This document shows, in pieces, positions 1-64,000 of a DNA stretch of 64,000 bases. The stretch spans positions 87,081-151,080 of the forward strand of contig CAZZAT010000001.1 of the NCBI GenBank assembly GCA_964652615.1, in the 5' to 3' direction. The position numbers were made by a program, and so were the translations under genes. A model generated the notes under the pieces. The model did no database searches. It worked only from the letters and a program-made list of their open reading frames with translations, and was not told the DNA's origin. The stretch comes from an uncultured Candidatus Saccharibacteria bacterium (lineage in GTDB: Bacteria > Patescibacteriota > Minisyncoccia > Phycocordibacterales > Phycocordibacteraceae). Every line of letters starts with the position of its first letter. Positions within the stretch are counted from its first letter, which is position 1.

Positions 1-21
1 TTTTGCTATATTTCCTAGGTA

Positions 22-2154
22 ATGGACGAGAAATTCAAGAAGCCCTATCAGCCCCAAGATACTGAAGCGCGCCTCTATAGGGCGTGGGAGGAAGCGGGTG
101 CCTTTACCCCAGACGCTGCCAAGGGCGAGGCGTATACCATCATGATGCCCCCGCCAAACGCAACCGGCGTTCTCCATATGGGCCATGCGCTTGGCCTTAC
201 CCTTCAAGACATCCTGATTCGCTTTAAACGCATGCAGGGCTTTGCAGCACTTTGGCTCCCAGGAACTGACCACGCGGCAATTGCTACCCAATCAACGGTC
301 GAGAAGAAGATTTCTAAAGAAGAGGGGAAGAGCCGCTATGATCTTGGACGCGAAGAACTCTTGAATCGCATCAATGCCTTTGTTGAGGAGAGTCGCGGCA
401 CAATACGTTCGCAGATACGCGCCATGGGTTCTTCCTGCGACTGGTCGCGCGAAGCATTCACGCTTGATGCGGCGAGGAACCGCGCCGTGCGAAAACTCTT
501 CAAAGATATGTATGATGCTGGACTCATCTATCGCGGACATCGCATTGTGAACTGGGATCCGAAAGGTCAGACGACTATTTCAGATGATGAGCTTGTCTAT
601 AAAGATGAGACAACGAAGTTCTACTACTTCAAATACGGTCCTTTCACTATCGGCACGGCGCGTCCTGAAACAAAGTTTGGCGATAAGTATGTCGTGATGC
701 ATCCGGATGATGCGCGATACAAGGAATATGCGCATGGACAGAAACTTACGGTCGAGTGGATAAACGGCCCAATCGAGGCAACCGTCATCAAAGATGAAAG
801 TATTGATCCTGAATTTGGTACGGGCGTAATGACCATTACGCCGTGGCATTCGGTTGTTGACTTTGATATTGCAGAACGGCATGGACTTGATAAGGAGCAG
901 ATTATCGACGAGCGTGGGAAACTCCTCCCTATTGCTGGAGAATTTGCAGGCATGAAGATAGCAGAGGCGCGCGAGAAGATAGTTGAAAAACTACAAGCAA
1001 AGGGACTCGTTGAAAAGATTGAAGACACCTACCAGCACCGCATTGCAACAGCAGAGCGCACCGGAGGCGTTATTGAGCCGCAGATAAAGCTGCAGTGGTT
1101 TGTAAGTGTGAGTAAGCCTATCGCTTCACGCGGCGGCAAAACCCTGAAAGAACTGATGCTTGAGCCGGTAAAAAACGGCGCAATCGAGATAGTTCCTGAA
1201 CACCTTGATAAGACGTACTACCACTGGATAGAGAATTTGCGCGATTGGTGTATTAGCCGCCAGATCTGGTACGGACACCGCGTTCCGGTGTGGTACCGAG
1301 GCGGCGAGCAAGTGCACGTAGGCGAAGCGCCTGAAGGCGAAGGATGGGAGCAAGACGAAGATACGCTTGATACGTGGTTCTCGTCAGGCGCATGGACCTT
1401 CTCAACCCTTGGCTGGCCAGACGAAACCGCCGACCTTGCGCGCTTCCATCCGACAAACGTCATTGAGACTGGTCACGACATCCTTTTCTTCTGGATAGCA
1501 CGCATGATACTTATGACGCAGTTTGCGCTTGGCACGGTTCCGTTTCGCACCATCTACCTCCATGGTCTTGTGCGCGATGCAAAGGGACAGAAGTTTTCGA
1601 AGTCCCTTGGAAACGGCATCGACCCCGTCGACATGGTTGCCAAGTATGGAGCAGATGCGGTGCGCATGTCGCTTGTGGTCGGCAATACGCCGGGCATGGA
1701 TATGCGGCTCTCTGAAGATAAAATAAAAGGGTATAAGCATTTTGCGAACAAACTCTGGAATATCACTCGCTTCATACTCGAGACTACAGAGAAGGAAACA
1801 GAGATCCTCTTAGAATCTGATACCGTACTTCTCAAAGAGTTTACGGTGCTTGCCAAGGAAGTTACGAACGACCTTGAGTCCTTCCGTATCTATCTTGCCG
1901 CCGAAAAGCTCTACCACTATGCATGGCACCGACTTGCTGACGTTATCCTTGAAGAGTCGAAGCCTATCCTTTCAGGAGACGACGAGACTGCAAAGAAGTC
2001 CCGCAGCGCACTGCTACGCACGATACTTCAGAACCTCATCGCGCTTCTGCACCCCTTCATGCCGTTTGTTACCGAAGAAATCTATCAGTCTCTCCCCGAA
2101 AAAGACGAAGCCTTTCTCATGACGAAGAAATGGCCTGCTAGAATAAGCGGGTAA
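22..2154 (+). CDS. valS: Valine--tRNA ligase (class I aaRS, short form)
   Basis: Motifs PPPNATGVLHMGHA (HIGH) and KFSKSLGN (KMSKS); N-terminus is ValS-like; 710 aa, no long C-terminal coiled coil. Confidence 0.88.
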   Translation: MDEKFKKPYQPQDTEARLYRAWEEAGAFTPDAAKGEAYTIMMPPPNATGVLHMGHALGLTLQDILIRFKRMQGFAALWLPGTDHAAIATQSTVEKKISKEEGKSRYDLGREELLNRINAFVEESRGTIRSQIRAMGSSCDWSREAFTLDAARNRAVRKLFKDMYDAGLIYRGHRIVNWDPKGQTTISDDELVYKDETTKFYYFKYGPFTIGTARPETKFGDKYVVMHPDDARYKEYAHGQKLTVEWINGPIEATVIKDESIDPEFGTGVMTITPWHSVVDFDIAERHGLDKEQIIDERGKLLPIAGEFAGMKIAEAREKIVEKLQAKGLVEKIEDTYQHRIATAERTGGVIEPQIKLQWFVSVSKPIASRGGKTLKELMLEPVKNGAIEIVPEHLDKTYYHWIENLRDWCISRQIWYGHRVPVWYRGGEQVHVGEAPEGEGWEQDEDTLDTWFSSGAWTFSTLGWPDETADLARFHPTNVIETGHDILFFWIARMILMTQFALGTVPFRTIYLHGLVRDAKGQKFSKSLGNGIDPVDMVAKYGADAVRMSLVVGNTPGMDMRLSEDKIKGYKHFANKLWNITRFILETTEKETEILLESDTVLLKEFTVLAKEVTNDLESFRIYLAAEKLYHYAWHRLADVILEESKPILSGDDETAKKSRSALLRTILQNLIALLHPFMPFVTEEIYQSLPEKDEAFLMTKKWPARISG

Positions 2155-2888
2155 TGCCCCCACTTGAGACCATAGGGTACGCACTCCTTGGTGGGATACT
2201 CCCCGCCCTTATATGGCTGTACTTTCTTTTGAAAGAGGAGGATAAATGCCCGCAGCCAAGCTCGGCTATTTTCCTCGCTTTTCTTGCGGGTATGTGTGCC
2301 GTCCCTATCGTCATTCCACTTGAAGATCTCGCACGCGAAGCACTGCCTGTCTGTAACACGCTTGCAGCGGCTTCCTGTATTCCGATGTTGACTGCGTGGG
2401 CGGTTATTGAAGAGACCGCGAAGTATCTTCTGGTAGCTGCATTTGTATTGTGGCAGACACGCTTTGTCCGAAACCCTATCGACATCGTCGCAACCATGCT
2501 CACTGCAGCGCTTGGCTTTGCTGCTGTTGAAAATGTACTCTTCCTTCTTGATCCCCTTTCTGAAGGACGCTTCATTGCAGGCCTTGTTACCTCAAATCTC
2601 CGCTTTATCGGCGCAACCCTTCTGCATGTGGTCGCTTCCTCTGCAATCGGCTTTGCGCTTGCGTTCTCATATAACGCAAGCAAACCTATACGCGCTGCAG
2701 CCGCATCGTTCGGCCTTATCCTCGCAATTGCGTTGCATGCCCTCTTTAATTTCTTTATAATAAATGAAGATGGATCGCACACTGTCCTTGCATTCTTCTT
2801 AGTTTGGACAGGCGCTATCGTCTTCTTCGCGGCATTTGAAATACTAAAGTACTTCAGATACCGCACCTTACCAAAAAACACCTGCTAG
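2154..2888 (+). CDS. PrsW-family intramembrane metalloprotease
   Basis: Multi-TM protein with an EETAKY (EExxK) motif and a HALFNFF (HxxxN) motif typical of PrsW/YpdC; start overlaps the valS stop (TAATG). Confidence 0.55.
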   Translation: MPPLETIGYALLGGILPALIWLYFLLKEEDKCPQPSSAIFLAFLAGMCAVPIVIPLEDLAREALPVCNTLAAASCIPMLTAWAVIEETAKYLLVAAFVLWQTRFVRNPIDIVATMLTAALGFAAVENVLFLLDPLSEGRFIAGLVTSNLRFIGATLLHVVASSAIGFALAFSYNASKPIRAAAASFGLILAIALHALFNFFIINEDGSHTVLAFFLVWTGAIVFFAAFEILKYFRYRTLPKNTC

Positions 2889-2898
2889 CTTCCCTTTC

Positions 2899-3384
2899 AT
2901 GAAAAAGCGCTCGCTCTTCGAACGACTCGTTGGTTCTCGTCCCTTGGACGATGACTACGATTTCGATGATGTTCCGGCCGACCACGGCCCTACGCGCACG
3001 ATAACTCCTTCAGGGACTGGCTCTCCTTCAGCTTCTGCACACCTTCCCGCAACAGAAGGCCATCTTCCTGTTGATATGTTCCAGACTGCCGATGAGATTA
3101 TCATCCGCACGTTTGTCGCAGGCGTGCGTCCTGAAGAGGTGAATGTCTCGATAAGCCGCGATATGGTGGTTATCGAAGGCTCGCGCGAAGAGCGCTCTGA
3201 AGCATCGGGTCCAGACTACTTCAACCAAGAGCTTTTCTGGGGCAGCTTCACTCGCACCATCATGCTTCCTCAAGAAGTAGACGTGGACGGCGCGCAAGCA
3301 TCATCTAAAGACGGCCTTCTTTCCATAACACTTCCCAAATTGGATCGCACTCGTCAGACAAAACTCAAGGTGCGTTCGAACTAA
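2899..3384 (+). CDS. Hsp20/alpha-crystallin small heat-shock protein
   Basis: Alpha-crystallin domain signature (DMFQTADE..., GLLSITLPK) with a Pro/Ser-rich N-terminal arm. Confidence 0.8.
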   Translation: MKKRSLFERLVGSRPLDDDYDFDDVPADHGPTRTITPSGTGSPSASAHLPATEGHLPVDMFQTADEIIIRTFVAGVRPEEVNVSISRDMVVIEGSREERSEASGPDYFNQELFWGSFTRTIMLPQEVDVDGAQASSKDGLLSITLPKLDRTRQTKLKVRSN

Positions 3385-4484
3385 AGCGTTGTTTCGGTAA
3401 GGTTCGGTGCTATTTCTGCCGTTTCGATATCGAAGCGTATACGCCCTATCACCTGCCCGCCAGGAGTCTCGACAGAAACGCGCCATGCGCCAGGGATAAG
3501 ATTTGATTTTGCAGAGTAGCCTCGATAACCTTCTTCGCGTCCTCCGGTAATAGGGAAGGAGACGCGGTTTTCAGTTGTCCATCCCTTTCCTTTCACATTG
3601 CGCTCCCAGCGGTGCACTACCGTTGAAGAGAAGGAGATGGGTGCTCCGACTGCACTGAAGACGTAAATAACGCCTCCAGGACTGTGGTGCACTTTTTGCG
3701 GACGCGGATCAAACCATGCTTTCGGCTCCTCTCCTTCTACGCGATACCCGCCATCAACATATGCAATGGAGTGGTAGATGCCCGAGTCGGTAAGGGCAAG
3801 TGGGATGGGCGGAACGAGTCCCGTGAAATACGAGAGACAGATGACGGCTACGATGCCGCCTGCCGACACGCCTATCGGCTTCAGGTACGTCTTGGTCTTC
3901 TTTTTATTGAACACATAGAGAAGCCACAGCAAAAGCGCGAAGATACCGCCTGCAACAAGTGTTGAAAGGAGGAATATCCAAGGACCAATGCTGCCAATGT
4001 AGAGAGGAAGAGCGAAGATGGTGTATGCGTAGAGCGCAAAGAAAAAGAGTACTGTCTGGAAAATCATATGCGCCCTATGAAGCCTGAAGTACTCATTCCC
4101 TGCATAGACGAGAACGATAAGGAGGAGGAAAGGCCATGAAGCCGCTATCACAGAATGAGCAGCATAGAAGACGACGAAGCCGGACAAGAGACCGCCGAAT
4201 GCATACTGGGCACCAAGGGGGAATATAACCGCAAATGTCTTACGCCACCACGAGAGGCGTTTCCCTTGAAGCTCTTCTACCTCAACGGCAAAGAAGTGCG
4301 TTCCAAAGGTACACACGGTTGCAAGTGCAAGATAGGTTAGGAAGAAGTAATTGACGACTGAAATTGGAAGGAGTCCAAACGTGAAAAGGTCGGTAAGAAA
4401 GCCAAGCGCAAAGAGACCCGCACCAAGTTTGCGCTCATTCTTGGCAGCCCATACGAGAAGCTTCTGGAAGGACTTCATCTGCAT
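3381..4484 (-). CDS. Hypothetical polytopic membrane protein with a C-terminal soluble beta-rich domain
   Basis: 367-aa ORF with ~8 hydrophobic helices followed by a ~110-aa hydrophilic Gly/Arg-rich domain; no recognised catalytic motif. Confidence 0.5.
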   Translation of the reverse strand: MQMKSFQKLLVWAAKNERKLGAGLFALGFLTDLFTFGLLPISVVNYFFLTYLALATVCTFGTHFFAVEVEELQGKRLSWWRKTFAVIFPLGAQYAFGGLLSGFVVFYAAHSVIAASWPFLLLIVLVYAGNEYFRLHRAHMIFQTVLFFFALYAYTIFALPLYIGSIGPWIFLLSTLVAGGIFALLLWLLYVFNKKKTKTYLKPIGVSAGGIVAVICLSYFTGLVPPIPLALTDSGIYHSIAYVDGGYRVEGEEPKAWFDPRPQKVHHSPGGVIYVFSAVGAPISFSSTVVHRWERNVKGKGWTTENRVSFPITGGREEGYRGYSAKSNLIPGAWRVSVETPGGQVIGRIRFDIETAEIAPNLTETTL

Positions 4485-4501
4485 ATCCTTATACTACACG
4501 C

Positions 4502-4578
4502 TGGTGCCCGGAGTCGGGCTTGCACCGACGACCTCTTCCTCTTCAGGGAAGCGCTACTACTAACTGAGCTATCCGGGC
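4502..4578 (-). tRNA. tRNA-Phe (anticodon GAA)
   Basis: Reverse complement is GCCCGGA...TCCGGGCACCA with acceptor stem GCCCGGA/TCCGGGC and anticodon loop CTGAAGA; CCA is encoded; the T-loop TGCAAGC and D-loop are atypical. Confidence 0.72.
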
Positions 4579-4745
4579 GGTTGCGACACTTTATCACATT
4601 AGAGCCTTTCTTTCACCCCCTCAATCATACCCACTAAACGATGAAATTCTTTGGTCTTCAAGACCTGCACGGCAATCGTTCCCCAGGAAAGACGGTTGTG
4701 TGGTCGAACCTTTTTACTCGCACTGCTTGTGAGCCACGTTGTCTT

Positions 4746-5300
4746 TCAGAACTGTGTTCGCAAAAGTCCTGTTGTTTGCATCCAATACTCTATCGCTGCT
4801 GCTTCATTTATATGCGGATAAAGGCGCATTGAGAGTGTAATGGCATCTTTTTCAATACACATTGTTTCTGTAAGGAATCGTATGAATATGCGTACCATTT
4901 CTGGGTCTGTATTTACGAATGATATTGGGTGTTCCGTACGCTCTTTTCCCTCTCGAACTCTTGGACGCTTATACCCTTCGGCCCAATAGAGAGCAGCACC
5001 AACTATTTTTAAATCGTGTGGTGTGAGTGGGGGAATTTCATTCTTCCCGTTTGCATGTGCAAGGCATGCTCTCGCTCTTGCTTTGTGGGTTTGCAGTTTG
5101 TTTCTCTTTATAAATACCTCTGCACCCTGATGAATGGCTCGTAACGCAAGTCGTTCGCGGGCGTTTTCAGAGAGAATTACATTCTTAAACCATCCGCTTA
5201 GTGTGGATTTTGGGACACTAAGCACCTTATAGATTTCACTGTAACTTTTCCCTTTGAGTCTTAGTTTGAGGGCTTCTGCGCGACGCGGGTCCATGTGCAT
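4746..5300 (-). CDS. HTH-domain protein with a LAGLIDADG-like (homing-endonuclease-fold) C-terminal region
   Basis: N-terminal sigma70-r4/resolvase-like HTH (LKGKSYSEIYKVLSVPKSTLSGW); central segment LKIVGAALYWAEGYK resembles a LAGLIDADG motif; sits beside tRNA-Phe. Confidence 0.4.
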   Translation of the reverse strand: MHMDPRRAEALKLRLKGKSYSEIYKVLSVPKSTLSGWFKNVILSENARERLALRAIHQGAEVFIKRNKLQTHKARARACLAHANGKNEIPPLTPHDLKIVGAALYWAEGYKRPRVREGKERTEHPISFVNTDPEMVRIFIRFLTETMCIEKDAITLSMRLYPHINEAAAIEYWMQTTGLLRTQF

Positions 5301-5357
5301 ACTGTAGAACCTGCCTCGGCACCATCGAGACTACTTATCCACGAACGATACACAAGT

Positions 5358-5621
5358 TTACTGCCCAAGAAGGCTCTTATACTCCTCAAAAAGAGCTCCG
5401 TAGTCAGTCCCCTCCTGCGTGCTTTGTAGCATAGAGAGATACGGCTCAAGAAGCTTTGCCGAGAGGTAGAAGGAACCGAGAATGAGCACTACCCAGATGA
5501 GGGTTTTGATGATGCCGCCAATGAGAGCGTCTCGACGCATCGCTTTTATGAGCTTGTTGTTCTCGCGCGCAAGCGTAAGGCTTTCTTCTATCTTATCGAG
5601 GAGTGCTTTTTGGTCTTCCAT
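5358..5621 (-). CDS. Small hypothetical membrane protein (87 aa)
   Basis: ORF with one central TM helix; coding-like codon usage; no known motif. Confidence 0.4.
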   Translation of the reverse strand: MEDQKALLDKIEESLTLARENNKLIKAMRRDALIGGIIKTLIWVVLILGSFYLSAKLLEPYLSMLQSTQEGTDYGALFEEYKSLLGQ

Positions 5622-5640
5622 GTGAATACTCTAGCATTTA

Positions 5641-5715
5641 TGGTGCCCTCGGCAGGAATCGAACCTACATTATCTCGTTAGGAGTGAGATGTTCTATCCA
5701 TTGAACTACGAGGGC
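5641..5715 (-). tRNA. tRNA-Arg (anticodon CCT)
   Basis: Reverse complement GCCCTCGTAGTTCAATGG...GTAGGTTCGATTCCTGCCGAGGGCACCA; anticodon loop CTCCTAA; CCA is encoded. Confidence 0.85.
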
Positions 5716-5769
5716 GGTCAAAGGCGAGGATAGCATAAAACCCGCATGTCGCGGGTTTTATGAGCTTTC

Positions 5770-6033
5770 TTACATCCCTGGCTCAACCGCCGCTTCTCCT
5801 ATGCCAAGAAGCTCTGATAGGCGCCGCTTATCAAAGCCTATGGTCATTTCATTCCCTACGAAAATGACCGGTACGCCCATCTGCCCGCTCTTATCAATCA
5901 TTTCAGTGCGTTTCTCAACATCAGCCGAGACGTCCACATCAGTGAAGGATACGTTGTTTGCGGTAAAGAATTCCTTGGCCATATGGCAGAAATGGCAGGT
6001 GGGGGTGCTGTAAATAGTGACAGTTTTATCCAT
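5770..6033 (-). CDS. Glutaredoxin-like protein (CxxC thioredoxin fold)
   Basis: TPTCHFCHMAKEFF active-site context; 87 aa; flanked by two tRNA genes. Confidence 0.8.
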   Translation of the reverse strand: MDKTVTIYSTPTCHFCHMAKEFFTANNVSFTDVDVSADVEKRTEMIDKSGQMGVPVIFVGNEMTIGFDKRRLSELLGIGEAAVEPGM

Positions 6034-6071
6034 GATTACTTTCGGTTATGTCGTGTGAGTATAGCATTTCT

Positions 6072-6142
6072 GTGCGGGATAGGAGAATCGAACTCCTGCC
6101 TCAACCTTGGGAAGGTCGCGTCCTGCCACTAAACTAATCCCG
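6072..6142 (-). tRNA. tRNA-Gly (anticodon CCC)
   Basis: Reverse complement GCGGGATTAGTTTAGTGGCAGGACGCGACCTTCCCAAGGTTGAGGCAGGAGTTCGATTCTCCTATCCCGCA; anticodon loop TTCCCAA; T-stem AGGAG/CTCCT. Confidence 0.85.
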
Positions 6143-6148
6143 CATGTA

Positions 6149-6505
6149 TTAGAGCCCGAAGAACCCAAGCGCCTTGCGCCACCACGGAAGTTCATCAAGC
6201 TGTTCGCCTTCGCCTGGGGCGACTACGATAATAACTTCCTCGCCAGGGCGTGCAACTCCATAGGTTTCGCGAAGTGATGCTTCCTGTCCCCGAGGCGTTG
6301 CAAGCTCGGCAAGACTCTTCCGGAGGTTTTCCTCACGCTCTGAAAGGGAAGCGAGCTGCCGCTTCGCCTCCCCTACAGCCTTCCTTGCCCGCTCTTCCTT
6401 GCCGATAAGGCCAATAACGCCCCAGAGAAGCGAACAGAACACAATAAGAAGCACTCCCGCTATGAGGTAGTCCTTAAGAGGGCGTCGTACTCTCTTTCGT
6501 CGCAT
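6149..6505 (-). CDS. Septum formation initiator family protein (FtsB/DivIC-like)
   Basis: Basic N-terminus, single TM helix, then a coiled coil (KEERARKAVGEAKRQLASLSEREENLRKSLAEL) typical of FtsB/DivIC. Confidence 0.6.
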   Translation of the reverse strand: MRRKRVRRPLKDYLIAGVLLIVFCSLLWGVIGLIGKEERARKAVGEAKRQLASLSEREENLRKSLAELATPRGQEASLRETYGVARPGEEVIIVVAPGEGEQLDELPWWRKALGFFGL

Positions 6506-6523
6506 CCCGCTAAGTATACCAAC

Positions 6524-8326
6524 CTAGCGCTCCGAGTCCTGCACCATCTTCATGAAGACATCCTCTGGTATATCGACTCTGTTCTTTTCAAACTGCGCGC
6601 GATGCTTCTTCCCTTTCTTCTGTTTTTGAAGAAGCTTTTGCTTTCGTGAGACGTCGCCGCCGTAGAGGTAGCCCGTAACGTCTTTGCGGAGCGCCGAAAT
6701 AGTGCGCGATGAGATGATGCGACCGAGCGCCTGCGCCTGAACCTTCGTTACCTGAAGCTGCTTTGGGAGTATGCCGTAGAGTTTCTCGACCATGCGCTCG
6801 CCCTCCTCCTGCACACGGCGGCGGCTCACAATGCGCGCAAATGCAGGCACCTCTTCCTCGCCCACCAGTATCTCAAGCTTCACGACGTCCGCAGGGCGCG
6901 TCGGCAAAAGCTCGTATGAAAGGGAAGCGTAGCCTGAAGATACGTTTTTAACGCGATCAAAAAAGCCACGCATGAGTTCTCGAAGCGGTATCTCGGCAGA
7001 CACTTCCATGCGCCCGTCTGTATAGCCGTGCGTGTCGCCCACCTGTGCTTCATGATCATGCAAGAGCTGCAAAAGGCCCGAAAGATAGTCCGCAGGCGTA
7101 ATCACGATGACTTTCGCCCACGGCTCCTCTATCGCCTCCACCTCGTTATACAAAGGAAACTTCGACGGCGTGTATATTGTCTCCCGCTTCCCCTTCTTAT
7201 CAATCACGATGTACTCAATGGTTGGAATCGTTACGACAAGCGAAAGGGAGAACTCGCGGCGCAAGCGTTCGGTAATAATTTCAAGGTGCAGCATGCCGAG
7301 GAAACCGCATCGAAAACCGCGCCCCAAAACACCAGAAGATTCCTCTTCAAAAGAAAGCGAAGAGTCAGTTAAGCGAAGACGCTCAAGCGCTTGACGCAAC
7401 TCTACAAGATCGTCTTGGCTTTCAGGATACACCGAAGCCCACACCACAGGACGCGGACGTGCAAACCCTGAAAGAGCGGGGAGACGACCTCCCTGAAGTC
7501 CAATAGTGTCTCCCACAGCAACAACGCCCGGCTCCTTGATGCCAGTGACGACATATCCGATTTCTCCTGCTGAAAGGGAATCGACAGGCACCTCGTCTGG
7601 AGAAAAGATACCTACCTCAAGCGCCGTAAAGCGCTTTCCTGCTGCGCGAAATTCAAGCAAGTCCCCTTTCTTAATACTTCCGTCAAAGACGCGTATGAAA
7701 ACGGTGACGCCACGGTGCGTAGAGTATGAGAAGTCGAAGATGGTGCTTCGCGCTTCTGGCGCCTCCTCGAGACGCGGCGGCGGTACGCGCTCAATAACCG
7801 CTTCAAGAAGCTCTTCGACGCCCGCGCCGCTTCTTCCTGAAACTGCAAGGACGCTTTCAGGTTCAACAGAAAGAAGCTCTGCAAGTTCAAGCGACACTTC
7901 ATCGACGCGAGCGTAGGGCGAGTCTATTTTCGATACGACTGGAATAACAACACAGCCTGCCGCCTTTGCCATACCAAGTGTCGTTAAGGTTTGTGCCTGC
8001 ACGCCCTGCGTCGAGTCAACAAGAAGAATCACGCCTTCAACCGCAGTGAGCGCGCGCGATACTTCATACGCGAAATCGATGTGTCCTGGAGTATCGATAA
8101 GGTTTAGCGTGTACTCATTGCCGTCTTTTGCCTTATAGCGCATCTTTGCCGGCTGCATCTTAATCGTGATGCCGCGCTCGCGCTCAAGATCCATTTTGTC
8201 GAGCACCTGATCGCGCATCTTGCGGGCTTCAATAGTTCCGGTGCGCTCAAGCAAGCGGTCGGCAAGCGTGGACTTGCCGTGATCAATATGCGCAATAATG
8301 CTGAAGTTACGGATGTGCTTGGTCAT
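6524..8326 (-). CDS. lepA: Elongation factor 4 (LepA)
   Basis: NFSIIAHIDHGKSTLADRLL G1 motif, LIDTPGH G3 motif and LepA C-terminal domain; 600 aa. Confidence 0.95.
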   Translation of the reverse strand: MTKHIRNFSIIAHIDHGKSTLADRLLERTGTIEARKMRDQVLDKMDLERERGITIKMQPAKMRYKAKDGNEYTLNLIDTPGHIDFAYEVSRALTAVEGVILLVDSTQGVQAQTLTTLGMAKAAGCVVIPVVSKIDSPYARVDEVSLELAELLSVEPESVLAVSGRSGAGVEELLEAVIERVPPPRLEEAPEARSTIFDFSYSTHRGVTVFIRVFDGSIKKGDLLEFRAAGKRFTALEVGIFSPDEVPVDSLSAGEIGYVVTGIKEPGVVAVGDTIGLQGGRLPALSGFARPRPVVWASVYPESQDDLVELRQALERLRLTDSSLSFEEESSGVLGRGFRCGFLGMLHLEIITERLRREFSLSLVVTIPTIEYIVIDKKGKRETIYTPSKFPLYNEVEAIEEPWAKVIVITPADYLSGLLQLLHDHEAQVGDTHGYTDGRMEVSAEIPLRELMRGFFDRVKNVSSGYASLSYELLPTRPADVVKLEILVGEEEVPAFARIVSRRRVQEEGERMVEKLYGILPKQLQVTKVQAQALGRIISSRTISALRKDVTGYLYGGDVSRKQKLLQKQKKGKKHRAQFEKNRVDIPEDVFMKMVQDSER

Positions 8327-9980
8327 TCAAGACGGTCCCCGACGGCGCGAGCGCCTTTGAGGAGGTGAGTTTCTTTAAGGCTCCGTAGAGGTCTTTAAAC
8401 TCCTTATTCTCCAGAAGCGCAAGCACCGACGCCGAGACGATAAGGCCCACCATACCAGCCGCAAGGCCTTGCGTGAAGACAGCAAGAAGTGATGAGAGCG
8501 GCGCAAGGTTCCCCATAAGGGCAAGGAGGCCGTAGGCGGCAGAGGCACCTACAAGACCTGCGCCTGCTGCCTCAAAGAAAGGACGTGAGAGCGAGGAAGC
8601 GACGCCAGGGGCGACAACCGGCAAGGTCGCAAGCGCAAGTGCTCCCATGACAAGCTGGCCGAGCGTTGCACCAAGCGCAATGAATACAATATCGGTCCCT
8701 GCTATCCCTTCAATGCGAAGCAATACTTCGATGAAGTTCGCAAGAAATGGGTGGGACTTTGCTGCAGAAAGAAGTGCAACAGCAGAAGCGGCAGACACTG
8801 CAAGGCCTGCGATTTGGATGATGAGTGGATTCCAGGAACGGCGTGCGGCATAGAAGGCACGGGAAGCAAGGAGTACCAGTCCTTGGGCGACAAGACCGAT
8901 GATAAGGACGCCAAGCACTGCGGCCGAGAGCCTTGTTGCATCCCAGTCAAAGGCGCCAGTACCAAATATGGCACGTACAAGATGAGCGCGAAGCACGATG
9001 GTAAGAAGTGCTGCAACGGTGGACCAGAAGATAAGATGGCGCGCAGCTGCAGATAATGTTGCACAGAATGCTTCAGAGCGTTTTGCTCCAGCTTCTTTTG
9101 CAAGCACGGGAAACGCAGCAGTTGCATACGATGCGCCGATAAGTGCAAGCGGTACCGCAGCAAGGTTTCCTGCAAGCGAGAAGACAGCAACAGAGCCAGT
9201 TGCAACCGCAGCTGCAAGAGAAGTCAGTACCAGCGTCGTTACCGCACCCATAGAAAGCGCGAGCGAACGCGGCACAGAATCTTTAATAATATCGATAAGA
9301 ATCTTCTTTGAGGGAATAACGAGCTTGGGAAGCAGTTTTGCTTCAACCACGATAGGTACGTGAATCAAGAAGTGCGCGAGCGCGCCAAAGACAACGCCTG
9401 CGCCTATGCCCACAAGACCGAGTGACGGGTAGAGAAATACCGCGCCTAGGATAATGCCAACGTTGTAGAGCACCGGAGAGAGCGCAAAGAGTACGAAGCG
9501 CCGTTCCACCTGCGTAACAGACGTAAGGATTCCTGAAAAACCAAGGAGAAGCGGCTGCAGCAGCAGAAGTTGCGCAAGAATAACAAAGTCTTTGTTCCCT
9601 GCATACGAAGGAAAAAATACTTGCAGCAAGGACGGCATCAAGACTGCGAGAAGAAGTGCAACCGCGCCGCCGACGATAAGTAGGAACGAAGCTGCATGCG
9701 AGAGCGTGCGGCGCGCCTCCTCTTTCGTTTCAGAAGTAATGCGCGGAATGATGACGTAGGCAGACACTAAGGACGCAATGAGCGCGAACATAAGGTCCGG
9801 AATGCGAAACGCCGCGAAATAGAGATCGAGCGTTGCAGATGCGCCAAACGCGTGCGCGAAGATGCGGTCGCGAAGGAGCGCGAGCACTTGGGAGACCAGT
9901 GTGAGTCCTGCCAACAAGTACGCCGCCTGATGTAGGCCGCGTACTGATGTGCTTAGTGTCCGTAAGATGCCCTGGACCAT
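8307..9980 (-). CDS. murJ: Lipid II flippase MurJ (MviN family)
   Basis: 557-aa protein with 14 predicted TM helices and a MurJ-like N-terminus (LLAGLTLVSQVLALLRDRIFAHAFGAS..DLYFAAFRIPD). Confidence 0.85.
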   Translation of the reverse strand: MVQGILRTLSTSVRGLHQAAYLLAGLTLVSQVLALLRDRIFAHAFGASATLDLYFAAFRIPDLMFALIASLVSAYVIIPRITSETKEEARRTLSHAASFLLIVGGAVALLLAVLMPSLLQVFFPSYAGNKDFVILAQLLLLQPLLLGFSGILTSVTQVERRFVLFALSPVLYNVGIILGAVFLYPSLGLVGIGAGVVFGALAHFLIHVPIVVEAKLLPKLVIPSKKILIDIIKDSVPRSLALSMGAVTTLVLTSLAAAVATGSVAVFSLAGNLAAVPLALIGASYATAAFPVLAKEAGAKRSEAFCATLSAAARHLIFWSTVAALLTIVLRAHLVRAIFGTGAFDWDATRLSAAVLGVLIIGLVAQGLVLLASRAFYAARRSWNPLIIQIAGLAVSAASAVALLSAAKSHPFLANFIEVLLRIEGIAGTDIVFIALGATLGQLVMGALALATLPVVAPGVASSLSRPFFEAAGAGLVGASAAYGLLALMGNLAPLSSLLAVFTQGLAAGMVGLIVSASVLALLENKEFKDLYGALKKLTSSKALAPSGTVLNDQAHP

Positions 9981-10008
9981 TTTCTCTTTCTCCAGGGAAG
10001 CGAAAGCG

Positions 10009-12411
10009 CTACTGTGCTTCCGGTTCAGCTGCAGGCTCTTCTACCGGAGGTGCTGGAATGCCGAGCGTGCGGAGCCGTGAAGCGGGGAATGGATTCCTGC
10101 CCGCTTCAACCGCAGCCAAGTCATCTGCAACTGCCGCAGCATTCTCTTCAGAGAGTGCGGCAACCTGGCGAAGCTGTTCTGCTGCCTGTTCGTAGTTGCC
10201 TTGTACTGCGTACATAGCACCGAGGAAGAAGCGGGCGTTTGCGTACTGCGGATTAAGTTCAACCGCGCGAGCAAATGCTTCTATTGCTCCTGCCGTGTCC
10301 CCTGTACCTGAACGAAGGAGGCCTACTTGGAAGATGACTGACGGCTCGTTTGGTGCAAAGTATGCCGCTGCTTCTGCTGCTTGAAGCGCTTCTGCTGCCT
10401 TGCCAAGCTGAATTTCAAGCTGGGAAAGAAGAAGAATTGCAGGGATGTAGTCGCGCTTTGCAGCAATCGATTCAAGAAGGTACGTCTCTGCAGCTTCGCC
10501 GTTTCCTTGCGCTATTTCAAGCTGCGCGAGGATATACGGAATCGATGGGTTTGTTGGGGTAAGTGCTCCTGCACGCATGAATGCATCCTTTGCGCTTTCG
10601 TAGGCACCCTCGATACCAAGGGGCAACACTGCCTGATATACGCCGCCAAGCGTTGTCCAGTTCTGGTAGTTATTTGGGCCGATGCGCGTCGCTTCAAGGC
10701 CCGCAGCAACACTTCCTGAAAGCGCTCCTTGGAACTGCTGCTGTGCAGACGAAGGAGGGATAGAGTCATCAGACGCGATGCGGCGCATGCGCTCCATGCC
10801 AATTGCTACCGCAAGCTGATACCCGCGTTCTGTAGGTGCAAACGAGAGTGAGCGTGTGAGTGCTGTTTCCGCTTTATCGACATCTCCTGAAGAGAGCGCA
10901 ACTGCTGCTTCGCCGTATGCGAGCGTTCCCATGTAGCGAGCGAGCACACCGTAGCTTGCAGCAACCGAACCGATAAGAAGCAAGGTAAGACCAAAGACAA
11001 TTGCAAATCCAATGCGCGGGCTCTTGGAGAAGACGATGCCGCGTTCGGCTTTCCCTGGTGCATGACGCATCGAAGAAACGAAGACGCCGATGAAGAGGAA
11101 TCCGAGCGAAAGCACCACGATGCCAGGAGTTGCGAAGAACGCGAGAACAAGCACGTAGAGTGCGCCGATGTAGGACGCTATCGATACGAAGCGTAGGTAG
11201 CGCTCTTCAGGAAGGCGCAGAAGAAGTGTACGCGCACCGGCATAGATGAAGAGGCCTATAAGGACGAGCCACGCAATGACTCCTACGATGCCTGTGGTTA
11301 CAAACGACGTTGGAATAGTGCCAATGCCCGAAGCAAAGTCGACGTTCCAGAAGACGGTGTCATTGAGGGAACGATCGCGGAACTCGAGCCACTTGGCGCC
11401 GAAGCTGCCAGGTCCAGAACCGAACAAAGGCGAAGACGCGAGTGTGTGTGTTCCAACCGAGAACGTCGACTGCCACGAAGGGCGCACATCAAGGGAGTTC
11501 ACGCCAAGGGATGAGGCAATCGAGTTTCCTATCGTCGAACCGCCAAGAAGGAAGAAGAGGGAGACCAAGAGAACAACGAGGGGACCGCCGAGCGTCTGGC
11601 GCCCCGTATCAGATGCAAGATCAGCAGCGGGAGCAACATCGTCAAAGTCAGCATCGCCTACATGTCCGCGACGATGCAAGACCGCTTCAATAAAGAGAGC
11701 GAGGGCACTAAGGCCGACCAAGACCCACACCATCGTTGAATTCACGAGCGCAAGACCAAGGAAAGCAAGCACCATGAACACCCAGAGCGCAATGACGCGA
11801 CTCCTAGAGAGTGTAAGGAAACGCAGCGCCATAAGCGAAAGCACGATGCCAAGACCTGCCATCATGCCAAAGTCCGTGAATCCACCAGCAAGATTCAAGA
11901 CTGGAGAGATGCCTGCGCCCATATTTGATGCGATGAGTATCACTATCTGCGCGACAACAGTAACGCCAAGCGCAAGCGCAACCGAAAGGAAGAAGAAGCG
12001 ATAGTCAGATGCTTTGCGGAGCACGAGCGCCGCCATCGTTGCAAGCAATGCCATTAAGACAACAAATCCGAGCGTATCTACTTCAAACTCTGTGCCAAAG
12101 AATGCGCGCGAGAGCTCCATGCCCGAAAAGAGCGCAGAGAGGCCGTAGGCGATAGGTACAAGCCAGACAGCACCAAGAAGCGGAAGCGGCGGAATAGCGA
12201 CGCTGCCGCGTACAAGCCTGCCCACCACAAAAGCGATGAAAGTGAGAAGCGCGCCTACGGCGAATATCGCAGACTTCGTTCCGTAGAAAGAAACGCTGCT
12301 AAGAGGGATAAGTGCTACTGCTCCGAGAAATGCCGTTGCCCCGAGAAGCCATACGGCTGCAGTGTCAAACGAAAAGCGTCGAAGCGTTTTAGTATCATTC
12401 ATGCTGGTCAT
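10009..12411 (-). CDS. Membrane protein with a multi-TM N-terminal domain (O-antigen-ligase/Wzy-like) and C-terminal TPR repeats
   Basis: The ORF track extends it to 12645, but that N-terminal extension reads through the RNase P RNA gene; the likely true start is ATG at 12411 (MTSMNDTKTL...). N-terminal half has ~12 TM helices; C-terminal ~300 aa are TPR-like (AYESAKDAF, IEAFARAVELNPQYANARFFLGAMY). Confidence 0.6.
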   Translation of the reverse strand: MTSMNDTKTLRRFSFDTAAVWLLGATAFLGAVALIPLSSVSFYGTKSAIFAVGALLTFIAFVVGRLVRGSVAIPPLPLLGAVWLVPIAYGLSALFSGMELSRAFFGTEFEVDTLGFVVLMALLATMAALVLRKASDYRFFFLSVALALGVTVVAQIVILIASNMGAGISPVLNLAGGFTDFGMMAGLGIVLSLMALRFLTLSRSRVIALWVFMVLAFLGLALVNSTMVWVLVGLSALALFIEAVLHRRGHVGDADFDDVAPAADLASDTGRQTLGGPLVVLLVSLFFLLGGSTIGNSIASSLGVNSLDVRPSWQSTFSVGTHTLASSPLFGSGPGSFGAKWLEFRDRSLNDTVFWNVDFASGIGTIPTSFVTTGIVGVIAWLVLIGLFIYAGARTLLLRLPEERYLRFVSIASYIGALYVLVLAFFATPGIVVLSLGFLFIGVFVSSMRHAPGKAERGIVFSKSPRIGFAIVFGLTLLLIGSVAASYGVLARYMGTLAYGEAAVALSSGDVDKAETALTRSLSFAPTERGYQLAVAIGMERMRRIASDDSIPPSSAQQQFQGALSGSVAAGLEATRIGPNNYQNWTTLGGVYQAVLPLGIEGAYESAKDAFMRAGALTPTNPSIPYILAQLEIAQGNGEAAETYLLESIAAKRDYIPAILLLSQLEIQLGKAAEALQAAEAAAYFAPNEPSVIFQVGLLRSGTGDTAGAIEAFARAVELNPQYANARFFLGAMYAVQGNYEQAAEQLRQVAALSEENAAAVADDLAAVEAGRNPFPASRLRTLGIPAPPVEEPAAEPEAQ

Positions 12412-12486
12412 ACCTAATGCCCTAGTAATATAGGCAGTATACCAAGAGTGGTTGGAGCTCGTTTGAAAGGGCAGTGGATAGGCATG

Positions 12487-12515
12487 AAAACACCCGCCGT
12501 ATAGGCGGGTGTTTT
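12487..12515 (-). terminator. Intrinsic terminator of rnpB
   Basis: On the minus-strand RNA: AAAACACCCGCC-UAUAC-GGCGGGUGUUUU followed by CAUG, directly after the RNase P RNA 3' end. Confidence 0.65.
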
Positions 12516-12521
12516 CATATA

Positions 12522-12866
12522 GGTTGGACTGGCACGATAAGCCGAGTTCTGTCGTGGACGACCATCTATCTAGGCGTTCGATTACTCGAACGCTCAAGCG
12601 GCGCTCCGGCATACTTCTTTCGAAATTACCGGTACGGCCTTGCACAGAAGTAAGGATTTTGCCGTTTCATTCCGGCATCGCTGCCGGCACGCTCTGCGTG
12701 AGAGCCTCTATTCTTTCGAAGTTGAGCGTTTCTGTTCGCACCTCGCGCCTTGCGGCGGACGGGTATTACCCGCTACCCATGCTCCGCACGTACGTGCGGC
12801 TGTGCTCGGACTTTCCTCAAAGCTTCTCTGTAGACAGGGAAGTTCGCGGTCGTCTGTGCCAGTCCG
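12522..12866 (-). ncRNA. rnpB: RNase P RNA, bacterial type A
   Basis: Minus strand carries the P4 motif GGAAAGTCCGAGCACAGCC and a 3' region CTAGATAGATGGTCGTCCACGACAGAACTCGGCTTATCGTGCCAGTCC nearly identical to E. coli M1 RNA (CCTAGATGAATGACTGTCCACGACAGAACCCGGCTTATCGGTCAGTT); P1 pairs GGACTGGCAC with GTGCCAGTCC. Confidence 0.85.
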
Positions 12867-12872
12867 AGAATT

Positions 12873-12901
12873 ATTATATCACATTTCTAGGGAACAGGAA
12901 G
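12873..12901 (-). promoter_or_regulatory. Putative sigma-70 promoter of rnpB
   Basis: Minus strand reads TTCCTG-N17-TGTGATATAAT (extended -10) about 7 nt upstream of the inferred P1 5' end; overlaps the 3' end of the DUF192 gene. Confidence 0.5.
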
Positions 12902-13342
12902 CTTGAGTCGCGTACCCACTTCCCAGCCATTTCGCGCCGCTTCCCCTGCGCGTGTTTCAAGAACGTAGCGTATGGGAACAGGTGAGGTAAAGCTTTGCGG
13001 AAATGTATCAGGAGAGACGCTCTGTTCAATTCCTTTAATGGTGCCGTCATCAGCAAGCCAGATGATATCGATTGGTACGAGCATGTCTTTCATCCAGAAT
13101 CCGTAGCGTGCTGGGTCCGGAAACACAAAAAACATGCCGTAGTCATGCGGGATATCGCTGCGAAAAGAGAGTCCGCGCGCACGATCTTCGTGTGAAGTAA
13201 CAATTTCAAATTGAAAATTGGCAGGGAAGTCAGTGGGGGAATTACGAGATACGGGAGACGGTGTGTAGAGGAAATACGCACCGATAAAGAGAAGAAGTAC
13301 GAAGACAACAAGCGCAGCGATGGTGCGTGAGGGGGTCGTCAT
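12887..13342 (-). CDS. DUF192 family protein (COG1430)
   Basis: N-terminal TM anchor then the DUF192 core (RARGLSFRSDIPHDYGMFFVFP...GFWMKDMLVPIDIIWLADDG). Confidence 0.65.
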   Translation of the reverse strand: MTTPSRTIAALVVFVLLLFIGAYFLYTPSPVSRNSPTDFPANFQFEIVTSHEDRARGLSFRSDIPHDYGMFFVFPDPARYGFWMKDMLVPIDIIWLADDGTIKGIEQSVSPDTFPQSFTSPVPIRYVLETRAGEAARNGWEVGTRLKLPVP

Positions 13343-13441
13343 GGGTTATAGAGTACACCCTAGGGGCAGAAAAGAAGCGACTCCCCTACCCTTCAATCTC
13401 GGCTTGACGAGTTATCCACAGGTACGTTTTATGAAGACGGG

Positions 13442-13528
13442 CGGAGGCGGAGAGATTCGAACTCTCGAGAGCCTTTCGACCCTGCCACCTTTCCAAGGTG
13501 GTGCACTAGACCACTATGCGACGCCTCC
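13442..13528 (-). tRNA. tRNA-Ser (anticodon GGA)
   Basis: Reverse complement GGAGGCGTCGCATAGTGGTCTAGTGCACCACCTTGGAAAGGTGGCAGGGTCGAAAGGCTCTCGAGAGTTCGAATCTCTCCGCCTCCG; anticodon loop TTGGAAA; long variable arm typical of Ser. Confidence 0.8.
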
Positions 13529-13550
13529 GTGCGTTGCTTGTTTATAGCAC

Positions 13551-14447
13551 TTACTCTGCTTTGGTACCAAGCAATCGCTCAATACGCTTCTCTACCGGCG
13601 GATGCGTTGCAAAGAGTCCGTTAATTGCCTTCCCCGCTTTTGCACCAAAAGGATCTCCGATAAAGAGGTGTGCGGTTGCGTGATTGGCACGCTGCATAGG
13701 TGCGCTATGCGCACTAATCTTTCTAAGTGCAGAAGCGAGTCCTTCAGGGTAACGCGTAAGAAGAGCGCCTGAAGCGTCAGCGAGATATTCACGCCTTCGT
13801 GAGATAGCGAGCTGGATGAGCTGGGCTGCGATTGGTGCGAGAATAATGCCAACAATGGCAAGTATCGCGAAAAGCGCTCCTGCTTTCCCGCTGTCCCTGT
13901 CCCCTCCTCCGAACATCGAAGCTCGAAGGAAGATGTCGGCAATAATCGCGAGAAAGCCTGCAAGCACGACTGCAACCGTCATAACAAGCATGTCGCGGTT
14001 CTTTATGTGTGAGAGCTCATGTGCAATCACGCCTTCAAGTTCGGTGCGGTCAAGAACAGCAAGAAGACCGGTGGTCGCAGCAACAACCGCATGCTTTTCA
14101 TCGCGTCCTGTTGCAAAAGCGTTTGGCGCAGGATCATTGATAACATAGAGCTTGGGCATGGGAAGCCCCGCGGTGATAGCAAGGTTTTCCGTAACGGTAT
14201 AGAGATCGAAGAACTCTTCGCGGGAAGCTGGTTTTGCTCCTGTCATTGAGAGCACGAGCTTATCGGAGAACCAATAGCTTCCGACATTCATAACAAGCGC
14301 GAATGCAACCGCGATATAGAGAATGGACGGGTCTCCGTAATAGAAGGAGACGCCCCATCCGACAAGAATGACCAGCAGAAAGAACCCGAGCATGAGGCCC
14401 CAGGTTCTAAGCAGATTATTACTTCGCTCTTGGTAGAGATTCGCCAT
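13551..14447 (-). CDS. htpX: M48 zinc metalloprotease HtpX
   Basis: HELSHIKNRD (HExxH) motif, N-terminal TM pair, HtpX-like overall layout; immediately downstream of LemA (conserved LemA-HtpX pair). Confidence 0.85.
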   Translation of the reverse strand: MANLYQERSNNLLRTWGLMLGFFLLVILVGWGVSFYYGDPSILYIAVAFALVMNVGSYWFSDKLVLSMTGAKPASREEFFDLYTVTENLAITAGLPMPKLYVINDPAPNAFATGRDEKHAVVAATTGLLAVLDRTELEGVIAHELSHIKNRDMLVMTVAVVLAGFLAIIADIFLRASMFGGGDRDSGKAGALFAILAIVGIILAPIAAQLIQLAISRRREYLADASGALLTRYPEGLASALRKISAHSAPMQRANHATAHLFIGDPFGAKAGKAINGLFATHPPVEKRIERLLGTKAE

Positions 14448-14453
14448 TAGCGA

Positions 14454-15014
14454 TTAGAACGCAACCTTTACCGGCTGGCGCGCAGCCTCCTCCCCTTCTG
14501 CAAGCTCAAAGAGATCCATCTTCTTGAAGTTGAATATCCCGCCCACAATGTTGCCTGGGAACTGTTCGAGACCGGTGTTCAAGGTCATCACGTTCTGGTT
14601 GTAGAAGCGGCGAGACGCCATGATCTTATTTTCCGTGTCAGAGAGTTCGCGCTGGAGCTCAAGGAAGTTTGTGTTTGCCTTGAGGTCAGGATATGCCTCG
14701 GCAATTGCGAAGATAGACTTCAAGGCTCCTGTGAGCATGTTCTCCGCCTGGGCATGATCTGCCACCGAGCCTGCGCCCATAGCTGCAGCGCGTGCATTTG
14801 AAACGTTTTCAAACGCCTGCTTTTCATGAGCAGCATATCCCTTTACGGTTTCAATAAGGTTTGGAATGAGATCGTAGCGGCGCTTCATCTGCACTTCGAT
14901 GTCGCTCCATGATTCTTTTGCGCGGTTCACGAGCGCAACGAATCCGTTGTATGCAATGACGAGCCAGAGTCCGATGAGGACCAAAATACCGAGAATGATG
15001 TAGAGAATGGTCAT
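14454..15014 (-). CDS. LemA family protein
   Basis: N-terminal TM helix then the LemA core (YNGFVALVNRAKESWSDIEVQMKRRYDLIPNLIETVKGYAAHE). Confidence 0.8.
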   Translation of the reverse strand: MTILYIILGILVLIGLWLVIAYNGFVALVNRAKESWSDIEVQMKRRYDLIPNLIETVKGYAAHEKQAFENVSNARAAAMGAGSVADHAQAENMLTGALKSIFAIAEAYPDLKANTNFLELQRELSDTENKIMASRRFYNQNVMTLNTGLEQFPGNIVGGIFNFKKMDLFELAEGEEAARQPVKVAF

Positions 15015-15080
15015 AAATATATTGGATTGCTTATGCCTTTATTTTACCATACCCACTTGTTTTGTATGCGGTATACGCTA

Positions 15081-15108
15081 TTGACACACTATGTAAAATA
15101 CGTATAAT
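15081..15108 (+). promoter_or_regulatory. Consensus sigma-70 promoter (TTGACA-N16-TATAAT)
   Basis: Perfect TTGACA (15081-15086) and TATAAT (15103-15108) hexamers; a 5'-UTR hairpin CCTGAACG-TTGC-GTTCAGGG follows at 15119-15138, then a GGAGGA Shine-Dalgarno. Confidence 0.65.
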
Positions 15109-15154
15109 GGTGTAGGAACCTGAACGTTGCGTTCAGGGACTATGGAGGAAAACC

Positions 15155-15421
15155 ATGGGCGAAGTTTCCGAACATTTCGACCGCGAAGACGCCAAAAAAG
15201 AAGCACCGAAGGCATGGGCCATCCGCGGTCCTGCGTGGCTTCTCGCCGCGTTAGCCCTCGGCGGCTTCGTGCTGAAGATTACGATCAACTTGCCGTTGTT
15301 GCGGGGCGTGCCGGAAGGGGTGTTCGTTCTCTCTTTTTGGGCATTTGCCGCGATCGCAATCACCGCACATTTTCTCGTCCGTTCGAAAGTCGACGGCGAC
15401 ACCAACGGCCCAGAAGCCTGA
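15155..15421 (+). CDS. Small hypothetical two-TM membrane protein (88 aa)
   Basis: Consensus promoter, Shine-Dalgarno GGAGGA 7 nt upstream of ATG, two hydrophobic helices, and a terminator directly downstream; the ORF-track alternatives 15127..15477(+) and 15133..15456(-) lack such signals. Confidence 0.55.
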   Translation: MGEVSEHFDREDAKKEAPKAWAIRGPAWLLAALALGGFVLKITINLPLLRGVPEGVFVLSFWAFAAIAITAHFLVRSKVDGDTNGPEA

Positions 15422-15427
15422 ACCAAA

Positions 15428-15454
15428 GACGGCCCCGCGAAAGCGAGGGCCGTC
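15428..15454. terminator. Bidirectional intrinsic terminator (small ORF / groEL)
   Basis: GACGGCCCCGCG-AAAG-CGAGGGCCGTC hairpin between convergent genes. Confidence 0.6.
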
Positions 15455-15473
15455 ATTACGTTATATCTCTCGT

Positions 15474-17416
<1,943 letters not shown>

Positions 17417-17567
17417 GAGGTATGGAAGCTAGTGTATAAGGTGAGAACCATATAATGCAAAAACGGGCGCTCCTTTTCAAGAGCTTGCCTTTGTCGAAGG
17501 AAAATCCTACTTCACTACATAATGGATACTAGGCAGTATTTAATGTATTCGAATCTCCGAGTATATA

Positions 17568-17816
17568 TTGACAATAGATGAGATATATGGTATCTTTCGA
17601 ATCGAAAGGAGGTCCGCAATGGATCATTCTGAAACGTGGAAAGAAGTCGGCAAGTTCGTCTGGGGCTCCGTAGCCATCCTTGGCGTTGTAGGGGTGCTCG
17701 TTGGCCTGACGGCGTATGCTGGCGAAAAACTCGTCAGCGAACCAGCCGTCTGGGTCATTCTTGGCATTGCCACAACTGCCGTGGGTTGGCTTGGCGCGCT
17801 CCGGTGCAGCCGCTGA
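17568..17816 (+). CDS. Small hypothetical two-TM membrane protein (82 aa)
   Basis: ORF followed by a strong terminator AACGGGCGTCC-GTAGTTT-GGACGCCCGTT-TGCTTTT at 17831-17867. Confidence 0.4.
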   Translation: MTIDEIYGIFRIERRSAMDHSETWKEVGKFVWGSVAILGVVGVLVGLTAYAGEKLVSEPAVWVILGIATTAVGWLGALRCSR

Positions 17817-17830
17817 CTTCATCCACTATG

Positions 17831-17867
17831 AACGGGCGTCCGTAGTTTGGACGCCCGTTTGCTTTTA
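17831..17867 (+). terminator. Intrinsic terminator
   Basis: 11-bp GC-rich stem followed by TGCTTTT. Confidence 0.6.
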
Positions 17868-17878
17868 CCCACCTAAGC

Positions 17879-18130
17879 GTGGTATCCTCCCTCCTACAGA
17901 TGGAGACTCTCAAGGCAGTACTGCCGTATGCGCAGATTATCCTTTCCCTCCTCCTCATCCTCGGCATCGTGCTTCAAAGCCGCGGCGCATCTCTCGGAGG
18001 AGCTTTCGGAGGCGATAACTTCGCATCGACGTTTTACAAGCGCAGAGGCGCGGAGAAATTCCTTTTCCAAGCGACTATCGTCGTCGCTATTGCGTTCGTT
18101 GTATCTGCTGCACTTGGTTTCTTGATCTGA
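17879..18130 (+). CDS. secG: Preprotein translocase subunit SecG
   Basis: Two TM helices with the characteristic Gly-rich loop (LQSRGASLGGAFGGDNFASTFYKRRGAEKFL); 83 aa. Confidence 0.7.
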   Translation: MVSSLLQMETLKAVLPYAQIILSLLLILGIVLQSRGASLGGAFGGDNFASTFYKRRGAEKFLFQATIVVAIAFVVSAALGFLI

Positions 18131-18138
18131 TAACCACT

Positions 18139-19800
18139 ATGAGGCGTCTTAGCCTCCGTCCTCTCTACGAGCATATACGTTCACTTCATTCTGGCGACAA
18201 AGCAGTCGTCGCCGTTCTTGCATGCGTACTTTGCGCACTACTGCTTGCCGGACTCTACAGTTTCGAACGTCAATTTCTTGTCGAGATACCTTCACGCGGA
18301 GGTTCGCTTCTTGAGGGAGTAGCGGGAGCTCCTCGGTTTGTGAATCCTGTGCTTGCGCTCTCGGACGCAGATCGCGACCTTACGGCACTCACCTACGCTG
18401 GCCTTATGGGCTATGACAAGGAGGGAGCTTTGGTTCCGGTGCTTGCAGAGAGCTATGCGGTAAGCGAAGACGGGCTCGTCTATACCTTCGCGCTTCGCGA
18501 GCATGCACGCTATAGCGATGGTACGCCGGTAACCGCTGAAGATGTGGTGTTTACGGTCGAAAAGACGCAGGATCCTGACATTAAAAGTCCGCGCCTTTCA
18601 GACTTTGCAAACATTCGCGTCGAAGCGATTGATGCACGCACCGTGCGCTTTACCCTGCCTGCCCCCTATGCTCCCTTTCTCGTTGACGCAACGCTTGGCA
18701 TTTTACCTGCGCACGTGTGGCGCGATGTGAAGAACACCGAGTTTCCGTTTGCGCCAGAGATGATAGAGCCGGTAGGCGCAGGCCCGTTCAAGGTATCGCG
18801 CGTGGTGCGTGATAAAAGCGGAGCTGTTGAGCGCTATGAGCTAAAGGCCTTTGACGGCTACGCACTCTCGCGTCCGTATCTTGATGGCATTACCTTCGTC
18901 TACTTCAAAGACGAGGAGACGCTCCAGAGGGCGCTTATGCGCGGAAGCGTAGAGAGCGCGCATGGCGTTCCAAGCGAGAGCTTTGTGCGTGCCCCCTATT
19001 CACGCATCTTCGGCGCCTTCTTCAATCAAGGAAAGAACGGGGCGCTTGCACGCCCTTCGGTGCGTAAGGCGCTTTCAGTTGCTATTGATAGAGAGACACT
19101 CGTGCGCGATGCGCTTGCAGGCTTTGCCTTCCCTGCGTATGGGCCCGTACCGCCAGGCATTACCCATTCGCACTATGAAGAGCCAGCTGACCGGATAGCA
19201 GAAGCCAAAAGCATTCTTGAGCGCGACGGGTGGGAGTACAACGAGGAAGCAGGCGTATGGGAGCGCGAGGGCGCATCGCTTTCCTTCTCGCTCACTACCT
19301 CGAACGTTCCTGAATTGAAGGCAGTTGCAGAGCGCTTGCGGCTCGACTGGCAGACGCTTGGCGTGCCCGTTGCGCTCGATGTGTATGATCCAAACGCTCT
19401 TGTGCGAGACGCCATACGTCCGCGAAACTATGAGGCACTTCTCTTTGGCATGGTGGTTGGACGCGATAAGGACTTCTATGCGTTCTGGGACTCATCGCAG
19501 CGAAATGATCCAGGGTTAAACGTCTCCTTGTATACTAACCTCGCCGTTGATGAGCTCTTGGATGAACTTCGCCTTGAAACGGATGAAGCGCAACTTGAAG
19601 CCTCCTTGCACGAACTCAACGACCTCATCGCAAGCGATTACCCTGCAGTCTTCACGCATGCACCTGAATTCGTTTATTCCATTCCCGAAGACCTAAAAGG
19701 CATCGCCCTTGAAAGCATTACTGCCCCTTCAGATCGCTTTCTAAGCGCCGCCTTCTGGTACCGCCACACCGAGCATGTCTGGCCCGTGTTTGCACGATAG
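18139..19800 (+). CDS. ABC transporter substrate-binding protein, family 5 (peptide/nickel type)
   Basis: N-terminal TM/signal anchor and SBP_bac_5-like core (YTFALREHARYSDGTPVTAEDVVFTVEK...); 553 aa; no permease or ATPase genes adjacent. Confidence 0.65.
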   Translation: MRRLSLRPLYEHIRSLHSGDKAVVAVLACVLCALLLAGLYSFERQFLVEIPSRGGSLLEGVAGAPRFVNPVLALSDADRDLTALTYAGLMGYDKEGALVPVLAESYAVSEDGLVYTFALREHARYSDGTPVTAEDVVFTVEKTQDPDIKSPRLSDFANIRVEAIDARTVRFTLPAPYAPFLVDATLGILPAHVWRDVKNTEFPFAPEMIEPVGAGPFKVSRVVRDKSGAVERYELKAFDGYALSRPYLDGITFVYFKDEETLQRALMRGSVESAHGVPSESFVRAPYSRIFGAFFNQGKNGALARPSVRKALSVAIDRETLVRDALAGFAFPAYGPVPPGITHSHYEEPADRIAEAKSILERDGWEYNEEAGVWEREGASLSFSLTTSNVPELKAVAERLRLDWQTLGVPVALDVYDPNALVRDAIRPRNYEALLFGMVVGRDKDFYAFWDSSQRNDPGLNVSLYTNLAVDELLDELRLETDEAQLEASLHELNDLIASDYPAVFTHAPEFVYSIPEDLKGIALESITAPSDRFLSAAFWYRHTEHVWPVFAR

Positions 19801-19893
19801 AAGATAGTTAAGAGAACGGTATCCACACGAAGCTTTCTCTATCTGTCTTGTATAGTCTTACTAACTACTTACTCACTCTTATTTCAAACTATT

Positions 19894-21792
19894 ATGTCCC
19901 CAGCACCAGCTCCCGCACCCGCGCCAGGCGAACGTCCTAGCACTACCCCAAGAAGCGACCGTCCTTTCCCTCCTCGCGGCCAAGGGAATCGAGGAGATCG
20001 CCGTAGAGGCGGCAGAAACTCGCGCGATATGCGCCGCCCGATGCGCCGTGGAGGCGCTCCTCAAGGAAACGGTGCACCTGCACCAAAACGCACTGCCGAA
20101 TATATTCCTGCTCCTGTCGACGAGAAAACAGTCCGTGTCATCCCGCTTGGAGGCGTGGAGGAAGTCGGACGCAACATGTTTCTCGTTGAGACCGGCAATG
20201 ACATTTTTGTCTGCGATGCAGGCTTTCAGTTCGTATCCGAAGACTCAAACCCTGGCGTCGACTACATCCTTCCCAATACCAAATATCTTGAAGTGAACCA
20301 GCATCGCGTACGCGCGGTCATCATTACGCACGGACACTTGGACCACATCGGCGGCATCCCCTTTCTTATGGGCCGCTTCGGCAATCCCCCTATCTACACC
20401 CAGAATCTCACCGCCGTGATGATCCAAAAGCGCCAAGAAGAGTATCCGGATATGCCAAAGCTCGATGTGCGCGTGGTAGAGCCAGGATCAACGCATACCA
20501 TCGGCGATACCAAAGTGAAGTTCTTCCCCGTCACCCACTCTATTCCAGACTCTATGGGCGTTTCTATCATGACGCCGTGGGGCAATATCGTTGCAACCGG
20601 AGACTTGAAACTCGATCATGATGGTACCGTCCCAGCTGAACACGAGCAGAAGAAGTGGGGTGAAATAGGAAAAGACAATAACCTCCTCTTTATTGCCGAC
20701 TCAACAAACGCAGAGCGCGACGGCTTCTCGGTTCCTGAAAAGAAAGTGCATCAGACTTTGGAAGACATTATTAAAACTGTATCGGGCCGCCTCATCATCG
20801 GCACCTTTGCTTCCCAGTTCGAGCGCATGGTGCGCATCATCGAAGCATCTGAAAAGCTCGGCAAGAAAGTCGTGCTTGAGGGTCGTTCGATAAAGACAAA
20901 TCTTGAAATCGCACAGAAGACGGGTCTTTTGAACATCCAGAAAGACACCATCATTCCTGCACAGGAGGTTGGCGACTACCCGCCGGATAAAGTGGTTATT
21001 CTCGCTACCGGCGCACAGGGAGAGGAGTTTGCAGCCCTTATGCGTATCGCAACCAAGCAGCATAAGAGCATCACGATGAGCCCGCGCGATACCGTTGTCC
21101 TCTCTTCTTCAGTGATTCCTGGAAACGAAATAAGCGTGCAGCGTCTCAAAGACAATCTCTACCGCAACGGCGTTACCTTAATTCACTATCGCTCATCGGA
21201 TGTGCACTCGACCGGCCACGGCAACGCAGGAGAATTGGTGTGGATTAATCAGCAGGTAGGCGCGAAGTTCTTCATGCCTGCCTACGGCTACTATTCCATG
21301 ACCTCCTGCCACGCCAAAGCAGTTGAGCAAGCAGGGCGTCCGCGCGATCAGATAGTTATCGCGGACAACGGCACGGTCATCGATTTCATTGAAGGAAAGA
21401 CGATGCAGGTGCATAAAGACAAGGTGCCGTCTTCCCCGCTTATGGTGGATGGCTTTGCTATCGGCGATATGCAAGAAGTCGTGATACGCGACCGCCAAGC
21501 GCTCGCAAAGGACGGTATGTTCGTCATCATCGCAACCGTGCATTTGAAGACTGGAAAGTTGCGCAAGTCCCCTGACATCATCTCTCGTGGCTTTATTTAC
21601 CTTCGCGAGAGCCAAGATCTTCTAAACCAAGCGCGCGTTCTTATCAAAAAGACGGTTGAAGATTCGACGCAAGGCATGAACCCGGTCGACCTCGACTATG
21701 TGAAGAATCAGCTTACCGACACCATGGCGGGATACCTCTTCAGCAGGACAAATAAAGCGCCGATGGTGATACCGGTGCTAATTGGAGTCTAG
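19894..21792 (+). CDS. rnj: Ribonuclease J (metallo-beta-lactamase / beta-CASP RNase) with an N-terminal Pro/Arg/Gly-rich extension
   Basis: VRVIPLGGVEEVGRNMFLVE, the HGHLDHIGG metallo-beta-lactamase motif, beta-CASP and C-terminal domains; first ~75 aa are low complexity (MSPAPAPAPAPGERP...RGGRNSRDMRRPMRRGG). Confidence 0.9.
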   Translation: MSPAPAPAPAPGERPSTTPRSDRPFPPRGQGNRGDRRRGGRNSRDMRRPMRRGGAPQGNGAPAPKRTAEYIPAPVDEKTVRVIPLGGVEEVGRNMFLVETGNDIFVCDAGFQFVSEDSNPGVDYILPNTKYLEVNQHRVRAVIITHGHLDHIGGIPFLMGRFGNPPIYTQNLTAVMIQKRQEEYPDMPKLDVRVVEPGSTHTIGDTKVKFFPVTHSIPDSMGVSIMTPWGNIVATGDLKLDHDGTVPAEHEQKKWGEIGKDNNLLFIADSTNAERDGFSVPEKKVHQTLEDIIKTVSGRLIIGTFASQFERMVRIIEASEKLGKKVVLEGRSIKTNLEIAQKTGLLNIQKDTIIPAQEVGDYPPDKVVILATGAQGEEFAALMRIATKQHKSITMSPRDTVVLSSSVIPGNEISVQRLKDNLYRNGVTLIHYRSSDVHSTGHGNAGELVWINQQVGAKFFMPAYGYYSMTSCHAKAVEQAGRPRDQIVIADNGTVIDFIEGKTMQVHKDKVPSSPLMVDGFAIGDMQEVVIRDRQALAKDGMFVIIATVHLKTGKLRKSPDIISRGFIYLRESQDLLNQARVLIKKTVEDSTQGMNPVDLDYVKNQLTDTMAGYLFSRTNKAPMVIPVLIGV

Positions 21793-21796
21793 AGCG

Positions 21797-21824
21797 AAGA
21801 GACCGTCCGAAAGGACGGTCTCTT
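21797..21824 (+). terminator. Putative terminator hairpin after rnj
   Basis: AAGAGACCGTCC-GAAA-GGACGGTCTCTT; the U-tract is weak. Confidence 0.45.
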
Positions 21825-21850
21825 GCTATATCAGAATAAGTGTGATATAG
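21823..21850 (+). promoter_or_regulatory. Putative sigma-70 promoter (TTGCTA-N16-TATAGT)
   Basis: Hexamers at 21823-21828 and 21845-21850; Shine-Dalgarno AGGGAGG precedes the ATG at 21878. Confidence 0.5.
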
Positions 21851-21877
21851 TCATTGTGTTAGCAAGGGAGGCCGTGA

Positions 21878-22075
21878 ATGGCTACAAGCAACGCAGAGCA
21901 AGTCTTCGAGGCAATCAAGGCTATGTCGTTGGCGGAGTTTACATCTCTGCTCGACCTCCAAGAAGACCTCGAGGACTCTGCAGATGCGGGCGAACCGGTG
22001 CATGTCATCGACTCGTTCGACGGGACCCAGTTCAGCATTGCTGATATCAAGGTTGAGCTGGTTCCTCATCCCTAA
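21878..22075 (+). CDS. Small acidic hypothetical protein (65 aa)
   Basis: Own promoter, strong Shine-Dalgarno and terminator; N-terminus (EQVFEAIKAMSLAEFTSLLDL) weakly resembles the L7/L12 N-terminal dimerisation helix, but the C-terminus is unrelated. Confidence 0.5.
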   Translation: MATSNAEQVFEAIKAMSLAEFTSLLDLQEDLEDSADAGEPVHVIDSFDGTQFSIADIKVELVPHP

Positions 22076-22080
22076 AGGCG

Positions 22081-22115
22081 CGCGGCGGGTCTCGCTTTGA
22101 CCCGCCGCGTTTTCT
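22081..22115. terminator. Bidirectional intrinsic terminator
   Basis: GCGGCGGGTC-TCGCTTT-GACCCGCCGC followed by GTTTTCTT; lies between convergent genes. Confidence 0.65.
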
Positions 22116-22939
22116 TATGCAGGCAGTTGAAACATTCCTTTCTTCTTTTCAATGAGCTTCTCGTTAAGAAGCTTCTCTATTTGGATGCGCATCTGCCCTT
22201 TCCTGTCGTCTCCCAGTATTCCAAGGAGATATGCTTCTGTTTGCGAATTCTTCGCAAGTGCTTTGAGTATCGCTCCGCGCGCTTCCCGAGAAGAGCCTCT
22301 AAAGGTGCTTTGTTTTGTATACCCTTTTGCTTTGCTGTTTATTCGTATACCGCTTCGCTTTAAGTGGGCGCCATAGTCCATAAGAGCGCTATACCACTCT
22401 CGTGCCTTTCCTTTTGGAAGAACTTTTAGAAGGAGTTCGAGCACATCTTTGTCATCTACCTTCTTCCTGTTCTTGAAAAAATGGTGCATCACCACAGTTC
22501 GTACGTTTGTTTCAACAAATGCAACATCTTCATTGTAGGCAAACGCAAGGACCGCGCGCGCCGTATACGGCCCCACCCCCGGCAGCGCTTCAAGTTCCTC
22601 AAGAGTCTTAGGGAAGCGTTTCTTTCTCACAATCTCTTTTGCAGCTTCGTGAAGCGCCTTCCCTCGTCGGTTATAGCCAAGCCCTTGCCATGCGCGAAGC
22701 ACTTCAGAAAGAGGAGCACGCGCAAGAGTATGTACAGTTGGAAACTGCTTCATCCATGCATGAAAGTACGAAAGCACGCGATCGACTTGCGTTTGCTGGA
22801 GCATAACTTCAGACACGAGAATACGATACGGATCTCGTGTCTTTCGCCACGGTAAATGGTGGCGTCCTTCTTTGGCGTAGTGGCTGAAAACTATCCTTCG
22901 AAAGCGAGCAAGCGCTGCCGCTTCACTCTTAGATTTCAT
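22115..22939 (-). CDS. HhH-GPD superfamily DNA glycosylase (MutY/Nth-like, no Fe-S cluster cysteines)
   Basis: Helix-hairpin-helix LPGVGPYTARAVLAFAY and a catalytic Asp region; no C-x6-C-x2-C-x5-C cluster. Confidence 0.7.
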   Translation of the reverse strand: MKSKSEAAALARFRRIVFSHYAKEGRHHLPWRKTRDPYRILVSEVMLQQTQVDRVLSYFHAWMKQFPTVHTLARAPLSEVLRAWQGLGYNRRGKALHEAAKEIVRKKRFPKTLEELEALPGVGPYTARAVLAFAYNEDVAFVETNVRTVVMHHFFKNRKKVDDKDVLELLLKVLPKGKAREWYSALMDYGAHLKRSGIRINSKAKGYTKQSTFRGSSREARGAILKALAKNSQTEAYLLGILGDDRKGQMRIQIEKLLNEKLIEKKKGMFQLPA

Positions 22940-23618
22940 AAATCACATCCTTGCGTTCAACGACGACTTTCCATTTGTGTTGAAGAGCATGGCGATACAA
23001 GAGGCGGTTTGGGTTAAAGGCAATGGGCGTCTCGGTCACCTGAAGCATTGAGATATCACTCTCGGTGTCTCCCACACCAATTGATCCGTGGAGTGTAAGG
23101 TTTTCCTTTTCAAGCACGCGTTTTAGCACTGCGCTTTTGTTCATGATGAGATGCTCTTCCGCTATGGTTCCCGTGAAGCGGTCTGATGCACCGCTTTCGT
23201 AGAACGTCCCATACGACTTATGAAACCCGAGCTCGTAGGCAAAACCATCTACGATGAACTTAGGCGAATGAGAAATGGCGAGAAGGTAGTAGCCTTTCTC
23301 TTTGTACTCATGCGCAAGATCGCGGGTATACCGATATACCCGATCTTTCTGTGCTTCGATGATTTCTCCTGCGATGTTTGCAACTTCCTCATACGAAACG
23401 CCTTTAGCGTGCGTACCAAACGCACGCACAACGCCATGAATAAAAGGACCGTACTCCCCTTTTCTGTTTTCCCAGTCGCGGCGCTCTCCTTCATAGGAGT
23501 CGCGAGCACTTACGGGGAATATGCCTCGGCGCACCAGCTCATCAACGAGCTCTATTAAAAGCGATGAGCGAAAGAGCGTTCCATCGATATCAAATACAGC
23601 AACGGGGCGGGGGTCCAT
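22929..23618 (-). CDS. HAD-superfamily hydrolase (subfamily IB-like)
   Basis: Motif I VFDIDGTLF, motif III lysine and a C-terminal GDTESD motif. Confidence 0.75.
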   Translation of the reverse strand: MDPRPVAVFDIDGTLFRSSLLIELVDELVRRGIFPVSARDSYEGERRDWENRKGEYGPFIHGVVRAFGTHAKGVSYEEVANIAGEIIEAQKDRVYRYTRDLAHEYKEKGYYLLAISHSPKFIVDGFAYELGFHKSYGTFYESGASDRFTGTIAEEHLIMNKSAVLKRVLEKENLTLHGSIGVGDTESDISMLQVTETPIAFNPNRLLYRHALQHKWKVVVERKDVIYEI

Positions 23619-23639
23619 ACATAAATCGTATCAAATAAT

Positions 23640-23664
23640 GAGCGCCCACCGAAGTGGGCGCTCG
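23640..23664 (-). terminator. Intrinsic terminator hairpin at the end of a long nth 3' region
   Basis: GAGCGCCCAC-CGAAG-GTGGGCGCTC; on the minus strand it is followed by AUUAUUUGAU. Confidence 0.5.
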
Positions 23665-23944
23665 CTGCTGGGAAAGTTACTCGGGACGATTGTACAGTGG
23701 TCCTGAAGTGTCTTCATGCCGGAATTCCTACAACTTCTCGCGAAGAAGTCTTCGGCTTGAACGCCTTTCGGCTTCCGCGACGATGTCCTGGTGGGCAATC
23801 CTCTAGAAAGACAGCTGACCCTCATACCCCTTACGAGGCATGGGACTCCGTTTTGGCATTTCCGGTTTCGGAACGATCTTCTGGCACTCGCCCGGGGCGC
23901 ACCCCAGCAGCAAAGCTAACTATACGCCCGCACCGCATCATGCG

Positions 23945-24604
23945 TCAACCAACGCTAGCCTTAGGCCAGATGGTAAGCGCCTTTGGGTAGAGTTTTGTAA
24001 GCGGATGGTCTTTGCAGTCGTGCGGGCGCGCCTTGCAGATATAGCGACCGTAGAGCACAAGGCCGTTGTTTACGTACTTCCAGTCTTTTTTAGGAATAAG
24101 GGCTTCAAGATCCTTTGATATCTTTTTTAAGTCTGTGTGCGTAGTCAGTTCAAAACGTAGCGCAAAGCGCTTTACATGCGTGTCGGTAGGGATGCCTTCC
24201 CAGAGGTCATAGAGTTCTCCAAGAATTACATGTGCGGTCTTATACCCAATACCAGGAAGAGCGGCGAGTTCTGTTTCTGTGCTTGGTATCTTCCCCTTAT
24301 GTTTTTCGACGACGAGGCGAGCCATCTCCCGCATCGCTTTCGCTTTCACGCGAAAGAACGGGATGGAAGAGATATCTTTCGTGAGTTCGGCAAGGGGTAC
24401 GCGAGCAAAGTCTTTTGGTGTCTTATATTTCTTCCAGAGCACCTTCGTCACATTGTTCACATGCTTATCCGTGCATTGCGCTGAAAGCATTACGCTCGCT
24501 ACGAGCTGGATAGGGGTGGTATAGAAAAGCTCGGTCTTGGGTACGGGATACGCTTTTTTAAGATACGCCACCATCTTCTTTGCCCGCTCTTTTTTTGCTT
24601 CCAT
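23945..24604 (-). CDS. nth: Endonuclease III (Nth)
   Basis: HhH-GPD motif LPGIGYKTAHVILGELY and a C-terminal Cys-containing region (ICKARPHDC); the likely start is MEAKKER rather than the ORF-track start. Confidence 0.82.
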   Translation of the reverse strand: MEAKKERAKKMVAYLKKAYPVPKTELFYTTPIQLVASVMLSAQCTDKHVNNVTKVLWKKYKTPKDFARVPLAELTKDISSIPFFRVKAKAMREMARLVVEKHKGKIPSTETELAALPGIGYKTAHVILGELYDLWEGIPTDTHVKRFALRFELTTHTDLKKISKDLEALIPKKDWKYVNNGLVLYGRYICKARPHDCKDHPLTKLYPKALTIWPKASVG

Positions 24605-24632
24605 GTGAGAGCACAGTAGCATGAACCCCGCC

Positions 24633-25022
24633 CTAACGGCGGGGTTCTCTTAGTATTCGACGTTGACGTTTTGGCGCCTCATGCAGAAGCGATGAGGCCA
24701 TGCCTGCCATATGCGCGGAAACTAAAATGAAGAGAAGTTGATATGCTTTTGCGCGCGATGTTCTGTCGAGTTTTGCTTTCTCAACACGCATAGCCCACGC
24801 ATCAAGCGCCTTATTAATGCGGCGCACGAAGCGAAGTGCTTCTTTTGAGGCGCCCAGTCCCTGACTTGCATACACGCCGTCACGCAGCCCACGTGCAATC
24901 AAAAGGACAACGTCTGCAGCAAAGCGGCAGTCGTCCTTCTGCCTGTGTCGGAAATACGCATCGCGCACGCAATATGGCAATTCGAAGAACTTTGTCGTTT
25001 CAGAAAAGCGAATGTCGGCCAT
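24633..25022 (-). CDS. Hypothetical basic protein (129 aa)
   Basis: ORF with coding-like composition; no recognised motif. Confidence 0.4.
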   Translation of the reverse strand: MADIRFSETTKFFELPYCVRDAYFRHRQKDDCRFAADVVLLIARGLRDGVYASQGLGASKEALRFVRRINKALDAWAMRVEKAKLDRTSRAKAYQLLFILVSAHMAGMASSLLHEAPKRQRRILREPRR

Positions 25023-25078
25023 TGCGTCTTCTCCCTCGTTCTGCTGCTAGGTATAGCGCAGAGTACTTTGAGGTGCAA

Positions 25079-26221
25079 CTACCGTTCTCCCCTACCAAAA
25101 GCAGAGCGGTAGAAAACAAACGAGAGAGCGCCAAGCGCAGCAAGAGAAAGAACAAACGACACAAGAGAGCCGACAAACGGGACAAGCGTAAGAAGATACA
25201 GCGCTACAGCACCAAGGAGCGCTGCTTTCCATGAGACAGACCAGCGCTTTGCAAGAAGACGCATAAGCAAGGCGCCTGCAAATATAGCGGCAAGCAGGTA
25301 GCTAAGGACTAGCGCGAGCAAATATGCTGCCCCGACAAGCGCCGCAATACCAATACCAACAAAGGTTGCAACAAGAAGAATGAGGAGAACTGGCGTCACG
25401 ATAAGCACGGCAAAGCCAAGGAGTACGAGAAGCGCAAAACGCTTCCATGAACGCATGAGTGCTTCTTTGGTAAGTAGGTGCGAAAAGGAAGGAAAGAGTC
25501 CTGCGAGTAGGCCTGCAGCAATGGCGCCTGCAAGAAGACGCACAAGGAGAAAGACACCAAGACCTGCAAGCGCAAATGTTTCTGCCTCTTTAGCTGTTGG
25601 AAGAAAGGCTGATGAGCCGGTATAGCGAACGCCTCCGTCAATGACCGCCGAAGAAGGAATGCCTGCTTCTTGTGGAGCATTGTACTCAAGTGCTCCTTTG
25701 ATCACGGTATTGTCGCCAAGCGTAACGTGATCTGATGCAACAATGTGTACATCAGAAAGAAACTCCCCCGAGAGGTATACGTTTGCGCCATACACGGTTA
25801 CCGGTCCAGTTGCTCCTCCACGAAGCTCGACCGTTCCTCCTGCAACTCGGATTTCCTTCCCCGTACCAGTCATAGTGACTGCAGCACCCAAAATAGCCAC
25901 ATCGCCGCCCACATCCCCTTCTATAAGAACGCGCCCTCCCGCAACGCGCACATCACCTCCTGTTCCTTCAGTTACTTCAACAGTCCCGCCAATTAAAAGC
26001 GCGTCGCCTGCAACAAAAGAATGGACCAGAAGCGAACCGGCAGCGGCAAGCAAATCTGCTGGGAGCGGGGCCGTAACGCGCACCTCTGCCCCCGCAAGGT
26101 ATGCGTTATCAGTCGGAGACACCGAAAGCTCCACGGTCTCATCTGCTGCAGTAGTTGCTCCAAATACGCCTAAGGGAGCGAGAAAGACGAGGGCGAGAAG
26201 GATAGTCCTTCCGTAAGTCAT
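25079..26221 (-). CDS. Secreted beta-helical repeat (bactofilin-like) domain fused to a C-terminal polytopic membrane domain
   Basis: Signal peptide MTYGRTILLALVFLAPLGVFGA (start moved to 26221); Gly-rich repeats GDVRVAGGRVLIEGDVGGDVAILGAAVTMTG... typical of polymer-forming bactofilin-type beta-helices; five or six TM helices at the C-terminus. Confidence 0.45.
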   Translation of the reverse strand: MTYGRTILLALVFLAPLGVFGATTAADETVELSVSPTDNAYLAGAEVRVTAPLPADLLAAAGSLLVHSFVAGDALLIGGTVEVTEGTGGDVRVAGGRVLIEGDVGGDVAILGAAVTMTGTGKEIRVAGGTVELRGGATGPVTVYGANVYLSGEFLSDVHIVASDHVTLGDNTVIKGALEYNAPQEAGIPSSAVIDGGVRYTGSSAFLPTAKEAETFALAGLGVFLLVRLLAGAIAAGLLAGLFPSFSHLLTKEALMRSWKRFALLVLLGFAVLIVTPVLLILLVATFVGIGIAALVGAAYLLALVLSYLLAAIFAGALLMRLLAKRWSVSWKAALLGAVALYLLTLVPFVGSLVSFVLSLAALGALSFVFYRSAFGRGER

Positions 26222-26225
26222 GCCC

Positions 26226-26672
26226 TTAGGGTACCACAGCTGGTTGATGCTTTGTATCGAGATACCAGGCAGCGCCAAGCGAGAGAAAAGCAATAACAGC
26301 TGACGCAATGCAGTAGATACACAACGCCTTGATGAGGACGAATTGTATAAAGAGGAACACAACGGAAAAGAGAGCGCCAAGCAAAGCAACAGTAAGGAGT
26401 GCGCGGTGACGTAGAAGCGTGTGTTTATGCCACGCTACAAGTACGGCAAGAAGAAGAAGTACGTAGAAAAGAACGCCTATATACGCAAGCGGTATCACAC
26501 CAAAAAGCTGCGAGTAGGGACTTTGAGCAACGATATTGCATCCATCAAGCCCTGCCCCTATATCACAAAACAATGCGCTATTAGTCATGGCTTTCTCGGC
26601 AAGATACAAGGAGTCGAGGAGTCCGAGAGCAGAGAGTACGGTAAGGAGCCCGAGGAGAGTTTTTCGTGCCAT
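26226..26672 (-). CDS. Vitamin K epoxide reductase (VKOR) family protein
   Basis: Loop cysteines CDIGAGLDGC and the active-site CIYC (CxxC) in the last TM helix, with 4-5 TM helices; start set at MARKTLLGLL (26672). Confidence 0.7.
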   Translation of the reverse strand: MARKTLLGLLTVLSALGLLDSLYLAEKAMTNSALFCDIGAGLDGCNIVAQSPYSQLFGVIPLAYIGVLFYVLLLLAVLVAWHKHTLLRHRALLTVALLGALFSVVFLFIQFVLIKALCIYCIASAVIAFLSLGAAWYLDTKHQPAVVP

Positions 26673-26698
26673 GATAGAGGGCATAGTATCATACGAAG

Positions 26699-27085
26699 AT
26701 GGAAAAGACGGAAGAAGAATGGAAAAAGGAACTTTCGCCTGAAGCATACGAGGTGCTACGCGAGCATGGCACTGAAGCTCCCTTCTCGGGAGAATATCTA
26801 GACAACAAAGAAGACGGTATGTATCGATGCCGTGCATGCGGGGCTGCTCTTTTCAGTTCGGAAGCTAAGTTCGACTCTGGCACAGGCTGGCCGTCATTTA
26901 CCGACCCTGCAGTAGCAGAGAATGTTGGCACACGCGAGGATGATAGGTATGGCATGCGTCGTACTGAAGTGTTCTGCAAAAACTGTGGCGGACATTTGGG
27001 ACATGTATTTAACGATGGTCCACAAGAAGCAGGCGGCAAGCGATACTGCATCAATTCAGTGTGTCTTGCGTTTGAAAAATCATAG
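26699..27085 (+). CDS. msrB: Peptide methionine sulfoxide reductase MsrB
   Basis: CRACGAALFSS...GWPSF...CKNCGGHLGHVF, with two CxxC zinc motifs and the catalytic Cys. Confidence 0.9.
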   Translation: MEKTEEEWKKELSPEAYEVLREHGTEAPFSGEYLDNKEDGMYRCRACGAALFSSEAKFDSGTGWPSFTDPAVAENVGTREDDRYGMRRTEVFCKNCGGHLGHVFNDGPQEAGGKRYCINSVCLAFEKS

Positions 27086-27088
27086 TGT

Positions 27089-28132
27089 ATGCGTGAAGGT
27101 CATATATCTGAAGGCATAAAGTTTGAAAGTGAGCGTCAAGCACACTCTCGTCTATGGCACGGAGCACGAGTAGCACTTGCGGCGCTTGTACTGCTTGCTC
27201 CTGCTCGTTCGCTTGCACAAGAGATTGAGGGACACGAGCGACCGCGGCTTGAAAGAGTGTATGAAGATAGGGACACTTTTCTCGAACGACTCTCAACTCA
27301 CGCACAGCAAGAAGAAAACGAAACAGCATGGGATCATGCAACGCGTGGAAACGAAGCTTTCTCTTTACATGTAGAAGAATATTCAACACCAACTAGCGTA
27401 TTTTCTGCTTTTGAGGAATCCGACGCACTACTGCTTGAAGGATATGCTGTGGAGCATTGCCACACCCATCCACCCTCTACAGAACAGCATGCTAGAGAAG
27501 CCGGACCAACCCCATCAAGCATCCCTTCTCCGCAGGATGTAGAATCCTATCTCTATGGAATGAATTCTGTTTTATTCCAACAGGCAGATGTCCGCGGCTC
27601 AACAGAAGAAGATTTGTTTGATGTAGCCGGACGATTCACGCATTGTGTCGTTACCCCCGATAGAGGGTACTGGACGATGCGTGCAGAAGACATTACACGC
27701 ATGGCGATAGCTGCTGATGACATCTCTGCTGAACGAGAAGCGTATATACGAACCTTCACTGATTTCCTTGACCGCACCTTGCGCTCACAGAGGATGCGGG
27801 TATTCTTTTCCGAAGCAATTCTTGAGAAAGAGCACGGATACTACACGTGGACGTCGATAGCTTCAGTAGTAGGTACTGTTGCACAACGCACCACAGCGAA
27901 TACTCTCCCTCCTGAATTAAAATCGTTTGCTGACGAACTCTTTTCTCTTGCGCGACCAGCGCTTCGCGAAGAGGCGTCCCAGATTTCAGTACTACGAAAT
28001 CTCGCACAAGACACCTTCAGGGAAGGTGATGCTGGTGTTGCTGCTATGGAGGCATACATTGCGCACGTACGCGAACATTTCGGCATACACATAGAGTGGT
28101 CTGACTTGCCGCAAGAGGAACATGCAAACTGA
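27089..28132 (+). CDS. Hypothetical secreted protein inserted between msrB and msrA
   Basis: 347 aa with a signal-like N-terminus (ALAALVLLAPARSLAQE) and no recognisable domain; overlaps the msrA start by 11 nt. Confidence 0.5.
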   Translation: MREGHISEGIKFESERQAHSRLWHGARVALAALVLLAPARSLAQEIEGHERPRLERVYEDRDTFLERLSTHAQQEENETAWDHATRGNEAFSLHVEEYSTPTSVFSAFEESDALLLEGYAVEHCHTHPPSTEQHAREAGPTPSSIPSPQDVESYLYGMNSVLFQQADVRGSTEEDLFDVAGRFTHCVVTPDRGYWTMRAEDITRMAIAADDISAEREAYIRTFTDFLDRTLRSQRMRVFFSEAILEKEHGYYTWTSIASVVGTVAQRTTANTLPPELKSFADELFSLARPALREEASQISVLRNLAQDTFREGDAGVAAMEAYIAHVREHFGIHIEWSDLPQEEHAN

Positions 28133-28658
28133 AACTGCAGTATTTGGAGCAGGGTGCTTCTGGTGCACAGAAGCTGTGTTCAAGATGCTTCGAGGCGTTA
28201 TTTCAGTTACCCCAGGATATGCAGGGGGAACGAAAGAGACCGCCAGCTACGAGCAGGTGTCGCAGGGTACCACTAAACAGGTAGAAGTTGCGCAGGTTGT
28301 GTATGATTCAACGCTTGTTCCCTATCGCACCCTCCTTACCATCTTCTTTGCCTCTCATGATGGAACGCAAATAAATAGACAAGGAAACGATATTGGACCG
28401 CAGTATCGCTCTGTCGTTTTTTATACGACACCAGACCAAAAGACAGAGGCTGAAGCGTTCATACAGGAACTAAATGCATCGACCAGCGAAGGAGCGCCTC
28501 TAGCAACTACGGTCGAGCCTTTGGAAGCATTCTTTCCTGCCGAGGACTACCATAAGGGCTATTACGAGAAGAATGCTTCTCGCGGGTACTGCCAAGTCAT
28601 TATTGCGCCGAAGCTTCAAAAGGTGCAGAAGGAGTTTGCCAAGCTTTTGAAACACTAA
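28122..28658 (+). CDS. msrA: Peptide methionine sulfoxide reductase MsrA
   Basis: AVFGAGCFWCTEAVF active-site motif. Confidence 0.9.
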   Translation: MQTETAVFGAGCFWCTEAVFKMLRGVISVTPGYAGGTKETASYEQVSQGTTKQVEVAQVVYDSTLVPYRTLLTIFFASHDGTQINRQGNDIGPQYRSVVFYTTPDQKTEAEAFIQELNASTSEGAPLATTVEPLEAFFPAEDYHKGYYEKNASRGYCQVIIAPKLQKVQKEFAKLLKH

Positions 28659-28659
28659 T

Positions 28660-29133
28660 ATGGATACTTCTCTTTTCTTCTTTACCGTTATCGCAAGCAC
28701 CGAAGGGTATATCGTTGGGTGCGCTCTCCTGACGCTCTTTTTGCTCTACCGAAAGGAGTTTCGTCATGCGCGTGCCTTCGTACTTACTGCAGCAGGACTT
28801 GCCATTTCAACAGTCCTTCTTAAGGGATTCATAGCGGCTGAACGACCTGCAACAGCACTCATTGAGGTGTCGGGGTATGGCTTCCCAAGCGGGCACGCTG
28901 CGGGAGCGCTCTTTCTTGCGCTTACGTTCTCGATCATTTCCTTGCGTCACGCATCTTTTCTTGTTGGTGGTGCACTCTCGCTTCTAAGTGTTGTATGTGC
29001 CCTTCTTATTGGAGCAAGTCGTGTCTACTACCACGTCCATACACCGCTGCAGGTTATTGCAGGGTTTGTGCTCGCAATCGCATGGGTTTTGCTTTTCCTT
29101 TATCTCTACCGAAAGAAGCGGGCGTGGCAATAA
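28660..29133 (+). CDS. PAP2-family phosphatase (undecaprenyl-diphosphatase-like)
   Basis: PAP2 motifs KGFIAAERP, PSGHA and SRVYYHVHTPLQ. Confidence 0.75.
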   Translation: MDTSLFFFTVIASTEGYIVGCALLTLFLLYRKEFRHARAFVLTAAGLAISTVLLKGFIAAERPATALIEVSGYGFPSGHAAGALFLALTFSIISLRHASFLVGGALSLLSVVCALLIGASRVYYHVHTPLQVIAGFVLAIAWVLLFLYLYRKKRAWQ

Positions 29134-29253
29134 AGCTTGACAGATGTGTTATAATATGATACGTTTTTTTCAGACGGATATGAACGGAGACCGCACTTAT
29201 CGGTCTCGCTAAGCGCTTCACCGCTCTTAGCTTAGAAATCACCCACCTTACGT

Positions 29254-29418
29254 ATGCCAATACTCGGCGCACTCGGACTGGGACTTACGATTCTCGTTCT
29301 ACAATCCACTGTTCCAGCGATATTTAGTGAACTGGAGACCACTATTGTCATTGCGCTTAAAGGCGCACAAGCAATACTCTCCACCGCTTCCCTTATCGCA
29401 GGCGCACTAGCGCACTAA
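29254..29418 (+). CDS. Possible small hydrophobic protein (54 aa, below the ORF-track threshold)
   Basis: MPILGALGLGLTILVLQSTVPAIFSELETTIVIALKGAQAILSTASLIAGALAH; an AT-rich promoter-like stretch (TTGACA at 29138-29143) and two 5' hairpins precede it; a terminator follows. Confidence 0.3.
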   Translation: MPILGALGLGLTILVLQSTVPAIFSELETTIVIALKGAQAILSTASLIAGALAH

Positions 29419-29423
29419 CGACG

Positions 29424-29454
29424 ATGGCCGGACATTTGTCCGGCCATGTCTTTT
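29424..29454. terminator. Bidirectional intrinsic terminator
   Basis: ATGGCCGGACA-TTT-GTCCGGCCAT followed by GTCTTTT. Confidence 0.6.
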
Positions 29455-29899
29455 AACTAAACCTATTCGTTCCCTCCGCTTCCCGTTCGTTAATCGGATG
29501 CTCATCAAGACCCATGTAGTGCCCCACCTCATGCCAGATGGTCTCTCGAACCACCTTTGCAACATTCTTTCTAAAATCATTCGTATGATCATCCGTAAGC
29601 TGAAGCGCTTCATCAAGTATCGGAAGACGGTAGAGCGTGATGGTATCAGGAAGCACGCCCCCTACCCCATACTCACTGCCGCGCTCGGTCAAAGGAATGC
29701 CGCGGTAGAGGCCAAGGAGTGTTTCTTCTCCTTCTAAACCTTCAAGGCGCCGTGTTTCCTCATCTGGCTCATCCTCTATGAGAAGCGCGAGGTTCTCTAT
29801 TTTTGAAGAGAACTTCTCTGGCATTGCTACCCACTGTGCCTCGGCAAGCGCATTAAATTCACGTTCATCCATATGTCCTGTTAGTATAGCTGAATGCAC
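29453..29899 (-). CDS. Zincin-like metallopeptidase (Zincin_1 / DUF1025 type)
   Basis: LLGLYRGIPLTERG...PDTITLYRLPI...WHEVGHYMGLDE (HExxH). Confidence 0.6.
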   Translation of the reverse strand: MHSAILTGHMDEREFNALAEAQWVAMPEKFSSKIENLALLIEDEPDEETRRLEGLEGEETLLGLYRGIPLTERGSEYGVGGVLPDTITLYRLPILDEALQLTDDHTNDFRKNVAKVVRETIWHEVGHYMGLDEHPINEREAEGTNRFS

Positions 29900-30505
29900 T
29901 TCTTCGACAGCATGATGACCCTGCCCGAGATGATAGCCGCCGTGGGGTACGTAGGCATCTTTATCATTGTCTTCCTTGAGTCAGGGGTCCCTATTGGCGT
30001 CATCCTCCCGTTGCCTGGCGACACACTTCTTTTCTCTGCAGGCATCCTTTCAGCTGCGGGTGTCTTTGATCTGTTCCCGCTTCTCGTAACTGTTATCATC
30101 GCTGCAATTTTAGGAGACAGCGCTGGATACTGGTTCGGAAAGAAGTACGGCCCAAAGATTTTCACGAAAGAGTCAGGAATGTTTTTGAATAGGAAGCATA
30201 TGGAGCGTGCAGAATTCTTCTACGAGAAATACGGACGTGTGGCCATTATTCTTGCCCGCTTCCTTCCCCTCATCCGTACTATCGCCCCTATCTTTGCAGG
30301 CGTGGGCAACATGCGCTATCGCACGTTCATTACCTTTAACATTCTTGGTGCTTTTATTTGGGGTATTTCTCTAACGGTGCTCGGATACTTTCTGGGAAGC
30401 GTCATACCTGACATAGACAAGTACCTTCTTCCCGTACTTCTCGTTATCATCCTTATCACCGCTTTCCCTGCTGCGCGCGAAATGTGGCGCATGAGAAAGG
30501 GATAG
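29894..30505 (+). CDS. DedA family membrane protein (VTT/SNARE-associated domain)
   Basis: FLESGVPIGVILPLPGDTLLFSAG and the KYGRVAIILARFLPLIRT motif. Confidence 0.85.
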   Translation: MHFFDSMMTLPEMIAAVGYVGIFIIVFLESGVPIGVILPLPGDTLLFSAGILSAAGVFDLFPLLVTVIIAAILGDSAGYWFGKKYGPKIFTKESGMFLNRKHMERAEFFYEKYGRVAIILARFLPLIRTIAPIFAGVGNMRYRTFITFNILGAFIWGISLTVLGYFLGSVIPDIDKYLLPVLLVIILITAFPAAREMWRMRKG

Positions 30506-30537
30506 AAAAACCGCCTCCATTGCGGAGGCGGTTTTTC
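30506..30537. terminator. Bidirectional intrinsic terminator
   Basis: AAAAACCGCCTCC-ATTGC-GGAGGCGGTTTTT between convergent genes. Confidence 0.7.
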
Positions 30538-30545
30538 TATAAACC

Positions 30546-31232
30546 TTAGTTTGCGAGCTCTGCGTCGATAAGTCCCTTCACCGTTGCGTAGGGCTGTGCG
30601 CCGCCTACCATCGTCGTGCCGATGATAGTACCCGGGGTACCTGTGATGCCAAATGCCTGACCTTCGTTTCGGTCAGCATCAATGGCTGCTTGGTATGCGG
30701 CACGGTTGCTTTCAATCAAAGAAGCAACGCGAGCAGTGTCGATACCAAGACCAGAAGAGATGGCATCAAGGCCTGCTTTTGAAAGCGTTGCCTCACCCGT
30801 TCCTGCCATTACCTGCGCGAACCATTCGCCCCAAACTGCAGGTGCTGCTTCCCACACAGCGCGTGAGTAAAGTGCGGTGTCAAAGGAAGCCTGTCCTAGG
30901 AACTGGAAGTCTTTATAGACAATGCGAACCTGTCCATTCTCGACATAGTCGCGTCCCACTTCCATAAGAGTGGTTCCCTCAAACTGCTTGCAGAAGCTGC
31001 ACTGGAAATCAAACCACACAGCAATAGTGACCGGAGCGTTTTCAGATCCTACTGAAGGCGAGGTTTCGGTACGCACATCTGCAATGTTAACGGCGACTGG
31101 TTCACCGCTTGAAGGGGTTGCAGGACGCTCTCCTCCGCCAAAGGCAAAGGCGAGAGCGATGATAATTGCGCCAAGAAGTACCGCTACTGGCGTAAGGTAC
31201 TTTTCAAGCGAAGGCTGCTTTTCAGTGGTCAT
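30546..31232 (-). CDS. DsbA-family thiol:disulfide oxidoreductase (membrane anchored)
   Basis: N-terminal TM helix and a thioredoxin fold with FQCSFCKQF (CxxC). Confidence 0.72.
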   Translation of the reverse strand: MTTEKQPSLEKYLTPVAVLLGAIIIALAFAFGGGERPATPSSGEPVAVNIADVRTETSPSVGSENAPVTIAVWFDFQCSFCKQFEGTTLMEVGRDYVENGQVRIVYKDFQFLGQASFDTALYSRAVWEAAPAVWGEWFAQVMAGTGEATLSKAGLDAISSGLGIDTARVASLIESNRAAYQAAIDADRNEGQAFGITGTPGTIIGTTMVGGAQPYATVKGLIDAELAN

Positions 31233-31321
31233 GCGAATAGGTTATTACGAATCAATACGGAGCAGTATACCCCCTAGAAAAAGGGTCGAAAAGGGCCATG
31301 GCGCTCTGCTAGAATGAGGGT

Positions 31322-31657
31322 ATGGACAACCCTGGACGGCATCATTTACATGTACGTAAGCGCGTGTATAAGAACCTTGAACCTTTTCCCCATCAGAAGA
31401 CATTTGTACATGTTCTTGATCGCGCAATGCCTATACTGGCACTCTTTGGTCCTATCGCGCTTATACCCCAAGTACTACAGGTTCTTGTGCTCCAAGATGC
31501 AAGCGACCTCTCGCCTTTCACCTGGATCTTATGGGAACTCTTGAGTGTTGTCTGGCTTATCTACGGCATCGTCCATAAAGAGCTTCCTATTATCATAGGA
31601 AACGGTGCATATCTCGTACTGCATGCAATCCTTATCGGAGCGATACTTGTCTACTAA
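31322..31657 (+). CDS. SemiSWEET / PQ-loop family transporter (3-TM)
   Basis: PQ motif in TM1 (FGPIALIPQVLQVL) and three TM helices; the functional start may be the internal Met at 31427, giving ~76 aa. Confidence 0.55.
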   Translation: MDNPGRHHLHVRKRVYKNLEPFPHQKTFVHVLDRAMPILALFGPIALIPQVLQVLVLQDASDLSPFTWILWELLSVVWLIYGIVHKELPIIIGNGAYLVLHAILIGAILVY

Positions 31658-31662
31658 TAACA

Positions 31663-31694
31663 AAACCGGCCCTAGGGCCGGTTTTGTTTTTTAA
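31663..31694. terminator. Bidirectional intrinsic terminator
   Basis: AAAACCGGCCC-TAG-GGGCCGGTTTTGTTTTTT. Confidence 0.7.
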
Positions 31695-33019
31695 TGATAC
31701 CCGTCAACAAGGAAAGTCAGTGCTTGTCCGGACTTTCCGGCGCGCCCTGTTCTTCCGATGCGATGCGTATAGTCTTCATACGTTGCCGGCAAATCGAAGT
31801 TGATGACGTGCGAGACGCCTGAAATATCAAGGCCGCGAGCAGCAACATCAGTTGCAACCAATACGTTCGCATGATTTTGCTTGAAGAGACCGAGAGCTTT
31901 CTGGCGCTTGCCGTGCGTTTTATCGCCATGGATGGACTCTGCAAGAATGCCCATGCGGCGCAAGTCGCGCGTGAGACGCTCAACACCATGCTTGGTGCGT
32001 CCAAAGACCAAGGTTTTCTCAAAGTCAGGGCGCTTCAAGAGCTCAACCAGTTTGTCGAACTTCCCTTCAGGGGAGACACGCACAACGTCTTGATCGACAG
32101 TTGCTGCCGTATCGCGCGTCTTTACGTTCACCCTCACTGGATCTTTAAGGAAGTCATGTACGAGACGCTCGATATCGCGACCCATCGTTGCCGAGAAGAA
32201 GAGTGTGTGACGATCGGTACGCATCTTCGAAAGAATGAAGCGCATATCGTCGATGAAGCCCATATCAAGCATACGGTCTGCCTCGTCAAGAACAACCGTT
32301 GAGAACGATGAAAGATCGAGCTCGCGGCGCTCCATAAGGTCCTTGAGGCGCCCTGGGGTGCCGATAACAAATGCAGGAGCGCGGCGAAGGACGCGTATCT
32401 GACCTTCAATGCCAGCGCCTCCTACACACACAACCGCATTCATACCAAGGCGTTTTGCAAAGCCCCAGAACTCCTGCTCTATCTGTATCGCAAGCTCGCG
32501 AGTTGGCACCATGACAAGCACGCGCTCGGTTTCATTAAGAGCGCGAAGCTTTAGTACCTTGTCGATAAGCGGAATGAGAAACGATGCTGTCTTTCCCGTA
32601 CCTGTTGCTGCAAGTCCGACCACATCAAGTCCCTTCAAGACATGCGGAATCGACTTGTCCTGAATGGGCGTTGGGAGAACATACCCCTTTGACGCAATGT
32701 TTTCTTTGAGTAGTGCATCAATTGGAAAGTCTGCGAACTTATGTTCAGGTACAAACAGTGCCTCCGCTTCAAGCGGCTTTGCTTTGTTAATAAGTTTTGA
32801 GAGATCGACTGCCATTTCTTGGCGTCCGTTCCCTCGTCCGCCGCGGCGCTGGGGACGTCCGCCTTGATGGCGGCGCGGCCCATGCGCAGCAGGATCGCCT
32901 GCACGGCGCTTTCTGCCTCCTGAAGAAGGTTTTCCTCCCTTTCGCGCAAAGCGCGCGTATTCAGGACGGTCCGCAAGATCATTGCGGAAATTCTTTCGCA
33001 CTATATACGTTGTTGCCAT
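31691..33019 (-). CDS. DEAD-box ATP-dependent RNA helicase with an N-terminal Arg/Gly-rich extension
   Basis: Q motif (FADFPI...GYVLPTPIQ), motif I AATGTGKT, VLDEADRMLDMGF, SAT and HRIGRTGRAG; the first ~68 aa are RGG-like (GGRKRRAGDP...RRGGRGNGRQE); an internal Met (MAVDLSK, 32815) is an alternative start. Confidence 0.88.
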   Translation of the reverse strand: MATTYIVRKNFRNDLADRPEYARFARKGGKPSSGGRKRRAGDPAAHGPRRHQGGRPQRRGGRGNGRQEMAVDLSKLINKAKPLEAEALFVPEHKFADFPIDALLKENIASKGYVLPTPIQDKSIPHVLKGLDVVGLAATGTGKTASFLIPLIDKVLKLRALNETERVLVMVPTRELAIQIEQEFWGFAKRLGMNAVVCVGGAGIEGQIRVLRRAPAFVIGTPGRLKDLMERRELDLSSFSTVVLDEADRMLDMGFIDDMRFILSKMRTDRHTLFFSATMGRDIERLVHDFLKDPVRVNVKTRDTAATVDQDVVRVSPEGKFDKLVELLKRPDFEKTLVFGRTKHGVERLTRDLRRMGILAESIHGDKTHGKRQKALGLFKQNHANVLVATDVAARGLDISGVSHVINFDLPATYEDYTHRIGRTGRAGKSGQALTFLVDGYH

Positions 33020-33190
33020 TACTGAGTGTATTGCGGGGTCGGCAGAAAGGAGTAAGAGGCCGATTCCCTGTCGTTAATCAAGCAACGTCTTGAGGAGTTT
33101 CGCCTGTCCTTCCTTGTCTTTTCTAGGCGGTCTTGAGAGTCTCCCAAGACAATCTGCTGTCTGACGTTGATATCCGTAGTATACCACATG

Positions 33191-33216
33191 AAAACTGGGC
33201 GGCCAAGGGGCCGCCC
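33191..33216 (-). terminator. Intrinsic terminator after ORF 33223..33564
   Basis: GGGCGGCC-AAGG-GGCCGCCC; minus-sense followed by AGUUUUCAUG. Confidence 0.55.
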
Positions 33217-33222
33217 AGTGTG

Positions 33223-33564
33223 TCATTTCCTATGCTTCACGCTTTTCTCAAGGACGTTTGCGCAGTCAATTGGGAAAAGGAAGTCAGTGAATGGGATGGG
33301 GTGTCCTCGCTCTCCCCACCAATCGGCAGCTTCAGGACTCTTAAGGCGCAGCGCTTCAAGCGCTTTTGCTGCGGGGACACAAAATGCATCCCCTTCGAAG
33401 ACAACGTCCTTGCTTAACGAGCCGTAGCCAACTTCCTTCCCAAACTGCGGGTACGCAGGGAGCGTGAGCCCTACCCACGCACGGCGCACTTCTTCTGGAG
33501 CGTCTCCTGGCGGAGCTTTTACCACCAGTATTTTGCCGGTTGCTTCCATTGAAGCCTCCTCCAC
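33223..33564 (-). CDS. Hypothetical protein (113 aa)
   Basis: ORF with a downstream terminator; no known motif. Confidence 0.4.
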   Translation of the reverse strand: MEEASMEATGKILVVKAPPGDAPEEVRRAWVGLTLPAYPQFGKEVGYGSLSKDVVFEGDAFCVPAAKALEALRLKSPEAADWWGERGHPIPFTDFLFPIDCANVLEKSVKHRK

Positions 33565-33666
33565 TTCTGCGAGCTTCTTCTCGCAGGTTGGCGAGAATCC
33601 TACGCTCTTTCGTTTCCTTGGTCAATACAAAACGAGCGGAAACCAAAAATGATTTCCGCTCGTATA

Positions 33667-33819
33667 TTATCTTTTGCTGAACTCGAGAAGGGCAACAAAA
33701 ATGATTGTGACGCCGCCGAATAAGGCAAGGGGAAAGAGCGCGTATGGGGCGTGTTCGGTTGCAGCAAAAAAACTAGCTCCAAACGCAAGAGCCGTAACGG
33801 CAGTGGCAATTCCTTTCAT
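33667..33819 (-). CDS. Small hypothetical membrane protein (50 aa, start moved to the internal Met)
   Basis: Strong Shine-Dalgarno (GCAGGAGGTATCC ATG) before MKGIATAVTALAFG...; two hydrophobic helices. Confidence 0.4.
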   Translation of the reverse strand: MKGIATAVTALAFGASFFAATEHAPYALFPLALFGGVTIIFVALLEFSKR

Positions 33820-33886
33820 GGATACCTCCTGCTCGGCAGAGGGCCGAGTCCTGCCGCATACTACGCACATTCCCTCTTTTTGTACA

Positions 33887-35674
33887 CTAGGCGCGCTTCG
33901 CTTTTGAGCGTTCGGTCTCTGTCAAAAATTGCTTGCGCAAGCGCACGCTCTCCGGAGTAATTTCAAGGTATTCATCAGAAACCATCACTTCAAGGCCTCG
34001 TTCAATGGAGAGCGTATAGGGTGGTACCAAATTGATTGCTTCGTCGGTTCCAGAAGCACGCACGTTTGTAAGGTTCTTTCCTTTCGTTGGATTCACGATC
34101 ATCTCCTCGCCTTTAGAGGTGTTGCCGATAACCATACCTTCGTACACTTCGGTAGCAGGGCCGATATAGAGCATGCCGCGCTCTTGAAGCATCCACAAAG
34201 AATAGCCAAGCGCCTTGCCCGTTGCCATAGAAATCATGGAGCCTACTTGGCGCTTCTTAATCTCGCCTGCATGAGGCTTAAAGCCGATGACGCGCGAGGA
34301 AAGAATACCTTCGCCTTTGGTATCGATAACAAACTGGGAACGGTAGCCAAGAAGCCCGCGCGTAGGTCCTTCAAGCGTAAGACGCACGAGGTTGTCGTCT
34401 TGGGTGAGGTTCTGAAGAACGAATGCGCGTGTACCAAGCTTCTCGATGATGGCGCCCTGGAATTCAGACGGTGTATCGATAATGACTTCCTCAAACGGTT
34501 CGTATTTCTGTCCTTCTTCTTCGCGGATAATGACCTGCGGCTGGGATACCTGCATTTCGTATCCGGCGCGGCGCATGTTTTCAAGCAAGATAGCGATATG
34601 CAGCTCGCCACGGCCAGACACTTTGAAGTTATCCGGTGATACGAAATCAACTTTAAGGCCGACGTTCACCTCAAGTTCTTTCTCAAGGTATTCGCGAAGC
34701 TGGCGGCTCGTCACATACTTTCCTTCCTTGCCGGCAAAGGGAGAATTGTTCACAAGGAAATTGAGCGTAATGGTGGGCTCATCAATTGCAATTGCAGGAA
34801 GCGGTTCGGCAGACGCGTCAGTTGTAATAGTTTCCCCAATAAAGATGTCAGGAAGACCCGCGACAATAACAATATCTCCTGCAGAAGCTTCTGCGGCTTC
34901 GACACGTTCAAGACCAGTGAAGGTAAAAAGTTTTGTAATCTTGCCGGTGCGTGCTGTTCCATCAGGCTTTTTGACTGTTACCTGCTCACCACTTTTTACG
35001 ACGCCTTCATACACGCGACCAACTGCCATGCGGCCAAGGAAGTTATCGTAGGCGAGATTGAACGGCTGGAGACGGAGCGGTTTTGCGGTAAGCGCGTCAG
35101 AGGAGGCTGCGGGTACTTGCTCGAGTACCAGATCAAGAAGCGGCGTGAGATCTTTGCGCTCGTCAGAGAGTGCGCGCATAGCAACACCTTCGCGTCCGAT
35201 AGCGTACATAGTTGTAAAGTTTGCCTGTTCATCGGACGCGCCAAGCTCGAGGAAAAGTTCAAGCACCTGCTCTTCGGCTCTCGCGGCGTCTGCTGCAGGC
35301 TTGTCTATCTTGTTCAATACCAAAATGGGCTTCAAGCCAAGCTCAAGCGATTTCTTCAAAACAAAACGCGTCTGGGGCATGGGGCCTTCCTGTGCGTCAA
35401 CAACAAGAAGCACCGAGTCGATGGAACGAAGCACGCGCTCGACTTCAGAACCGAAGTCAGCGTGCCCTGGCGTATCCACGATATTTATCTTCGTTCCTTT
35501 GTAATTGACCGAAGCGTTCTTCGAGTAGATGGTGATACCGCGCTCCTTTTCAAGCGTATTTGAGTCCATAGATACGCCTTCAGCCACTGCGCCGCACTGC
35601 TTCAAGAGTGCGTCGGTCAAGGTAGTCTTGCCGTGGTCCACGTGGGCTATGATGGCGATATTGCGAATTTCCAT
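33887..35674 (-). CDS. typA: Translational GTPase TypA/BipA
   Basis: [32 protein letters not shown], and EF-G-like domains with the BipA C-terminal domain; start set at MEIRN (35674). Confidence 0.9.
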
Positions 35675-35729
35675 GAAAGTAAAAAGGCCGTTCGGGGCCA
35701 TATAGACACACTCTATACTATGTGTCGCT

Positions 35730-35770
35730 AAAAAGAAACCGCCGCCTCGCTCTAGGGCGAAGCGGCGTTC
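35730..35770 (-). terminator. Intrinsic terminator after ORF 35773..36027
   Basis: Minus sense: GAACGCCGCTTCGCCC-UAGA-GCGAGGCGGCGGUUUCUUUUUAG. Confidence 0.6.
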
Positions 35771-35772
35771 TT

Positions 35773-36027
35773 CTAAATTGGCATGAGCTCGGGTTTATCG
35801 AGCTCCTCGATGAGGACGAAATGGTTGTCGCCGCAAAGGCCCGGAGCATTCACTGGCATCACCCATTGGTTGCGATTCTCGTAGACAAGGCGACGCGCCT
35901 GTCCAAGACATACGACCGTTCCTTTAGAAAGCGGTCTGCGCTGCGTGTCATACATCTCATCCGTTTCGGAGAATTTCCGGAATACTCGTACCTCTTTAAG
36001 TAGTACGATTTCCTGCGTCTTTGCCAT
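35773..36027 (-). CDS. Hypothetical protein (84 aa), co-transcribed with mltG
   Basis: Shine-Dalgarno GGGAGAG about 7 nt upstream; followed by a terminator; no known motif. Confidence 0.45.
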   Translation of the reverse strand: MAKTQEIVLLKEVRVFRKFSETDEMYDTQRRPLSKGTVVCLGQARRLVYENRNQWVMPVNAPGLCGDNHFVLIEELDKPELMPI

Positions 36028-36094
36028 ACTCTACTCTCCCAATGCAAAGAGTCCGTTCTTGAGCCTAAAAGCAAGAACTGTTCTCGTCAAGCAC

Positions 36095-37129
36095 CTATTT
36101 CAAATATCGGTTCACATTTGCTACGTGTGCTTGATAGTTTGTGGTGCAGTGTATGCGTCCGTATGCATCATGCAGATAGTACAGGCATCGTGTTGTTTGC
36201 GGATTGAGCGCAGCTTCAATTGAAGCAAGCGAAGGTGTTGCGATGGGTTCTGGAGGGAGTCCGGTATATATATAGGTATTGAAGGGAGAGTCTGTTCTTT
36301 TATCCTCAACGTCAGGTGCAGGCCACCACCTTCCTGGAGCGCCGGCTATGTATTGCAGCGTTGCGTCCACCTGAAGGAGCATGCCGCGGTCAAGGCGGTT
36401 TTGCAAAATGCCCGCAACAAGCCTCTTATCATTCTTTGCTGCTTCGCGTTCAATTAAAGAAGCGAGCGTAAGGATGTCGTTAAATTCTCTTCCTTGCTCT
36501 TTAGCCGCTGCCACATATTCTGCAGTCGCACTCTCAAAGCGCCCGCGAAGCCGCGCCGCAACTGCAGCCGGAGGCTGGTCAGAAGGTATGAGATAGGTGT
36601 CGGCAAAATATATACCCCCAGAGAGCGTGCCGGTTGATGAGGCGGTTGCTTCCTCCCACTCCCGTCTTTCTTTTGCACTCCATGAAAGAATATGTGAAAG
36701 AAACTCGCCTACTTCTTCTTTGCGCATTGCTTCTGGAAGCGATACCCACGTGAGATACGGCGCTCTGCCAAGCGTCTTTGCAACAGCAATAGCATCCATT
36801 GATGGTGTAAAGACATACCCTCCAGGACGCACTGTTCTGTCATTTCGCATGAGACCGTAGAGAAAGCGCAATGCGCCCCCATGCTTTACCACCCCCTCCT
36901 CTTCAAGGCGCTCTGAAACGGAAAGGAGTGTGTCTTCTGGCGTGACAATGAATTCAGCAGAGGGAGATGCGTTTGGCGGACCAAACAAGGACGCATACAA
37001 AAGTGAAACCAACACAAGAGCTAGCGCAGTAGCCGCACCTATATATATAAGGCGCTTGCCGATACGCCGAAACGACGCCTCTTTTTGTGAGAGAAGTGAG
37101 CGCACGTGTTCATGAAGGCGCGGACTCAT
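36095..37129 (-). CDS. mltG: Endolytic murein transglycosylase MltG (YceG family)
   Basis: N-terminal TM anchor and a YceG-like domain (region similarity, from memory). Confidence 0.8.
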   Translation of the reverse strand: MSPRLHEHVRSLLSQKEASFRRIGKRLIYIGAATALALVLVSLLYASLFGPPNASPSAEFIVTPEDTLLSVSERLEEEGVVKHGGALRFLYGLMRNDRTVRPGGYVFTPSMDAIAVAKTLGRAPYLTWVSLPEAMRKEEVGEFLSHILSWSAKERREWEEATASSTGTLSGGIYFADTYLIPSDQPPAAVAARLRGRFESATAEYVAAAKEQGREFNDILTLASLIEREAAKNDKRLVAGILQNRLDRGMLLQVDATLQYIAGAPGRWWPAPDVEDKRTDSPFNTYIYTGLPPEPIATPSLASIEAALNPQTTRCLYYLHDAYGRIHCTTNYQAHVANVNRYLK

Positions 37130-37193
37130 AGGACTTCGGACAGTATACTAGGCTTCACGAGCAAAAAGAGCTTTTGTGTTATAGTTCCCGAGC

Positions 37194-38720
37194 ATGCAAC
37201 ATATCCTTTCTCAAATTCGCCGCTTTGCGGCGCGTGCATTGTCAGTCGCCGCATCTCTCTGGGAGCGCTTTCGCAAACTCCCGCGCTGGGGACAGGCGCT
37301 TGTCGTAGCGCTACTCATTATTGTGCTTTTTGGTATTTCTTCTCTGTTTAGCAGCGCACCACAGACTGCAGTAAACACTAAGCGCGCCGTGACACTCCGT
37401 TCTGTTGCTGAACTGTCAGGAAACGTGTCCGGTGCAAGCGTTGTTGGCGTTGTGCGCTCGCGCTCTGAAGCCGAACTCCGTGCAGAGGCATCCGGTATTG
37501 TGCGCCGCGTTGCAACAGCGCTTGGTGCGCAGGTGCCTGCAGGGTTTGTGCTTGCCGAGCTTGAGAATGATTCCGAGCGCGCGCAAGTAACACAAGCAGA
37601 AGGCGCGTATGACGCGGCGGTTGCGGCCCGTGCATCTGTATCTCCTATTGATGTTGAGACGGCTGCAGAGAACAGCTATCGCTCAGCCTTTACCGCGCTT
37701 GATACAGCACTTGAGACGCAGGTAGATACCCTTTTTGGTGGCATGACACCATATGGTCCAAGTCTTCTCATAGACTCGCTTGGAACAGATCCAACCGCAC
37801 TGTCTCGAGAGAGAAAGCGTATCGACGGCCTTATGGATACAGAACGCGCACGCCTTCTTGTTTCTGGAGATAGTGCTGCAGAGCGTCTCTCGCGTGTTGA
37901 AACACTTGCACTGCAGATAGCGGCACTCGTTGAAGACCTTTCGCAGGCGGCAAACGCAACGAACTCGCGAGCAACCGAAACACAGGTAGCGGCAATAACG
38001 AGTGCGCGTGCTTCAGTAAACGGCACGCTCTCTGCTATTACCGGCGCACAAGCAACGCTTCGCAGCGGCGCAACAGGCTCAACCGCATCTGTTGATGCGA
38101 GCGTAAAGGCTGCGCTTGGTACTCTTCGTGCTGCTGAAGCTTCACTTGAAAAGACGCGCATTAGAGCACCTATTGGCGGCACGGTGAACTACTTCCCTAT
38201 TCGGGTTGGCGACTATGTAGGTGCGCTTGATCACGTTGCGACTGTTGCGCAAAACGGTGCGCTTGAAGTCATTGTCTTTGCTTCTGAAGATGCGCTTGCG
38301 GGAGTGTCTACGGGCGAAGCGGTGATGCTAGAAGGTACGCACATAGGAACCATTACCTCAATTGCGCCAGCACTTGATCCAATAACCAAGCAGATAGAGG
38401 TGCGCGTTGCCGTTGGTATTGAAAGTGGCCTTGTGAACGGCCAGTCTGTGCGTCTCACGCTGCCTGGCATACAGGTTGCAGAAGAAACCACAGAAGCACC
38501 CTCTGTCGTACTTCTCCCGCTTGCCGCAGTGAAACTCTCTGCCGGTTCGCGCGTCGTCTTTACGCTTGGCGAAGACGGGAAGCTTGCTGCCATTGCGGTT
38601 GATATTGGTGAAGTGATTGGCGAGCGTATCGAAGTCGTCTCCCCTCTTCCTTCTGATCTTCGTATCGTTATAGACGCGCGCGGCCTCTCTGACGGCCAGC
38701 ACGTCACTCTTGCGCAATGA
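37194..38720 (+). CDS. Efflux membrane fusion protein (HlyD/RND adaptor family)
   Basis: N-terminal TM helix, a biotin-lipoyl-like hairpin (VVGVVRSRSEAELRAEASGIV...AELENDSERAQV), a long Ala/Thr-rich coiled coil and a C-terminal beta-barrel domain; immediately precedes the RND pump with a 4-nt overlap. Confidence 0.75.
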   Translation: MQHILSQIRRFAARALSVAASLWERFRKLPRWGQALVVALLIIVLFGISSLFSSAPQTAVNTKRAVTLRSVAELSGNVSGASVVGVVRSRSEAELRAEASGIVRRVATALGAQVPAGFVLAELENDSERAQVTQAEGAYDAAVAARASVSPIDVETAAENSYRSAFTALDTALETQVDTLFGGMTPYGPSLLIDSLGTDPTALSRERKRIDGLMDTERARLLVSGDSAAERLSRVETLALQIAALVEDLSQAANATNSRATETQVAAITSARASVNGTLSAITGAQATLRSGATGSTASVDASVKAALGTLRAAEASLEKTRIRAPIGGTVNYFPIRVGDYVGALDHVATVAQNGALEVIVFASEDALAGVSTGEAVMLEGTHIGTITSIAPALDPITKQIEVRVAVGIESGLVNGQSVRLTLPGIQVAEETTEAPSVVLLPLAAVKLSAGSRVVFTLGEDGKLAAIAVDIGEVIGERIEVVSPLPSDLRIVIDARGLSDGQHVTLAQ

Positions 38721-41700
38721 CGAAATTCTGGAGCTTCTTCGTCCATAGGCGTCAGTTCACCGTCTTTTTGATGCTCGTCCTTATCGCGACGGGCTTCTAT
38801 GCCGTATCGACGATACCAAAGGAGTCCACCCCGGATATCACCATTCCGCTTGGCATCGTTACCACAGTCCTTCCAGGAGCTTCTGCAACCGATGTTGAGG
38901 AGTTGGTGACGAATAAGATTGAAGATGCGGTGCTTTCGGTTGAAGGGGTTTCAAAAGTAACTTCAAGTTCTGGAGCAGGCGTCTCATCAGTGTCTGTTGA
39001 GTTCATCGCTTCGGCAGATATTGAAAAGTCGATACAGCTCTTAAAGGATGCGGTGGATACGGCAAAGCCCGAGCTTCCTGACGAAGCAACTGATCCGTTT
39101 GTGTCGGATGTGAATTTTGCAGATCAGCCTGTCCTTATCGTCGCAGTGTCGGGAAATCTCGCTCCTGCAGAACTGACGGCGCTTGGCGAAGCAGCTAAGG
39201 ATGAGGTTGAGCGCGTGCCAGGCGTTGCCTCTGTTGCTCTTTCTGGAGTGCGTGCACGCGAAGTACAGGTCATCCTTTCTGAAGCAAAGCTGCAGCAATA
39301 CGGACTCTCGGTTTCTGATGTGACGGGCGCTATTGCTGGCGCTGGCTTTGGTGCTCCTGCAGGCTCTATTACCGTGGACGGCGTTGAGTACGGCGTTCGC
39401 TTTGATGCGGGGCTTCAAGATACGAGCTCTGTTGCTGAAGTTTCAATACCAACCCTTGGCGGACGCTCGGTGCGTGTTGGAGATGTGGCACGCGTTGTTG
39501 ATGGTCTTCAAGATCCCTCAAGCTATTCTCGCGTATCGGTTGAAGGGGCTCCTGCAAATCCCTCGCTTACGCTTTCTGTCTCAAAGAGTCGTGGCGGCAA
39601 CATCGTTCAAATCGCTGAGGCAGTGAAAGACAAGCTCGAAGAATTGCAGGGCGGACTTCTCTCGGGAACCGATATTGTTGTTTCCTACGACGGCGCAGAC
39701 GAGGTGGGCAAGTCTCTCGCCGAGCTTTCCCGCGTAGGTCTTGAGACCATCCTTCTCATTTCGCTCGTACTCTTTGCAACGCTCGGTTGGCGCGAAGCAT
39801 TCGTTGCCGCGGCTTCCATTCCGCTTTCCTTCCTCATTGCTTTCATTTTGATGCTTGCAACGGGCAATACGCTTAATAACGTATCGTTGTTCGCGCTTAT
39901 TCTTGCGATAGGTATTTTGGTTGACTCGGGCATTGTTATCGTCGAGGCGTACCACACGAAGCTCAAGAAGCTTGGTACAGACGGTGCAGCTATCGCTTCA
40001 GTGCGCGAATACGCATGGCCCCTTATCGCCGGCACCTTCACGACTATCGCCGTCTTCGTACCTCTGTTCTTCCTTTCCGGTATCGTCGGCAAGTTCCTTG
40101 CCTCCATCCCCTATACCGTCATCTTCGTCCTTCTTGCTTCTATTTTCGTTGCGCTCGGTTTCGTACCCCTTCTCTCTATCTTCTTCGTCAAAGATGACAC
40201 CGCAGCTGAAGAGCGCCGGCAAGAGCGGTATAACCAGATTGCGCAGGAATGGTACCGGAAATTCCTCCATAAGCTCCTGCACGACAAGAAGCGCCAGAAC
40301 CGCTTCCTCACCCTCATGCTTGCGCTCTTTTTTGTTGCGCTTGCGCTCCCCGCTACAGGCCTTCTAAAATCCATTTTCTTCCCGTCAGACGAATACGACT
40401 TCGCCTATATCAATATTGAAAAGCCGCAGGGCACCGCCCTCTCCTCAACAGACTTGTCGGTGCGTGAAGTCGAAGAACTTCTGTATGACGAGCCGGTTGT
40501 TGAATCTTTTGTAACGGTGGTTGGTTCTGGCAGCTTGTTTACCGGAGGCTTTGAAGGCGTAGGATCTGGAAATCAGATAGCGAATATCACCGTGAACCTG
40601 CACGAAAAGCGTGATGAGACGGGGGCGGAGTTCGTTTCAAGGATGCGCGAGAAATTCTCGTCGGTAACATCAGCGCTCGTTACTGTTGGAGAGCCTGCCG
40701 GCGGCCCTCCTGCCGCAGCCCCTATTACCCTCACCTTCTCGGGAGATGATATGGGCGCTTTGACCGAAGCTGCAGAAAAAGCGGCGAATACGTTGTCCGG
40801 CATTCCAGACGTAGTGAATGTTTCCGCGTCCACCAAAGATGCGAACGCGGAATTCATCGTACGGCTCGATGGAGCAAAGGCAGCAGAACAGGGAGTGAGC
40901 CCTGCTGCCGTTGCTGCAACACTGCGCACTGCCCTCTTTAGCACTGAAGCAGCCTCCATTCGAAGCGGCGGTACGGACATTGATGTACGGGTAAAGCTTG
41001 GGTTGAATCCAGTATCGGACGCACCTGAAGATACGCGCCTTGTTTCCATTGATGCGGTACGCTCGCTCGTTATCGAAGGAAGAAACGGTCCTGTCGCACT
41101 CTCTTCTATTGCAGATATTGCGTATGAGCCTGCCGTGCATACCATTCGCCATGAAGCAGGAACACGCATCATGTCCGTTACCGCAGAAGTAACGCCGCAA
41201 GGAAATGCACTTACCGCAACCGCACTCTTCCTTGAGGCGTTTGACACGGAGAGCCTCCCTGAAGGCATTACCCTGAAGCAAGGTGGAGAGAGTGAGGATA
41301 TTACAAAATCTTTCATCGAACTGATGCTTGCACTTGTAGCAGGCGCTGCACTCATGCTCGCCATTCTCATTCTTGAATTCAACTCCTTCCGCCACTCCTT
41401 CTACCTCCTCCTTATCATTCCTCTCTCCCTTATCGGAGTACATGCAGGCCTCTTCCTGATGGGCCAGCCGCTCTCGATGACCTCAATGCTCGGCGTCATC
41501 GCGCTTGCAGGCGTCATTATTAACCACGCCATAATTCTTATGGACTCAATTGCGCGTATACATAAGGAGCAGGAGCATCTCTCGCTTGAAGAAGTGGTTA
41601 TTGAATCTGCCGCCTCGAGACTTCGCCCCATCGTCCTTACGACCGTCACAACGGTTGTTGGTATGATTCCGCTTGCCGCTGCTTCCCCATTCTGGGCGCC

Positions 41701-41821
41701 GCTTGCTATTGCGATTATGTTCGGCCTCGCCTTCTCGCTCCTCCTTACGCTCGTCCTCATTCCTATCCTCTACTACCGCTGGCCAGGTAGCGCGGTGCGC
41801 AAGAAATACGCAAGTCTTTAG
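38717..41821 (+). CDS. RND efflux transporter permease (AcrB/HAE1-like)
   Basis: 1034 aa, 12 TM helices with two large periplasmic loops, and conserved RND segments. Confidence 0.9.
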   Translation: MTKFWSFFVHRRQFTVFLMLVLIATGFYAVSTIPKESTPDITIPLGIVTTVLPGASATDVEELVTNKIEDAVLSVEGVSKVTSSSGAGVSSVSVEFIASADIEKSIQLLKDAVDTAKPELPDEATDPFVSDVNFADQPVLIVAVSGNLAPAELTALGEAAKDEVERVPGVASVALSGVRAREVQVILSEAKLQQYGLSVSDVTGAIAGAGFGAPAGSITVDGVEYGVRFDAGLQDTSSVAEVSIPTLGGRSVRVGDVARVVDGLQDPSSYSRVSVEGAPANPSLTLSVSKSRGGNIVQIAEAVKDKLEELQGGLLSGTDIVVSYDGADEVGKSLAELSRVGLETILLISLVLFATLGWREAFVAAASIPLSFLIAFILMLATGNTLNNVSLFALILAIGILVDSGIVIVEAYHTKLKKLGTDGAAIASVREYAWPLIAGTFTTIAVFVPLFFLSGIVGKFLASIPYTVIFVLLASIFVALGFVPLLSIFFVKDDTAAEERRQERYNQIAQEWYRKFLHKLLHDKKRQNRFLTLMLALFFVALALPATGLLKSIFFPSDEYDFAYINIEKPQGTALSSTDLSVREVEELLYDEPVVESFVTVVGSGSLFTGGFEGVGSGNQIANITVNLHEKRDETGAEFVSRMREKFSSVTSALVTVGEPAGGPPAAAPITLTFSGDDMGALTEAAEKAANTLSGIPDVVNVSASTKDANAEFIVRLDGAKAAEQGVSPAAVAATLRTALFSTEAASIRSGGTDIDVRVKLGLNPVSDAPEDTRLVSIDAVRSLVIEGRNGPVALSSIADIAYEPAVHTIRHEAGTRIMSVTAEVTPQGNALTATALFLEAFDTESLPEGITLKQGGESEDITKSFIELMLALVAGAALMLAILILEFNSFRHSFYLLLIIPLSLIGVHAGLFLMGQPLSMTSMLGVIALAGVIINHAIILMDSIARIHKEQEHLSLEEVVIESAASRLRPIVLTTVTTVVGMIPLAAASPFWAPLAIAIMFGLAFSLLLTLVLIPILYYRWPGSAVRKKYASL

Positions 41822-41986
41822 ACGCTCGCTAGTGTTGAGCCGAGCTCGTGGGGCGATGTATGGAACGACGGCGCATGGCGCATCTCTCCCCAGCAAGACA
41901 GACAAAAGCATAGATCGCTTGGCAGGTGTGCGTGGTGTACGTTCATACAGCCACTTTTGCAAAACACTACTGAAGAATGTGTGAAG

Positions 41987-43105
41987 CTAGCGGGAGCGCT
42001 CTCGAATGAGGAAGCGTAGCGTAGGGCCATCGTGCGCCATTTCGCTTTCTGTGTCGTCTGCTTCAAGTGCAGCTTCGGTAGAGAGCATCATCATTGCGGT
42101 TTCGGGAGCTGCCTGCTTTGCTGCCGGAGGACGGTTAAAGCCTACGACAACCTCCTTTTCTGTTTCGTTTGCAATGCGTTTTGCAGACGAGAGCAGCGCG
42201 CTTGCGCGGTATGCACGTTTTGCAAGCGTTTCGTATGCTTCAGAAGCCTCCTTAAAGTCGCCCTGTGCTTCCTGTTCTGCTGCAGAGGCAAACGAAGCCT
42301 CAATGTCTGCGTGCTCGGCTGCAAGCTCCGCAATGCTCTCTTTAGAAATGCCGTTTCCTGAAAGAGCCTTTTCAAGGGAAGCAAGGCTGCGCGCCGCTTC
42401 TTCTGCGCGAGCTTTTGCAATACGCTCATAGTATTCGGTAGTGCGCGCTTCGGTATAGTCGCGCTTTGGCGTATACGCTTCGTTTGAAACAGAGAGTGCA
42501 ACCGAAAGAGCACGGAGCTTTCTGCGACTCTCACTCGTCTCGTTTTCTGCCTGTGCTTCAAGTATTTCAGCGTGCGCAGAGAGCGCTGCATTCATACGGC
42601 CCACCACCTGTACTGCGCCGCCCACATCCCCTTCTTCGGTAAGTGTCTTGGCACTTTCGTTTGCTCGTTCAAGATACACCGCAACTGACTGCGTAATGCT
42701 GTCTACGGGACGCAAATCGCGCGTGCCTTTTGCAGCTAAAAGCTCTACCTCCTGAATGCGCTCTTCCGCATGGCGAATATCTACCTCTGCTTTTGCAACG
42801 GTACCAATAGCTGCAATGCGTTCAAAGCGTTCGTTTACGCCGAGCTTTACGCCATAGAGGACATCTCCAGGAAGAGCGCCTCCTGCAGTAGCGGTTGCGC
42901 CTCCTGCGACAATGGCAAGAAACAGCGTGAAAGCGAACAAGCTTCTCTGCCAAGGAAATGCGTGCATGTAGGGAGAAGCGTGGCGTACAGGAGGAGCAGG
43001 TTCAAAAGAAGGCGCCATGAACGCTTCGCGCATGCGCGAACGCTCCTCATCAGAAAGGACGAGGTCGTGGCGGAGCACTTTGAAGCTGTCTTTGAAATCA
43101 GTCAT
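41987..43105 (-). CDS. Putative membrane-anchored anti-sigma factor (DUF5667-like coiled-coil protein)
   Basis: Immediately downstream of and overlapping the ECF sigma gene by 8 nt; a cytoplasmic N-terminal segment, one TM helix and a long helical extracytoplasmic region. Confidence 0.5.
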   Translation of the reverse strand: MTDFKDSFKVLRHDLVLSDEERSRMREAFMAPSFEPAPPVRHASPYMHAFPWQRSLFAFTLFLAIVAGGATATAGGALPGDVLYGVKLGVNERFERIAAIGTVAKAEVDIRHAEERIQEVELLAAKGTRDLRPVDSITQSVAVYLERANESAKTLTEEGDVGGAVQVVGRMNAALSAHAEILEAQAENETSESRRKLRALSVALSVSNEAYTPKRDYTEARTTEYYERIAKARAEEAARSLASLEKALSGNGISKESIAELAAEHADIEASFASAAEQEAQGDFKEASEAYETLAKRAYRASALLSSAKRIANETEKEVVVGFNRPPAAKQAAPETAMMMLSTEAALEADDTESEMAHDGPTLRFLIRERSR

Positions 43106-43610
43106 GGTTTTCTATGTTGAGCGCAATGCGTGCCTTCTCAAGGCCGCGCTTCACGCGTACGGAAATGGTGTTGGGACGCTCGCCCAGAAGCCCTGCAATC
43201 TCCCCTATCGAAATACCTTCCACAAGATGGAGCATGAGCGCTTCGCGATACGGATCCGAGAGGCCTTGCACAGCATTTAGGAGAATTCTTCCTTCAGCGG
43301 AGAGCGTCTCATCAGAAGTGCCTGGAATATTCTCCATCACGCCTTCGGGAAGATCGCGCGCAAGGACTGGTTTCTTCTTTTTGTAATAGTCCTTGATCAA
43401 GTTGCGTGCAACGGTAAAGAGAAAGGCGCGCAGGTTTTCTATTTCTGCCTGCTCCTTTCCAAGACGTTCCCAGACGCGCGCAAACGCTTCTTGGGTTAGG
43501 TCTTTCGCTTCATCGCGAGAGCCGGTCTTTGCGTAGCATAGGCGGAAGACCGAATCGGCGTGCGAGTCGTAGACTTCGAGGAACTCGTGCTGTGAAGTGG
43601 CACTCTGCAT
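43098..43610 (-). CDS. ECF-type RNA polymerase sigma factor (sigma-70 regions 2 and 4)
   Basis: Region 2 FLEVYDSHADSVFRLCYAKTGSRDEAKDLTQEAFARVWE and region 4 HTH (EGISIGEIAGLLGERPNTISVRVKRGLEKAR). Confidence 0.85.
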   Translation of the reverse strand: MQSATSQHEFLEVYDSHADSVFRLCYAKTGSRDEAKDLTQEAFARVWERLGKEQAEIENLRAFLFTVARNLIKDYYKKKKPVLARDLPEGVMENIPGTSDETLSAEGRILLNAVQGLSDPYREALMLHLVEGISIGEIAGLLGERPNTISVRVKRGLEKARIALNIENHD

Positions 43611-43741
43611 ATGCTAACGATTCAGTATGCCGTATATGACTAGAGGTGGTAAAGGGTGGACGACGGGCACGGGGTGTAGACGAGTGAAGTATGTAGGCAT
43701 GACAGTATCATCTCCTGTCCTAGATGAAGCGGTAATGAAGG

Positions 43742-44242
43742 TCACGCGGCGAGATAGTGCCCTGCAAGCACCCCTACCGCTATCGCAACTCCGCCCACAA
43801 GCGCCATACGAAGAGCGCTTTTGATGTAGCCCGTGCGCGAGAAGCGTGCGCTGATAAGTCCGAGCACCCCGAGCGCCACAAGAGATGCGGCAATAGATGC
43901 TGGAAACGCAACTGAAACAGGAAGAAGAAGGTACGGAAGGAGTGGAATGAAGCCTGAGAGTGCATAGGAGACGAGCATAATGAACGCTGCGCGGACCGTT
44001 CGGTCCGATCCTCCATTGGTGTGCGTCTCGTACTCTTCGGCAGACGACTCCGAAAGAAAACTGCCTGCCGCCATAGAGACCGCTTCGACAAGAATGAGTA
44101 TCAAGCCTGCGGTAAATATTTCTTCGCGCCCAAGGCCCGCAATAGCAACGCCTGATACGAGACCAACCGTTGAAACAAGACTGTCTTCAACGCCAAAGAT
44201 GAAATTTCTGAAGTATGCGACCTTCGCTTTCTCGAGCGCCAT
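43742..44242 (-). CDS. VIT1/CCC1 family iron/manganese transporter
   Basis: VIT signature FGVEDSLVSTVGLVSGVAIAG... with 4-5 TM helices. Confidence 0.72.
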   Translation of the reverse strand: MALEKAKVAYFRNFIFGVEDSLVSTVGLVSGVAIAGLGREEIFTAGLILILVEAVSMAAGSFLSESSAEEYETHTNGGSDRTVRAAFIMLVSYALSGFIPLLPYLLLPVSVAFPASIAASLVALGVLGLISARFSRTGYIKSALRMALVGGVAIAVGVLAGHYLAA

Positions 44243-44275
44243 GTGCGTACTAGTATACCGCGAGAAAGGATGTCT

Positions 44276-44307
44276 TCTTGGTTGTCTGGGACGTAGTTGG
44301 AACCTTT
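44276..44307 (+). repeat. Island motif copy 1 (degenerate)
   Basis: CTTGGTTGTCTGGGACGTAGTTGGAACCTTTC versus consensus GCTGGCTGTCTGGGACGCTGTTGGAACCTTTC. Confidence 0.8.
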
Positions 44308-44336
44308 CATAAGAGCTTTCCTCACCTCAGAAGACC

Positions 44337-44365
44337 TTGACAGGAGTATGCGAGTGTGATAGTAT
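44337..44365 (+). promoter_or_regulatory. Sigma-70 promoter (TTGACA-N17-TAGTAT), 29 nt downstream of motif copy 1
   Basis: Consensus -35 at 44337-44342 and TAGTAT at 44360-44365. Confidence 0.6.
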
Positions 44366-44371
44366 GCTCGA

Positions 44372-44625
44372 GCCCTAGCGATGTCGGCACTCGGGTTGAA
44401 ATAAGTGCTGACTCTGCGGGAGTGCGTTTCGCTGCACCCCGTGGATTCGAAAGCGATGCATCTGTCCGGACGCGAGCACGAGCGTAACCGGCAGAGAAGA
44501 GCTCTTTAACCCCGGGAGCATTGCGTCTCCCTCAGACAGAATATTCAACCGTGCGGTTTGTTTTGAGCTGTAAACCGGCCTTAGGGCCAGAGCCCCGGAT
44601 CTCTCAGGAGACTCCGGGGCTCAAA
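44372..44625 (+). ncRNA. Candidate ~250-nt non-coding transcript (promoter to hairpin, no ORF)
   Basis: Lies between the promoter above and the 10-bp hairpin GAGCCCCGGA-N13-TCCGGGGCTC (44590-44622); GC-rich with multiple internal helices; the only ORF is a 62-aa read-through artefact. Confidence 0.4.
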
Positions 44626-44660
44626 CTTTACATCTTCGATAACGCCTCTTTTTCAGAAAT

Positions 44661-44692
44661 GCTGGCTGTCTGGGACGCTGTTGGAACCTTTC
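44661..44692 (+). repeat. Island motif copy 2 (consensus)
   Basis: GCTGGCTGTCTGGGACGCTGTTGGAACCTTTC. Confidence 0.85.
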
Positions 44693-44697
44693 TGAAT

Positions 44698-44725
44698 TTG
44701 ACAAAATAGTATTTATATGTAATAT
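44698..44725 (+). promoter_or_regulatory. Sigma-70 promoter (TTGACA-N16-TAATAT), 5 nt downstream of motif copy 2
   Basis: The -10 context ATTTATATGTAATAT nearly duplicates the copy-4 promoter. Confidence 0.6.
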
Positions 44726-44799
44726 GGGTACGGGTACCGAAACCATCCGAGCGATCACAGTCTTTGGTGCCCCTGTGTACGTTCGGTTTGGAGAGTGAA

Positions 44800-45219
44800 A
44801 TGACTATTGAAAATACGGTTGTTGAGACTGACCTCAATACGCTGTTTAGCGAACTCGCGCTGAATCCGAAAGAGTGGATTTTTCCTTTCGAAAAAGCCTT
44901 TGCGGGCGAATCGGAAGAGAGAATGGGAGGGAGACACCACGTCTCCGGTTTCGGGTTCATCACGGCAGATGGACATCATATTGGCCTCGGCGACGTAACA
45001 GTCGTCAATACAGCCCTGCTCGTCCGTCTCACCGGACTTCGTCATCAGCGCCAGCATCGCTTCATTGCGCTAGCCTGCAAGGCTATGCACACAGCGAAAG
45101 CGCGAGTGCTTGAGGTGAAGGTACGTTGGGGTACAGAAACAGTTCGCCGCATTCGCTTTGAACTTGGTGAAGAAGGCGGCGGGTACTGGCTCGACAACCT
45201 GACGATTTCACTCGTCTAG
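44800..45219 (+). CDS. Island orphan protein P1 (139 aa)
   Basis: Shine-Dalgarno GGAGAG before ATG at 44800; no recognisable domain; terminator hairpin GGGCGTGGC-TGTAAT-GGCCACGCCC with U-tract follows at 45228-45270. Confidence 0.55.
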   Translation: MTIENTVVETDLNTLFSELALNPKEWIFPFEKAFAGESEERMGGRHHVSGFGFITADGHHIGLGDVTVVNTALLVRLTGLRHQRQHRFIALACKAMHTAKARVLEVKVRWGTETVRRIRFELGEEGGGYWLDNLTISLV

Positions 45220-45284
45220 TTTGTGTGGGGCGTGGCTGTAATGGCCACGCCCTATTCATTTTTCATGAATACTATAGTTAGCGT

Positions 45285-45312
45285 GCTGACTGTCTGGGAC
45301 GCTGTTGGAACC
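45285..45312 (+). repeat. Island motif copy 3
   Basis: GCTGACTGTCTGGGACGCTGTTGGAACC, sandwiched between two terminator hairpins (45228-45270 and 45318-45345). Confidence 0.8.
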
Positions 45313-45317
45313 GAAAC

Positions 45318-45345
45318 GAGACACGCCACCCTAGCGGGTGGCGTG
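45318..45345. terminator. Bidirectional intrinsic terminator
   Basis: ACACGCCACCC-TAGC-GGGTGGCGTGT followed by AAATCAAGTTTTTATTTT on the plus strand. Confidence 0.6.
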
Positions 45346-45349
45346 TAAA

Positions 45350-45586
45350 TCAAGTTTTTATTTTCCTCACAGAAGCGTCTTGTGCAATCTTATGAGGCTC
45401 CATATAAGGAGTATTCCAGCGTAGCGGGCAGAGTCCGTAGTCTTCCACCTCCTCTGGCTCGGCACCGGTGAAGCGGTCAAAGCAGAAGGCGGCTGTTTCA
45501 GAGCATTTCTGATACAAGACGCCTTCTTCTGCATCGTCCGAAAGCATGAACACGTCGTTCTTCCGCAGCTGTTTGAATGTCAGCAT
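45350..45586 (-). CDS. Island orphan protein P2 (78 aa, acidic, four Cys)
   Basis: Shine-Dalgarno GGAG 9 nt upstream; no recognisable domain. Confidence 0.5.
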   Translation of the reverse strand: MLTFKQLRKNDVFMLSDDAEEGVLYQKCSETAAFCFDRFTGAEPEEVEDYGLCPLRWNTPYMEPHKIAQDASVRKIKT

Positions 45587-45630
45587 GGCGTTTACTCCGT
45601 TTCTCTAGGAGCAAGATATCATGAATTGTC

Positions 45631-45660
45631 GCTGGCCGTCTGGGACGCTATTGGAACTTT
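45631..45660 (+). repeat. Island motif copy 4
   Basis: GCTGGCCGTCTGGGACGCTATTGGAACTTT. Confidence 0.8.
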
Positions 45661-45687
45661 TTGTAGGAATCTTATATTTACTGGATA

Positions 45688-45715
45688 TTGACAATATATA
45701 ATATTTATGTAATAT
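45688..45715 (+). promoter_or_regulatory. Sigma-70 promoter (TTGACA-N16-TAATAT), 27 nt downstream of motif copy 4
   Basis: Consensus -35; the -10 context ATTTATGTAATAT nearly duplicates the copy-2 promoter. Confidence 0.6.
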
Positions 45716-45762
45716 AGTAGTGGGTTACTTTGCACCCATCAGTCAACCAGGGAGAAATCACC

Positions 45763-46332
45763 ATGACTGACGGCATCAAAGCGCACGTCAAAATCGAACA
45801 GCATCCCAACCCGAAAATCCGCGACTTTCACGTAACGTGCGAAGTCTCGGCAATTCGTGGCATCTATGGGTTCGGCGAAAATGAAATGATGAACTTCGGG
45901 GAAAAGAGCCCCGGCGACCTCGCCGAGACGCTTGCGAAGAAGCTCATGACCATCCCCGGCGTTACCGGAGGCAACTTCAAACGCTACGAGGTCCGTGTCG
46001 ACATTAGCGACGCGTTCAGCTGGCAAGACGTTGGGCCGTTGGTGCTCGGGGAGATTGTGAAAAATCTCTTTCCGGAAACCAACGGCGCCACGATTGACAT
46101 CAGCACTCGTATCGGATGGAGCTACTTCGTCCGACCCAGTCCTGCCTACGATTTCATGGGCGAGGACGACGACGGCCACCGGACACGCTACGTGGACATG
46201 GTGAATCGTCAGGCGGTTGAGGTGAAGTTCGGCTCCGGCCGACCCATCCTCGACGTCGAACATCTGTTCGGTTCTGAAGCCCTGACCCAAGCCAAAGCGA
46301 AAGCTGCGGCCGAGGTTGTGATCGAAGACTGA
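45763..46332 (+). CDS. Island orphan protein P3 (190 aa)
   Basis: Shine-Dalgarno GGGAGA before ATG at 45763; no recognisable domain; terminator AAGCCCCGTAG-GAAAC-CTACGGGGCTT with U-tract follows at 46351-46385. Confidence 0.55.
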   Translation: MTDGIKAHVKIEQHPNPKIRDFHVTCEVSAIRGIYGFGENEMMNFGEKSPGDLAETLAKKLMTIPGVTGGNFKRYEVRVDISDAFSWQDVGPLVLGEIVKNLFPETNGATIDISTRIGWSYFVRPSPAYDFMGEDDDGHRTRYVDMVNRQAVEVKFGSGRPILDVEHLFGSEALTQAKAKAAAEVVIED

Positions 46333-46386
46333 CGTGCGTATATGCACCTTAAGCCCCGTAGGAAACTACGGGGCTTTTGTATTTAT

Positions 46387-46418
46387 GCTGGCTGTCTGGG
46401 ACGCTGTTGGAACCTTTT
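46387..46418 (+). repeat. Island motif copy 5 (consensus)
   Basis: GCTGGCTGTCTGGGACGCTGTTGGAACCTTTT, beginning directly after the P3 terminator U-tract. Confidence 0.85.
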
Positions 46419-46457
46419 GGACACATGTGGTAGGGTCTGTCCAGAACTAAGGAGGCG

Positions 46458-46739
46458 ATGATGCCAATCAAACATGTGTTCGAGAAGATCAAAGAGCTTA
46501 CACCTGCAGGCATACAGGGAGGTGAGGTCGTTCTGGAAGACGGGACTAAGTTCCGCCTTCCGGTCGAAGCCAGCCTAGAATACGGCCTCTTGCGAGTAGG
46601 CTACAGCGTCCTGCTCGATTTCGATCACTACGAAGACACCAACATCATCTATATGCATGTCTTCCGTCTCGGCAGGCATGTCACTAATCTGGGTTTCGAT
46701 CGTGAAAATGTTCCAATCGAATCACCGGTTCTTGCTTAA
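46458..46739 (+). CDS. Island orphan protein P4 (93 aa)
   Basis: Strong Shine-Dalgarno TAAGGAGG before the ATG; no recognisable domain; terminator GGCGGTCA-GAAA-TGACCGCC with U-tract follows at 46748-46774. Confidence 0.55.
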   Translation: MMPIKHVFEKIKELTPAGIQGGEVVLEDGTKFRLPVEASLEYGLLRVGYSVLLDFDHYEDTNIIYMHVFRLGRHVTNLGFDRENVPIESPVLA

Positions 46740-46846
46740 ACCAAACAGGCGGTCAGAAATGACCGCCTTTCTTTATGCTGGCATTTTAGGATTCGAACCT
46801 ACACTTGTGTACCTCTTGGGGACAGCTGTTTTGCTAGCCTTGAGGC

Positions 46847-47440
46847 ATGCGCGCAAGCACCCAACGGCTGTTATTTGATACCGGAACCTCACTTCCAAAC
46901 GGATTGGTGTATCGTCCCGATTTCATTACGGAAGAAGAGGAAGCGGAGCTTTTAGGATACTTTACCGATTTGCCCTTCTCGCACTCACGGCTCGGGGAAT
47001 ACATAGCGAAGCGGCGGGTCATAGGGTTCGGGTGGGGATACGACTTCCGCGAAAGAAAGCTTATTCCTGGACCACCTCTTCCGCCCTTCCTACAGCCGCT
47101 TCAAAGAAAGATAGCGAAGTGGCTTGATATACCCGTGTCACGTGTCGCTGAAGCGCTGATTACGGAATACCCTGCAGGAACAGGCATCGGCTGGCATAAG
47201 GATAATGAAAAGTTCGAACATATCGTCGGCGTATCTCTTGGAAGCTTTGCAACGTTCAGACTGCGCCCGCTCTCGCCTCGCACGAGAAGAGCGAAGCGCA
47301 ATCCAAGAGAGGTCGTGAGTATTTCGGTTGAGCCTCGAAGCGCGTATCTTATGCAAAAAGCTGCACGTCATGACTACCAGCACTCTGTGCGCAAAGTAGG
47401 GGCGCTTCGCTACTCTATTACCTTTCGCACACTTCCCTAG
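46847..47440 (+). CDS. alkB: Alpha-ketoglutarate-dependent dioxygenase AlkB (oxidative DNA/RNA demethylase)
   Basis: N-terminal LFD...LPNGLVYRPDFITEEEE, Fe(II)/2OG ligands IGWHKDNE...H...RYSITFR. Confidence 0.75.
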   Translation: MRASTQRLLFDTGTSLPNGLVYRPDFITEEEEAELLGYFTDLPFSHSRLGEYIAKRRVIGFGWGYDFRERKLIPGPPLPPFLQPLQRKIAKWLDIPVSRVAEALITEYPAGTGIGWHKDNEKFEHIVGVSLGSFATFRLRPLSPRTRRAKRNPREVVSISVEPRSAYLMQKAARHDYQHSVRKVGALRYSITFRTLP

Positions 47441-48879
47441 CCAAGCGCGAGCGTGTCATCGATACGTATCTTTGCGACAAATTCAGGAACGTGCGACACC
47501 ACAACCATTGCGCCCTCGTATGTATTGAGTGCTTCTGCAATGACCGGCAAGTGTCTGAAGTTTATATGGTTCGTCGGCTCATCAAGAAGCAGGAGGCCCG
47601 GACGAAGCAGGACGAGTTGCGCGAACGCAACGAGTCCTTTCTGACCTTCAGAGAGCGTGCCTACTTTGTTTTTCATGAGGTCGGCGTTCAAAAGAAAGCC
47701 CGCTGCAACGCTTCGCAGTCGCTCTTCGTCGGGTTTTTTCATAACAGAAGCAAGCGCTTCGTAGACAGTGTGCGAGAAATCAAGAGTCGAAAAGTCTTGG
47801 CGGTAGTAGCCGACGACAACGCCGTTTGCGATAGCGGTGCCTTCATTTCTTGCAATAGACTCAAGCAGCGTGCTCTTGCCGATGCCGTTTGGTCCTGAAA
47901 GAAGAAGGTGGGTGTTTTTCTTCAAACGCACCTCGACCTTCTTCTTCGAGGGCTTATGGTTTCGTACGACCTGCACCTCATCAAGCGAAAGAAGCACGCC
48001 GGTTAAATCAGGCTGCGCCGGAATGATAAAGGGGCGGATGGTCTTGTCTTCTTTGCGCACATCTACCTTCTCCTCTTCCATTTCCTCTACCTTGGCGCGC
48101 ATCTTTTTTGCAACGACACGCATCTTACCCCCCTTCTGGGCGAAAAAGTTCGCCTTGTCCTTATTCTCCTGTATTTCTTTGGCAAGCTGCGCATTCTTGC
48201 GGTTCTCGCGCTCGATACGCGCCGCAATATCCTTCACCACATCATGATACGTGCCGTTGTACTGCTCTATCTTCTTCGTGTACGCGTCGAGGTAGAGGAC
48301 GCCGTCTGAAAACGAGTTCAGAAATTCCGCATCGTGGGAAATCACGAGGCAGGTTTTCTTATATCCCTTCAGAAAATCAGTAAGATGCTCTATGCCCTCC
48401 GCATCAAGGTTGTTAGTGGGTTCGTCGAGAAGCAAAAGATCGGGGTTCTGGATGAGCGCGCTTGCAAGCAAAAGGCGCGCTTGCTGGCCGCCTGAAAACG
48501 AACGTACTGTTCTTTCAAGCGGAGCTTTGAGATGCACGACCTCGAGCACCTCTGCTATGCGCTTCTCGATGTCGTATATCTTTTCCTTGAAGCAGGCCTC
48601 GAAAAATTGGAGGATGGTGTTATCAAGCCGCTCGCGCGGAACTACTTGGGACGCAAGCGCGATGCTTGTTCCTTGGGCAATGAGCACTCTGCCGCCTTCT
48701 GGAGTGTAGGCGCCCGTGATGAGATTCAGTATCGTGCTCTTGCCTGCACCATTCTGCCCCATGATGGTGACTTTTGCGCCGCGACGCACCGAAAAATCCA
48801 CTTCGTCGAGAAGCGGCTTTGAGGGATGGTATTCGAAGCTAACGCCTTCGAAGCGCACGAGGGTGCTTTCTCTCGACAT
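47437..48879 (-). CDS. ABC-F family ATPase (two tandem ABC domains, no TM domain)
   Basis: Two Walker A sites (GQNGAGKST and GPNGIGKST), two LSGGQ signatures and an inter-domain linker. Confidence 0.85.
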   Translation of the reverse strand: MSRESTLVRFEGVSFEYHPSKPLLDEVDFSVRRGAKVTIMGQNGAGKSTILNLITGAYTPEGGRVLIAQGTSIALASQVVPRERLDNTILQFFEACFKEKIYDIEKRIAEVLEVVHLKAPLERTVRSFSGGQQARLLLASALIQNPDLLLLDEPTNNLDAEGIEHLTDFLKGYKKTCLVISHDAEFLNSFSDGVLYLDAYTKKIEQYNGTYHDVVKDIAARIERENRKNAQLAKEIQENKDKANFFAQKGGKMRVVAKKMRAKVEEMEEEKVDVRKEDKTIRPFIIPAQPDLTGVLLSLDEVQVVRNHKPSKKKVEVRLKKNTHLLLSGPNGIGKSTLLESIARNEGTAIANGVVVGYYRQDFSTLDFSHTVYEALASVMKKPDEERLRSVAAGFLLNADLMKNKVGTLSEGQKGLVAFAQLVLLRPGLLLLDEPTNHINFRHLPVIAEALNTYEGAMVVVSHVPEFVAKIRIDDTLALG

Positions 48880-48913
48880 GAGTACCCACCGTAGCGCACT
48901 TTCGCGTTTGTTC

Positions 48914-49606
48914 CTAGCGCATCTCGCGTATGCGTTCTTGGAGCACTTTCACTATCGCCGTAAGGGAACGTATGAGCTCTTCGTTCGTGAACGAACCGCT
49001 GATGCGCGGATAGGGGTCCTGCGCCGTGCGCCCATCGCGTATCTCAAAATGAAGGTGCGGCGTCCCGCCAGAGGCGTTGCCGGTATTTCCGACATAGCCG
49101 ATAAGGTCTCCTGCTTTTAAGACCGTACCGCTCTTTACCCCGTCAGCAATTGCATCGAGATGCATGTAGCGGAAGCTTTCGCCGCCTGGGTTCGCTGTAT
49201 ATACGTAGACTCCTGCCGATCCTCCCTTTCCTGTTCTCGTGACAACTGCATCGGTGGGAGAAACAACGAAGGCGCCGCGCGCAGCAATAATGTCCTGCCC
49301 TTCGTGGCTTCGTGCGCCTCCGTCTCGCGGATCGCCAAAGTCTGAGTAGATCTTTGCATACGGCACGAAAAGGACTGGCACCGGCATGCGCTCCACCACA
49401 TCGTCATCAAGGTTGTTTATGGCTCTTTGGGTTGTGCGACTGTAGCGCTCGCGCGAGAAGCGCGTCTCGCGTTCTTTCACCTCTTCTTCATCGTCTTCAA
49501 GATGGTTTACGTAATACCCGACGGGAGGGGTCTGCGCTTGTACAGGAAGCGGAGCGGAACCCGCAAGCACAAGGAGGGCGAGCGCTCCGGCGAAGTATGT
49601 GTTCAT
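48914..49606 (-). CDS. M23/LytM-family peptidoglycan endopeptidase (secreted)
   Basis: Signal peptide MNTYFAGALALLVLAGSAPLPVQA (start moved to 49606); HEGQDI and GYVGNTGNASGGTPHLHFEIR motifs. Confidence 0.8.
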   Translation of the reverse strand: MNTYFAGALALLVLAGSAPLPVQAQTPPVGYYVNHLEDDEEEVKERETRFSRERYSRTTQRAINNLDDDVVERMPVPVLFVPYAKIYSDFGDPRDGGARSHEGQDIIAARGAFVVSPTDAVVTRTGKGGSAGVYVYTANPGGESFRYMHLDAIADGVKSGTVLKAGDLIGYVGNTGNASGGTPHLHFEIRDGRTAQDPYPRISGSFTNEELIRSLTAIVKVLQERIREMR

Positions 49607-49640
49607 GGCTTTGAAGATAGACGAGGCATGCGCCCCAGTG

Positions 49641-50186
49641 TTACCGCACGCGAAGTGTCTCAAGTATCTGTTCGTATGCAGAACGGATAGGGTCTGCGGG
49701 AGAGAAATACGTTACGGATACTGCAACAACCCAGTCTTCATGAAGAAACGCTGTGGTCTCACCCTCATAGAGGCCTGACCAACCGTAATGGACAGCTTCT
49801 TTTCCTGCAGCCGTCGTTGAAGCGTAGGTGCCGTCGGACAGATGGAAGTTCGAACGAGGCGAAGCAAGCCAATCGGAAAGCGTGAAGTCTTCTGACGCAG
49901 GCACGAACTCGAGCGTAACAGCGGTAGGACCTTCGCCTGCGCCTATTACCGGAACAGCGTCTTCTTCGCGTATAAGCGTCACCGCGTAGCTTCCTTCTCC
50001 TGTTTCTCCTTCAGAGAGAAGGTAGCCTGCAGGATACGCAAAAGACACGCCGTAGGTGCCGTTTGCATACAGACTCGTACCAACCGCGGAAGGCGTTTCC
50101 GGAAGGGGCGCCGGAGCACTTAAAAATAGGTACGCTGCTGCGGACAGAGCGAGCGCTATAACAATGCCAAGGACGACGGGTTTCAT
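49641..50186 (-). CDS. Hypothetical exported protein (181 aa)
   Basis: N-terminal signal anchor MKPVVLGIVIALALSAAAYLF (start moved to 50186); no recognised domain. Confidence 0.5.
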   Translation of the reverse strand: MKPVVLGIVIALALSAAAYLFLSAPAPLPETPSAVGTSLYANGTYGVSFAYPAGYLLSEGETGEGSYAVTLIREEDAVPVIGAGEGPTAVTLEFVPASEDFTLSDWLASPRSNFHLSDGTYASTTAAGKEAVHYGWSGLYEGETTAFLHEDWVVAVSVTYFSPADPIRSAYEQILETLRVR

Positions 50187-50200
50187 ATCCTTTAAGTGTA

Positions 50201-50719
50201 TCAGAGCTTTCGAGAGTCGTACGCCCAGTGCAGTAGCGCCTGACGTTGTACCTTCCGACAAGAAAGATCCCCTCTCCTGCAGCCAAGACGCACCTGGTGC
50301 GCGTGGCGCAAGAAAGCTTTCCATCGCCGTATCTGGCGCATATCTTCTTCAGGCAAGCGTCGGTCTCGGTAGTAGCGGCAGTACCACTGAAACCAGCCGC
50401 GCGGGTCATCCTTATAAATCCAACCCTTCGCGCGCCAGACCGAGAGCGGCTGCGAAGCCTTCACTCCGAAATAATTCAAAGAGCACTCTCCTTTCTTTCC
50501 TTGCGCGAGCTTTGCGCGCGCATACCACGATGCAGGAAATTCTTCCGTGCAGTCTCTAAGGTACTTTCCGCAAAAGATGCCGAGAGAAAGCATCTCTTTG
50601 GGCGAAAGCATCGGCTTGAAGTCGGGATGGAAGTTTCTTCCTTCAGGTTCGGTAAGGTGATAGGTATATCCCTTCTGCATCGTGTCGTGCACCGTAACTT
50701 GTACGGGAGTTCGTCTCAT
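50201..50719 (-). CDS. Hypothetical basic Cys/Trp/Tyr-rich protein (172 aa)
   Basis: ORF with eight Cys and many Trp/Tyr/Arg residues; no recognised domain; its 5' end overlaps the divergent TspO ORF-track start. Confidence 0.45.
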   Translation of the reverse strand: MRRTPVQVTVHDTMQKGYTYHLTEPEGRNFHPDFKPMLSPKEMLSLGIFCGKYLRDCTEEFPASWYARAKLAQGKKGECSLNYFGVKASQPLSVWRAKGWIYKDDPRGWFQWYCRYYRDRRLPEEDMRQIRRWKAFLRHAHQVRLGCRRGDLSCRKVQRQALLHWAYDSRKL

Positions 50720-50741
50720 GCGCGGATGCTATCATGCCCTT

Positions 50742-51185
50742 ATGGATTTCTTCTACTGGCTCACGCACCAGTTTTCCCAGGAAGGAGCGGTCGCCTACGG
50801 CGTCTGGTATGCCCTTCTTGAAAAACCCTTCTTCGCTCCCCCTCCTGCAGTTTTCGGCATTGCCTGGGGCATTGTATATCCGCTCATATTCCTTGCGTTC
50901 CTTTGGACGCTCTATCTTTATTATAAAAAGCATGCGGTATCGCGGGGATTCGTGTGGCTTTTCATTCTGAATCTCGCGCTCAATCTCTCGTTCACAGCAA
51001 CGGCGCTTGCAACCAAAAATAACGTGCTCGCCTCGCTCCATATCCTTCTTGTGCTCGGCACATTGTCTTGGCTCATGCTGCGCGCATGGAAAAGCTCGCG
51101 CACGGTCTTTGTGCTTCTTGTACCGTATCTGCTCTGGGGCGCTTTCGCCTCTTTGCTTCAGCTTTCTATTACGGCGATGAATTAG
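50742..51185 (+). CDS. TspO/MBR family (tryptophan-rich sensory) membrane protein
   Basis: KPFFAPPPAVFGIAWGIVYPLIFLAF signature with five TM helices; start moved to MDFFYWL to avoid overlap with the divergent gene. Confidence 0.68.
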   Translation: MDFFYWLTHQFSQEGAVAYGVWYALLEKPFFAPPPAVFGIAWGIVYPLIFLAFLWTLYLYYKKHAVSRGFVWLFILNLALNLSFTATALATKNNVLASLHILLVLGTLSWLMLRAWKSSRTVFVLLVPYLLWGAFASLLQLSITAMN

Positions 51186-51363
51186 CGGGAGCTACGCGCA
51201 TAACCTGTCCCTCCTCCACCTTAAGACTCTTCCCTGCTTCAAGAGTGCCTTTCCCATACGGAGCAGGTTCTGCTTGCGAAGACATAAAGAGCACATACGC
51301 GCCCACACAAAGCGCTACAAGTATGGCGAGTACCATAGCGGCAAGAGAGGCGTTCATAAGCAT
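51169..51363 (-). CDS. Possible small membrane protein (64 aa)
   Basis: One TM helix; weak support. Confidence 0.3.
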   Translation of the reverse strand: MLMNASLAAMVLAILVALCVGAYVLFMSSQAEPAPYGKGTLEAGKSLKVEEGQVMRVAPANSSP

Positions 51364-51435
51364 CTAGTATAGTTCCGGCTCCGCCACTCTCGCAATGGTA
51401 GTATGGAAAGGTATTGCTAATTAATTTCATACGGC

Positions 51436-52056
51436 ATGAAAAAACTTATTGGAGCAGTAGTAATCCTCGCGCTTGTAGCTCTAGGCGCATGGTATGTGCT
51501 AGGACAGCGCGATGAGAGTCTGGTGAGCGAAAAGGATGCAGTGCTCGTTGAAGACCAGCAGCCTGGCGACACGACTATTGTCACGTATGCAAAGCTCTCG
51601 CAAACTGGATACGTTGCAGTGTATGCAACTGATGCGTCTGGAAACACAACGCTTCTTGGCACAAGCGATCTGCTCGCCGCAGGAGAACATCGGAACGTAC
51701 CCGTGCGCCACAGCACGGGGGCTGCACACAGCGGCACCATTACCGGACGCGTTATCGCTGACGACGGCGACGGAACCTTCAATGAAGGAGCAGACACCGC
51801 CGTACTCGCAGAAGATTCAGGCGAAGCATCAGCAGATGCAGAGCTCGATCTTGGCGTTTCAGACGAAGACCTTGCCGAGCTTCTTGAGGGCGCAGGCTAC
51901 GACGCTTCTGTAGAGACGTCGCAAGAAGATGCAGGATCCGCAGCAGGCATCGTAGAAGAAGGTACGCCAACCGAAGGATCGGGTGCAGCCGACGAGGGCG
52001 TCGACATGGAAGCAGACAGTTCTGTCGATACGGAAGTTGAAGCGGTAGTAAACTAA
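51436..52056 (+). CDS. Hypothetical membrane-anchored protein with an acidic low-complexity tail
   Basis: N-terminal TM helix, a ~100-aa ordered domain, then a D/E/G/A-rich C-terminus; terminator GAGAAACCGCCCCG-ATGCTTC-GGGGCGGTTTCTTCTGTT follows at 52067-52104. Confidence 0.5.
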   Translation: MKKLIGAVVILALVALGAWYVLGQRDESLVSEKDAVLVEDQQPGDTTIVTYAKLSQTGYVAVYATDASGNTTLLGTSDLLAAGEHRNVPVRHSTGAAHSGTITGRVIADDGDGTFNEGADTAVLAEDSGEASADAELDLGVSDEDLAELLEGAGYDASVETSQEDAGSAAGIVEEGTPTEGSGAADEGVDMEADSSVDTEVEAVVN

Positions 52057-52131
52057 TTGGTATAGAGAGAAACCGCCCCGATGCTTCGGGGCGGTTTCTT
52101 CTGTTATAGTCGCCTCATGGACGGCTACCCT

Positions 52132-52830
52132 ATGCGCATCAATAAATACCTCGCTCTGAAAGGCTACGCTACGAGGCGGGGCGCCGACGAATACATCGAA
52201 AAGAAGAAGGTCTTCATCAATGGCAGAGTAGCGAAGCTTGGCGACAAGGTCGCGGAGCATGATGTGGTTGAAGTGAGGGGCGGAGCTAAAGAAGCAGCGA
52301 AGCGCGTATACATCGCATACCACAAGCCCCGCGGCGTCGTCACGCATTCCCCAAGCGAGGGCGAAGACGATATTGGCGCGCTTCTTGCAGGGGCGCCAGA
52401 GCTTGCAGGACTCTTCCCTGTCGGACGCCTTGATAAAGATTCGAGCGGCCTCATTATTTTGACGAACGACGGTCGCATAATTGAGCGGCTACTGCATCCG
52501 CGTTTTGAGCACGAGAAAGAGTACGTCGTCACTACTGCGCGCCCACTGCGTGCGAGCTTCAAAGAATATATGGAGCCCGGCGTTGATATTGAAGGATATC
52601 GAACAAAGCCTGTGAAGGTGGAAGTGCGAGGCGCAAGCCGCTTCGCTATTATCCTTACCGAGGGCAAAAAGCATCAGGTGCGCCGCATGGTGGTCGCCAT
52701 GCACAATGAAGTGAAGACGCTCACCCGCACTCGCATTATGAATATCCGCCTCGGGAGCCTTCCTGAAGGATCCTACCGCCCTATCGAAGGAGCAGAGCTT
52801 GCAGCCTTCTTAAAGGCTCTCGGCCTTTAA
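52132..52830 (+). CDS. Pseudouridine synthase, RsuA/RluB family (S4 domain + catalytic domain)
   Basis: S4 domain (MRINKYLALKGYATRRGADEYIEKKKVFINGRV) and the catalytic GRLDKDSSGLIILTNDG motif; start moved to MRINKYL. Confidence 0.8.
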   Translation: MRINKYLALKGYATRRGADEYIEKKKVFINGRVAKLGDKVAEHDVVEVRGGAKEAAKRVYIAYHKPRGVVTHSPSEGEDDIGALLAGAPELAGLFPVGRLDKDSSGLIILTNDGRIIERLLHPRFEHEKEYVVTTARPLRASFKEYMEPGVDIEGYRTKPVKVEVRGASRFAIILTEGKKHQVRRMVVAMHNEVKTLTRTRIMNIRLGSLPEGSYRPIEGAELAAFLKALGL

Positions 52831-52918
52831 ATAAAGGACATTTGATCGAATTTGTGTATCTGTTGGGGATTTCCGGTTTCCTAATTAAAGCTATACTTAA
52901 ATAATAGTCTTAGGCGCT

Positions 52919-54013
52919 ATGGGAAATCAAAAACTACAGAAAATCGTCTCTTCTACTCTTTTTGATAGAAGAAAATCAAATAAAAGCGGTTCTTTCACTA
53001 TGATTGATCTGTTCGCAGGAATAGGAGGGATTCGTCTTGGTTTTGAAAGTATTGGGGGTGAATGTGTCTTCACTTCTGAATGGGACGAATCTGCAAAAAA
53101 AACATACCAAGCAAACTTCTCGGAGATACCCTACGGAGATATCACTCAGATAGCTCCAGAAGATATTCCATCTTTCGATATACTTCTTGCAGGCTTTCCA
53201 TGTCAGCCCTTCTCTCAAGCGGGAAGAAAACTCGGACTTGCAGATACACGTGGAACGCTATTCTTTGATATTGCCAAAATTGTTGAACACCATAAGCCAA
53301 AAGTAGTATTTCTTGAAAATGTAAAAAGGTTCAAGAGTCATGATGGAGGTAGGACTTTCAAAACTATTACTTCCATTCTTGAGGATTTTGGATACGAGAT
53401 ACATGCCAAAGTGCTCAATGCGAAAGATTTTGGAGTTCCTCAAAATAGAGAAAGAATCTATATCATAGGATTCCTTGGTAAAACGAATTTCTCTTTCCCA
53501 AAACCGTCCGGTAAGCAAACGTTATTGGGAGATATCTTGGAACAGAAACCCGATGATAAGTATACGATTTCTGATACTCTCTGGGCCGGACACCAAAGAA
53601 GGAAAAAGGAACATTTGGAGAAAGGAAACGGATTCGGATACTCCCTCTTCGATAAGAAATCCCCCTATACAAGTACGATTTCTGCACGATACTACAAAGA
53701 CGGCTCTGAAATCCTTATAAAGCAAAAAAAGGGAAACCCCAGAAAACTTACTCCTCGTGAAGCTGCCCGCCTCCAAGGTTTCCCAGATTCCTTTATTGTC
53801 TCAACAAGCGATACACAAGCATACAAACAATTCGGGAATAGTGTTGCCGTACCTGTTATAAAAGCACTCGCTAAAGAAATCAAAAAAGCTTTACTGGACA
53901 TGGAGGTCGCTTCTGGTAAGGCACAATCTATCAACTTAGACAAACTACGAGAAACGAGCGTACAGGAAGCGAGAAAGAGTATCCCTTCTCGATTAGTAGG
54001 AGTCAGTCACTAA
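52919..54013 (+). CDS. DNA (cytosine-5)-methyltransferase (type II modification enzyme)
   Basis: Motif I DLFAGIGG, motif IV GFPCQPFS, motif VI ENV and motif VIII QFGNSVAVP; low-GC coding region. Confidence 0.9.
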   Translation: MGNQKLQKIVSSTLFDRRKSNKSGSFTMIDLFAGIGGIRLGFESIGGECVFTSEWDESAKKTYQANFSEIPYGDITQIAPEDIPSFDILLAGFPCQPFSQAGRKLGLADTRGTLFFDIAKIVEHHKPKVVFLENVKRFKSHDGGRTFKTITSILEDFGYEIHAKVLNAKDFGVPQNRERIYIIGFLGKTNFSFPKPSGKQTLLGDILEQKPDDKYTISDTLWAGHQRRKKEHLEKGNGFGYSLFDKKSPYTSTISARYYKDGSEILIKQKKGNPRKLTPREAARLQGFPDSFIVSTSDTQAYKQFGNSVAVPVIKALAKEIKKALLDMEVASGKAQSINLDKLRETSVQEARKSIPSRLVGVSH

Positions 54014-54781
54014 AGAATCCCAATACTTATTATCTGCACGCCAATTAGCATACGGACGTGCGTTCCCATCATACATACCACTATCGAAAAAGATGATGCC
54101 TTTTCGAACGCCGTCAATCCATGTATTGAACGTAATGGGATTACCAAAAACTATCTTTGTGTAAACTCCATTCGCATCTTTTTGACATTTAAACCAACCT
54201 AGTTTGTTAAATTTGTCCTCAACGCGCTTTTTCATCATCTCTGCCTCCCAGACAGCAAGTATGAGGTTATCCTTCTGGAGTGGTCGTGGTACGATTTTTT
54301 GTTTATTTGGACGTTGATCTTTAGAATATGAATAGACAGCATAGATAGTTCCTTGTGCATCAACTTTCAGTTTTTGACCAAAAGAATTCCACTTATTAAT
54401 TTTTGGCGCCGGTTTCCCTGACCAAGAGTATCTATTTTCTTTTGATGAATTCGGAGCTCCGAAAATCATCAAGAATTTCTTTCGGTCGAGATTGTATTCA
54501 TTTCCTTTTCTATAGATCCGCAATTTTGCACTCGGAGACCAATCACCGAAAGTGGTTTTGCTTGTGGTGTTGTTTTTCATCTCAAATCCATCAAGATCTG
54601 GCGCGTTCCTGCCGTTATGTTTTATTCCCATTTGTTTTTCAAGCCAATGACCACCCTTGCCATCATGAGATACATGGGCCTCTGATGTATCAGGGACTTT
54701 GCCTTTCACTTTCTGAATGAAAAGCTTAACTATTCTCCGCTTAATCTGCGCAGAGGTCTCTTTCTTGATGGACTTTGCCAT
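53993..54781 (-). CDS. Putative type II restriction endonuclease partnering the m5C methyltransferase
   Basis: Convergent and 3'-overlapping (21 nt) with the methyltransferase gene; Lys/Asp/Glu-rich 262-aa protein with no other assignable function; low GC. The ORF-track start at 54799 is a TTG; ATG at 54781 (MAKSIKK) is preferred. Any resemblance to ScrFI/LlaMI-type enzymes is from memory only. Confidence 0.5.
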   Translation of the reverse strand: MAKSIKKETSAQIKRRIVKLFIQKVKGKVPDTSEAHVSHDGKGGHWLEKQMGIKHNGRNAPDLDGFEMKNNTTSKTTFGDWSPSAKLRIYRKGNEYNLDRKKFLMIFGAPNSSKENRYSWSGKPAPKINKWNSFGQKLKVDAQGTIYAVYSYSKDQRPNKQKIVPRPLQKDNLILAVWEAEMMKKRVEDKFNKLGWFKCQKDANGVYTKIVFGNPITFNTWIDGVRKGIIFFDSGMYDGNARPYANWRADNKYWDSLVTDSY

Positions 54782-54838
54782 ATACGGCGATGGTAGCAAA
54801 TATCTAAGAAATCGCCCATGGGAGCGATTTCTTAGATA

Positions 54839-55066
54839 CTATTTCTTCCAGTCGCGTATCGTAATCGTTTTAGTCTTCTCGTTTACGTCGAGCTTGAGCT
54901 TCTGGCGTTCCTTCCACTTGAAAGACTTTATAACTGCGCGCGGGAGCGTAATCGCATAGCTTGCGCCCCCGGATACTTTGGTGAGGGAGCGTATGTCGCT
55001 ATTTACTTCAGCACGGCGTCCGGATGCGGGCCGCTTTGCTTTTTTCTTGGTGGTTTTCTTTTTCAT
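54839..55066 (-). CDS. AbrB/MazE/SpoVT-fold (looped-hinge helix) DNA-binding protein, possible controller of the restriction-modification operon
   Basis: C-terminal SGGASYAITLPRAVIKSFKWKERQKLKLDVNEKTKTITI matches the swapped-hairpin AbrB/MazE domain; basic KKK-rich N-terminus; directly upstream of and co-oriented with the restriction endonuclease gene; start moved to the internal Met. Confidence 0.45.
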   Translation of the reverse strand: MKKKTTKKKAKRPASGRRAEVNSDIRSLTKVSGGASYAITLPRAVIKSFKWKERQKLKLDVNEKTKTITIRDWKK

Positions 55067-55177
55067 GCGTATAGCATAGCACTTGAAAATATGTATATTC
55101 GATGAAATAGCGCGCAGCAATTGCGCAAGATGCAAAACGGGCCCGGCTTTCGCCGGACCCGAATAGAAAAGAACGTT

Positions 55178-56083
55178 TTAGAAGCCGCGAGCACCGCCGC
55201 CGCCGTTAAAGCCACCGCCGCCGCCCCAGCCTCGAAAACCGCCGGATGAACCGAACGGACCCGAGGAAGAGGAGCTGCTAGAGCCCGGAAGCGTGCTGTA
55301 GTAGCCGCCCGAAACTCCCGCCCCCCAGTCGCCGTTTTTGAAGACGAAGACCAAAGAGCTGATGAAAAGCCCTACCAGCAGGCAAATGCCGACTGATACC
55401 GCTATCGCCATAGCAGAGAACGGAACGAACGAAACTCCGAGCAAAAGCCCCCACGCTCCACCAGCCATCGCCCCACTCTTAATTCCAATTATGGAAAAGC
55501 CGAGCGTTGCAATGAAGCCTCCAATGAGGAGGAAGGACACGAGCGGGGGTGTTTTCGTTTCTTCAAGCGCTTCGTGGGATGCAGGTTCGAGTAATACTTT
55601 CTCGTACACCCCTTCGACCGCGCCCGAAAGCGCAGCCGCCCAGTTTTCGCTCCCGCGCGTAAGATGCGGAAGCACGTGCTCGTCAATGATGCGCGTAGCT
55701 ACCGAATCCGGCATGACACCTTGGAGGCCTCCTGCCGGCACGATTGCTATTTGCCGTTCGTTCGGAGCAAGCACGATGACGACGCCGTTGTCGACATTGC
55801 CTGCACTTTGCCCGACGCCCCATTCATTGCCGATTCTGTTTCCGTACTGCTTCACCGTCAGGCCGCCAAGCGATTGAGGAATCACCACGGCAATCTGGGG
55901 CTTTGCAGGAAGCGAAGCTTCGATTTCCCCTATCCGCGTCTCGAGCTGAAGCTCTTCGGCGTCGGAGAGAATGCCCGCTTCATCCGTAACGTAGCCGTCG
56001 TGAGAAGGCATACGCTCCTGCGCGCTAGCGCTCGTAGCAAGAGCTACGAGCGCCGCCGCAACAAGTGTGCGGAAGAAGGTCAA
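55178..56083 (-). CDS. TPM-domain protein (YgcG-like) with a C-terminal TM segment and Gly-rich tail
   Basis: Signal peptide, TPM domain (YVTDEAGILSDAEELQLETRIGEIE...VVIVLAPNERQIAIV), TM helices, then GGFRGWGGGGGFNGGGGARGF. Confidence 0.72.
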   Translation of the reverse strand: MTFFRTLVAAALVALATSASAQERMPSHDGYVTDEAGILSDAEELQLETRIGEIEASLPAKPQIAVVIPQSLGGLTVKQYGNRIGNEWGVGQSAGNVDNGVVIVLAPNERQIAIVPAGGLQGVMPDSVATRIIDEHVLPHLTRGSENWAAALSGAVEGVYEKVLLEPASHEALEETKTPPLVSFLLIGGFIATLGFSIIGIKSGAMAGGAWGLLLGVSFVPFSAMAIAVSVGICLLVGLFISSLVFVFKNGDWGAGVSGGYYSTLPGSSSSSSSGPFGSSGGFRGWGGGGGFNGGGGARGF

Positions 56084-56086
56084 TGG

Positions 56087-56704
56087 TTATTCCTCCTTCG
56101 GAAGGCCGAGGTCAGGCATTTCAACCTGCGCTTCCTCGGTCGTTTTGTAGAAGTCGCGCGGCGGGAATCTCGAGCCGGCGACAAATTGGCCGAAGAAGCT
56201 CGAGACCGCAGCGTTGTATTCCGCAGTCGTGCGGTTCCAGACCTCGCGCGAGTGCGCGATACGATCTTGGCTTCCAGCCGTTTCCGTTGCGAGCGTTTGA
56301 TAGAGCTCGATCGATTTGAGCTCCGGATAGCGCTCGAATACGGCGCGGATGTTGAGCATCGCGCCGGCAACGTCCGACTGCGATTCCAGCAGTTGTCGCT
56401 GGAGTTCTGGGTCTTGGGCGATGTCGCTTGGCGAGACGCCGGCGATAGCAGAGCGAGCTTCGATGATCTCGATGAGGCCGCCGATTTCGACTGCTGCGCC
56501 GCGTTCGGCAATATTGGCAAGCTCCGGCAGCAGGTTTTTCTGCCGCTGGAGGTACACCTGGACATCGGCGATAGACCGCTCAACGCCCTGATTCTTCCGA
56601 ACGATGTCGTCGTACGTTGAGACGTAGCCGACACCAATCGCCGCCGCGAGGACGACGAGGATGATAAGAGCCCATTTCATGCGTTTCTTACTCCAAAAGG
56701 ACAA
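56087..56704 (-). CDS. LemA family protein (second paralog, paired with the TPM protein)
   Basis: N-terminal TM helix and LemA core; the LemA-TPM gene pair is a conserved module. Confidence 0.8.
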   Translation of the reverse strand: MSFWSKKRMKWALIILVVLAAAIGVGYVSTYDDIVRKNQGVERSIADVQVYLQRQKNLLPELANIAERGAAVEIGGLIEIIEARSAIAGVSPSDIAQDPELQRQLLESQSDVAGAMLNIRAVFERYPELKSIELYQTLATETAGSQDRIAHSREVWNRTTAEYNAAVSSFFGQFVAGSRFPPRDFYKTTEEAQVEMPDLGLPKEE

Positions 56705-56777
56705 CGGGGGAACACCCCCGAGCCTGTCGAATATAATGCTACTTATATGTCATAAAGTCAAGTATGCGGAAGAACGC

Positions 56778-56810
56778 AAAAACCGCGCCAGCTTCTGCTG
56801 GCGCGGTTTT
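56778..56810. terminator. Bidirectional intrinsic terminator
   Basis: AAAACCGCGCCAGC-TTCTGC-TGGCGCGGTTTT. Confidence 0.65.
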
Positions 56811-56937
56811 CGTTCGGCTACTGCATGAACGCAAATGGCGTCATGGAAAGCACGAGTGCAAGGCCTGCTAGGACGACGAACAGCACCTTCGTCGCATGCC
56901 AGAGCGCTTTTTTAATATCTCCCTTTTTCATGCTGCC

Positions 56938-57519
56938 TTAGAGCGTAAAGAGTGTCTCGTAATTACCGCGCATGCCGCTCTCTCCTTCCGCGCCTTCTTC
57001 TAGAACGCCCTGCTTCACTACATACTGGCCGTTCTCATAAAAGACGCCCACCTCATCGCCTCCTCCGGCAAACCAGCAGATGACGCCGGTGAGTTCGTTT
57101 GGCGCAAGCTCCCATGACGAACCGTTAATGACAAGACACGAACCGTCAAAAGTGCCTATGTCACGCGCTTCGCCGTTTACGGAAAGCGTTACGGCCGTGC
57201 GAGGCGCCCCGGTCTCGCCGTCTCCTCCTGCGGGAGCGAACTCCCAGAGAAACGAAGGCTTCTCACCTACCTGCTCTTCAGCGGCGTTCTCTCCCTCAAG
57301 TGCTTCTTCGCTTGCAGAAGGCGCCTTTGCGCTCTGGTTTAGCAGGAGGTAGCCGATGCCGCCGAGTACTAGCACAACAATAAGAGGCACGAGCCACTTA
57401 TTGGCTTTCTTTTCGCCTTTAGGCTCCGGCATCTTTACCGGGGGCTTAGGCGGTACCGGCATAGCCGATGGGCCTTTATTCTGACTGCTTCCTAATGGGA
57501 TTGGTTGATTGGTGTCCAT
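56938..57519 (-). CDS. Hypothetical membrane-anchored protein (193 aa)
   Basis: Pro/Lys-rich N-terminus, a TM helix and a C-terminal ordered domain with two Cys; no known motif. Confidence 0.5.
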   Translation of the reverse strand: MDTNQPIPLGSSQNKGPSAMPVPPKPPVKMPEPKGEKKANKWLVPLIVVLVLGGIGYLLLNQSAKAPSASEEALEGENAAEEQVGEKPSFLWEFAPAGGDGETGAPRTAVTLSVNGEARDIGTFDGSCLVINGSSWELAPNELTGVICWFAGGGDEVGVFYENGQYVVKQGVLEEGAEGESGMRGNYETLFTL

Positions 57520-57633
57520 ATGCGCCTAGGATACCACCCTGTCAACGTTGTTGACTTGTACCTGTGGATGTCCCTTTATGCGAACACCGCCCGCAAAGTG
57601 CGGGCGGTGTTCCAAGCATTGTTTCCTTCGGAA

Positions 57634-58047
57634 CTAGTGCTTCTTCATCTTATGGTCAAGCGACCACTTCCCTGCACCGGTAATCATAAGCGAAACCGAA
57701 GCGGCAAGGATAAGTAGGATGAATTCGGAACCGCCCCATCCTTGCTTCAAGTGAACAGCAAGGAATGCAACGAGCGCAACGAAAGCGAGAATCTTCGCTA
57801 CCCAGTGCGTCCACGCGCCAAGGATAAGAAGGATACCGCCGCCAAGTTCTGCTGCGATAAGAAGCACCGCAAACACTTCAGGAGCTGGGAAACCAAGGCT
57901 ACCAAGAAAGCCTGCAACACCTGGCACGCCGCCTACAAACTTCTGCCATCCGTGTGCAACGAAGATGGCACCGAGAATAACGCGGAGAAACAGCGGTGCA
58001 AACGCCTGCCATTTCTCGCCACACTTACAGGTAAGGAATTTCATCAT
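57634..58047 (-). CDS. DoxX family membrane protein
   Basis: FLRVILGAIFVAHGWQKF... with four TM helices. Confidence 0.78.
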   Translation of the reverse strand: MMKFLTCKCGEKWQAFAPLFLRVILGAIFVAHGWQKFVGGVPGVAGFLGSLGFPAPEVFAVLLIAAELGGGILLILGAWTHWVAKILAFVALVAFLAVHLKQGWGGSEFILLILAASVSLMITGAGKWSLDHKMKKH

Positions 58048-58085
58048 GATGAAAGTAATTAATTAATCTGTCCCTCTATTGTACC

Positions 58086-58520
58086 CTACGCGCCGGGCTT
58101 CCTGATACTTGGAATGCGCGGGATAAGCGCTCCCATAACTCCTGCAATTGCAGCGATAGCGTAGAAGCCAAAGCCGATAGTCATGCCTACCGCAGCGGCA
58201 TACCAGAGTGAAGCAGCGGTCGTAAGGTTGTGTACGTTATGTCCGTCTTTGAGGATAAGACCGGCGCCAAGAAAACCAATGCCCGTTACTACTTGTGCGG
58301 CAATGCGTGAAGTTGATTCAGGATCAACACTAGCCGAAAGGAAGGTGAAGAGCATTGAGCCTGCGATAACAAGAATATGTGTCGAGATACCAGCATCTTT
58401 ACCTCGGTTCTCGCGCTCGGCACCCATAAGAAAGCCGATAATAACCGCAAGTACAAACCCTATAAGAAACTGACTTTCAATTGGTCCGATGAGTGCATCC
58501 ATATGTGTAGATGGTAGCAC
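58086..58520 (-). CDS. MgtC/SapB family membrane protein
   Basis: GFLMGAERENRGKDAGISTHILVIAGSMLF... MgtC signature. Confidence 0.72.
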   Translation of the reverse strand: MLPSTHMDALIGPIESQFLIGFVLAVIIGFLMGAERENRGKDAGISTHILVIAGSMLFTFLSASVDPESTSRIAAQVVTGIGFLGAGLILKDGHNVHNLTTAASLWYAAAVGMTIGFGFYAIAAIAGVMGALIPRIPSIRKPGA

Positions 58521-58724
58521 GCGAACTATAGTCCAAGCTCAATAGTCGTTTCTGAAGGCGCTTCTTCCGCTGCTTGTTGTTTCTCGTAATACACGTAGTA
58601 GTTCAACGCAAAGAAACCAAGAATGAGACACAGCCCGATAAGTACGAGAATGATGATGTTTTTGGTCATAGCGTGAGTATAACAAGAACGCACCGATTCC
58701 TCGGTGCGTTCTGTGTCTAGCGCA

Positions 58725-58982
58725 CTATGGCGTTACAGGTGGCGTTGGATCAATTGGCACATCCATCGTTGCAGGAAGCGCATCATCAGCCTCGTCTATA
58801 AGAAGCACGCCTGACGTGGCCGCAATTGAGGGCGCTGTCATGATAGCGGTCTGCGCGTCTGGAGCAATAGTTGTCATGATGTCTCCAGTATAGGAAACAT
58901 ACTGATAGGTTGCTGCAAATGCCATACTTGGAAGTACGGCTGCAGCACTAAAAGCAGTAATAACAGTCAAAAGAATCTTCAT
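58725..58982 (-). CDS. Small secreted hypothetical protein (85 aa after signal-peptide start)
   Basis: Signal peptide MKILLTVITAFSAAAVLPSMAFA followed by a Pro/Thr/Ala-rich tail. Confidence 0.4.
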   Translation of the reverse strand: MKILLTVITAFSAAAVLPSMAFAATYQYVSYTGDIMTTIAPDAQTAIMTAPSIAATSGVLLIDEADDALPATMDVPIDPTPPVTP

Positions 58983-59139
58983 AGGTGTGTTACAAGCATT
59001 ACGGCTGGTAATACTTCTAGTACACACGAAAAGTGATGAGATTTTGATTAACATGTGTCTGCTACCAGAGTTGGATACGTTTAGAACAGTTGACTGGAGA
59101 GGACTTGCTCTAGAAGCAATTTCTTGCCCTAACGCACCC

Positions 59140-59709
59140 CTAACTCCTTACTACATCGAGGAGTTCAGGGAACTCACTCGTTCCCATATCCCCCTGGGTA
59201 TAGTGTCCGTGGTTTGGCAGATCTATTACTTCCCCACCTAGCGCCTCATGAAATACACGAAGACTCTCTTTCCCGTCCTCTTCTTCGTCGTTCGATGTAA
59301 ACATTACAATCTCTCCCACACGCTCTGAAATTCCTTTGTCTATTTCATATCCGTAGTATCCCTCACGCAACTGGTCTCCAATGCCAGGAATCTTCCAAGG
59401 AGCGACAAGAACGAGCTTGGCAACCTTTTGTTTTGTATCGCCCAACCAACGAACAAGAAAAGCTGCTCCGCAACTATGTCCTATGAGGATGTCATTTTCT
59501 CCGATAGGATTCTTCTCAAATTCTACTTTAAACGCTTGGTAGTCTGGATACCAAGGATTTGGCATGAGAGGCGTATTTACCTCTATTCCTTCCTTTTGGA
59601 ATTCTCCTTTGAGCCACGGAATCCAGTGTTTATCGTAAGTGCGAGTTTCTGAATTCATCGCTTTCTCAACATCAGAAGGACAACCGTGAAGAACGTGTAT
59701 CGTTCTCAT
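59140..59709 (-). CDS. Alpha/beta-fold serine hydrolase, RBBP9/YdeN family
   Basis: ILIGHSCGAAF (GxSxG nucleophile elbow) and LPNHGHY catalytic His region; ~190 aa as for this family. Confidence 0.68.
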   Translation of the reverse strand: MRTIHVLHGCPSDVEKAMNSETRTYDKHWIPWLKGEFQKEGIEVNTPLMPNPWYPDYQAFKVEFEKNPIGENDILIGHSCGAAFLVRWLGDTKQKVAKLVLVAPWKIPGIGDQLREGYYGYEIDKGISERVGEIVMFTSNDEEEDGKESLRVFHEALGGEVIDLPNHGHYTQGDMGTSEFPELLDVVRS

Positions 59710-60023
59710 ATGACTTCAATCGGGTATACGTCCGTTGCTGGTTCCTCGTATGGATGTGCTTCTCTTATTGCCTTAAGCACATCTTGCAGTTTGTTTTCCT
59801 CACAGACTGTCTCAATGCGATCTTCTGAAACCTCTTCGAGTTTCCCTACAGAACCAATGGTTGGATTTGCTCCTTTTTCAGGCTTGAAACGACCAGTTCC
59901 TTTCAGGGTAAAAGTGCAGTGGGAATAGTTTCCGATCTTTCCTGCGCCAGCATTACCTATGACTTCACGGATTTTGTCCGCATCGTTTTCCGGAACATAG
60001 ACTACGACTTTGTACCTTTTCAT
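59706..60023 (-). CDS. Small NIF3-like (C-terminal domain) / YqfO-like protein
   Basis: KVVVYVPENDADKIREVIGNAGAGKIGNYSHCTF...GSVGKLEEVSEDRIETVCEE...AHPYEEPATDVYPIE pattern. Confidence 0.45.
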   Translation of the reverse strand: MKRYKVVVYVPENDADKIREVIGNAGAGKIGNYSHCTFTLKGTGRFKPEKGANPTIGSVGKLEEVSEDRIETVCEENKLQDVLKAIREAHPYEEPATDVYPIEVI

Positions 60024-60025
60024 AC

Positions 60026-60457
60026 TTATGACTGGGGTGGAATGCCGCGACGCTCTAGATCCTCTTTAGTTTCAAATTCAAGGTAGTTTTGTGTTAGTTC
60101 TTCTCCTTTTTTTATATCTCGGCTAGCAACTAAATAGGCGTCAGTATGTTCTGGGTCCTGAGTAACGGAACCTTCATACGCGTGATTAATGAAGTGGGTC
60201 ACGTCAAAATCTACGTGCCATTTCTGACTAGGCTCATCAAAGAACCCCCACCAAAGAATTTCTTGCTTCTCCTTTTCGTCCAATGAATCAAATTCTTCTT
60301 GGGTGATATTCACATCAAGAAGTGGGCTAGGAGTATAGATTAGTTGACCCTTCTCGATATCTTGATCAGCGAAAAGACCAACACCATGATACGGCGAGGT
60401 ATTTAGTTTGTACTTGATGTGAATCATGGTGAAAGTATACCAATGTTCTGAATTCAA
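60026..60457 (-). CDS. SET-domain protein (putative lysine methyltransferase)
   Basis: GVGLFADQDIEKGQLIY and HFINHAYEGSV...AYLVASRDIKKGEELTQNY match the SET N- and C-terminal signature regions (NHxC-like and ELxxxY). Confidence 0.58.
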   Translation of the reverse strand: MNSEHWYTFTMIHIKYKLNTSPYHGVGLFADQDIEKGQLIYTPSPLLDVNITQEEFDSLDEKEKQEILWWGFFDEPSQKWHVDFDVTHFINHAYEGSVTQDPEHTDAYLVASRDIKKGEELTQNYLEFETKEDLERRGIPPQS

Positions 60458-60600
60458 ATGGCCTTCGGTTTTTTAAGCCAAGAAATACGCGGTCAAAAAC
60501 GTGCTGGACAGTCCGAGCCAGAACTAATTCAAGTCTTGTAAAACATAGTCCGTTTGGTGGCTAGATTCTGATACGCTCGACGCTCTTAGGACAAGCAGAA

Positions 60601-61353
60601 TTAGACCTGCGGACGCTTCCGACATTCCCCTTCTACATAGTCGATTAAAGACTCGGTTCCTTTGAGTAGTTTCATAAAATCAACTTCGAACAAGCGAGCA
60701 TATACGGAATTCTCTCCACGACTTGCTCCGTATGAGCGGTCGCGAGTAATGTGAACTAACTCGTCACGCAACTTCTTTAGCTCGACATAGTCCTGCCAGA
60801 ATGACTGCGAAGCTGGAGAGGTGAAAGCATAGTGGCCAGGAAGGACGCTCTTTAGTTTTTCGTCTAATGACAGGAAGAGGACTTGCTCTATCGAAAGCAC
60901 CACATCCCTTTTAACTTGGAGTCGCATTCCCCACAACTTCAATACAGTTACATCTTTTCGCACTACATAGTGTAGGTCTTTGGCGAGCTCGATATGCAGA
61001 TTAGCGATAAACTCGATGGTCGCGTGGAGCAGGATAATTGCGATGCTTCCCGTCTCAAAAAAATCTAGTGCACTGTCCTTATCTCCAAAAGCATCACCGA
61101 CAGTAGGGTCTTTCGAGTTCATTGGACGGCGACTCGCCTGTGCGGCGGCTTTCTTCTTTAGACATTCGTCAATGAGTGCTTCAGCGCGATTAAGGTACAT
61201 CCCGTCGACCTTTGGCGCATAGAACCATGTGGCGATGCCAGTATCTTTTTCGGTAAATTTATCTATGAAAGCAATCGGTGCACCGACAGCGTGCTCAAAG
61301 CGTCCAATTTTCGCTGGCTTTGCTAACGTTGTCTCAACAGTTCTCGGTCTCAT
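60601..61353 (-). CDS. Hypothetical protein with a HEPN-like Rx4H motif
   Basis: 250 aa; C-terminal KKLRDELVHITRDRS fits the HEPN Rx4-6H RNase motif; otherwise unassigned. Confidence 0.45.
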   Translation of the reverse strand: MRPRTVETTLAKPAKIGRFEHAVGAPIAFIDKFTEKDTGIATWFYAPKVDGMYLNRAEALIDECLKKKAAAQASRRPMNSKDPTVGDAFGDKDSALDFFETGSIAIILLHATIEFIANLHIELAKDLHYVVRKDVTVLKLWGMRLQVKRDVVLSIEQVLFLSLDEKLKSVLPGHYAFTSPASQSFWQDYVELKKLRDELVHITRDRSYGASRGENSVYARLFEVDFMKLLKGTESLIDYVEGECRKRPQV

Positions 61354-61358
61354 TCAAA

Positions 61359-61721
61359 TCAGCCTTTTATTTTCTTAACAATCCACTTCCATACCGGACG
61401 CCAGTTACCGCGAATATCATCGGCGATCTTCCTGCTTTCGTTTATCGCCCAGGCAGCAGCTATACCGAATGTGGAGAGGGCCAGAGCGGCAGCGTACGGA
61501 TTGCCGATCATTTCCACGAACTTCTCTGTACCCATAATCCCCTGTACCGATACGAGAAGGATAAGGCCAAAAAAGACGCTCTGGCCAAAGTATTCGAAAT
61601 CCCCTGGGCGTCCGAGCTTCGCGAAGTGACGATAGGACCACGCAAAGACAAACCCTGGCAGAACAAACAGGAAGAGATGGAATAGGTCTATCGGGGCCTC
61701 AGGCATGTCGTAATGGTACAC
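61359..61721 (-). CDS. Hypothetical three-TM membrane protein (120 aa)
   Basis: Three hydrophobic helices and a basic C-terminus; immediately downstream of the 250-aa protein (6-nt gap). Confidence 0.45.
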   Translation of the reverse strand: MYHYDMPEAPIDLFHLFLFVLPGFVFAWSYRHFAKLGRPGDFEYFGQSVFFGLILLVSVQGIMGTEKFVEMIGNPYAAALALSTFGIAAAWAINESRKIADDIRGNWRPVWKWIVKKIKG

Positions 61722-61797
61722 CTACCGTCAAATCCTGCCATTTACCATAAAACGAGAAGGCCCCGCTGCCGGGACCTTCTACACTTTCTACACCCAA

Positions 61798-62184
61798 TCA
61801 ATATTTGGGTACCTCCTTGCCTGCGTTCTTCAGCTCAAGCTGCTCCTCGATATTGATGAGCCGGAGCTGTAAATCGTGCAGGTACTGCATGTGATGCTTC
61901 GGGTGCCACTTCCGACTCGCGCGCTCGAGCGTGAACCGTATGGCCCATTTCTTACGTTCCAGCACATCCGCTCGAAGCATCTCTTCGGCAAGCGGGACTT
62001 CAATCCGCTCATATACCTCGTCCACCTTCCGCGCGAATGCTGGATCATTGAGACGCTTGTTGTAGTAGCTCTTCCGATCTAGGTCTAGTGCCTTGCATGT
62101 GTGTGCAATGGAACCGAAGTACTCATGCAATACCTGAGGAAACACTTCCCACACCGAGTCTGATATTTTCTTTCCCTGTGACAT
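61798..62184 (-). CDS. Hypothetical HTH-like protein (128 aa)
   Basis: Putative HTH AHTCKALDLDRKSYYNKRL; preceded by a perfect palindrome. Confidence 0.42.
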   Translation of the reverse strand: MSQGKKISDSVWEVFPQVLHEYFGSIAHTCKALDLDRKSYYNKRLNDPAFARKVDEVYERIEVPLAEEMLRADVLERKKWAIRFTLERASRKWHPKHHMQYLHDLQLRLINIEEQLELKNAGKEVPKY

Positions 62185-62188
62185 AAGC

Positions 62189-62211
62189 CAATACTGTTAG
62201 ATCTGCTAACA
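62189..62211. promoter_or_regulatory. Perfect 9-bp inverted repeat TACTGTTAG-ATCTG-CTAACAGTA (candidate operator)
   Basis: Lies 5 nt upstream of the start codon of the HTH-like gene. Confidence 0.4.
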
Positions 62212-62370
62212 GTAGGGCTCTCGATGAACCTTTTGGGCAAGGACGAGAGTTCTCCCACAAATTCTCCTTAACCTTTAGGGGCGTTCGGTCGCGCGACTTA
62301 CGCGATTATCGTTCGCTTGCGGGCCTGGGGTCTACAGGTTATCCGGCTTTGTATCCCCATTATACCTTGG

Positions 62371-62604
62371 TCATTCTTCCGGCTTCAGTCCCTTCTGGCG
62401 GAAGCAGGAATCGTAGAGGAGTTTGTAGGTGGCCTCAGCTCCAGAAAGGCTGCGCTGCTCTGAGGCCGCCTCCCGAGCCTTGGCATCGCATTCCTTACGC
62501 ACCTCCCCTGGGTAAATGACGAGGCGACCGAATGCCATAAGCGCGATAACAACCACCACTACGGCGGCAAGAATCCAGAAGACTATTTTCATCCATTTCT
62601 TCAT
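62371..62604 (-). CDS. Small membrane-anchored protein (77 aa)
   Basis: N-terminal TM helix; overlaps the upstream gene's stop region by a small gap. Confidence 0.4.
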   Translation of the reverse strand: MKKWMKIVFWILAAVVVVVIALMAFGRLVIYPGEVRKECDAKAREAASEQRSLSGAEATYKLLYDSCFRQKGLKPEE

Positions 62605-62606
62605 AC

Positions 62607-63230
62607 CTATGCGCAGAGGTTCTCATTTAGCTCATTCATCAGGTTCTGCATTTCTGGCGTACTTCGCAGTGCCTCGATGGCCTTATCCATATCCTCACTA
62701 ACAGCGTCGATTTCGTCCTTTTTGGCTTCTAGTTTCTCGCGTGCTGCCTCAAACTCGTCTGGCCTATCTGCCGCCTTGAGCAGGTTGTATTGCTCGATGA
62801 GTTCCTTGCGTTCCTCTTGGAGCGGTTTCATCTTGGCGTCGAATGGCGCTCGTACCATCTCTTCCTTTGCGCTGATCTGTGAACTCAACTCCGAGCACAT
62901 TTCGCGGCGCGCTTCGTTCGCGCGCGTCCCTTCGGTCTCTGAAAGCACGGTATCCGTCTTGAGGCGGAGATTCTCATTCTCAAGCTTGAGCCGTTCTATT
63001 TCGAGTTCAGTCTCACTCTTGTTCTCGGAAACTTCTTCGCTCAGCTGAGCGTGCTCATCTTCGAGAACAGAGACCCTACCGATCAATGAGTCGACTTGGT
63101 TCGCGATGATAGCGATTGCCTCGTCAGGAGATTTTCCTTGTATGAGGGAGTATGTAAACGAACTTCCTGCCGCGATTGCGGGTACGCCGAAGAGTATTCC
63201 TAAAACAATTCCCAGTATTTGTAATTTCAT
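62607..63230 (-). CDS. Secreted coiled-coil protein (207 aa)
   Basis: Signal peptide then extended heptad-rich Glu/Lys/Leu sequence. Confidence 0.5.
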   Translation of the reverse strand: MKLQILGIVLGILFGVPAIAAGSSFTYSLIQGKSPDEAIAIIANQVDSLIGRVSVLEDEHAQLSEEVSENKSETELEIERLKLENENLRLKTDTVLSETEGTRANEARREMCSELSSQISAKEEMVRAPFDAKMKPLQEERKELIEQYNLLKAADRPDEFEAAREKLEAKKDEIDAVSEDMDKAIEALRSTPEMQNLMNELNENLCA

Positions 63231-63511
63231 AGCTCACTGTATGGCTTAGCCAATAACAGTGGCGGGTAACACAAAACCCGCCACCAGAGAGGAGCCTTAC
63301 GGACATCCCCTACCAGGGTTTCCCCTGATAACACAACGAAGGCCCTGATGACGGGTTTTCTATCTTCGTTGTGTTTTTAGACCATGCCCGAGGAATCCCT
63401 CGAGTTTAGGTCCTGCCCATTACAGGCCTTTATTCAGTTGTAGTCCTGTGATGCCCAGAAAGGCACCACTTCTAAAGTGTAGCCCAAGATGGTTCCTGCG
63501 CGAAGAGGGGT

Positions 63512-64000
63512 TTAAAAAGTGACCCGCGTCAGGCTAACTGCCTCTCCCTTTACAAGACTCGTGAAGGTTAGTAAATCCGCCTCAGTGATTACTAAGTTAT
63601 ATCCTTGTGTGTAACTCTTTCCTTGAGTGAGGCTTATGAGCCTCACTCCACCCTGGCTGAATTTCTTTACGGGATCTTGCGAGTATTTTGCCATATCCCC
63701 TTCGTGATGTACCAAGCAATTCCTTATTAGTTTGAGCTCTTCAAGGTTGCCACTAAAAGCACCTAGAGCCTCCCAATACGTCCAAAGCATTATGCAGTAA
63801 GCATGGCACATTCGAACGTAATCATTTATGACGATTGGAGTAAACGCCGTACTGGAACCAGAGACAACGAGTGATGCGTTTTGGGTAGATGGTTGAAGTT
63901 GAATTGGAGACCTTAATTCAAGAACAGATTTATTTGGCTGAATATAGTCTGAATAGAATCTCTCCAGACTTTCGATACAGGCTTTGAATCGAATCTCGAC
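63512..64000 (-). CDS. Partial CDS (N-terminus beyond the window) with a C-terminal HEPN-like RNxxxH motif
   Basis: The reading frame stays open from 63811 to the window edge (the ORF track starts it at an internal Met); LKLIRNCLVHHEGD fits the HEPN Rx4H motif. Confidence 0.42.
   Translation of the reverse strand, partial: VEIRFKACIESLERFYSDYIQPNKSVLELRSPIQLQPSTQNASLVVSGSSTAFTPIVINDYVRMCHAYCIMLWTYWEALGAFSGNLEELKLIRNCLVHHEGDMAKYSQDPVKKFSQGGVRLISLTQGKSYTQGYNLVITEADLLTFTSLVKGEAVSLTRVTF

What the first reader, a model, noticed from the sequence alone, without database searches (positions are those of the whole stretch)
19894..20118. RNase J carries a ~75-aa N-terminal Pro/Arg/Gly-rich low-complexity tail
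The conserved RNase J core begins around VRVIPLGG. It is preceded by MSPAPAPAPAPGERP...RGGRNSRDMRRPMRRGGAPQGNG, an RGG/RG-like disordered segment that resembles the RNA-binding and scaffold tails of RNase E and actinobacterial RNase J.

The DEAD-box helicase at 31691-33019 has a similar N-terminal RG-rich tail. Two degradosome-type enzymes with matching appendages suggests a shared interaction or condensate-forming module.
Basis: seen in the sequence. Interest (0 to 1): 0.55.

Follow-up and report, generated by a model that had tools for sequence, protein, structure and literature searches.

The report
Conserved disordered basic tail on RNase J
The main RNA-degrading enzyme (RNase J) of this tiny uncultured bacterium, and a nearby RNA helicase, each carry a conserved, floppy, strongly positively charged N-terminal tail that most likely grips RNA. 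It is a new variant of a known theme, not a new kind of system.

Summary
ORF 19894-21792 (+) is RNase J, and its catalytic core starts at residue 80. The 79 residues before it are 20% Pro, 19% Arg and 13% Gly, with net charge +10.

The tail is translated from ATG 19894:
- About 100 of the 120 best homologues (Patescibacteria/Paceibacterota, 73-91% identical) carry a 72-115 aa tail.
- It starts with a near-invariant M-x-x-APAPAPAP.
- That motif is encoded by 12 different, purely synonymous DNA sequences in 12 loci.
- Shorter database versions are gene-caller errors.

The tail has four parts: the (AP)4 cap, a hypervariable R/G/P linker, an Arg-rich motif (R-x-[IM]-RR-x-[LM]-RR), and a D/E-Y-x-P junction. 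The linker is 21% identical between homologues against 83% for the core, yet its charge stays at +10.9 ± 1.8. AlphaFold places the junction on the core and predicts residues 1-66 as disordered.

The DEAD-box helicase lies on the minus strand. Its tail has a parallel layout but no sequence homology to the RNase J tail.

Basic N-terminal extensions occur in 69 of 139 related RNase J clusters, although the literature calls this feature Helicobacter-specific.

The most likely role is an RNA-tethering or assembly arm; this was not tested. Verdict: new variant of a known kind, with moderate interest.

The parts
19801..19893 (+). Intergenic leader upstream of the RNase J start: AT-rich (33% GC), G-poor, no Shine-Dalgarno, unstructured
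   Evidence: Upstream in-frame stop at 19798. Intergenic GC is 0.33. The 40 nt before the ATG contain 1 G, and leaders are similarly G-poor in most related loci. RNA fold of -40..+60 gives MFE -7.6 kcal/mol, z +0.97. Only 4 of 35 genes in the window have an SD-like motif, so its absence here is normal for this genome.
19894..21792 (+). RNase J gene (632 aa plus stop), full length from the upstream ATG
   Evidence: Pfam hits: Lactamase_B, RNase_J_b_CASP (142 bits), RNase_J_C (82 bits). TIGR00649 scores 485.5 bits against a cutoff of 400. Catalytic residues H146, H148, D150 and H151 are invariant.
19894..19926 (+). Block I: N-terminal cap M-S-P-(AP)4 (residues 1-11)
   Evidence: APAPAPAP lies within the first 16 residues in 74 of 80 full-length homologues. 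A6, P7, A8 and P9 are invariant. In 12 of 12 loci the 24 nt encoding (AP)4 are different sequences and every difference is synonymous, with a mean of 5.3 pairwise differences. It is the only AP run in all six frames of the window.
19927..20013 (+). Hypervariable R/G/P-rich linker (residues 12-40), including the tri-RG motif RGQGNRGDRRRG
   Evidence: Linker columns are 21% identical to the window protein, against 83% for the core. Whole-tail length in homologues is 72-115 aa, yet R is 17 ± 2%, G 15 ± 4%, P 18 ± 3% and net charge +10.9 ± 1.8. Tri-RG motif. AlphaFold pLDDT is about 32 with no secondary structure.
20014..20049 (+). Block II: arginine-rich motif G-R-N-S-R-D-M-R-R-P-M-R-R (residues 41-52). 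M46 and M50 are the conserved hydrophobic positions, not start codons
   Evidence: The aligned motif is R-x-[IM]-R-R-x-[LM]-R-R, commonly RQIRRTLRRP. The strict pattern is found in 39 of 80 homologues. R52 is conserved in at least 90%. Most orthologues have I/L where the window has M46/M50, and 35 of 80 have no internal Met in the tail.
20050..20085 (+). Short G/A/P/Q spacer (residues 53-64)
   Evidence: Variable in the alignment. Low pLDDT.
20086..20130 (+). Block III: junction K-R-T-A-E-Y-I-P-A-P-V-D-E-K-T (residues 65-79), an ordered N-terminal addition to the core
   Evidence: [DEAS]-Y-[IFLYH]-P is present in 80 of 80 homologues. Y70 and P72 are invariant. AlphaFold pLDDT rises to a mean of 94 for residues 71-80.
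20131..21789 (+). RNase J catalytic core, linker and C-terminal domain (residues 80-632)
   Evidence: HMM boundaries 80-630. All solved RNase J structures align from query residue 69-80 onward.
31691..33019 (-). DEAD-box RNA helicase gene (442 aa)
   Evidence: Pfam DEAD (residues 117-285) and Helicase_C (320-428). The best NCBIfam hit, CshA, scores 403.8 bits, below its 646 cutoff.
32942..33019 (-). Helicase N-terminal conserved motif MATTYIVRKNFRNDLADRPEYARFAR (residues 1-26)
   Evidence: 62% mean identity across 67 homologues; M1, R8 and R12 are invariant; T3, T4, Y5 and I6 are conserved in at least 90%. pLDDT 44-54, so not an independent fold. Other sub-lineages use different N-terminal motifs.
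32825..32941 (-). Helicase hypervariable R/G-rich stretch (residues 27-65)
   Evidence: 22% identity against 79% for the core. Length is 22-58 aa in homologues. Whole-tail net charge is +12.3 ± 2.4. pLDDT 41-44.
32744..32824 (-). Helicase junction motif (R)QEMAVDLSKLINKAKP... (residues 66-92) leading into the core
   Evidence: 65% identity. E68, M69, D72, S74, L76 and N78 are conserved in at least 90% and K79 is invariant. Short database calls of 368-374 aa start at this Met.

Best explanation
**What is there (shown).** The 79 codons before the RNase J core are translated from ATG 19894. They encode a conserved N-terminal arm. Residues 1-66 are intrinsically disordered and polycationic, and residues 67-79 pack on the core.

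The arm has a fixed layout:
- an (AP)4 cap at the very N-terminus;
- an R/G/P-rich linker that evolves fast while keeping its composition and net charge;
- an arginine-rich motif, R-x-[IM]-RR-x-[LM]-RR;
- a D/E-Y-x-P anchor.

**How it most likely works (inferred).**
- The arm is an auxiliary RNA-binding tether that raises the enzyme's affinity for RNA substrates.
- RNase J is a dimer or tetramer, so each particle would carry 2-4 arms. The DEAD-box helicase encoded about 10 kb away carries a compositionally matching arm.
- Together the two enzymes could assemble on the same RNAs as a minimal, scaffold-free degradosome, possibly condensate-like.
- This would suit a lineage reported to retain RNase J, RNase III and PNPase as its core ribonucleases.
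- The (AP)4 cap is probably a stiff polyproline-II-type, exopeptidase-resistant end, or a specific docking peptide.
For: **Translation from 19894**
- M-x-x-APAPAPAP is present in about 100 of the 120 best homologues.
- It is encoded by 12 different, all-synonymous sequences in 12 loci.
- Tail pN/pS is 0.33-0.37, against 0.08-0.11 for the core.
- 35 of 80 homologues have no internal Met.
- Two short database calls have the in-frame upstream cap.
- This genome rarely uses SD sequences anyway.

**Disorder**
- pLDDT is about 32 for residues 1-66 with no secondary structure, and 94 for residues 71-80.
- The charge-hydropathy plot places the tail on the disordered side.

**Selection on physical properties rather than sequence**
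- The linker is 21% identical, but net charge is +10.9 ± 1.8 and the R/G/P fractions are stable over lengths of 72-115 aa.

**Generality**
- 69 of 139 nearest RNase J cluster representatives have N-extensions of at least 50 aa. All 69 are net positive (median +14). They are R-rich or K-rich depending on lineage.

**Specificity within the window**
- Only RNase J and the helicase carry such a segment among 59 ORFs.

**Parallel helicase tail**
- About 91 aa, net charge +12.3 ± 2.4, disordered.

**Precedent**
- The H. pylori RNase J N-terminal disordered region is important for activity.
- That enzyme forms a degradosome and foci with the DEAD-box helicase RhpA (PMC10700544, PMC7492731).
- CPR bacteria retain rnj, rnc and pnp (PMC12641178).
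Against: - No direct evidence for RNA binding, for an RNase J-helicase interaction or for condensation.
- The tails are short (about 66 disordered residues) and almost lack aromatic residues, so phase separation without RNA is unlikely.
- Formal RGG motifs are not conserved: di-RGG occurs in 27 of 80 homologues and is absent from the window protein.
- The two tails share no sequence.
- Co-variation of their composition is weak and not corrected for phylogeny.
- The strict conservation of (AP)4 and block II points to a specific partner rather than generic electrostatic RNA binding. A generic-tether model does not explain it.
- The absence of RNase E or RNase Y from this genome was not checked; only 64 kb was seen.
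Confidence: 0.55

Rival explanations
1. The tail is mainly a specific protein-docking or regulatory element rather than a general RNA tether. The (AP)4 cap and the Arg-rich block II would be short linear motifs that recruit a defined partner (ribosome, PNPase, helicase core or another protein), or that fold back to autoinhibit or localise the enzyme. The R/G/P linker would be only a spacer.
For: - Near-invariance of (AP)4 at a fixed position, maintained by synonymous codon turnover.
- Conserved block II with hydrophobic residues at i and i+4.
- The helicase also has a conserved, non-folding N-terminal motif.
- Tight conservation of net charge could reflect an acidic partner surface.
Against: - AlphaFold does not dock residues 1-66 onto the core.
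- The (AP)4 cap stays invariant while the helicase N-terminal motif changes between sub-lineages. The helicase N-motif is therefore unlikely to be its co-evolving partner.
- Related RNase J lineages keep a basic tail but not these motifs. This argues that charge is the ancestral, general function.
Confidence: 0.25
2. The tail is a neutral low-complexity expansion (replication slippage or compositional drift) that is tolerated on an essential enzyme and has no function of its own.
For: - The linker is hypervariable in sequence and length (21% identity, 72-115 aa).
- Composition of the extensions in other lineages differs between R-rich and K-rich.
Against: - Three conserved motifs.
- pN/pS is clearly below 1.
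- Net charge is held at +10.9 ± 1.8 regardless of length.
- All 69 long extensions in related clusters are net positive.
- Only the two RNA-decay enzymes among 59 ORFs have such a segment.
- These are streamlined small genomes, where useless sequence is not expected to persist (established view of CPR genomes; PMC12641178).
Confidence: 0.08
3. The (AP)4 codons act during translation rather than in the mature protein. They could provide an unstructured, G-poor start region for SD-independent initiation, or form a nascent-peptide or proline-dependent pause that tunes RNase J synthesis.
For: - The genome largely lacks SD sequences.
- The leader and start region are unstructured.
- Codon 4 is GCA in 11 of 12 loci.
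Against: - All 24 nt vary synonymously, so the constraint is on the peptide and not the RNA.
- Low structure does not require a strict Ala-Pro alternation.
- Alternating X-Pro is not a strong known stalling motif (general knowledge, not tested).
- No other gene in the window uses this start.
Confidence: 0.05
4. The start is mis-assigned. Translation begins at M46 (20029) or M50 (20041), and 19894-20028 is untranslated leader.
For: - Public gene calls for the 100%-identical protein (P0001, 587 aa) and about 20 of the 120 homologues start at the internal Met.
- There is no SD before 19894.
Against: - The upstream cap is conserved at the peptide level with synonymous turnover.
- Short calls have the in-frame upstream MxxAPAPAPAP.
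- 35 of 80 homologues have no internal Met, and the Met positions are I/L in most.
- There is no SD before M46/M50 either, and SD is rare genome-wide.
- GC content jumps from 0.33 to coding-type values exactly at 19894.
Confidence: 0.02

Closest known systems
Helicobacter pylori RNase J N-terminal extension (about 132 aa disordered region) and the RNase J-RhpA minimal degradosome
   Same: - RNase J with a predicted disordered N-terminal extension placed before an otherwise canonical core.
- It partners with a DEAD-box helicase that also has a predicted disordered tail.
- The extension is reported as important for activity and is proposed to drive foci or condensates (PMC10700544, PMC7492731).
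   Different: - The origins look independent. The papers describe the extension as specific to Helicobacter. No homology test was run between it and the present tail, and its composition was not examined here.
- The present tail is shorter and R/G/P-rich. It has its own motifs: the (AP)4 cap, R-x-I-RR-x-L-RR and D/E-Y-x-P.
- Here the helicase tail is N-terminal, whereas RhpA's predicted disordered region is C-terminal.
- No experimental data exist for the present lineage.
RNase E C-terminal scaffold domain (arginine-rich RNA-binding segments AR-RBD/AR2; BR-body formation in Caulobacter)
   Same: A disordered, arginine-rich, non-catalytic appendage on the main mRNA-decay nuclease. It evolves fast but keeps short conserved microdomains, binds RNA, recruits a DEAD-box helicase and can drive condensates (PMC11321048, PMC7613265, and general knowledge of E. 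coli RNase E).
   Different: - A different enzyme family: RNase E/G fold versus beta-CASP metallo-beta-lactamase.
- C-terminal and several hundred residues long, versus N-terminal and about 66 residues.
- No membrane-targeting helix or known partner microdomains were recognised here.
- No sequence homology.
Eukaryotic RGG/RG-motif tails of DEAD-box helicases (DDX4, LAF-1, Ded1/DDX3X)
   Same: N-terminal R/G-rich disordered tail on a DEAD-box core, involved in RNA binding, RNA selectivity and phase separation (PMC12394722 for DDX3X; otherwise general knowledge). The helicase here has its tail at the N-terminus, like these proteins and unlike the bacterial helicases with C-terminal extensions read about here (RhlE1/RhlE2 and CshA in PMC11260450; RhpA in PMC7492731).
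   Different: - Bacterial and much shorter.
- Few aromatic residues.
- Formal di- or tri-RGG motifs occur in only a minority of homologues (17 and 6 of 68).
- Arginine methylation is not expected in bacteria.
- Convergent, not homologous.
Ala-Pro / X-Pro repeat rods (OmpA hinge APAPAPAP, TonB (EP)n(KP)n, myosin essential light chain (AP)n N-terminal extension)
   Same: Alternating X-Pro repeats form stiff, extended polyproline-II-like rods that work as spacers or reach-out arms. N-terminal X-Pro sequences also resist general aminopeptidases. (My own knowledge of these proteins; not tested here.)
   Different: - Here the repeat is only four units.
- It sits at the extreme N-terminus of a cytoplasmic nuclease.
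- It is followed by a flexible polycation rather than a folded domain.
- No function is known for it.

Membership tests
RNase J (beta-CASP metallo-beta-lactamase ribonuclease, TIGR00649) | Full-length match to the RNase J family model above its curated cutoff | tested here: met
   TIGR00649 scores 485.5 bits against a cutoff of 400, over residues 80-629.
RNase J (beta-CASP metallo-beta-lactamase ribonuclease, TIGR00649) | Three-domain architecture: MBL domain with inserted beta-CASP domain, plus the RNase J C-terminal domain | tested here: met
   PF00753 (residues 91-240), PF22505 (298-422, 142 bits) and PF17770 (530-631, 82 bits). The AlphaFold core is modelled confidently. The closest solved structure is B. 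subtilis RNase J1, 3zq4, at E 1e-132.
RNase J (beta-CASP metallo-beta-lactamase ribonuclease, TIGR00649) | Metal-binding HxHxDH motif intact | tested here: met
   T145-H146-G-H148-L-D150-H151 is invariant across 80 homologues.
RNase J1 equivalog (NF047419, Bacillus-type RnjA) | Score above the curated cutoff of 820 bits | tested here: not met
   554.6 bits, below 820. It is an RNase J family member but not a J1 equivalog.
DEAD-box RNA helicase | DEAD and Helicase_C domains with conserved motifs | tested here: met
   PF00270 at 153 bits and PF00271 at 108 bits. Invariant motifs include AxTGTGKT, PTRELA, DEAD, SAT and HRIGRTGR.
Degradosome helicase CshA equivalog (NF053631) | Score above the curated cutoff of 646 bits | tested here: not met
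   403.8 bits, below 646. CshA is the best-scoring model, but the protein is not an equivalog. Calling it a 'degradosome helicase' is therefore an analogy.
RGG/RG-motif RNA-binding region (di-/tri-RGG or di-/tri-RG with 0-4 residue spacing; definition recalled from Thandapani et al. 2013) | At least di-RGG, or tri-RG, within the tail | tested here: inconclusive
   - The window RNase J tail has tri-RG (RGQGNRGDRRRG) but no di-RGG.
- Among 80 RNase J homologues: tri-RG 39, di-RGG 27, tri-RGG 8.
- The helicase tail in the window has only di-RG.
- Among 68 helicase homologues: di-RGG 17.
- The motif class is therefore common but not conserved. Composition and charge are what is conserved.
Intrinsically disordered region | No stable fold predicted; low hydropathy and high net charge | tested here: met
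   - RNase J residues 1-66 have pLDDT below 50 and no secondary structure.
- Helicase residues 1-90 have pLDDT 41-62.
- Both tails fall on the disordered side of the Uversky boundary.
- These are predictions only.
Helicobacter-type RNase J N-terminal extension | Sequence homology of the extension itself | not tested
Solved chain 8cgl aligns only from its residue 142. The papers describe the extension as Helicobacter-specific (PMC10700544).
RNA degradosome / BR-body-type condensate | Physical association of nuclease and helicase; RNA-dependent phase separation | not testable with these tools
   Only indirect evidence is available. Both enzymes carry parallel tails and lie about 10 kb apart on the same contig in at least 11 genomes.

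The most novel reading that the evidence does not exclude
In these ultra-small, scaffold-poor bacteria, the short polycationic N-terminal arms of RNase J and of the DEAD-box helicase would together form a minimal, RNA-bridged decay body that needs no RNase E or RNase Y scaffold. The invariant N-terminal (AP)4 peptide would be a previously unknown docking motif that recruits a specific partner, such as the ribosome, PNPase or the helicase core. More broadly, basic N-terminal arms would be a general but overlooked feature of RNase J in many uncultured lineages, not a Helicobacter peculiarity.
Probability: 0.2. Interest if true: 0.7.

Novelty: new variant of a known kind. Interest (0 to 1): 0.42.

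Why it matters
- **Role of RNase J in CPR bacteria.** RNase J is one of the few ribonucleases kept by nearly all CPR/Patescibacteria, so how it finds and holds RNA is central to gene expression in a very large, uncultured part of bacterial diversity.
- **Scope of the feature.** The papers read here treat an N-terminal disordered arm on RNase J as a Helicobacter speciality. These data show positively charged N-terminal arms in half of the nearest RNase J clusters, and a precisely conserved motif layout in one Paceibacterota clade.
- **Testable system.** This gives a compact setup for asking how short disordered arms substitute for large degradosome scaffolds: a 66-residue arm with three short motifs, plus a matching helicase arm.
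- **Annotation error.** About one in six public gene calls for these enzymes starts at an internal Met and loses the tail.

Tried and rejected
1. **Internal start at M46/M50.** Rejected, for three reasons:
   - the upstream cap is conserved through synonymous codon turnover;
   - many orthologues have no internal Met;
   - the short database calls have the in-frame upstream cap.
2. **RNA-level element in the (AP)4 region.** Rejected. There is no significant structure and no nucleotide conservation. Tandem Repeats Finder reports only an 11-nt repeat in the leader.
3. **Homology between the RNase J and helicase tails.** None found.
4. **Search of one genome per species for other genes starting M-x-x-APAPAPAP.**
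   - The six Patescibacteria-type hits were all RNase J, but the sampling is too thin to say the motif is exclusive.
5. **Taxon names for the diverse RNase J representatives.** The cluster look-up returned no organism names, so I cannot say which phyla carry the other basic extensions.
6. **Small acidic ORF downstream (21878-22075) as a partner of the basic tail.** It is conserved only in the two closest loci and absent in seven more distant ones, so it is not generally linked to the tail.
7. **Co-variation of tail composition between RNase J and the helicase in 11 genome pairs.** Weak and not corrected for phylogeny: rho about 0.6 for Gly and Ser content, none for length or charge.
8. **Promoter scan of the upstream region.** No sigma-70 consensus match.
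9. **Literature searches.** Searches for RNase J with Patescibacteria or CPR, and for Patescibacteria with disordered or arginine-rich, found no description of this tail.
Full report
**1. Observation**

The window holds an ORF at 19894-21792 (+) of 632 aa.
- Pfam finds Lactamase_B, the RNase J beta-CASP domain and the RNase J C-terminal domain.
- The NCBIfam RNase J family model TIGR00649 scores 485.5 bits (cutoff 400) over residues 80-629.

Their composition is P 20%, R 19%, G 13% and A 11%, with net charge +10 against -4 for the core. They contain only four aliphatic or aromatic residues and fall on the disordered side of the charge-hydropathy boundary.

Among 59 large ORFs in the window, only this protein and the DEAD-box helicase contain a 40-aa stretch with R+G+P >= 0.45 (0.68 and 0.65). 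Every other ORF is <= 0.42.

The helicase gene lies at 31691-33019 but on the minus strand. Its DEAD core begins near residue 93.

**2. Is the tail translated?**

In-frame alternative starts exist at M46 (20029) and M50 (20041). The public gene call for the 100%-identical protein starts at M46 (P0001, 587 aa). Several results settle the matter in favour of ATG 19894.

- About 100 of the 120 best homologues (73-91% identical; named by their sources as Paceibacterota, Parcubacteria, Minisyncoccia or Patescibacteria) carry a 72-115 aa extension that begins M-x-x-APAPAPAP.
- Two of the short calls (P0002, P0008) were checked in their DNA. Both have the in-frame upstream MSSAPAPAPAP or MTPAPAPAPAP.
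- In 12 loci the 24 nt encoding (AP)4 are 12 different sequences. Every difference is synonymous, with a mean of 5.3 pairwise differences. Selection therefore acts on the peptide.
- Tail pN/pS is 0.33-0.37, against 0.08-0.11 for the core, in three pairwise comparisons. Synonymous sites are near saturation, so these values are rough.
- 35 of 80 full-length homologues have no Met inside the tail. M46 and M50 align with I/L positions of a conserved motif.
- The lack of a Shine-Dalgarno sequence is not an argument against this start. Only 4 of 35 genes in the window have one.
- The leader is G-poor and unstructured.
- GC content rises from 0.33 to coding-type values at 19894.

**3. Anatomy of the RNase J tail**

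An alignment of 80 full-length proteins shows the following parts.

| Part | Residues | Conservation |
|---|---|---|
| Block I, M-x-x-(AP)4 | 1-11 | A6, P7, A8, P9 invariant; motif in 74/80 |
| Hypervariable R/G/P linker | 12-40 | 21% identity vs 83% for the core |
| Block II, R-x-[IM]-R-R-x-[LM]-R-R (here RDMRRPMRR, commonly RQIRRTLRRP) | 41-52 | strict pattern in 39/80; R52 in >= 90% |
| Short spacer | 53-64 | variable |
| Block III, K-[KR]-x-x-[DE]-Y-[IFLY]-P | 65-79 | Y-x-P in 80/80 |

For the whole tail across the homologues, R is 17 ± 2%, G 15 ± 4%, P 18 ± 3% and net charge +10.9 ± 1.8.

AlphaFold2, run with this alignment, gives pLDDT of about 32 and no secondary structure for residues 1-66. 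It gives pLDDT 94 for residues 71-80. Block III is thus an ordered addition to the core, and residues 1-66 are a disordered arm.

By the formal RGG/RG definitions the window tail has a tri-RG motif but no di-RGG. Such motifs are frequent but not conserved among homologues.

**4. The helicase**

Its homologues show the same kind of layout:
- a conserved N-terminal motif, MATTYIVRKNxRNDLxDRPxYxxFA (62% identity);
- a hypervariable R/G(/S) stretch (22% identity, 22-58 aa);
- a conserved junction, (R)QEMAVDLSKLINKAKP (65% identity).

Tail length is 91 ± 8 aa and net charge +12.3 ± 2.4. AlphaFold predicts residues 1-90 at low confidence.

The two tails share no sequence similarity (E = 0.23).

The RNase J cap stays invariant while the helicase N-motif differs between sub-lineages. 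That helicase motif is therefore not an obvious co-evolving partner of (AP)4.

In 11 genome pairs, Gly and Ser content of the two tails correlate weakly (rho about 0.6, p about 0.05, not corrected for phylogeny). Length and charge do not correlate.

**5. Wider distribution**

I searched 1.84 billion cluster representatives with the full protein.
- Of 139 nearest representatives with an intact N-terminal boundary, 69 have N-extensions of at least 50 aa.
- All 69 are net positive (median +14, median length 113 aa). Thirty are R-dominated and 38 K-dominated.
- The frequency is highest among the closest relatives: 22 of the nearest 25.
- None of these representatives has the (AP)4 cap.

The cap is found down to about 74% core identity and is absent from the 61%-identical P0241.

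So a basic N-terminal arm is a widespread property of related RNase J proteins, while the motif set described here marks one clade. I could not attach taxon names to the other representatives.

**6. Comparison with what is known**

- No solved RNase J structure covers the tail. The chains align from query residue 69-80.
- The solved chains begin 2-25 residues before the core. The exception is H. pylori 8cgl, whose core starts at its residue 142.
- The H. pylori papers describe a 100-136 residue disordered N-terminal extension as specific to Helicobacter. They report that it is important for activity and may be linked to degradosome foci formed with the DEAD-box helicase RhpA.
- CPR bacteria are reported to retain rnj, rnc and pnp in at least 90% of genomes.
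- Searches of the paper library found nothing on RNase J tails in Patescibacteria or CPR.
- The bacterial DEAD-box helicases covered in the papers I read carry C-terminal disordered extensions. The N-terminal position here resembles eukaryotic DDX3X/DDX4-type helicases by convergence.

**7. Interpretation**

*Shown:*
- The arm is translated, conserved and predicted to be disordered.
- It is polycationic and has three conserved short motifs.
- A parallel arm sits on the helicase.
- Basic arms occur in many related RNase J clusters.

*Inferred:*
- The arm tethers RNA. Block II resembles arginine-rich RNA-binding peptides, and charge is the conserved quantity.
- With 2-4 arms per RNase J oligomer plus the helicase arm, it could allow RNA-bridged co-assembly that substitutes for an RNase E or RNase Y scaffold.

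*Unexplained:*
- Why (AP)4 is invariant. A stiff, exopeptidase-resistant cap or a specific docking peptide are the leading ideas.

The rivals are a specific docking or regulatory tail, a neutral expansion, a translational role and a mis-assigned start. They are weighed in their own sections of this report.

**8. Verdict**

The finding is a new variant of a known kind: a disordered basic appendage on a decay nuclease, closest to H. pylori RNase J. It is of moderate interest. Its value lies in the clean motif architecture, in the apparent generality of basic N-terminal arms on RNase J, and in correcting mis-called starts.

Noticed in passing
window 21878-22075 (+): A 65-aa, strongly acidic ORF (net charge about -12, by eye) starts 85 nt after the RNase J stop and has no Pfam hit. 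A 65-aa gene is called at the same place in the two closest loci (L001, L002). No counterpart is found in seven more distant loci, so it is not generally linked to the basic tail.
   Followed up: partly
window, gene starts throughout (e.g. 29894 +, 35701 -, 37129 -, 44242 -): Only 4 of 35 long ORFs have a Shine-Dalgarno-like motif at -18..-6. Many starts have a TATA(G/C/A)T-like -10 box within about 10-20 nt of the ATG. This suggests widespread leaderless or very short-leader mRNAs in this organism.
   Followed up: no
public database proteins P0001-P0004, P0008, P0018, P0020, P0033, P0041, P0042, P0048, P0102, P0118 (RNase J); P0154, P0157, P0160, P0174, P0180, P0218, P0224, P0226, P0232 (helicase): Roughly one in six public gene calls for these RNase J proteins starts at an internal Met and loses the N-terminal tail; for the helicases it is about one in thirteen (9 of 120). 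For RNase J the internal Met lies in block II; for the helicase it is the Met of QEMAVDL. This includes the call that is 100% identical to the window's RNase J. Two RNase J cases were verified in DNA; the helicase cases were not.
   Followed up: partly
representatives P0271, P0279, P0309, P0324, P0356, P0358, P0363: A different group of RNase J proteins has K/N-rich N-terminal extensions. These begin with a recurring M-x-x-L-x-K-W-L-x-K motif, possibly an amphipathic helix. It would be a second, unrelated conserved cap on a basic RNase J arm.
   Followed up: no
representative P0326: This RNase J has a roughly 190-aa N-terminal extension with a duplicated segment containing KRRGRPPKNR, which looks like an AT-hook (a short DNA-binding motif). 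The taxon is unknown.
   Followed up: no
window 19856-19881 (+) and L017 leader: The RNase J leader contains a 2.5-copy, roughly 11-nt repeat (TCTTACTAAC). A near-identical CTTACTAACTACTTACTC string occurs in the leader of the distant locus L017. It may be a conserved leader element.
   Followed up: no
window 15474-21792 and loci L001, L002, L123-L125: The gene order SecG, then an SBP_bac_5 solute-binding protein, then RNase J is conserved across the five related loci examined. GroES/GroEL lie upstream in L001 and L123. In the window the SBP-type ORF at 18139-19800 and a chaperonin-like ORF at 15474-17102 sit upstream of RNase J, but these were not domain-checked. The helicase lies about 10 kb away on the same contig in many genomes, judged from matching contig lengths.
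   Followed up: partly
window 20070-20093 (-): Two overlapping terminator-like hairpins lie on the minus strand inside the tail-coding region. They are most likely chance matches in GC-rich, low-complexity sequence.
   Followed up: no

What the first reader, a model, noticed from the sequence alone, without database searches (positions are those of the whole stretch)
44276..46802. Tandem cassette island: a repeated ~30-nt motif, cloned sigma-70 promoters, orphan small proteins and one non-coding transcript
Between the VIT transporter gene and alkB, five copies of GCTGGCTGTCTGGGACGCTGTTGGAACCTTT occur in the same orientation at 44276, 44661, 45285, 45631 and 46387. A truncated sixth copy (TTTATGCTGGC then divergence) lies at 46774.

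Copies 1, 2 and 4 are each followed, 5-29 nt later, by a near-consensus TTGACA-N16/17-TA(A/G)TAT promoter. Two promoters share an almost identical -10 context (ATTTAT(A)TGTAATAT), as if a promoter module had been copied.

Each promoter is followed by a Shine-Dalgarno site, a small ORF with no recognisable family (139, 78 antisense, 190 and 93 aa) and its own GC-rich terminator. The next motif starts right at the terminator U-tract.

A modular motif-promoter-gene-terminator array with no integrase, transposase or known domain does not match integrons (no palindromic attC), CRISPR arrays, diversity-generating retroelements or standard operons. It sits next to an ECF sigma/anti-sigma pair, so the motif might be its regulon operator. 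I regard this as the most likely undescribed system in the window.
Basis: seen in the sequence. Interest (0 to 1): 0.82.

Follow-up and report, generated by a model that had tools for sequence, protein, structure and literature searches.

The report
Serine-integrase attachment-site gene cassette array
The repeated 30-nt motif is one half of the docking site of a serine-integrase mobile element that targets the tRNA-Gln gene in ultra-small Patescibacteria, so the island is a stack of small genes held between integration junctions, resembling an integron but using different machinery; I found no description of it in the papers I could search.

Summary
Five same-strand copies of GCTGGCTGTCTGGGACGCTGTTGGAACC, plus a sixth partial copy, bound five small modules between the VIT and alkB-like genes.

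The interpretation changes. The motif is not an operator. It is the P' half-site of attP of a large serine recombinase (LSR) family carried on 5-8 kb rolling-circle replicons of Patescibacteria.

- **Free form:** in the circular element the LSR gene's 3' end runs directly into the motif.
- **Integrated form:** the LSR gene's 3' end runs into the antisense 3' end of tRNA-Gln, and an ordinary motif copy marks the element's far boundary.
- **Wider pattern:** across 211 related loci, 425 copies are never mixed in orientation within a locus. All 46 tRNA-Gln genes found lie antisense and downstream of the array. Another 42 arrays end at a tRNA-3'-like fragment, as this window's does (46777-46799).
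- **Site geometry:** motif and tRNA share two sequence blocks whose spacing differs by 5 bp, the published attP/attB signature of serine integrases.

The window therefore holds four attL-type junctions, a diverged distal one and an attB-like anchor, but no LSR in 64 kb. How sub-kb single-gene cassettes accumulate is unresolved. This looks like a new variant of a known kind (SCC-like or integron-like).

The parts
44277..44306 (+). Copy 1, the distal-most junction (attL type). It has a full P' arm (GTCTGGGACGTAGTTGGAACC), but its left arm is diverged: TCTTGGT in place of TGCTGGC. It overlaps the upstream region of the VIT gene.
   Evidence: nhmmer 29 bits, the weakest of the five
44307..44660 (+). 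Cassette 1. It has no ORF. It has a promoter-like site at 44337-44365 and a terminal GC-rich hairpin at about 44586-44620. It is a candidate structured RNA.
   Evidence: MFE -112.6 kcal/mol, z -4.4; no Rfam hit
44661..44691 (+). Copy 2, an inner attL-type junction: GCTGGCTGTCTGGGACGCTGTTGGAACCTTT.
44692..45284 (+). Cassette 2. Promoter at 44698-44725, P1 (139 aa) at 44800-45219, terminator at 45225-45255.
   Evidence: orphan protein
45285..45313 (+). Copy 3, an inner attL-type junction (GCTGACTGTCTGGGACGCTGTTGGAACC). It lies between two convergent terminators.
45314..45630 (-). Cassette 3. P2 (78 aa) lies at 45350-45586 on the minus strand, with its terminator at 45336-45324.
45631..45661 (+). 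Copy 4, an inner attL-type junction (GCTGGCCGTCTGGGACGCTATTGGAACTTTT).
45662..46386 (+). Cassette 4. Promoter at 45688-45715, P3 (189 aa) at 45763-46332, terminator at 46351-46376. P3 has an Nfu_N-like N-terminal fold.
   Evidence: A 49%-identical homologue sits in another motif-bounded cassette in L367.
46387..46417 (+). Copy 5, the innermost attL-type junction (exact 31-mer).
46418..46776 (+). Cassette 5. A conserved promoter-like extension (TGGACACATGTGGTAGGGTCTGTCCAGA, then GGAGG) precedes P4 (93 aa) at 46458-46739, followed by a terminator at 46747-46768.
   Evidence: The same extension stands in front of unrelated genes after 33 of 425 motif copies.
46777..46799 (+). The array anchor, a B'-type half-site: GCTGGCATTTTAGGATTCGAACC. 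This is the reverse complement of a tRNA 3' end (acceptor strand plus T arm) with no tRNA body. With its left flank TTTAT it forms an attB-like site.
   Evidence: B' model match 46786-46801, E 0.11. No tRNA was called here.

Best explanation
**What the motif is (shown).** It is the P' arm, the element-side half-site, of the attachment site of a family of large serine recombinases (LSRs). These enzymes are encoded on small (5-8 kb) rolling-circle replicons of Patescibacteria.

- On the free circle, attP consists of the 3' end of the LSR gene, the core GCTG, and then the motif.
- The chromosomal partner, attB, is the 3' end of tRNA-Gln or a 25-nt copy of it. Read on the motif strand it is GCTG-nnn-GAC-nn-GGA-n-TCGAACC.
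- Integration therefore leaves, at the far end of the element, a junction made of arbitrary chromosomal flank, TTGCTG and the P' arm. That junction is an attL, and it is exactly the repeat seen in this window.

**What the window holds (shown).** It is a fossil or resting stack. There is one diverged distal attL and four inner attLs. A terminal attB-like site has the tRNA-like half (46777-46799). Five small self-expressed modules lie between them.

**How the stack formed (inferred).**
- Elements dock repeatedly at the tRNA-proximal site, so the newest module lies next to the anchor.
- Excision that uses an alternative attL copy or a pseudo-site removes the recombinase core, leaves cargo behind and regenerates a usable attB.
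- Excision that uses a more distal attL picks cassettes up and carries them to new hosts.
- No LSR is encoded in this 64-kb window, so the array can change only if an LSR is supplied from elsewhere in the genome or by an incoming element.
For: **1. Link to tRNA-Gln.**
- In 211 motif-bearing loci (1.2 Mb) there are 425 copies, and orientation is never mixed within a locus.
- Of the 71 tRNA genes found there, 46 are tRNA-Gln. All 46 are antisense to the motif and lie downstream of the last copy. No other tRNA type occurs more than five times.
- A further 42 arrays end at a tRNA-3'-like fragment.

**2. Link to the LSR.**
- A protein of about 490 aa with Resolvase, Recombinase and Zn_ribbon_recom domains is the tRNA-proximal gene in eight motif loci.
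- Where the junction could be read (L336, L289, L116), its reading frame runs into the antisense tRNA; in L336 and L289 the stop codon lies inside it.

**3. Independent test.**
- Three overlap tRNA-Gln and one overlaps tRNA-Tyr.
- All four have a motif copy on the same strand, 3.8-6.5 kb upstream of the LSR start, at a position that fits the element's far boundary.

**4. attP seen directly.**
- L371 and L372 come from two separate sequencing runs. They are exact circular permutations of one 6,521-bp circle in which the LSR 3' end is followed by GCTG and then the motif.
- At least nine of the 120 closest LSR homologues have C-terminal tails that translate the motif (..LLAVWDDVGT..).
- At least 58 read into tRNA-Gln (..LLRD, DSNQD..).

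**5. Site geometry.**
- P' and B' share GCTG, a G.C..GGA block and a T.GAACC block.
- The last block starts at position 24 in P' and at position 19 in B'.
- That 5-bp shift is the one reported between serine-integrase attP and attB half-sites (PMC3783163).

**6. Natural experiment.**
- L245 and L289 come from one metagenome.
- They are identical through the tRNA and 39 nt beyond it, up to GCTGG, and unrelated to the left of that point.
- One holds a 0.5-kb cassette there and the other a 6.9-kb LSR element.

**7. Match to this window.** Its architecture fits the model: the distal copy has a diverged left arm, the inner copies are complete, and the last site has the motif's left arm joined to a tRNA-like right arm.
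Against: - No recombinase is encoded in the 64-kb window (tblastn), and there is no intact tRNA-Gln. Activity here is therefore not shown.
- Canonical serine integrases recombine only attP with attB, or attL with attR when a directionality factor is present. They do not explain by themselves how a stack of attLs separated by about 0.5 kb arises.
- Inner copies carry no remnant of the LSR 3' end; only 2 of 416 show weak matches. Simple decay of full elements is therefore unlikely.
- The left arms show little conservation beyond TTGCTGG, which is unusual for serine-integrase sites.
- No recombination directionality factor was identified.
- The loci were retrieved by an exact core match, so the counts of perfect copies are biased upwards.
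- The trend for distal copies to be more degenerate is weak (Spearman rho 0.15, p 0.03).
Confidence: 0.85

Rival explanations
1. The array is an active platform that works like an integron or an SCC island. Each motif-bounded module is a mobile unit in its own right. An LSR acting in trans excises it as a small circle and reinserts it at the tRNA-like anchor, much as ccr-less pseudo-SCC elements are moved by Ccr recombinases.
For: - There are 247 distinct cassettes with a tight size range: median 556 bp, interquartile range 402-734. Of the 224 small ones, 187 have one dominant ORF.
- Boundaries are clean and carry no LSR remnants.
- A P3 homologue (49% identity) sits in a motif-bounded cassette with its own similar promoter, among entirely different neighbours, in L367.
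- Within a genome, all copies share that genome's own motif variants.
- One genome can hold several arrays.
- Array content differs completely next to an identical tRNA region.
Against: - No cassette circle was observed.
- Cassettes lack the LSR-gene-derived P arm that the free elements carry.
- Canonical serine integrases do not recombine attL-type sites with one another.
- Almost no cassette is shared between the sampled genomes, so movement has not been caught in the act.
Confidence: 0.3
2. The motif is a transcriptional control element. It would be an operator or promoter element of the adjacent ECF sigma/anti-sigma pair, or of another regulator that co-ordinates the small genes.
For: - The motif lies upstream of promoters in copies 1, 2 and 4.
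- It contains GGAAC, which resembles an ECF -35 element (from my own knowledge, not tested).
- In 33 of 425 copies it continues into a conserved promoter-like extension, in which TTGGAA could serve as the -35 element.
Against: - No ECF sigma or anti-sigma homologue occurs in the other 210 motif loci.
- Cassette genes lie on either strand relative to the motif, 82 against 105.
- Copy 3 sits between two convergent terminators.
- The distance from motif to promoter varies from 6 to 30 nt.
- Near-perfect 28-33-nt identity, the fixed polarity of whole arrays, and the links to tRNA-Gln and the LSR are not properties of operators.
Confidence: 0.04
3. The region is an integron-type array lacking its integrase (a CALIN). 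The motif would be an attC site recombined as folded single-stranded DNA by a tyrosine integrase, IntI.
For: - It is a unidirectional array of single-gene cassettes bounded by a repeated site.
- Most cassette genes are orphans.
Against: - The motif and its flanks form no hairpin as single-stranded DNA on either strand (z from -0.5 to +0.9).
- It is conserved in sequence, not in structure.
- Cassettes carry their own promoters and face either way.
- The associated recombinase is a serine enzyme, not IntI.
Confidence: 0.01
4. The motif is a dispersed REP- or MITE-like repeat, or a chance cluster, with no functional tie to the genes.
For: It is a short non-coding repeat in intergenic DNA.
Against: - It occurs only in this cluster within the 64 kb.
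- In other genomes it is always clustered, always of one polarity, and anchored at tRNA-Gln or a tRNA-like fragment.
- It has no inverted-repeat structure.
Confidence: 0.02

Closest known systems
Staphylococcal cassette chromosome (SCC/SCCmec) composite islands, integrated by the Ccr large serine recombinases at the 3' end of rlmH (orfX)
   Same: - A large serine recombinase docks circular elements at the 3' end of one conserved housekeeping gene.
- Successive elements stack in tandem, separated by direct copies of the integration-site sequence.
- Some stacked units lack the recombinase.
- Cargo is accessory. In the LSR elements here it is restriction-modification systems, a Thoeris-type TIR protein and a CBASS-type cyclase.

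The SCC properties listed are from my own knowledge.
   Different: - The target is a tRNA gene, not a protein-coding gene.
- The units are ten to a hundred times smaller: about 0.5 kb, one gene each, with its own promoter and terminator.
- The carrier is a rolling-circle replicon of 5-8 kb.
- The recombinase is only distantly related to structurally characterised LSRs. The best solved relative is the SPbeta YokA/SprA integrase, E 4e-11. Ccr proteins were not compared.
- Trans-mobilisation has not been shown.
Integrons (IntI tyrosine recombinase, attI, attC cassettes)
   Same: - A unidirectional array of mostly single-gene, mostly orphan cassettes sits at a fixed platform.
- By inference, the newest cassette lies nearest the anchor.
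- Within one genome the boundary sites are homogeneous.
   Different: - The recombinase is a serine enzyme, not a tyrosine one.
- The boundary site is a conserved double-strand sequence of about 28-33 nt with no hairpin.
- Cassettes carry their own promoters and lie in either orientation.
- No platform promoter drives the array, and no integrase gene lies next to most arrays.
Phage and prophage serine-integrase attachment sites (Listeria A118/LI integrase, Bxb1, phiC31, SPbeta SprA)
   Same: - The domain set is the same: Resolvase, Recombinase and zinc ribbon.
- The junctions are hybrid attL/attR sites.
- attP and attB share only a short core.
- A 7-8-bp outer block sits 5 bp closer to the centre in attB than in attP (PMC3783163).
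   Different: - Only the right-hand half-sites are conserved; the left arms are nearly free.
- The target is a tRNA 3' end.
- attP overlaps the integrase stop codon, so the protein's C-terminal tail differs between the free and integrated states.
- attL-type sites occur in arrays.
Tandem genomic islands at tRNA genes, integrated by tyrosine integrases
   Same: - A tRNA 3' end is used as attB.
- Fragments resembling the tRNA 3' end repeat in direct orientation downstream of the tRNA.
- Islands accrete over time.
   Different: - The repeat here is not a copy of the tRNA end. It is a distinct site, 5 nt longer.
- The crossover lies at the extreme 3' end (GCTG), not within the T or anticodon arm.
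- The recombinase is a serine enzyme.

Membership tests
Large-serine-recombinase attachment site (attL / P' half-site) | A gene for a recombinase with Resolvase, Recombinase and zinc-ribbon domains is physically linked to the site. | tested here: met
   This holds in related loci, not in the window.
- The LSR lies next to the arrays in eight motif loci.
- Pfam domains are confirmed.
- Four of four independently chosen LSR homologues have a motif copy at the position that fits their element's far boundary.
- The window itself has no LSR.
Large-serine-recombinase attachment site (attL / P' half-site) | The site forms one half of attP on the free circular element. | tested here: met
   - L371 and L372 are circular permutations of one 6,521-bp circle, with the LSR 3' end followed by GCTG and the motif.
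- L370 shows the same junction.
- At least nine of 120 LSR homologues have tails that translate the motif.
Large-serine-recombinase attachment site (attL / P' half-site) | Integrated elements are flanked by hybrid sites: attL is B plus P', and attR is P plus B'. | tested here: met
   - In L289, L336, L116, L359, L362 and L365 the far end is flank plus TTGCTG plus motif.
- In the same loci the near end is the LSR 3' end plus GCTG plus the antisense tRNA-Gln.
Large-serine-recombinase attachment site (attL / P' half-site) | [quoted passage not shown] | tested here: met
   The T.GAACC block starts at position 24 from GCTG in P' and at position 19 in B', including the window's own sites. The rule is from PMC3783163. 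That each block is bound by the assigned protein domain is inferred.
Large-serine-recombinase attachment site (attL / P' half-site) | Strand exchange occurs at a central dinucleotide shared by the partner sites. | tested here: inconclusive
   The only sequence common to attP, attB, attL and attR is GCTG (ACTG in L115 and L338, in both their tRNA flank and their motif copies). L245 and L289 diverge exactly to the left of GCTGG. The exact dinucleotide needs biochemistry.
SCC-type composite island (recombinase-less units moved in trans) | Units that lack the recombinase are excised and integrated by a recombinase supplied in trans. | not testable with these tools
   There are only indirect hints: a P3-family cassette in a different array, and complete array turnover next to an identical tRNA region.
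Integron / CALIN | The attC site folds as an imperfect hairpin in single-stranded DNA. | tested here: not met
   Four copies on the + strand and two on the - strand, each with 20-nt flanks, gave z from -0.5 to +0.9 against shuffles. The repeat finder found no arm pairing.
Integron / CALIN | Cassettes are promoterless and co-oriented, expressed from a platform promoter next to intI. | tested here: not met
   Cassettes have their own near-consensus promoters. Orientation is 82 against 105. No tyrosine recombinase was seen next to the arrays.
CRISPR array | Repeats of 25-40 nt are separated by spacers of similar, short length. | tested here: not met
   Spacing in the window is 346-756 nt and the intervals contain expressed genes. 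The median cassette across loci is 556 bp.
ECF sigma promoter or operator regulon | The motif co-occurs with the regulator across genomes and holds a fixed position and orientation relative to the regulated genes. | tested here: not met
   There are no sigma or anti-sigma homologues in 210 other loci. Genes lie in either orientation, and the distance to promoters varies.
REP / MITE dispersed repeats | Many copies are scattered through the genome, usually with internal dyad symmetry. | tested here: not met
   The window has a single cluster in 64 kb. Elsewhere the copies are clustered, of one polarity and anchored. There is no dyad symmetry. Whole genomes could not be scanned.

The most novel reading that the evidence does not exclude
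Patescibacteria may possess a phylum-wide gene-capture platform run by a serine recombinase. Single-gene cassettes, each with its own promoter and terminator, would be stockpiled, shuffled and exported at tRNA-Gln-type anchors. The exchange would be between [flank-P'] junctions and a [flank-B'] landing site, driven by LSRs carried on small rolling-circle replicons. This would be a functional analogue of integrons, built from unrelated parts, and a main route by which these minimal genomes sample new genes.
Probability: 0.3. Interest if true: 0.85.

Novelty: new variant of a known kind. Interest (0 to 1): 0.62.

Why it matters
**Genome variability.** Patescibacteria have tiny, streamlined genomes. 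Apart from natural transformation, little is known about how they acquire genes. This locus type appears in many of their lineages: Paceibacterota, Saccharibacteria as labelled, Nomura-, Wolfe-, Kaiser-, Lloyd- and Berkelbacteria. One genome can hold several arrays. The arrays contain hundreds of unrelated orphan genes. The elements that build them carry defence cargo: restriction-modification systems, a Thoeris-type TIR protein and a CBASS-type cyclase. The locus is therefore a plausible main site of genome variability in the group.

**Practical use.** The analysis yields a complete candidate parts list for a serine integrase native to these organisms: the enzyme family, attP, attB and the likely crossover core. 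Serine integrases are standard one-way integration tools. Genetic tools for Patescibacteria are scarce.

**Open mechanistic question.** A stack of attL-type sites separated by only about 0.5 kb is not explained by the standard rules of serine-integrase directionality.

Tried and rejected
**Ideas tested and dropped.**
- **tRNA at the sixth copy.** ARAGORN and Rfam (E up to 10) call nothing there. It is only a 3' fragment.
- **Known RNA family for the motif or for cassette 1.** No Rfam match.
- **Sigma-54 promoter.** Read by eye, TGGGACG-N3-TTGG has one base too few between its two blocks. I dropped it without a tool test.
- **ssDNA hairpin (attC-like).** No fold better than shuffles.
- **Motif as a homogenised copy of the resident tRNA end.** Only the GCTG/ACTG core tracks the tRNA. 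The acceptor-stem positions do not.
- **Cassettes as deletion remnants that keep the LSR 3' end.** Only 2 of 416 weak matches.
- **Compositional island.** GC is 0.47-0.57 across the array and 0.50-0.58 in the flanks, so there is no signal.

**Searches that led nowhere.**
- **Viral origin.** The first viral scan returned 120 hits. As far as the printed output shows, nearly all are one conserved alphaproteobacterial coding stretch (..VWDDVGTFDGRPW..). The Patescibacteria-specific pattern has 0 viral hits.
- **Recurrent neighbour genes across loci.** Only housekeeping synteny on the tRNA side recurs: ORFs I read by eye as dnaX- and dus-like. No recombinase appeared until the larger tRNA-proximal units were inspected.
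- **Strain polymorphism of the window's own array.** The two Logan contigs are identical to the window. L238 starts and ends inside identical motif copies 2 and 5; L373 starts inside copy 2 and ends within P3.
- **Cassette protein function.** Pfam, PADLOC and PHROGs give nothing usable. P3 has only a weak Nfu_N-like fold.
- **Literature.** I found no paper linking serine recombinases, tRNA-Gln and Patescibacteria. The 10-mer text search returned only unrelated papers.
- **afdb50 fold library.** It was unavailable.

Full report
**1. The observation**

The repeat is real.
- The core GTCTGGGACGNNNTTGGAAC occurs five times without mismatch, all on the + strand, at 44284, 44668, 45292, 45638 and 46394.
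- It does not occur elsewhere in the 64 kb. Shuffles give 0.1 matches on average.
- The 31-mer is exact at 44661 and 46387.
- The repeat finder adds the partial sixth copy TTTATGCTGGC at 46772.

- Near-consensus promoters lie at 44337, 44698 and 45688, and terminator hairpins are present.
- ORFs of 139, 78 (minus strand), 189 and 93 aa are present.
- The flanking genes are a VIT-family transporter and a 2OG-Fe(II) oxygenase (alkB-like). An ECF sigma and a DUF5667 anti-sigma lie upstream.
- The first module (44307-44660) has a promoter and a terminator but no ORF. Its RNA folds well below shuffles (z -4.4).

**2. The motif elsewhere**

An exact-core scan of one genome per species returned more than 117 loci. 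They fall into two classes.
- One class is a coding stretch in Alphaproteobacteria and their prophage-like contigs. It also explains nearly all viral hits. I take this match to be coincidental.
- The other class is intergenic and restricted to genomes labelled Patescibacteria.

In the second class the consensus is TTGCTGGCA-GTCTGGGACGATGTTGGAAC-CTTT.
- Copies often cluster, with up to 7 in one 8-kb locus.
- A stricter pattern found 0 viral loci and more than 120 metagenome loci.
- Over 211 loci (1.2 Mb) there are 425 copies, and orientation is never mixed within a locus.

**3. The tRNA-Gln anchor**

- Forty-six of the 71 tRNA genes in these loci are tRNA-Gln.
- All 46 lie on the strand opposite the motif, downstream of the last copy, with their 3' end facing the array. 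No copy lies beyond them.
- Another 42 arrays end at a conserved 25-nt fragment, TTGCTGGCAGACTAGGGATCGAACC. This is a tRNA-Gln 3' end without the tRNA body.
- The window's 'truncated sixth copy' is a diverged member of that class: GCTGGCATTTTAGGATTCGAACC at 46777-46799. It is the reverse complement of an acceptor strand plus T arm, and no tRNA is callable there.

**4. The recombinase**

Most units between copies are about 0.5 kb. A few tRNA-proximal units are 5-7 kb, and these end in a gene of about 490 aa.
- Its reading frame runs into the antisense tRNA. In L336 the sequence reads ...ATG CTG CGG GAC TAG.
- Pfam identifies it as a large serine recombinase (LSR) with Resolvase, Recombinase and Zn_ribbon_recom domains.
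- The gene next to it is a rolling-circle replication initiator (REP_ORF2-G2P/RepSA), and an XRE regulator is also present.
- The family is large: at least 2,855 homologues at E below 1e-30. Where a source gives a name, it is a Patescibacteria group.
- The nearest solved structure is the SPbeta YokA/SprA integrase, at E 4e-11.

- Three overlap tRNA-Gln and one overlaps tRNA-Tyr.
- All four have a motif copy on the same strand, 3.8-6.5 kb upstream of the LSR start.

**5. attP seen directly**

- Two contigs from different sequencing runs (L371 and L372) are exact circular permutations of one 6,521-bp circle.
- On that circle the LSR 3' end is followed by GCTG and then the motif. There is no tRNA on it.
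- Among the 120 closest LSR homologues, at least nine have C-terminal tails that translate the motif (..LLAVWDDVGT..).
- At least 58 read into a tRNA-Gln end, and about 30 read into other tRNA-like T arms.

The motif is therefore the P' arm of attP. Each chromosomal copy, with its arbitrary left flank plus TTGCTG, is an attL-type junction.

**6. Site geometry**

- P' reads GCTG GCA G T C TG GGA CGATG T TGGAACC.
- B' reads GCTG nnn G A C nn GGA n TCGAACC.
- The two share the core, an inner block and an outer block. The outer block starts at position 24 in P' and at position 19 in B'.
- Rutherford et al. 2013 showed that the zinc-ribbon-domain motif of serine-integrase sites lies 5 bp nearer the centre in attB than in attP (PMC3783163).
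- The window's own sites obey this rule. That each block is bound by the assigned protein domain is inference.

**7. A natural experiment**

L245 and L289 come from one metagenome.
- They are identical through tRNA-Gln and 39 nt beyond it, up to GCTGG.
- To the left of that point they are unrelated. One holds a 0.5-kb cassette and the other a 6.9-kb LSR element.
- This places the exchange point at the GCTG core. It also shows that small cassettes and full elements occupy the same slot.

**8. The cassettes**

- There are 247 distinct units, with a median of 556 bp and an interquartile range of 402-734 bp.
- Of the 224 small ones, 187 have one dominant ORF. It lies on either strand: 82 on the motif strand and 105 on the other.
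- Apart from duplicate assemblies, almost none are homologous between genomes.
- The window's proteins are orphans. P1 has no homologue but itself, and P3 has about ten.
- One P3 homologue (49% identity) again sits in a motif-bounded cassette with its own TTGACA promoter, among unrelated neighbours.
- The P3 model is confident (pLDDT 87.5) but shows only a weak Nfu_N-like N-terminal fold.

**9. What is not explained**

- Inner copies are never preceded by LSR 3' remnants; only 2 of 416 show weak matches. The cassettes are therefore not simple stumps of decayed elements.
- Under the standard rules, attL sites are inert without attR and a directionality factor.
- Internal, partly degenerate motif copies do exist inside free and integrated elements (L370, L364 and L365). 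Excision that uses alternative attL copies could therefore both drop and pick up cassettes.
- That step is inferred. So is the order in which the newest cassette lies next to the anchor. Distal copies are only slightly more degenerate (rho 0.15, p 0.03).
- A conserved promoter-like extension follows 33 of 425 copies, including window copy 5, in front of unrelated genes. Its role is open.

**10. Rivals**

- The ECF operator idea fails on co-occurrence and on orientation.
- The integron idea fails because the motif forms no hairpin.
- A dispersed repeat is excluded by the clustering, the fixed polarity and the anchoring.

**11. Novelty**

Serine integrases, tRNA-linked islands, SCC composite islands and integrons are all known. 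I found no paper that links a serine recombinase, tRNA-Gln and Patescibacteria, or that describes arrays of sub-kb cassettes bounded by serine-integrase junctions. That search covers open-access text only.

I rate this a new variant of a known kind. The identity of the motif is well supported (0.85). The active-platform reading is possible (about 0.3).

Noticed in passing
window 44307-44660: The first module has a near-consensus promoter and a terminator but no ORF. The predicted 263-nt RNA (44366-44628) folds at -112.6 kcal/mol, z -4.4 against shuffles. It has no Rfam match and no homologue in 1.2 Mb of related loci.
   Followed up: partly
window 46414-46450, and 32 other motif copies in related loci (e.g. 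L020, L019, L093, L260): A conserved extension follows the motif at a fixed offset: CTTTATGCAA-N4-TGnTAGGKTTCTGTCYAGA, then a Shine-Dalgarno site and the start codon of unrelated genes. It reads as a promoter, with the -35 element TTGGAA inside the motif and an extended -10, plus a palindromic element. GTCYAGAC resembles the motif's own GTCTGGGAC.
   Followed up: partly
window 52919-54799: A type II restriction-modification pair: a C-5 cytosine methyltransferase (52919-54013, +) and a LlaMI/MvaI-BcnI-type endonuclease (53993-54799, -).
   Followed up: no
window 63291-63412 and 12522-12865: A LOOT RNA (79 bits, minus strand) and a bacterial class A RNase P RNA (125 bits, minus strand).
   Followed up: no
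L371/L372 (6,521-bp circle), L370, L359, L365: The LSR rolling-circle elements carry anti-phage cargo. It includes a CBASS-type cyclase (SMODS/DncV-like with AGS_C), a Thoeris-type ThsB TIR protein, BglII and BsaWI restriction-modification systems, DpnI, Mrr, MutH with a methyltransferase, and HEPN.
   Followed up: partly
LSR homologues P0001-P0120; L336 9150-9200; L371 3189-3239: The LSR reading frame crosses the attachment site. The protein's C-terminal tail therefore differs between the free form (..LLAVWDDVGT..) and the integrated form (..LLRD stop, or a read-through of the whole antisense tRNA, ..LDSNQD..SYH). This could act as a switch between the two states.
   Followed up: no
L364 (P0034): A member of the same LSR family sits on tRNA-Tyr instead of tRNA-Gln, yet has the same P' motif at the far end of its element. 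About 30 of the 120 closest homologues read into T arms that do not look like tRNA-Gln. Target specificity therefore seems to shift within the family.
   Followed up: partly
L019, L020 and L093 (Parcubacteria bacterium C7867-008); also L013/L096/L097 and L043/L103/L112: One genome can hold three or more separate arrays. Only some lie next to a full tRNA-Gln; the others end at the 25-nt tRNA-like fragment. How arrays or anchors reach non-tRNA positions is unknown.
   Followed up: partly
L002, L003, L005 and others; nearly all the viral loci L118-L237 whose flanks were printed: The 20-nt core also matches a conserved coding stretch (..VWDDVGTFDGRPWRGAVDIVTAG..) in alphaproteobacterial genomes and prophage-like contigs. 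The match extends to CCTT and yields the same peptide (VWDDVGT) as the LSR tail read through the motif. I treated it as coincidence.
   Followed up: no
L238 (window 44662-46411) and L373: L238, a public short-read assembly of this organism, starts and ends inside identical motif copies 2 and 5. L373 starts inside copy 2 and ends within P3. Arrays of this kind will often be fragmented or lost from metagenome bins.
   Followed up: yes

Follow-up and report, generated by a model that had tools for sequence, protein, structure and literature searches.

The stretch of DNA that was analysed (the window, 64,000 nucleotides) carries, at 44264-46800, an array of small genetic units set between ordinary chromosomal genes. 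The left flank is formed by genes for VIT1, an ECF sigma factor, a DUF5667 protein and an RND pump, and the right flank by genes for an AlkB-like oxygenase, an ABC-F protein and an M23 peptidase. Between them, six direct copies (r1 to r6) of an asymmetric motif of ~35 nt, TTGCTGGCYGTCTGGGACGATGTTGGAACCTTT, which lie within 44275-46800, delimit five cassettes (A-E) with start-to-start distances of 346-756 bp (Table 1). Five of the copies are good matches and the sixth is decayed, and no comparable repeat array was found in the remaining ~60 kb of the window. The array was identical in the Logan assemblies of three sequencing runs and, therefore, is not an assembly artefact; the Logan contigs of the array break at the repeats, and contig L001 ends within r2.

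The subject of this work is the first unit, cassette A (44366-44625, hereafter unit A), for which a sequence-only reading of the window had proposed a structured non-coding RNA gene occupying the slot where the other cassettes carry a protein gene. The arrangement is as it had been described, and it proved to be the most informative context for the unit: unit A lies between copies r1 and r2, and each of the next four inter-repeat units holds one ORF. Shine-Dalgarno sequences are present at cassettes B, D and E. None of the four cassette proteins (B-E) belonged to a family in Pfam above threshold, in PHROGs with an assigned function or in NCBIfam. The ORF of cassette B (44800-45219) has a strongly atypical codon score (-0.43 versus +0.24 for host genes), which fits either a foreign origin or doubt about the ORF itself. 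No recombinase or integrase was found among the 28 ORFs scanned at 31-64 kb. The sequence GGATTCGAACC in r6 had raised the suspicion of a tRNA fragment or att site, which was discarded, as neither ARAGORN nor Rfam detected a tRNA there and the sequence is homologous to that upstream of the AlkB-like gene of a relative. Elsewhere in the window there are four tRNA genes at 4.5-13.5 kb and, at 52919-54799, convergent genes for a C5 cytosine methyltransferase and an LlaMI/MvaI-type restriction endonuclease in a low-GC island (41-42% versus 52%), which probably constitute an acquired restriction-modification system.

Table 1. Features of unit A and of the cassette array, in positions of the window.
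Feature	Position	Strand	Basis
Motif copy r1 (core 44279-44303, TGGTTGTCTGGGACGTAGTTGGAAC), left boundary of unit A, adjoins the divergent VIT1 start	44275-44309	+	Repeat search
Sigma-70-type promoter, TTGACA-17-TAGTAT with TG extension	44337-44365	+	Promoter scan, 10/12
Predicted non-coding transcript, ~254 nt	44372-44625	+	No ORF, Rfam or six-frame protein match
Predicted closing helix, GCCCUAG (44372-44378) with 44581-44587, 7 bp, enclosing the multibranch body	44372-44587	+	MFE and centroid folds
Hairpin 1, 9-bp stem GUCGGCACU/AGUGCUGAC, 12-nt loop CGGGUUGAAAUA	44383-44412	+	Predicted fold
Long irregular hairpin, ~124 nt	44413-44536	+	Predicted fold
Terminal stem-loop, 10 + 4 bp, without U-tract	44590-44622	+	Sequence and fold
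Motif copy r2 (core 44663-44687), right boundary of unit A	44659-44693	+	Repeat search
Cassette B: promoter TTGACA-16-TAATAT, 139-aa ORFan (44800-45219), hairpin and T-run terminator (45225-45255)	44698-45255	+	
Motif copy r3 (core)	45287-45311	+	
Cassette C: 78-aa ORFan	45350-45586	-	
Motif copy r4 (core)	45633-45657	+	
Cassette D: promoter, 189-aa ORFan (45763-46332), terminator	45688-46376	+	
Motif copy r5 (core 46389-46413) with extended promoter-like 3' part CTTTTGGACACATGTGGTAGGGTCTGTCCAGA	46389-46450	+	
Cassette E: 93-aa ORFan, terminator	46458-46768	+	
Decayed sixth motif-like copy r6 (GCTGGCATTTTAGGATTCGAACC), right end of the array, 5' of the AlkB-like gene	46776-46800	+	

The promoter that had been postulated upstream of unit A could be recognised as a near-consensus sigma-70 promoter matching 10 of 12 positions, with TTGACA at 44337-44342 and TAGTAT at 44360-44365 separated by 17 nt, and with a TG extension one base 5' of the -10 element. 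When the region 43000-48000 was scanned, six promoter-like sites were obtained versus 3.0 +/- 1.7 in shuffled sequences, and the three sites in 43-48 kb reaching 10/12 are each located 5-29 nt 3' of a motif copy. With respect to the repeat, the promoter of unit A is placed as are those of cassettes B and D, and it shares its style with these two and with the promoters of motif-adjacent cassettes in other CPR loci. Unit A has, in this respect, the sigma-70 promoter upstream that is looked for in an sRNA gene. We infer that unit A is transcribed from this promoter; the transcript would start 7 nt after the -10 element and would end just past the stem-loop.

The earlier statement that unit A holds no credible ORF was also borne out, since the ~250 nt after the promoter contain only short ORFs on either strand. 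On the plus strand, an ORF of 43 aa begins with GTG 5' of the likely transcription start, another GTG ORF, of 34 aa, has no Shine-Dalgarno sequence, and a TTG ORF of 62 aa continues through the hairpin and the next repeat; on the minus strand there is a 57-aa TTG ORF. With the exception of the one reading through the hairpin and repeat, all plus-strand ORFs 3' of the promoter have at most 43 aa. With a codon score derived from 19 long genes in the window, the log-likelihoods of all six frames of unit A were negative, the best being -0.007 compared to +0.010 for the 5th percentile of true frames. Cassette B scores badly too, so the codon test has little power where cassettes are foreign. No Pfam family was matched by the open segments in any of the six frames, and a six-frame concatenated query against 5.8 billion protein clusters gave no match at E <= 1. 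A frameshifted or split protein-coding gene spanning the region, the finding that would have spoken against the sequence-only reading, was not observed, and a hidden or frameshifted gene was rejected on these six-frame negatives in Pfam and the protein clusters. Neither an ORF nor a coding signal nor translated similarity marks unit A as a protein-coding gene or pseudogene.

At the 3' end of unit A, the hairpin that had been reported was found as a perfect 10-bp stem formed by GAGCCCCGGA (44590-44599) and TCCGGGGCTC (44613-44622) and capped by an inner 4-bp UCUC/GAGA stem. The sequence after the hairpin is AAACTTTACATCTT (AAACUUUACAUCUU) and not a T-run, and the terminator scan made no call for it; hairpin and T-run terminators were called at the ends of the three plus-strand protein cassettes (B, D and E). 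Unit A lacks the combination of GC-rich stem-loop and U-tract that is looked for in an intrinsically terminated sRNA gene. The whole 260-nt region folds at -112.6 kcal/mol (z = -4.39), and none of 200 dinucleotide shuffles was as stable. Compared to a background of 200 windows of 260 nt from the same sequence, which gave a mean z of -0.64 (sd 1.33) with 3% below -4, this value places unit A in the top 3% or so of windows. For comparison, the windows containing the LOOT RNA and the RNase P RNA gave z-scores of -5.9 and -2.9, respectively. The minus strand of the whole region also reached z = -3.49. Without the terminal hairpin, the remaining body of unit A yielded z = -2.56 on the plus strand, with 4 of 200 shuffles as stable, and a similar value of -2.29 on the minus strand. 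Much of the fold stability of unit A is that of the terminal hairpin, and the structural signal of its body is modest and not strand-specific.

The two known RNAs used for comparison are the LOOT RNA match at 63291-63412 on the minus strand (79 bits versus a gathering score of 46), which is among the strongest fold z-scores in the window, and a bacterial class A RNase P RNA at 12522-12865, also on the minus strand (125 bits). A 260-nt window at 21761-22020, in the gap between two long ORFs, gave z-scores of -5.6 and -4.8 on its two strands, stronger than those of unit A.

In the predicted fold of unit A, the 5' and 3' ends of the body are joined by the closing helix listed in Table 1, an arrangement that would be RNA-like. 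The long-range complementarity that had been pointed out between CGGGTTGAAA (44392-44401) and TTTAACCCCGGG (44506-44517) does exist, but only imperfectly (4+2+3 bp, interrupted by a bulge), and it has no part in the minimum-energy fold; the loop of hairpin 1 could alternatively pair, imperfectly, with this same segment at 44506-44517 or with UUCAACCG farther 3'. The proposal of a structured non-coding RNA is upheld in part. The promoter, the stem-loop and the absence of an ORF stand, whereas the signal of the body is modest and alike on both strands, the hairpin has no U-tract and no homologue was found.

That unit A resembles no known RNA family, as had been stated, was checked with the cmscan comparison that had been recommended: searching 44200-44800 against Rfam 15 gave nothing at gathering thresholds, and with lax filters at E <= 10 the region of unit A returned only noise of at most 17 bits. 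In this region, Rfam matches to 6S, SRP and tmRNA, riboswitches, HEARO and omega RNAs, raiA, ROOL and LOOT were all lacking. Homologues were not found either. Neither nhmmer nor blastn detected any in 773 kb of motif-bearing CPR loci, and a covariance model (R1) built from the single sequence of hairpin 1 and the long irregular hairpin (44383-44536) recovered only itself from 870 kb of related Patescibacteria loci. No second unit A was detected by blastn within the window, nothing similar was present in the syntenic relatives (L228/L229 and L230), and loci with homologues of cassette D had no homologue of unit A. No match was obtained in phages and plasmids, nor in viral contigs with a 30-mer search, and a search of JGI metagenomes with one 20-mer produced a single 21-nt chance match on an unrelated contig.

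Unit A is absent from the closest syntenic relatives retrieved, with VIT1 proteins 77% and 74% identical, and, therefore, is not a conserved housekeeping RNA of the 6S, SRP or RNase P class. An IS110-type bridge RNA or an omega RNA was also discarded; the neighbours of unit A are VIT1 and small ORFans, and no DEDD, TnpB or IscB match was found. As to pairing between unit A and the mRNA of cassette B, a 22-nt inverted match of 73% was comparable in quality to a dozen other chance pairs within 5 kb and was rejected.

The comparison with relatives shows how the contents of this locus vary. Among the relatives on contigs long enough for comparison, L228/L229 have the most similar VIT1 (77% identity) and retain the divergent AlkB-like gene as well as the VIT1-sigma-DUF5667-RND block. 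The space separating VIT1 from AlkB (7520-8000 in L228) holds a lone 72-aa gene that is unrelated to the cassettes of the window and is flanked by decayed motif-like sequences aligning with r1 and r6 of the window; r6 is homologous to the sequence upstream of AlkB in L228. In L230 (VIT1 74% identity) the array is absent. A homologue of cassette D, 49% identical, was found on JGI contigs L238-L240 (3854-4732) with a motif copy on each side in the same orientation as in the window, and its context, with a methyltransferase gene on one side and the ATP synthase operon on the other, is unlike that in the window. Three other homologues of cassette D had no detectable motif. These observations fit motif-bounded units being units of gene turnover, which may proceed by recombination at the motif.

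The motif itself is widespread. Its conserved block reads TTGC-TGGC[C/T/A]GTCTGGGACGA[T/A]GTTGGAAC-[C/T]TTTnT, and the flanks are unrelated. A 25-position pattern, for which ~0.3 chance matches were expected, was found in 106 stretches of GTDB species-representative genomes (L122-L227), almost all of them Patescibacteria MAGs, the hosts comprising Paceibacterota, Kaiser-, Nomura-, Wolfe- and Berkelbacteria as well as MAGs labelled Saccharibacteria. A profile search of the motif loci gave 133 exact-pattern and 135 near-exact copies, including five window copies. They often form same-orientation arrays of up to six or more copies, which delimit ORFan units of ~350-900 bp, and copies on one contig mostly share one orientation. 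The 132 inter-motif units present in 69 loci have a median length of 537 bp and mostly contain one small ORF each, in mixed orientation relative to the motif (77:45); ~7 of the 132 are short units without an ORF. Cassette contents are almost never common to two loci, the recurrent neighbours of the motif are housekeeping genes, and recombinase families were not enriched within ~4 kb of the 106 loci. In our literature search, no description was found of the motif sequence, of CPR cassette arrays or of CPR intergenic motifs.

In most copies of L122-L227 (50 versus 8; e.g. L144, L155, L199 and L205) both flanking genes lie antisense to the motif. Read as its reverse complement, the motif begins 0-17 nt past a stop codon and is followed by a TGnTATAAT promoter located 6-8 nt 5' of the next ATG, a proximity that suggests leaderless transcripts. 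In ~10% of the copies, r5 included, an extended -10 element is located exactly 13-14 nt after the core, with TTGGAA as the -35 element, followed by unrelated genes. Members of this extended subclass (46389-46450 in the window; L123, L139, L147, L165, L189, L195, L206, L207, L210 and L216) have the 3' extension CTTTnTGCAACATATGsTAGGTTCTGTCCAGA, which is partly an inverted copy of the motif; this extension puts an extended -10 element 17-18 nt away from TTGGAA, and a Shine-Dalgarno sequence comes next, ahead of entirely unrelated genes. From its sequence, the extended subclass looks like a portable promoter module.

Other explanations for the motif were considered and rejected. The role of a fixed -35 element holds only for the ~10% of copies with the extended -10 element. 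By inspection, it is a poor fit to sigma-54, ECF or LexA-type sites, and it lacks the dyad symmetry of a dif/Xer-like site. As an RNA structure it has no significant fold (z = +0.7 to -0.1), hairpin formation being confined to the extended subclass. The strict 25-nt pattern is absent from viral contigs, and the 120 matches to a 17-base core fall almost all in one phage C5-methyltransferase-like coding sequence (VWDDVGTFDGRPWRG). In these viral loci (L002-L121) the core is the coding sequence of VWDDVGTF in an abundant phage gene of this type, with the match running a few bases past the pattern. Since the flanks are unrelated, we regard this match as a coincidence.

Among known systems, the array invites comparison with integron cassettes, including ORF-less cassettes and integrase-less CALINs. 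Like these, it consists of small units of variable content, mostly ORFans, set between direct repeats of a site. The contents at this locus are not those of the closest sampled relative, a minority of the array units lack an ORF, and one gene family (cassette D) turns up between copies of the site in another genome, at a different locus. The differences concern the site and the cassettes. The motif has 35 nt and is asymmetric and nearly invariant, whereas attC is an imperfect palindrome of 60-140 nt with R''/R' boxes; the inverted RYYYAAC ... GTTRRRY boxes of attC are not present in the motif, in which GTTGGAA fails at the final Y, and only ~10% of the motif copies have an inverted partner. 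Unlike integron cassettes, those of the motif arrays carry their own promoters and terminators, and their ORFs show the mixed orientation given above. A linked intI tyrosine recombinase was not found among the 28 ORFs at 31-64 kb and was not enriched near the 106 loci.

The motif also resembles REP/BIME-like repeats in being short, exclusively intergenic and present in several copies per genome, but it is not palindromic, has no significant fold, is conserved across many lineages instead of being restricted to one species, and delimits variable units of gene size. Unit A, for its part, shares with autonomous bacterial sRNA genes a promoter, a ~250-nt body with paired ends and a stable 3' stem-loop, and differs from them in lacking a U-tract, conservation in relatives and a known family. 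The order of promoter, non-coding RNA, hairpin and small protein gene (cassette B) is also that of type III toxin-antitoxin systems. However, cassette B belongs to no Pfam, PHROGs or NCBIfam family, and a type III antitoxin RNA was rejected since unit A has no tandem repeats and a motif copy and an independent promoter precede cassette B.

The interpretation that we tentatively prefer, while granting it somewhat less than an even chance, is that unit A is an accessory cassette without an ORF, specific to the strain, from which an orphan non-coding RNA is probably expressed. Unit A would belong to a motif-bounded array that sits, as an insertion, between VIT1 and the AlkB-like gene of a Patescibacteria (Paceibacteria-like) genome. 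It has a strong sigma-70 promoter of its own, as its protein-coding neighbours do, and would be transcribed from it. The product would most likely be a non-coding transcript of ~250 nt in which pairing of the 5' and 3' ends closes a multibranch body and which ends in a very stable stem-loop, that is, a strain-specific small RNA of no known family, acting in trans or otherwise autonomously. This presumes that unit A has a function at all and that RNA rather than DNA is its functional product.

The main rival, to which we assign a smaller but appreciable likelihood, is that unit A is a decayed or empty cassette, either what is left of a protein-coding cassette or spacer DNA acquired along with the motif; a promoter and a hairpin would have been kept, but any transcript would be functionless. 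Unit A is an orphan missing from the closest relatives retrieved, and the structural signal of its body is modest and equal on both strands. Moreover, cassette contents are nearly all ORFans with rapid turnover, so that a dead ORFan could no longer be recognised by protein homology, and the decayed motif copy at the end of the array shows that decay does happen at this locus. Against this, the promoter has stayed close to the consensus and the hairpin retains its perfect 10 bp, no frame has an open stretch longer than expected by chance, codon usage is poor in all frames (as it is, likewise, in cassette B), and the closing helix between the 5' and 3' ends suits a designed RNA better than debris.

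Because the hairpin has no U-tract and was not called as a terminator, it is also plausible that transcription reads through the hairpin and r2 into cassette B, which lies 175 nt 3' on the same strand, in which case the 250 nt would be a long structured 5' leader or no more than an outward-firing promoter module. We consider this improbable, since cassette B is provided with a 10/12 promoter (44698-44725) and a Shine-Dalgarno sequence of its own, a full motif copy separates units A and B just as it separates independent cassettes, and no riboswitch or leader family was matched. Least probable of all is that the short plus-strand ORFs 3' of the promoter include a gene for a very short protein, e.g. 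the 17-aa MHLSGREHERNRQRRAL or the 34-aa GTG ORF, given that none of them is preceded by a convincing Shine-Dalgarno sequence, unlike the ORFs of cassettes B, D and E, has homologues or has a positive codon score.

Taken alone, the orphan non-coding RNA that we tentatively prefer for unit A would be one more unvalidated orphan sRNA candidate, of limited weight. The motif arrays are the more novel observation and may mark an undescribed cassette-array system. A bolder interpretation, which we hold to be a long shot, is that the motif is the recombination site of an undescribed, Patescibacteria-wide cassette-capture system and that unit A is a cassette with a functional non-coding RNA as cargo; such a system would be integron-like in its outcome and would differ from integrons in its asymmetric site, its self-expressed cassettes and the lack of a linked integrase. 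If this were true, the cargo of such arrays would extend to RNA genes. In a broader context, these reduced and little-understood bacteria keep hotspots of small, individually expressed ORFan cassettes with fast turnover, delimited by one nearly invariant 35-nt sequence across many lineages. If the motif is a recombination site, it would provide a handle on how ultra-small symbiotic genomes gain accessory functions, and RNA-only cassettes would belong to that accessory pool.
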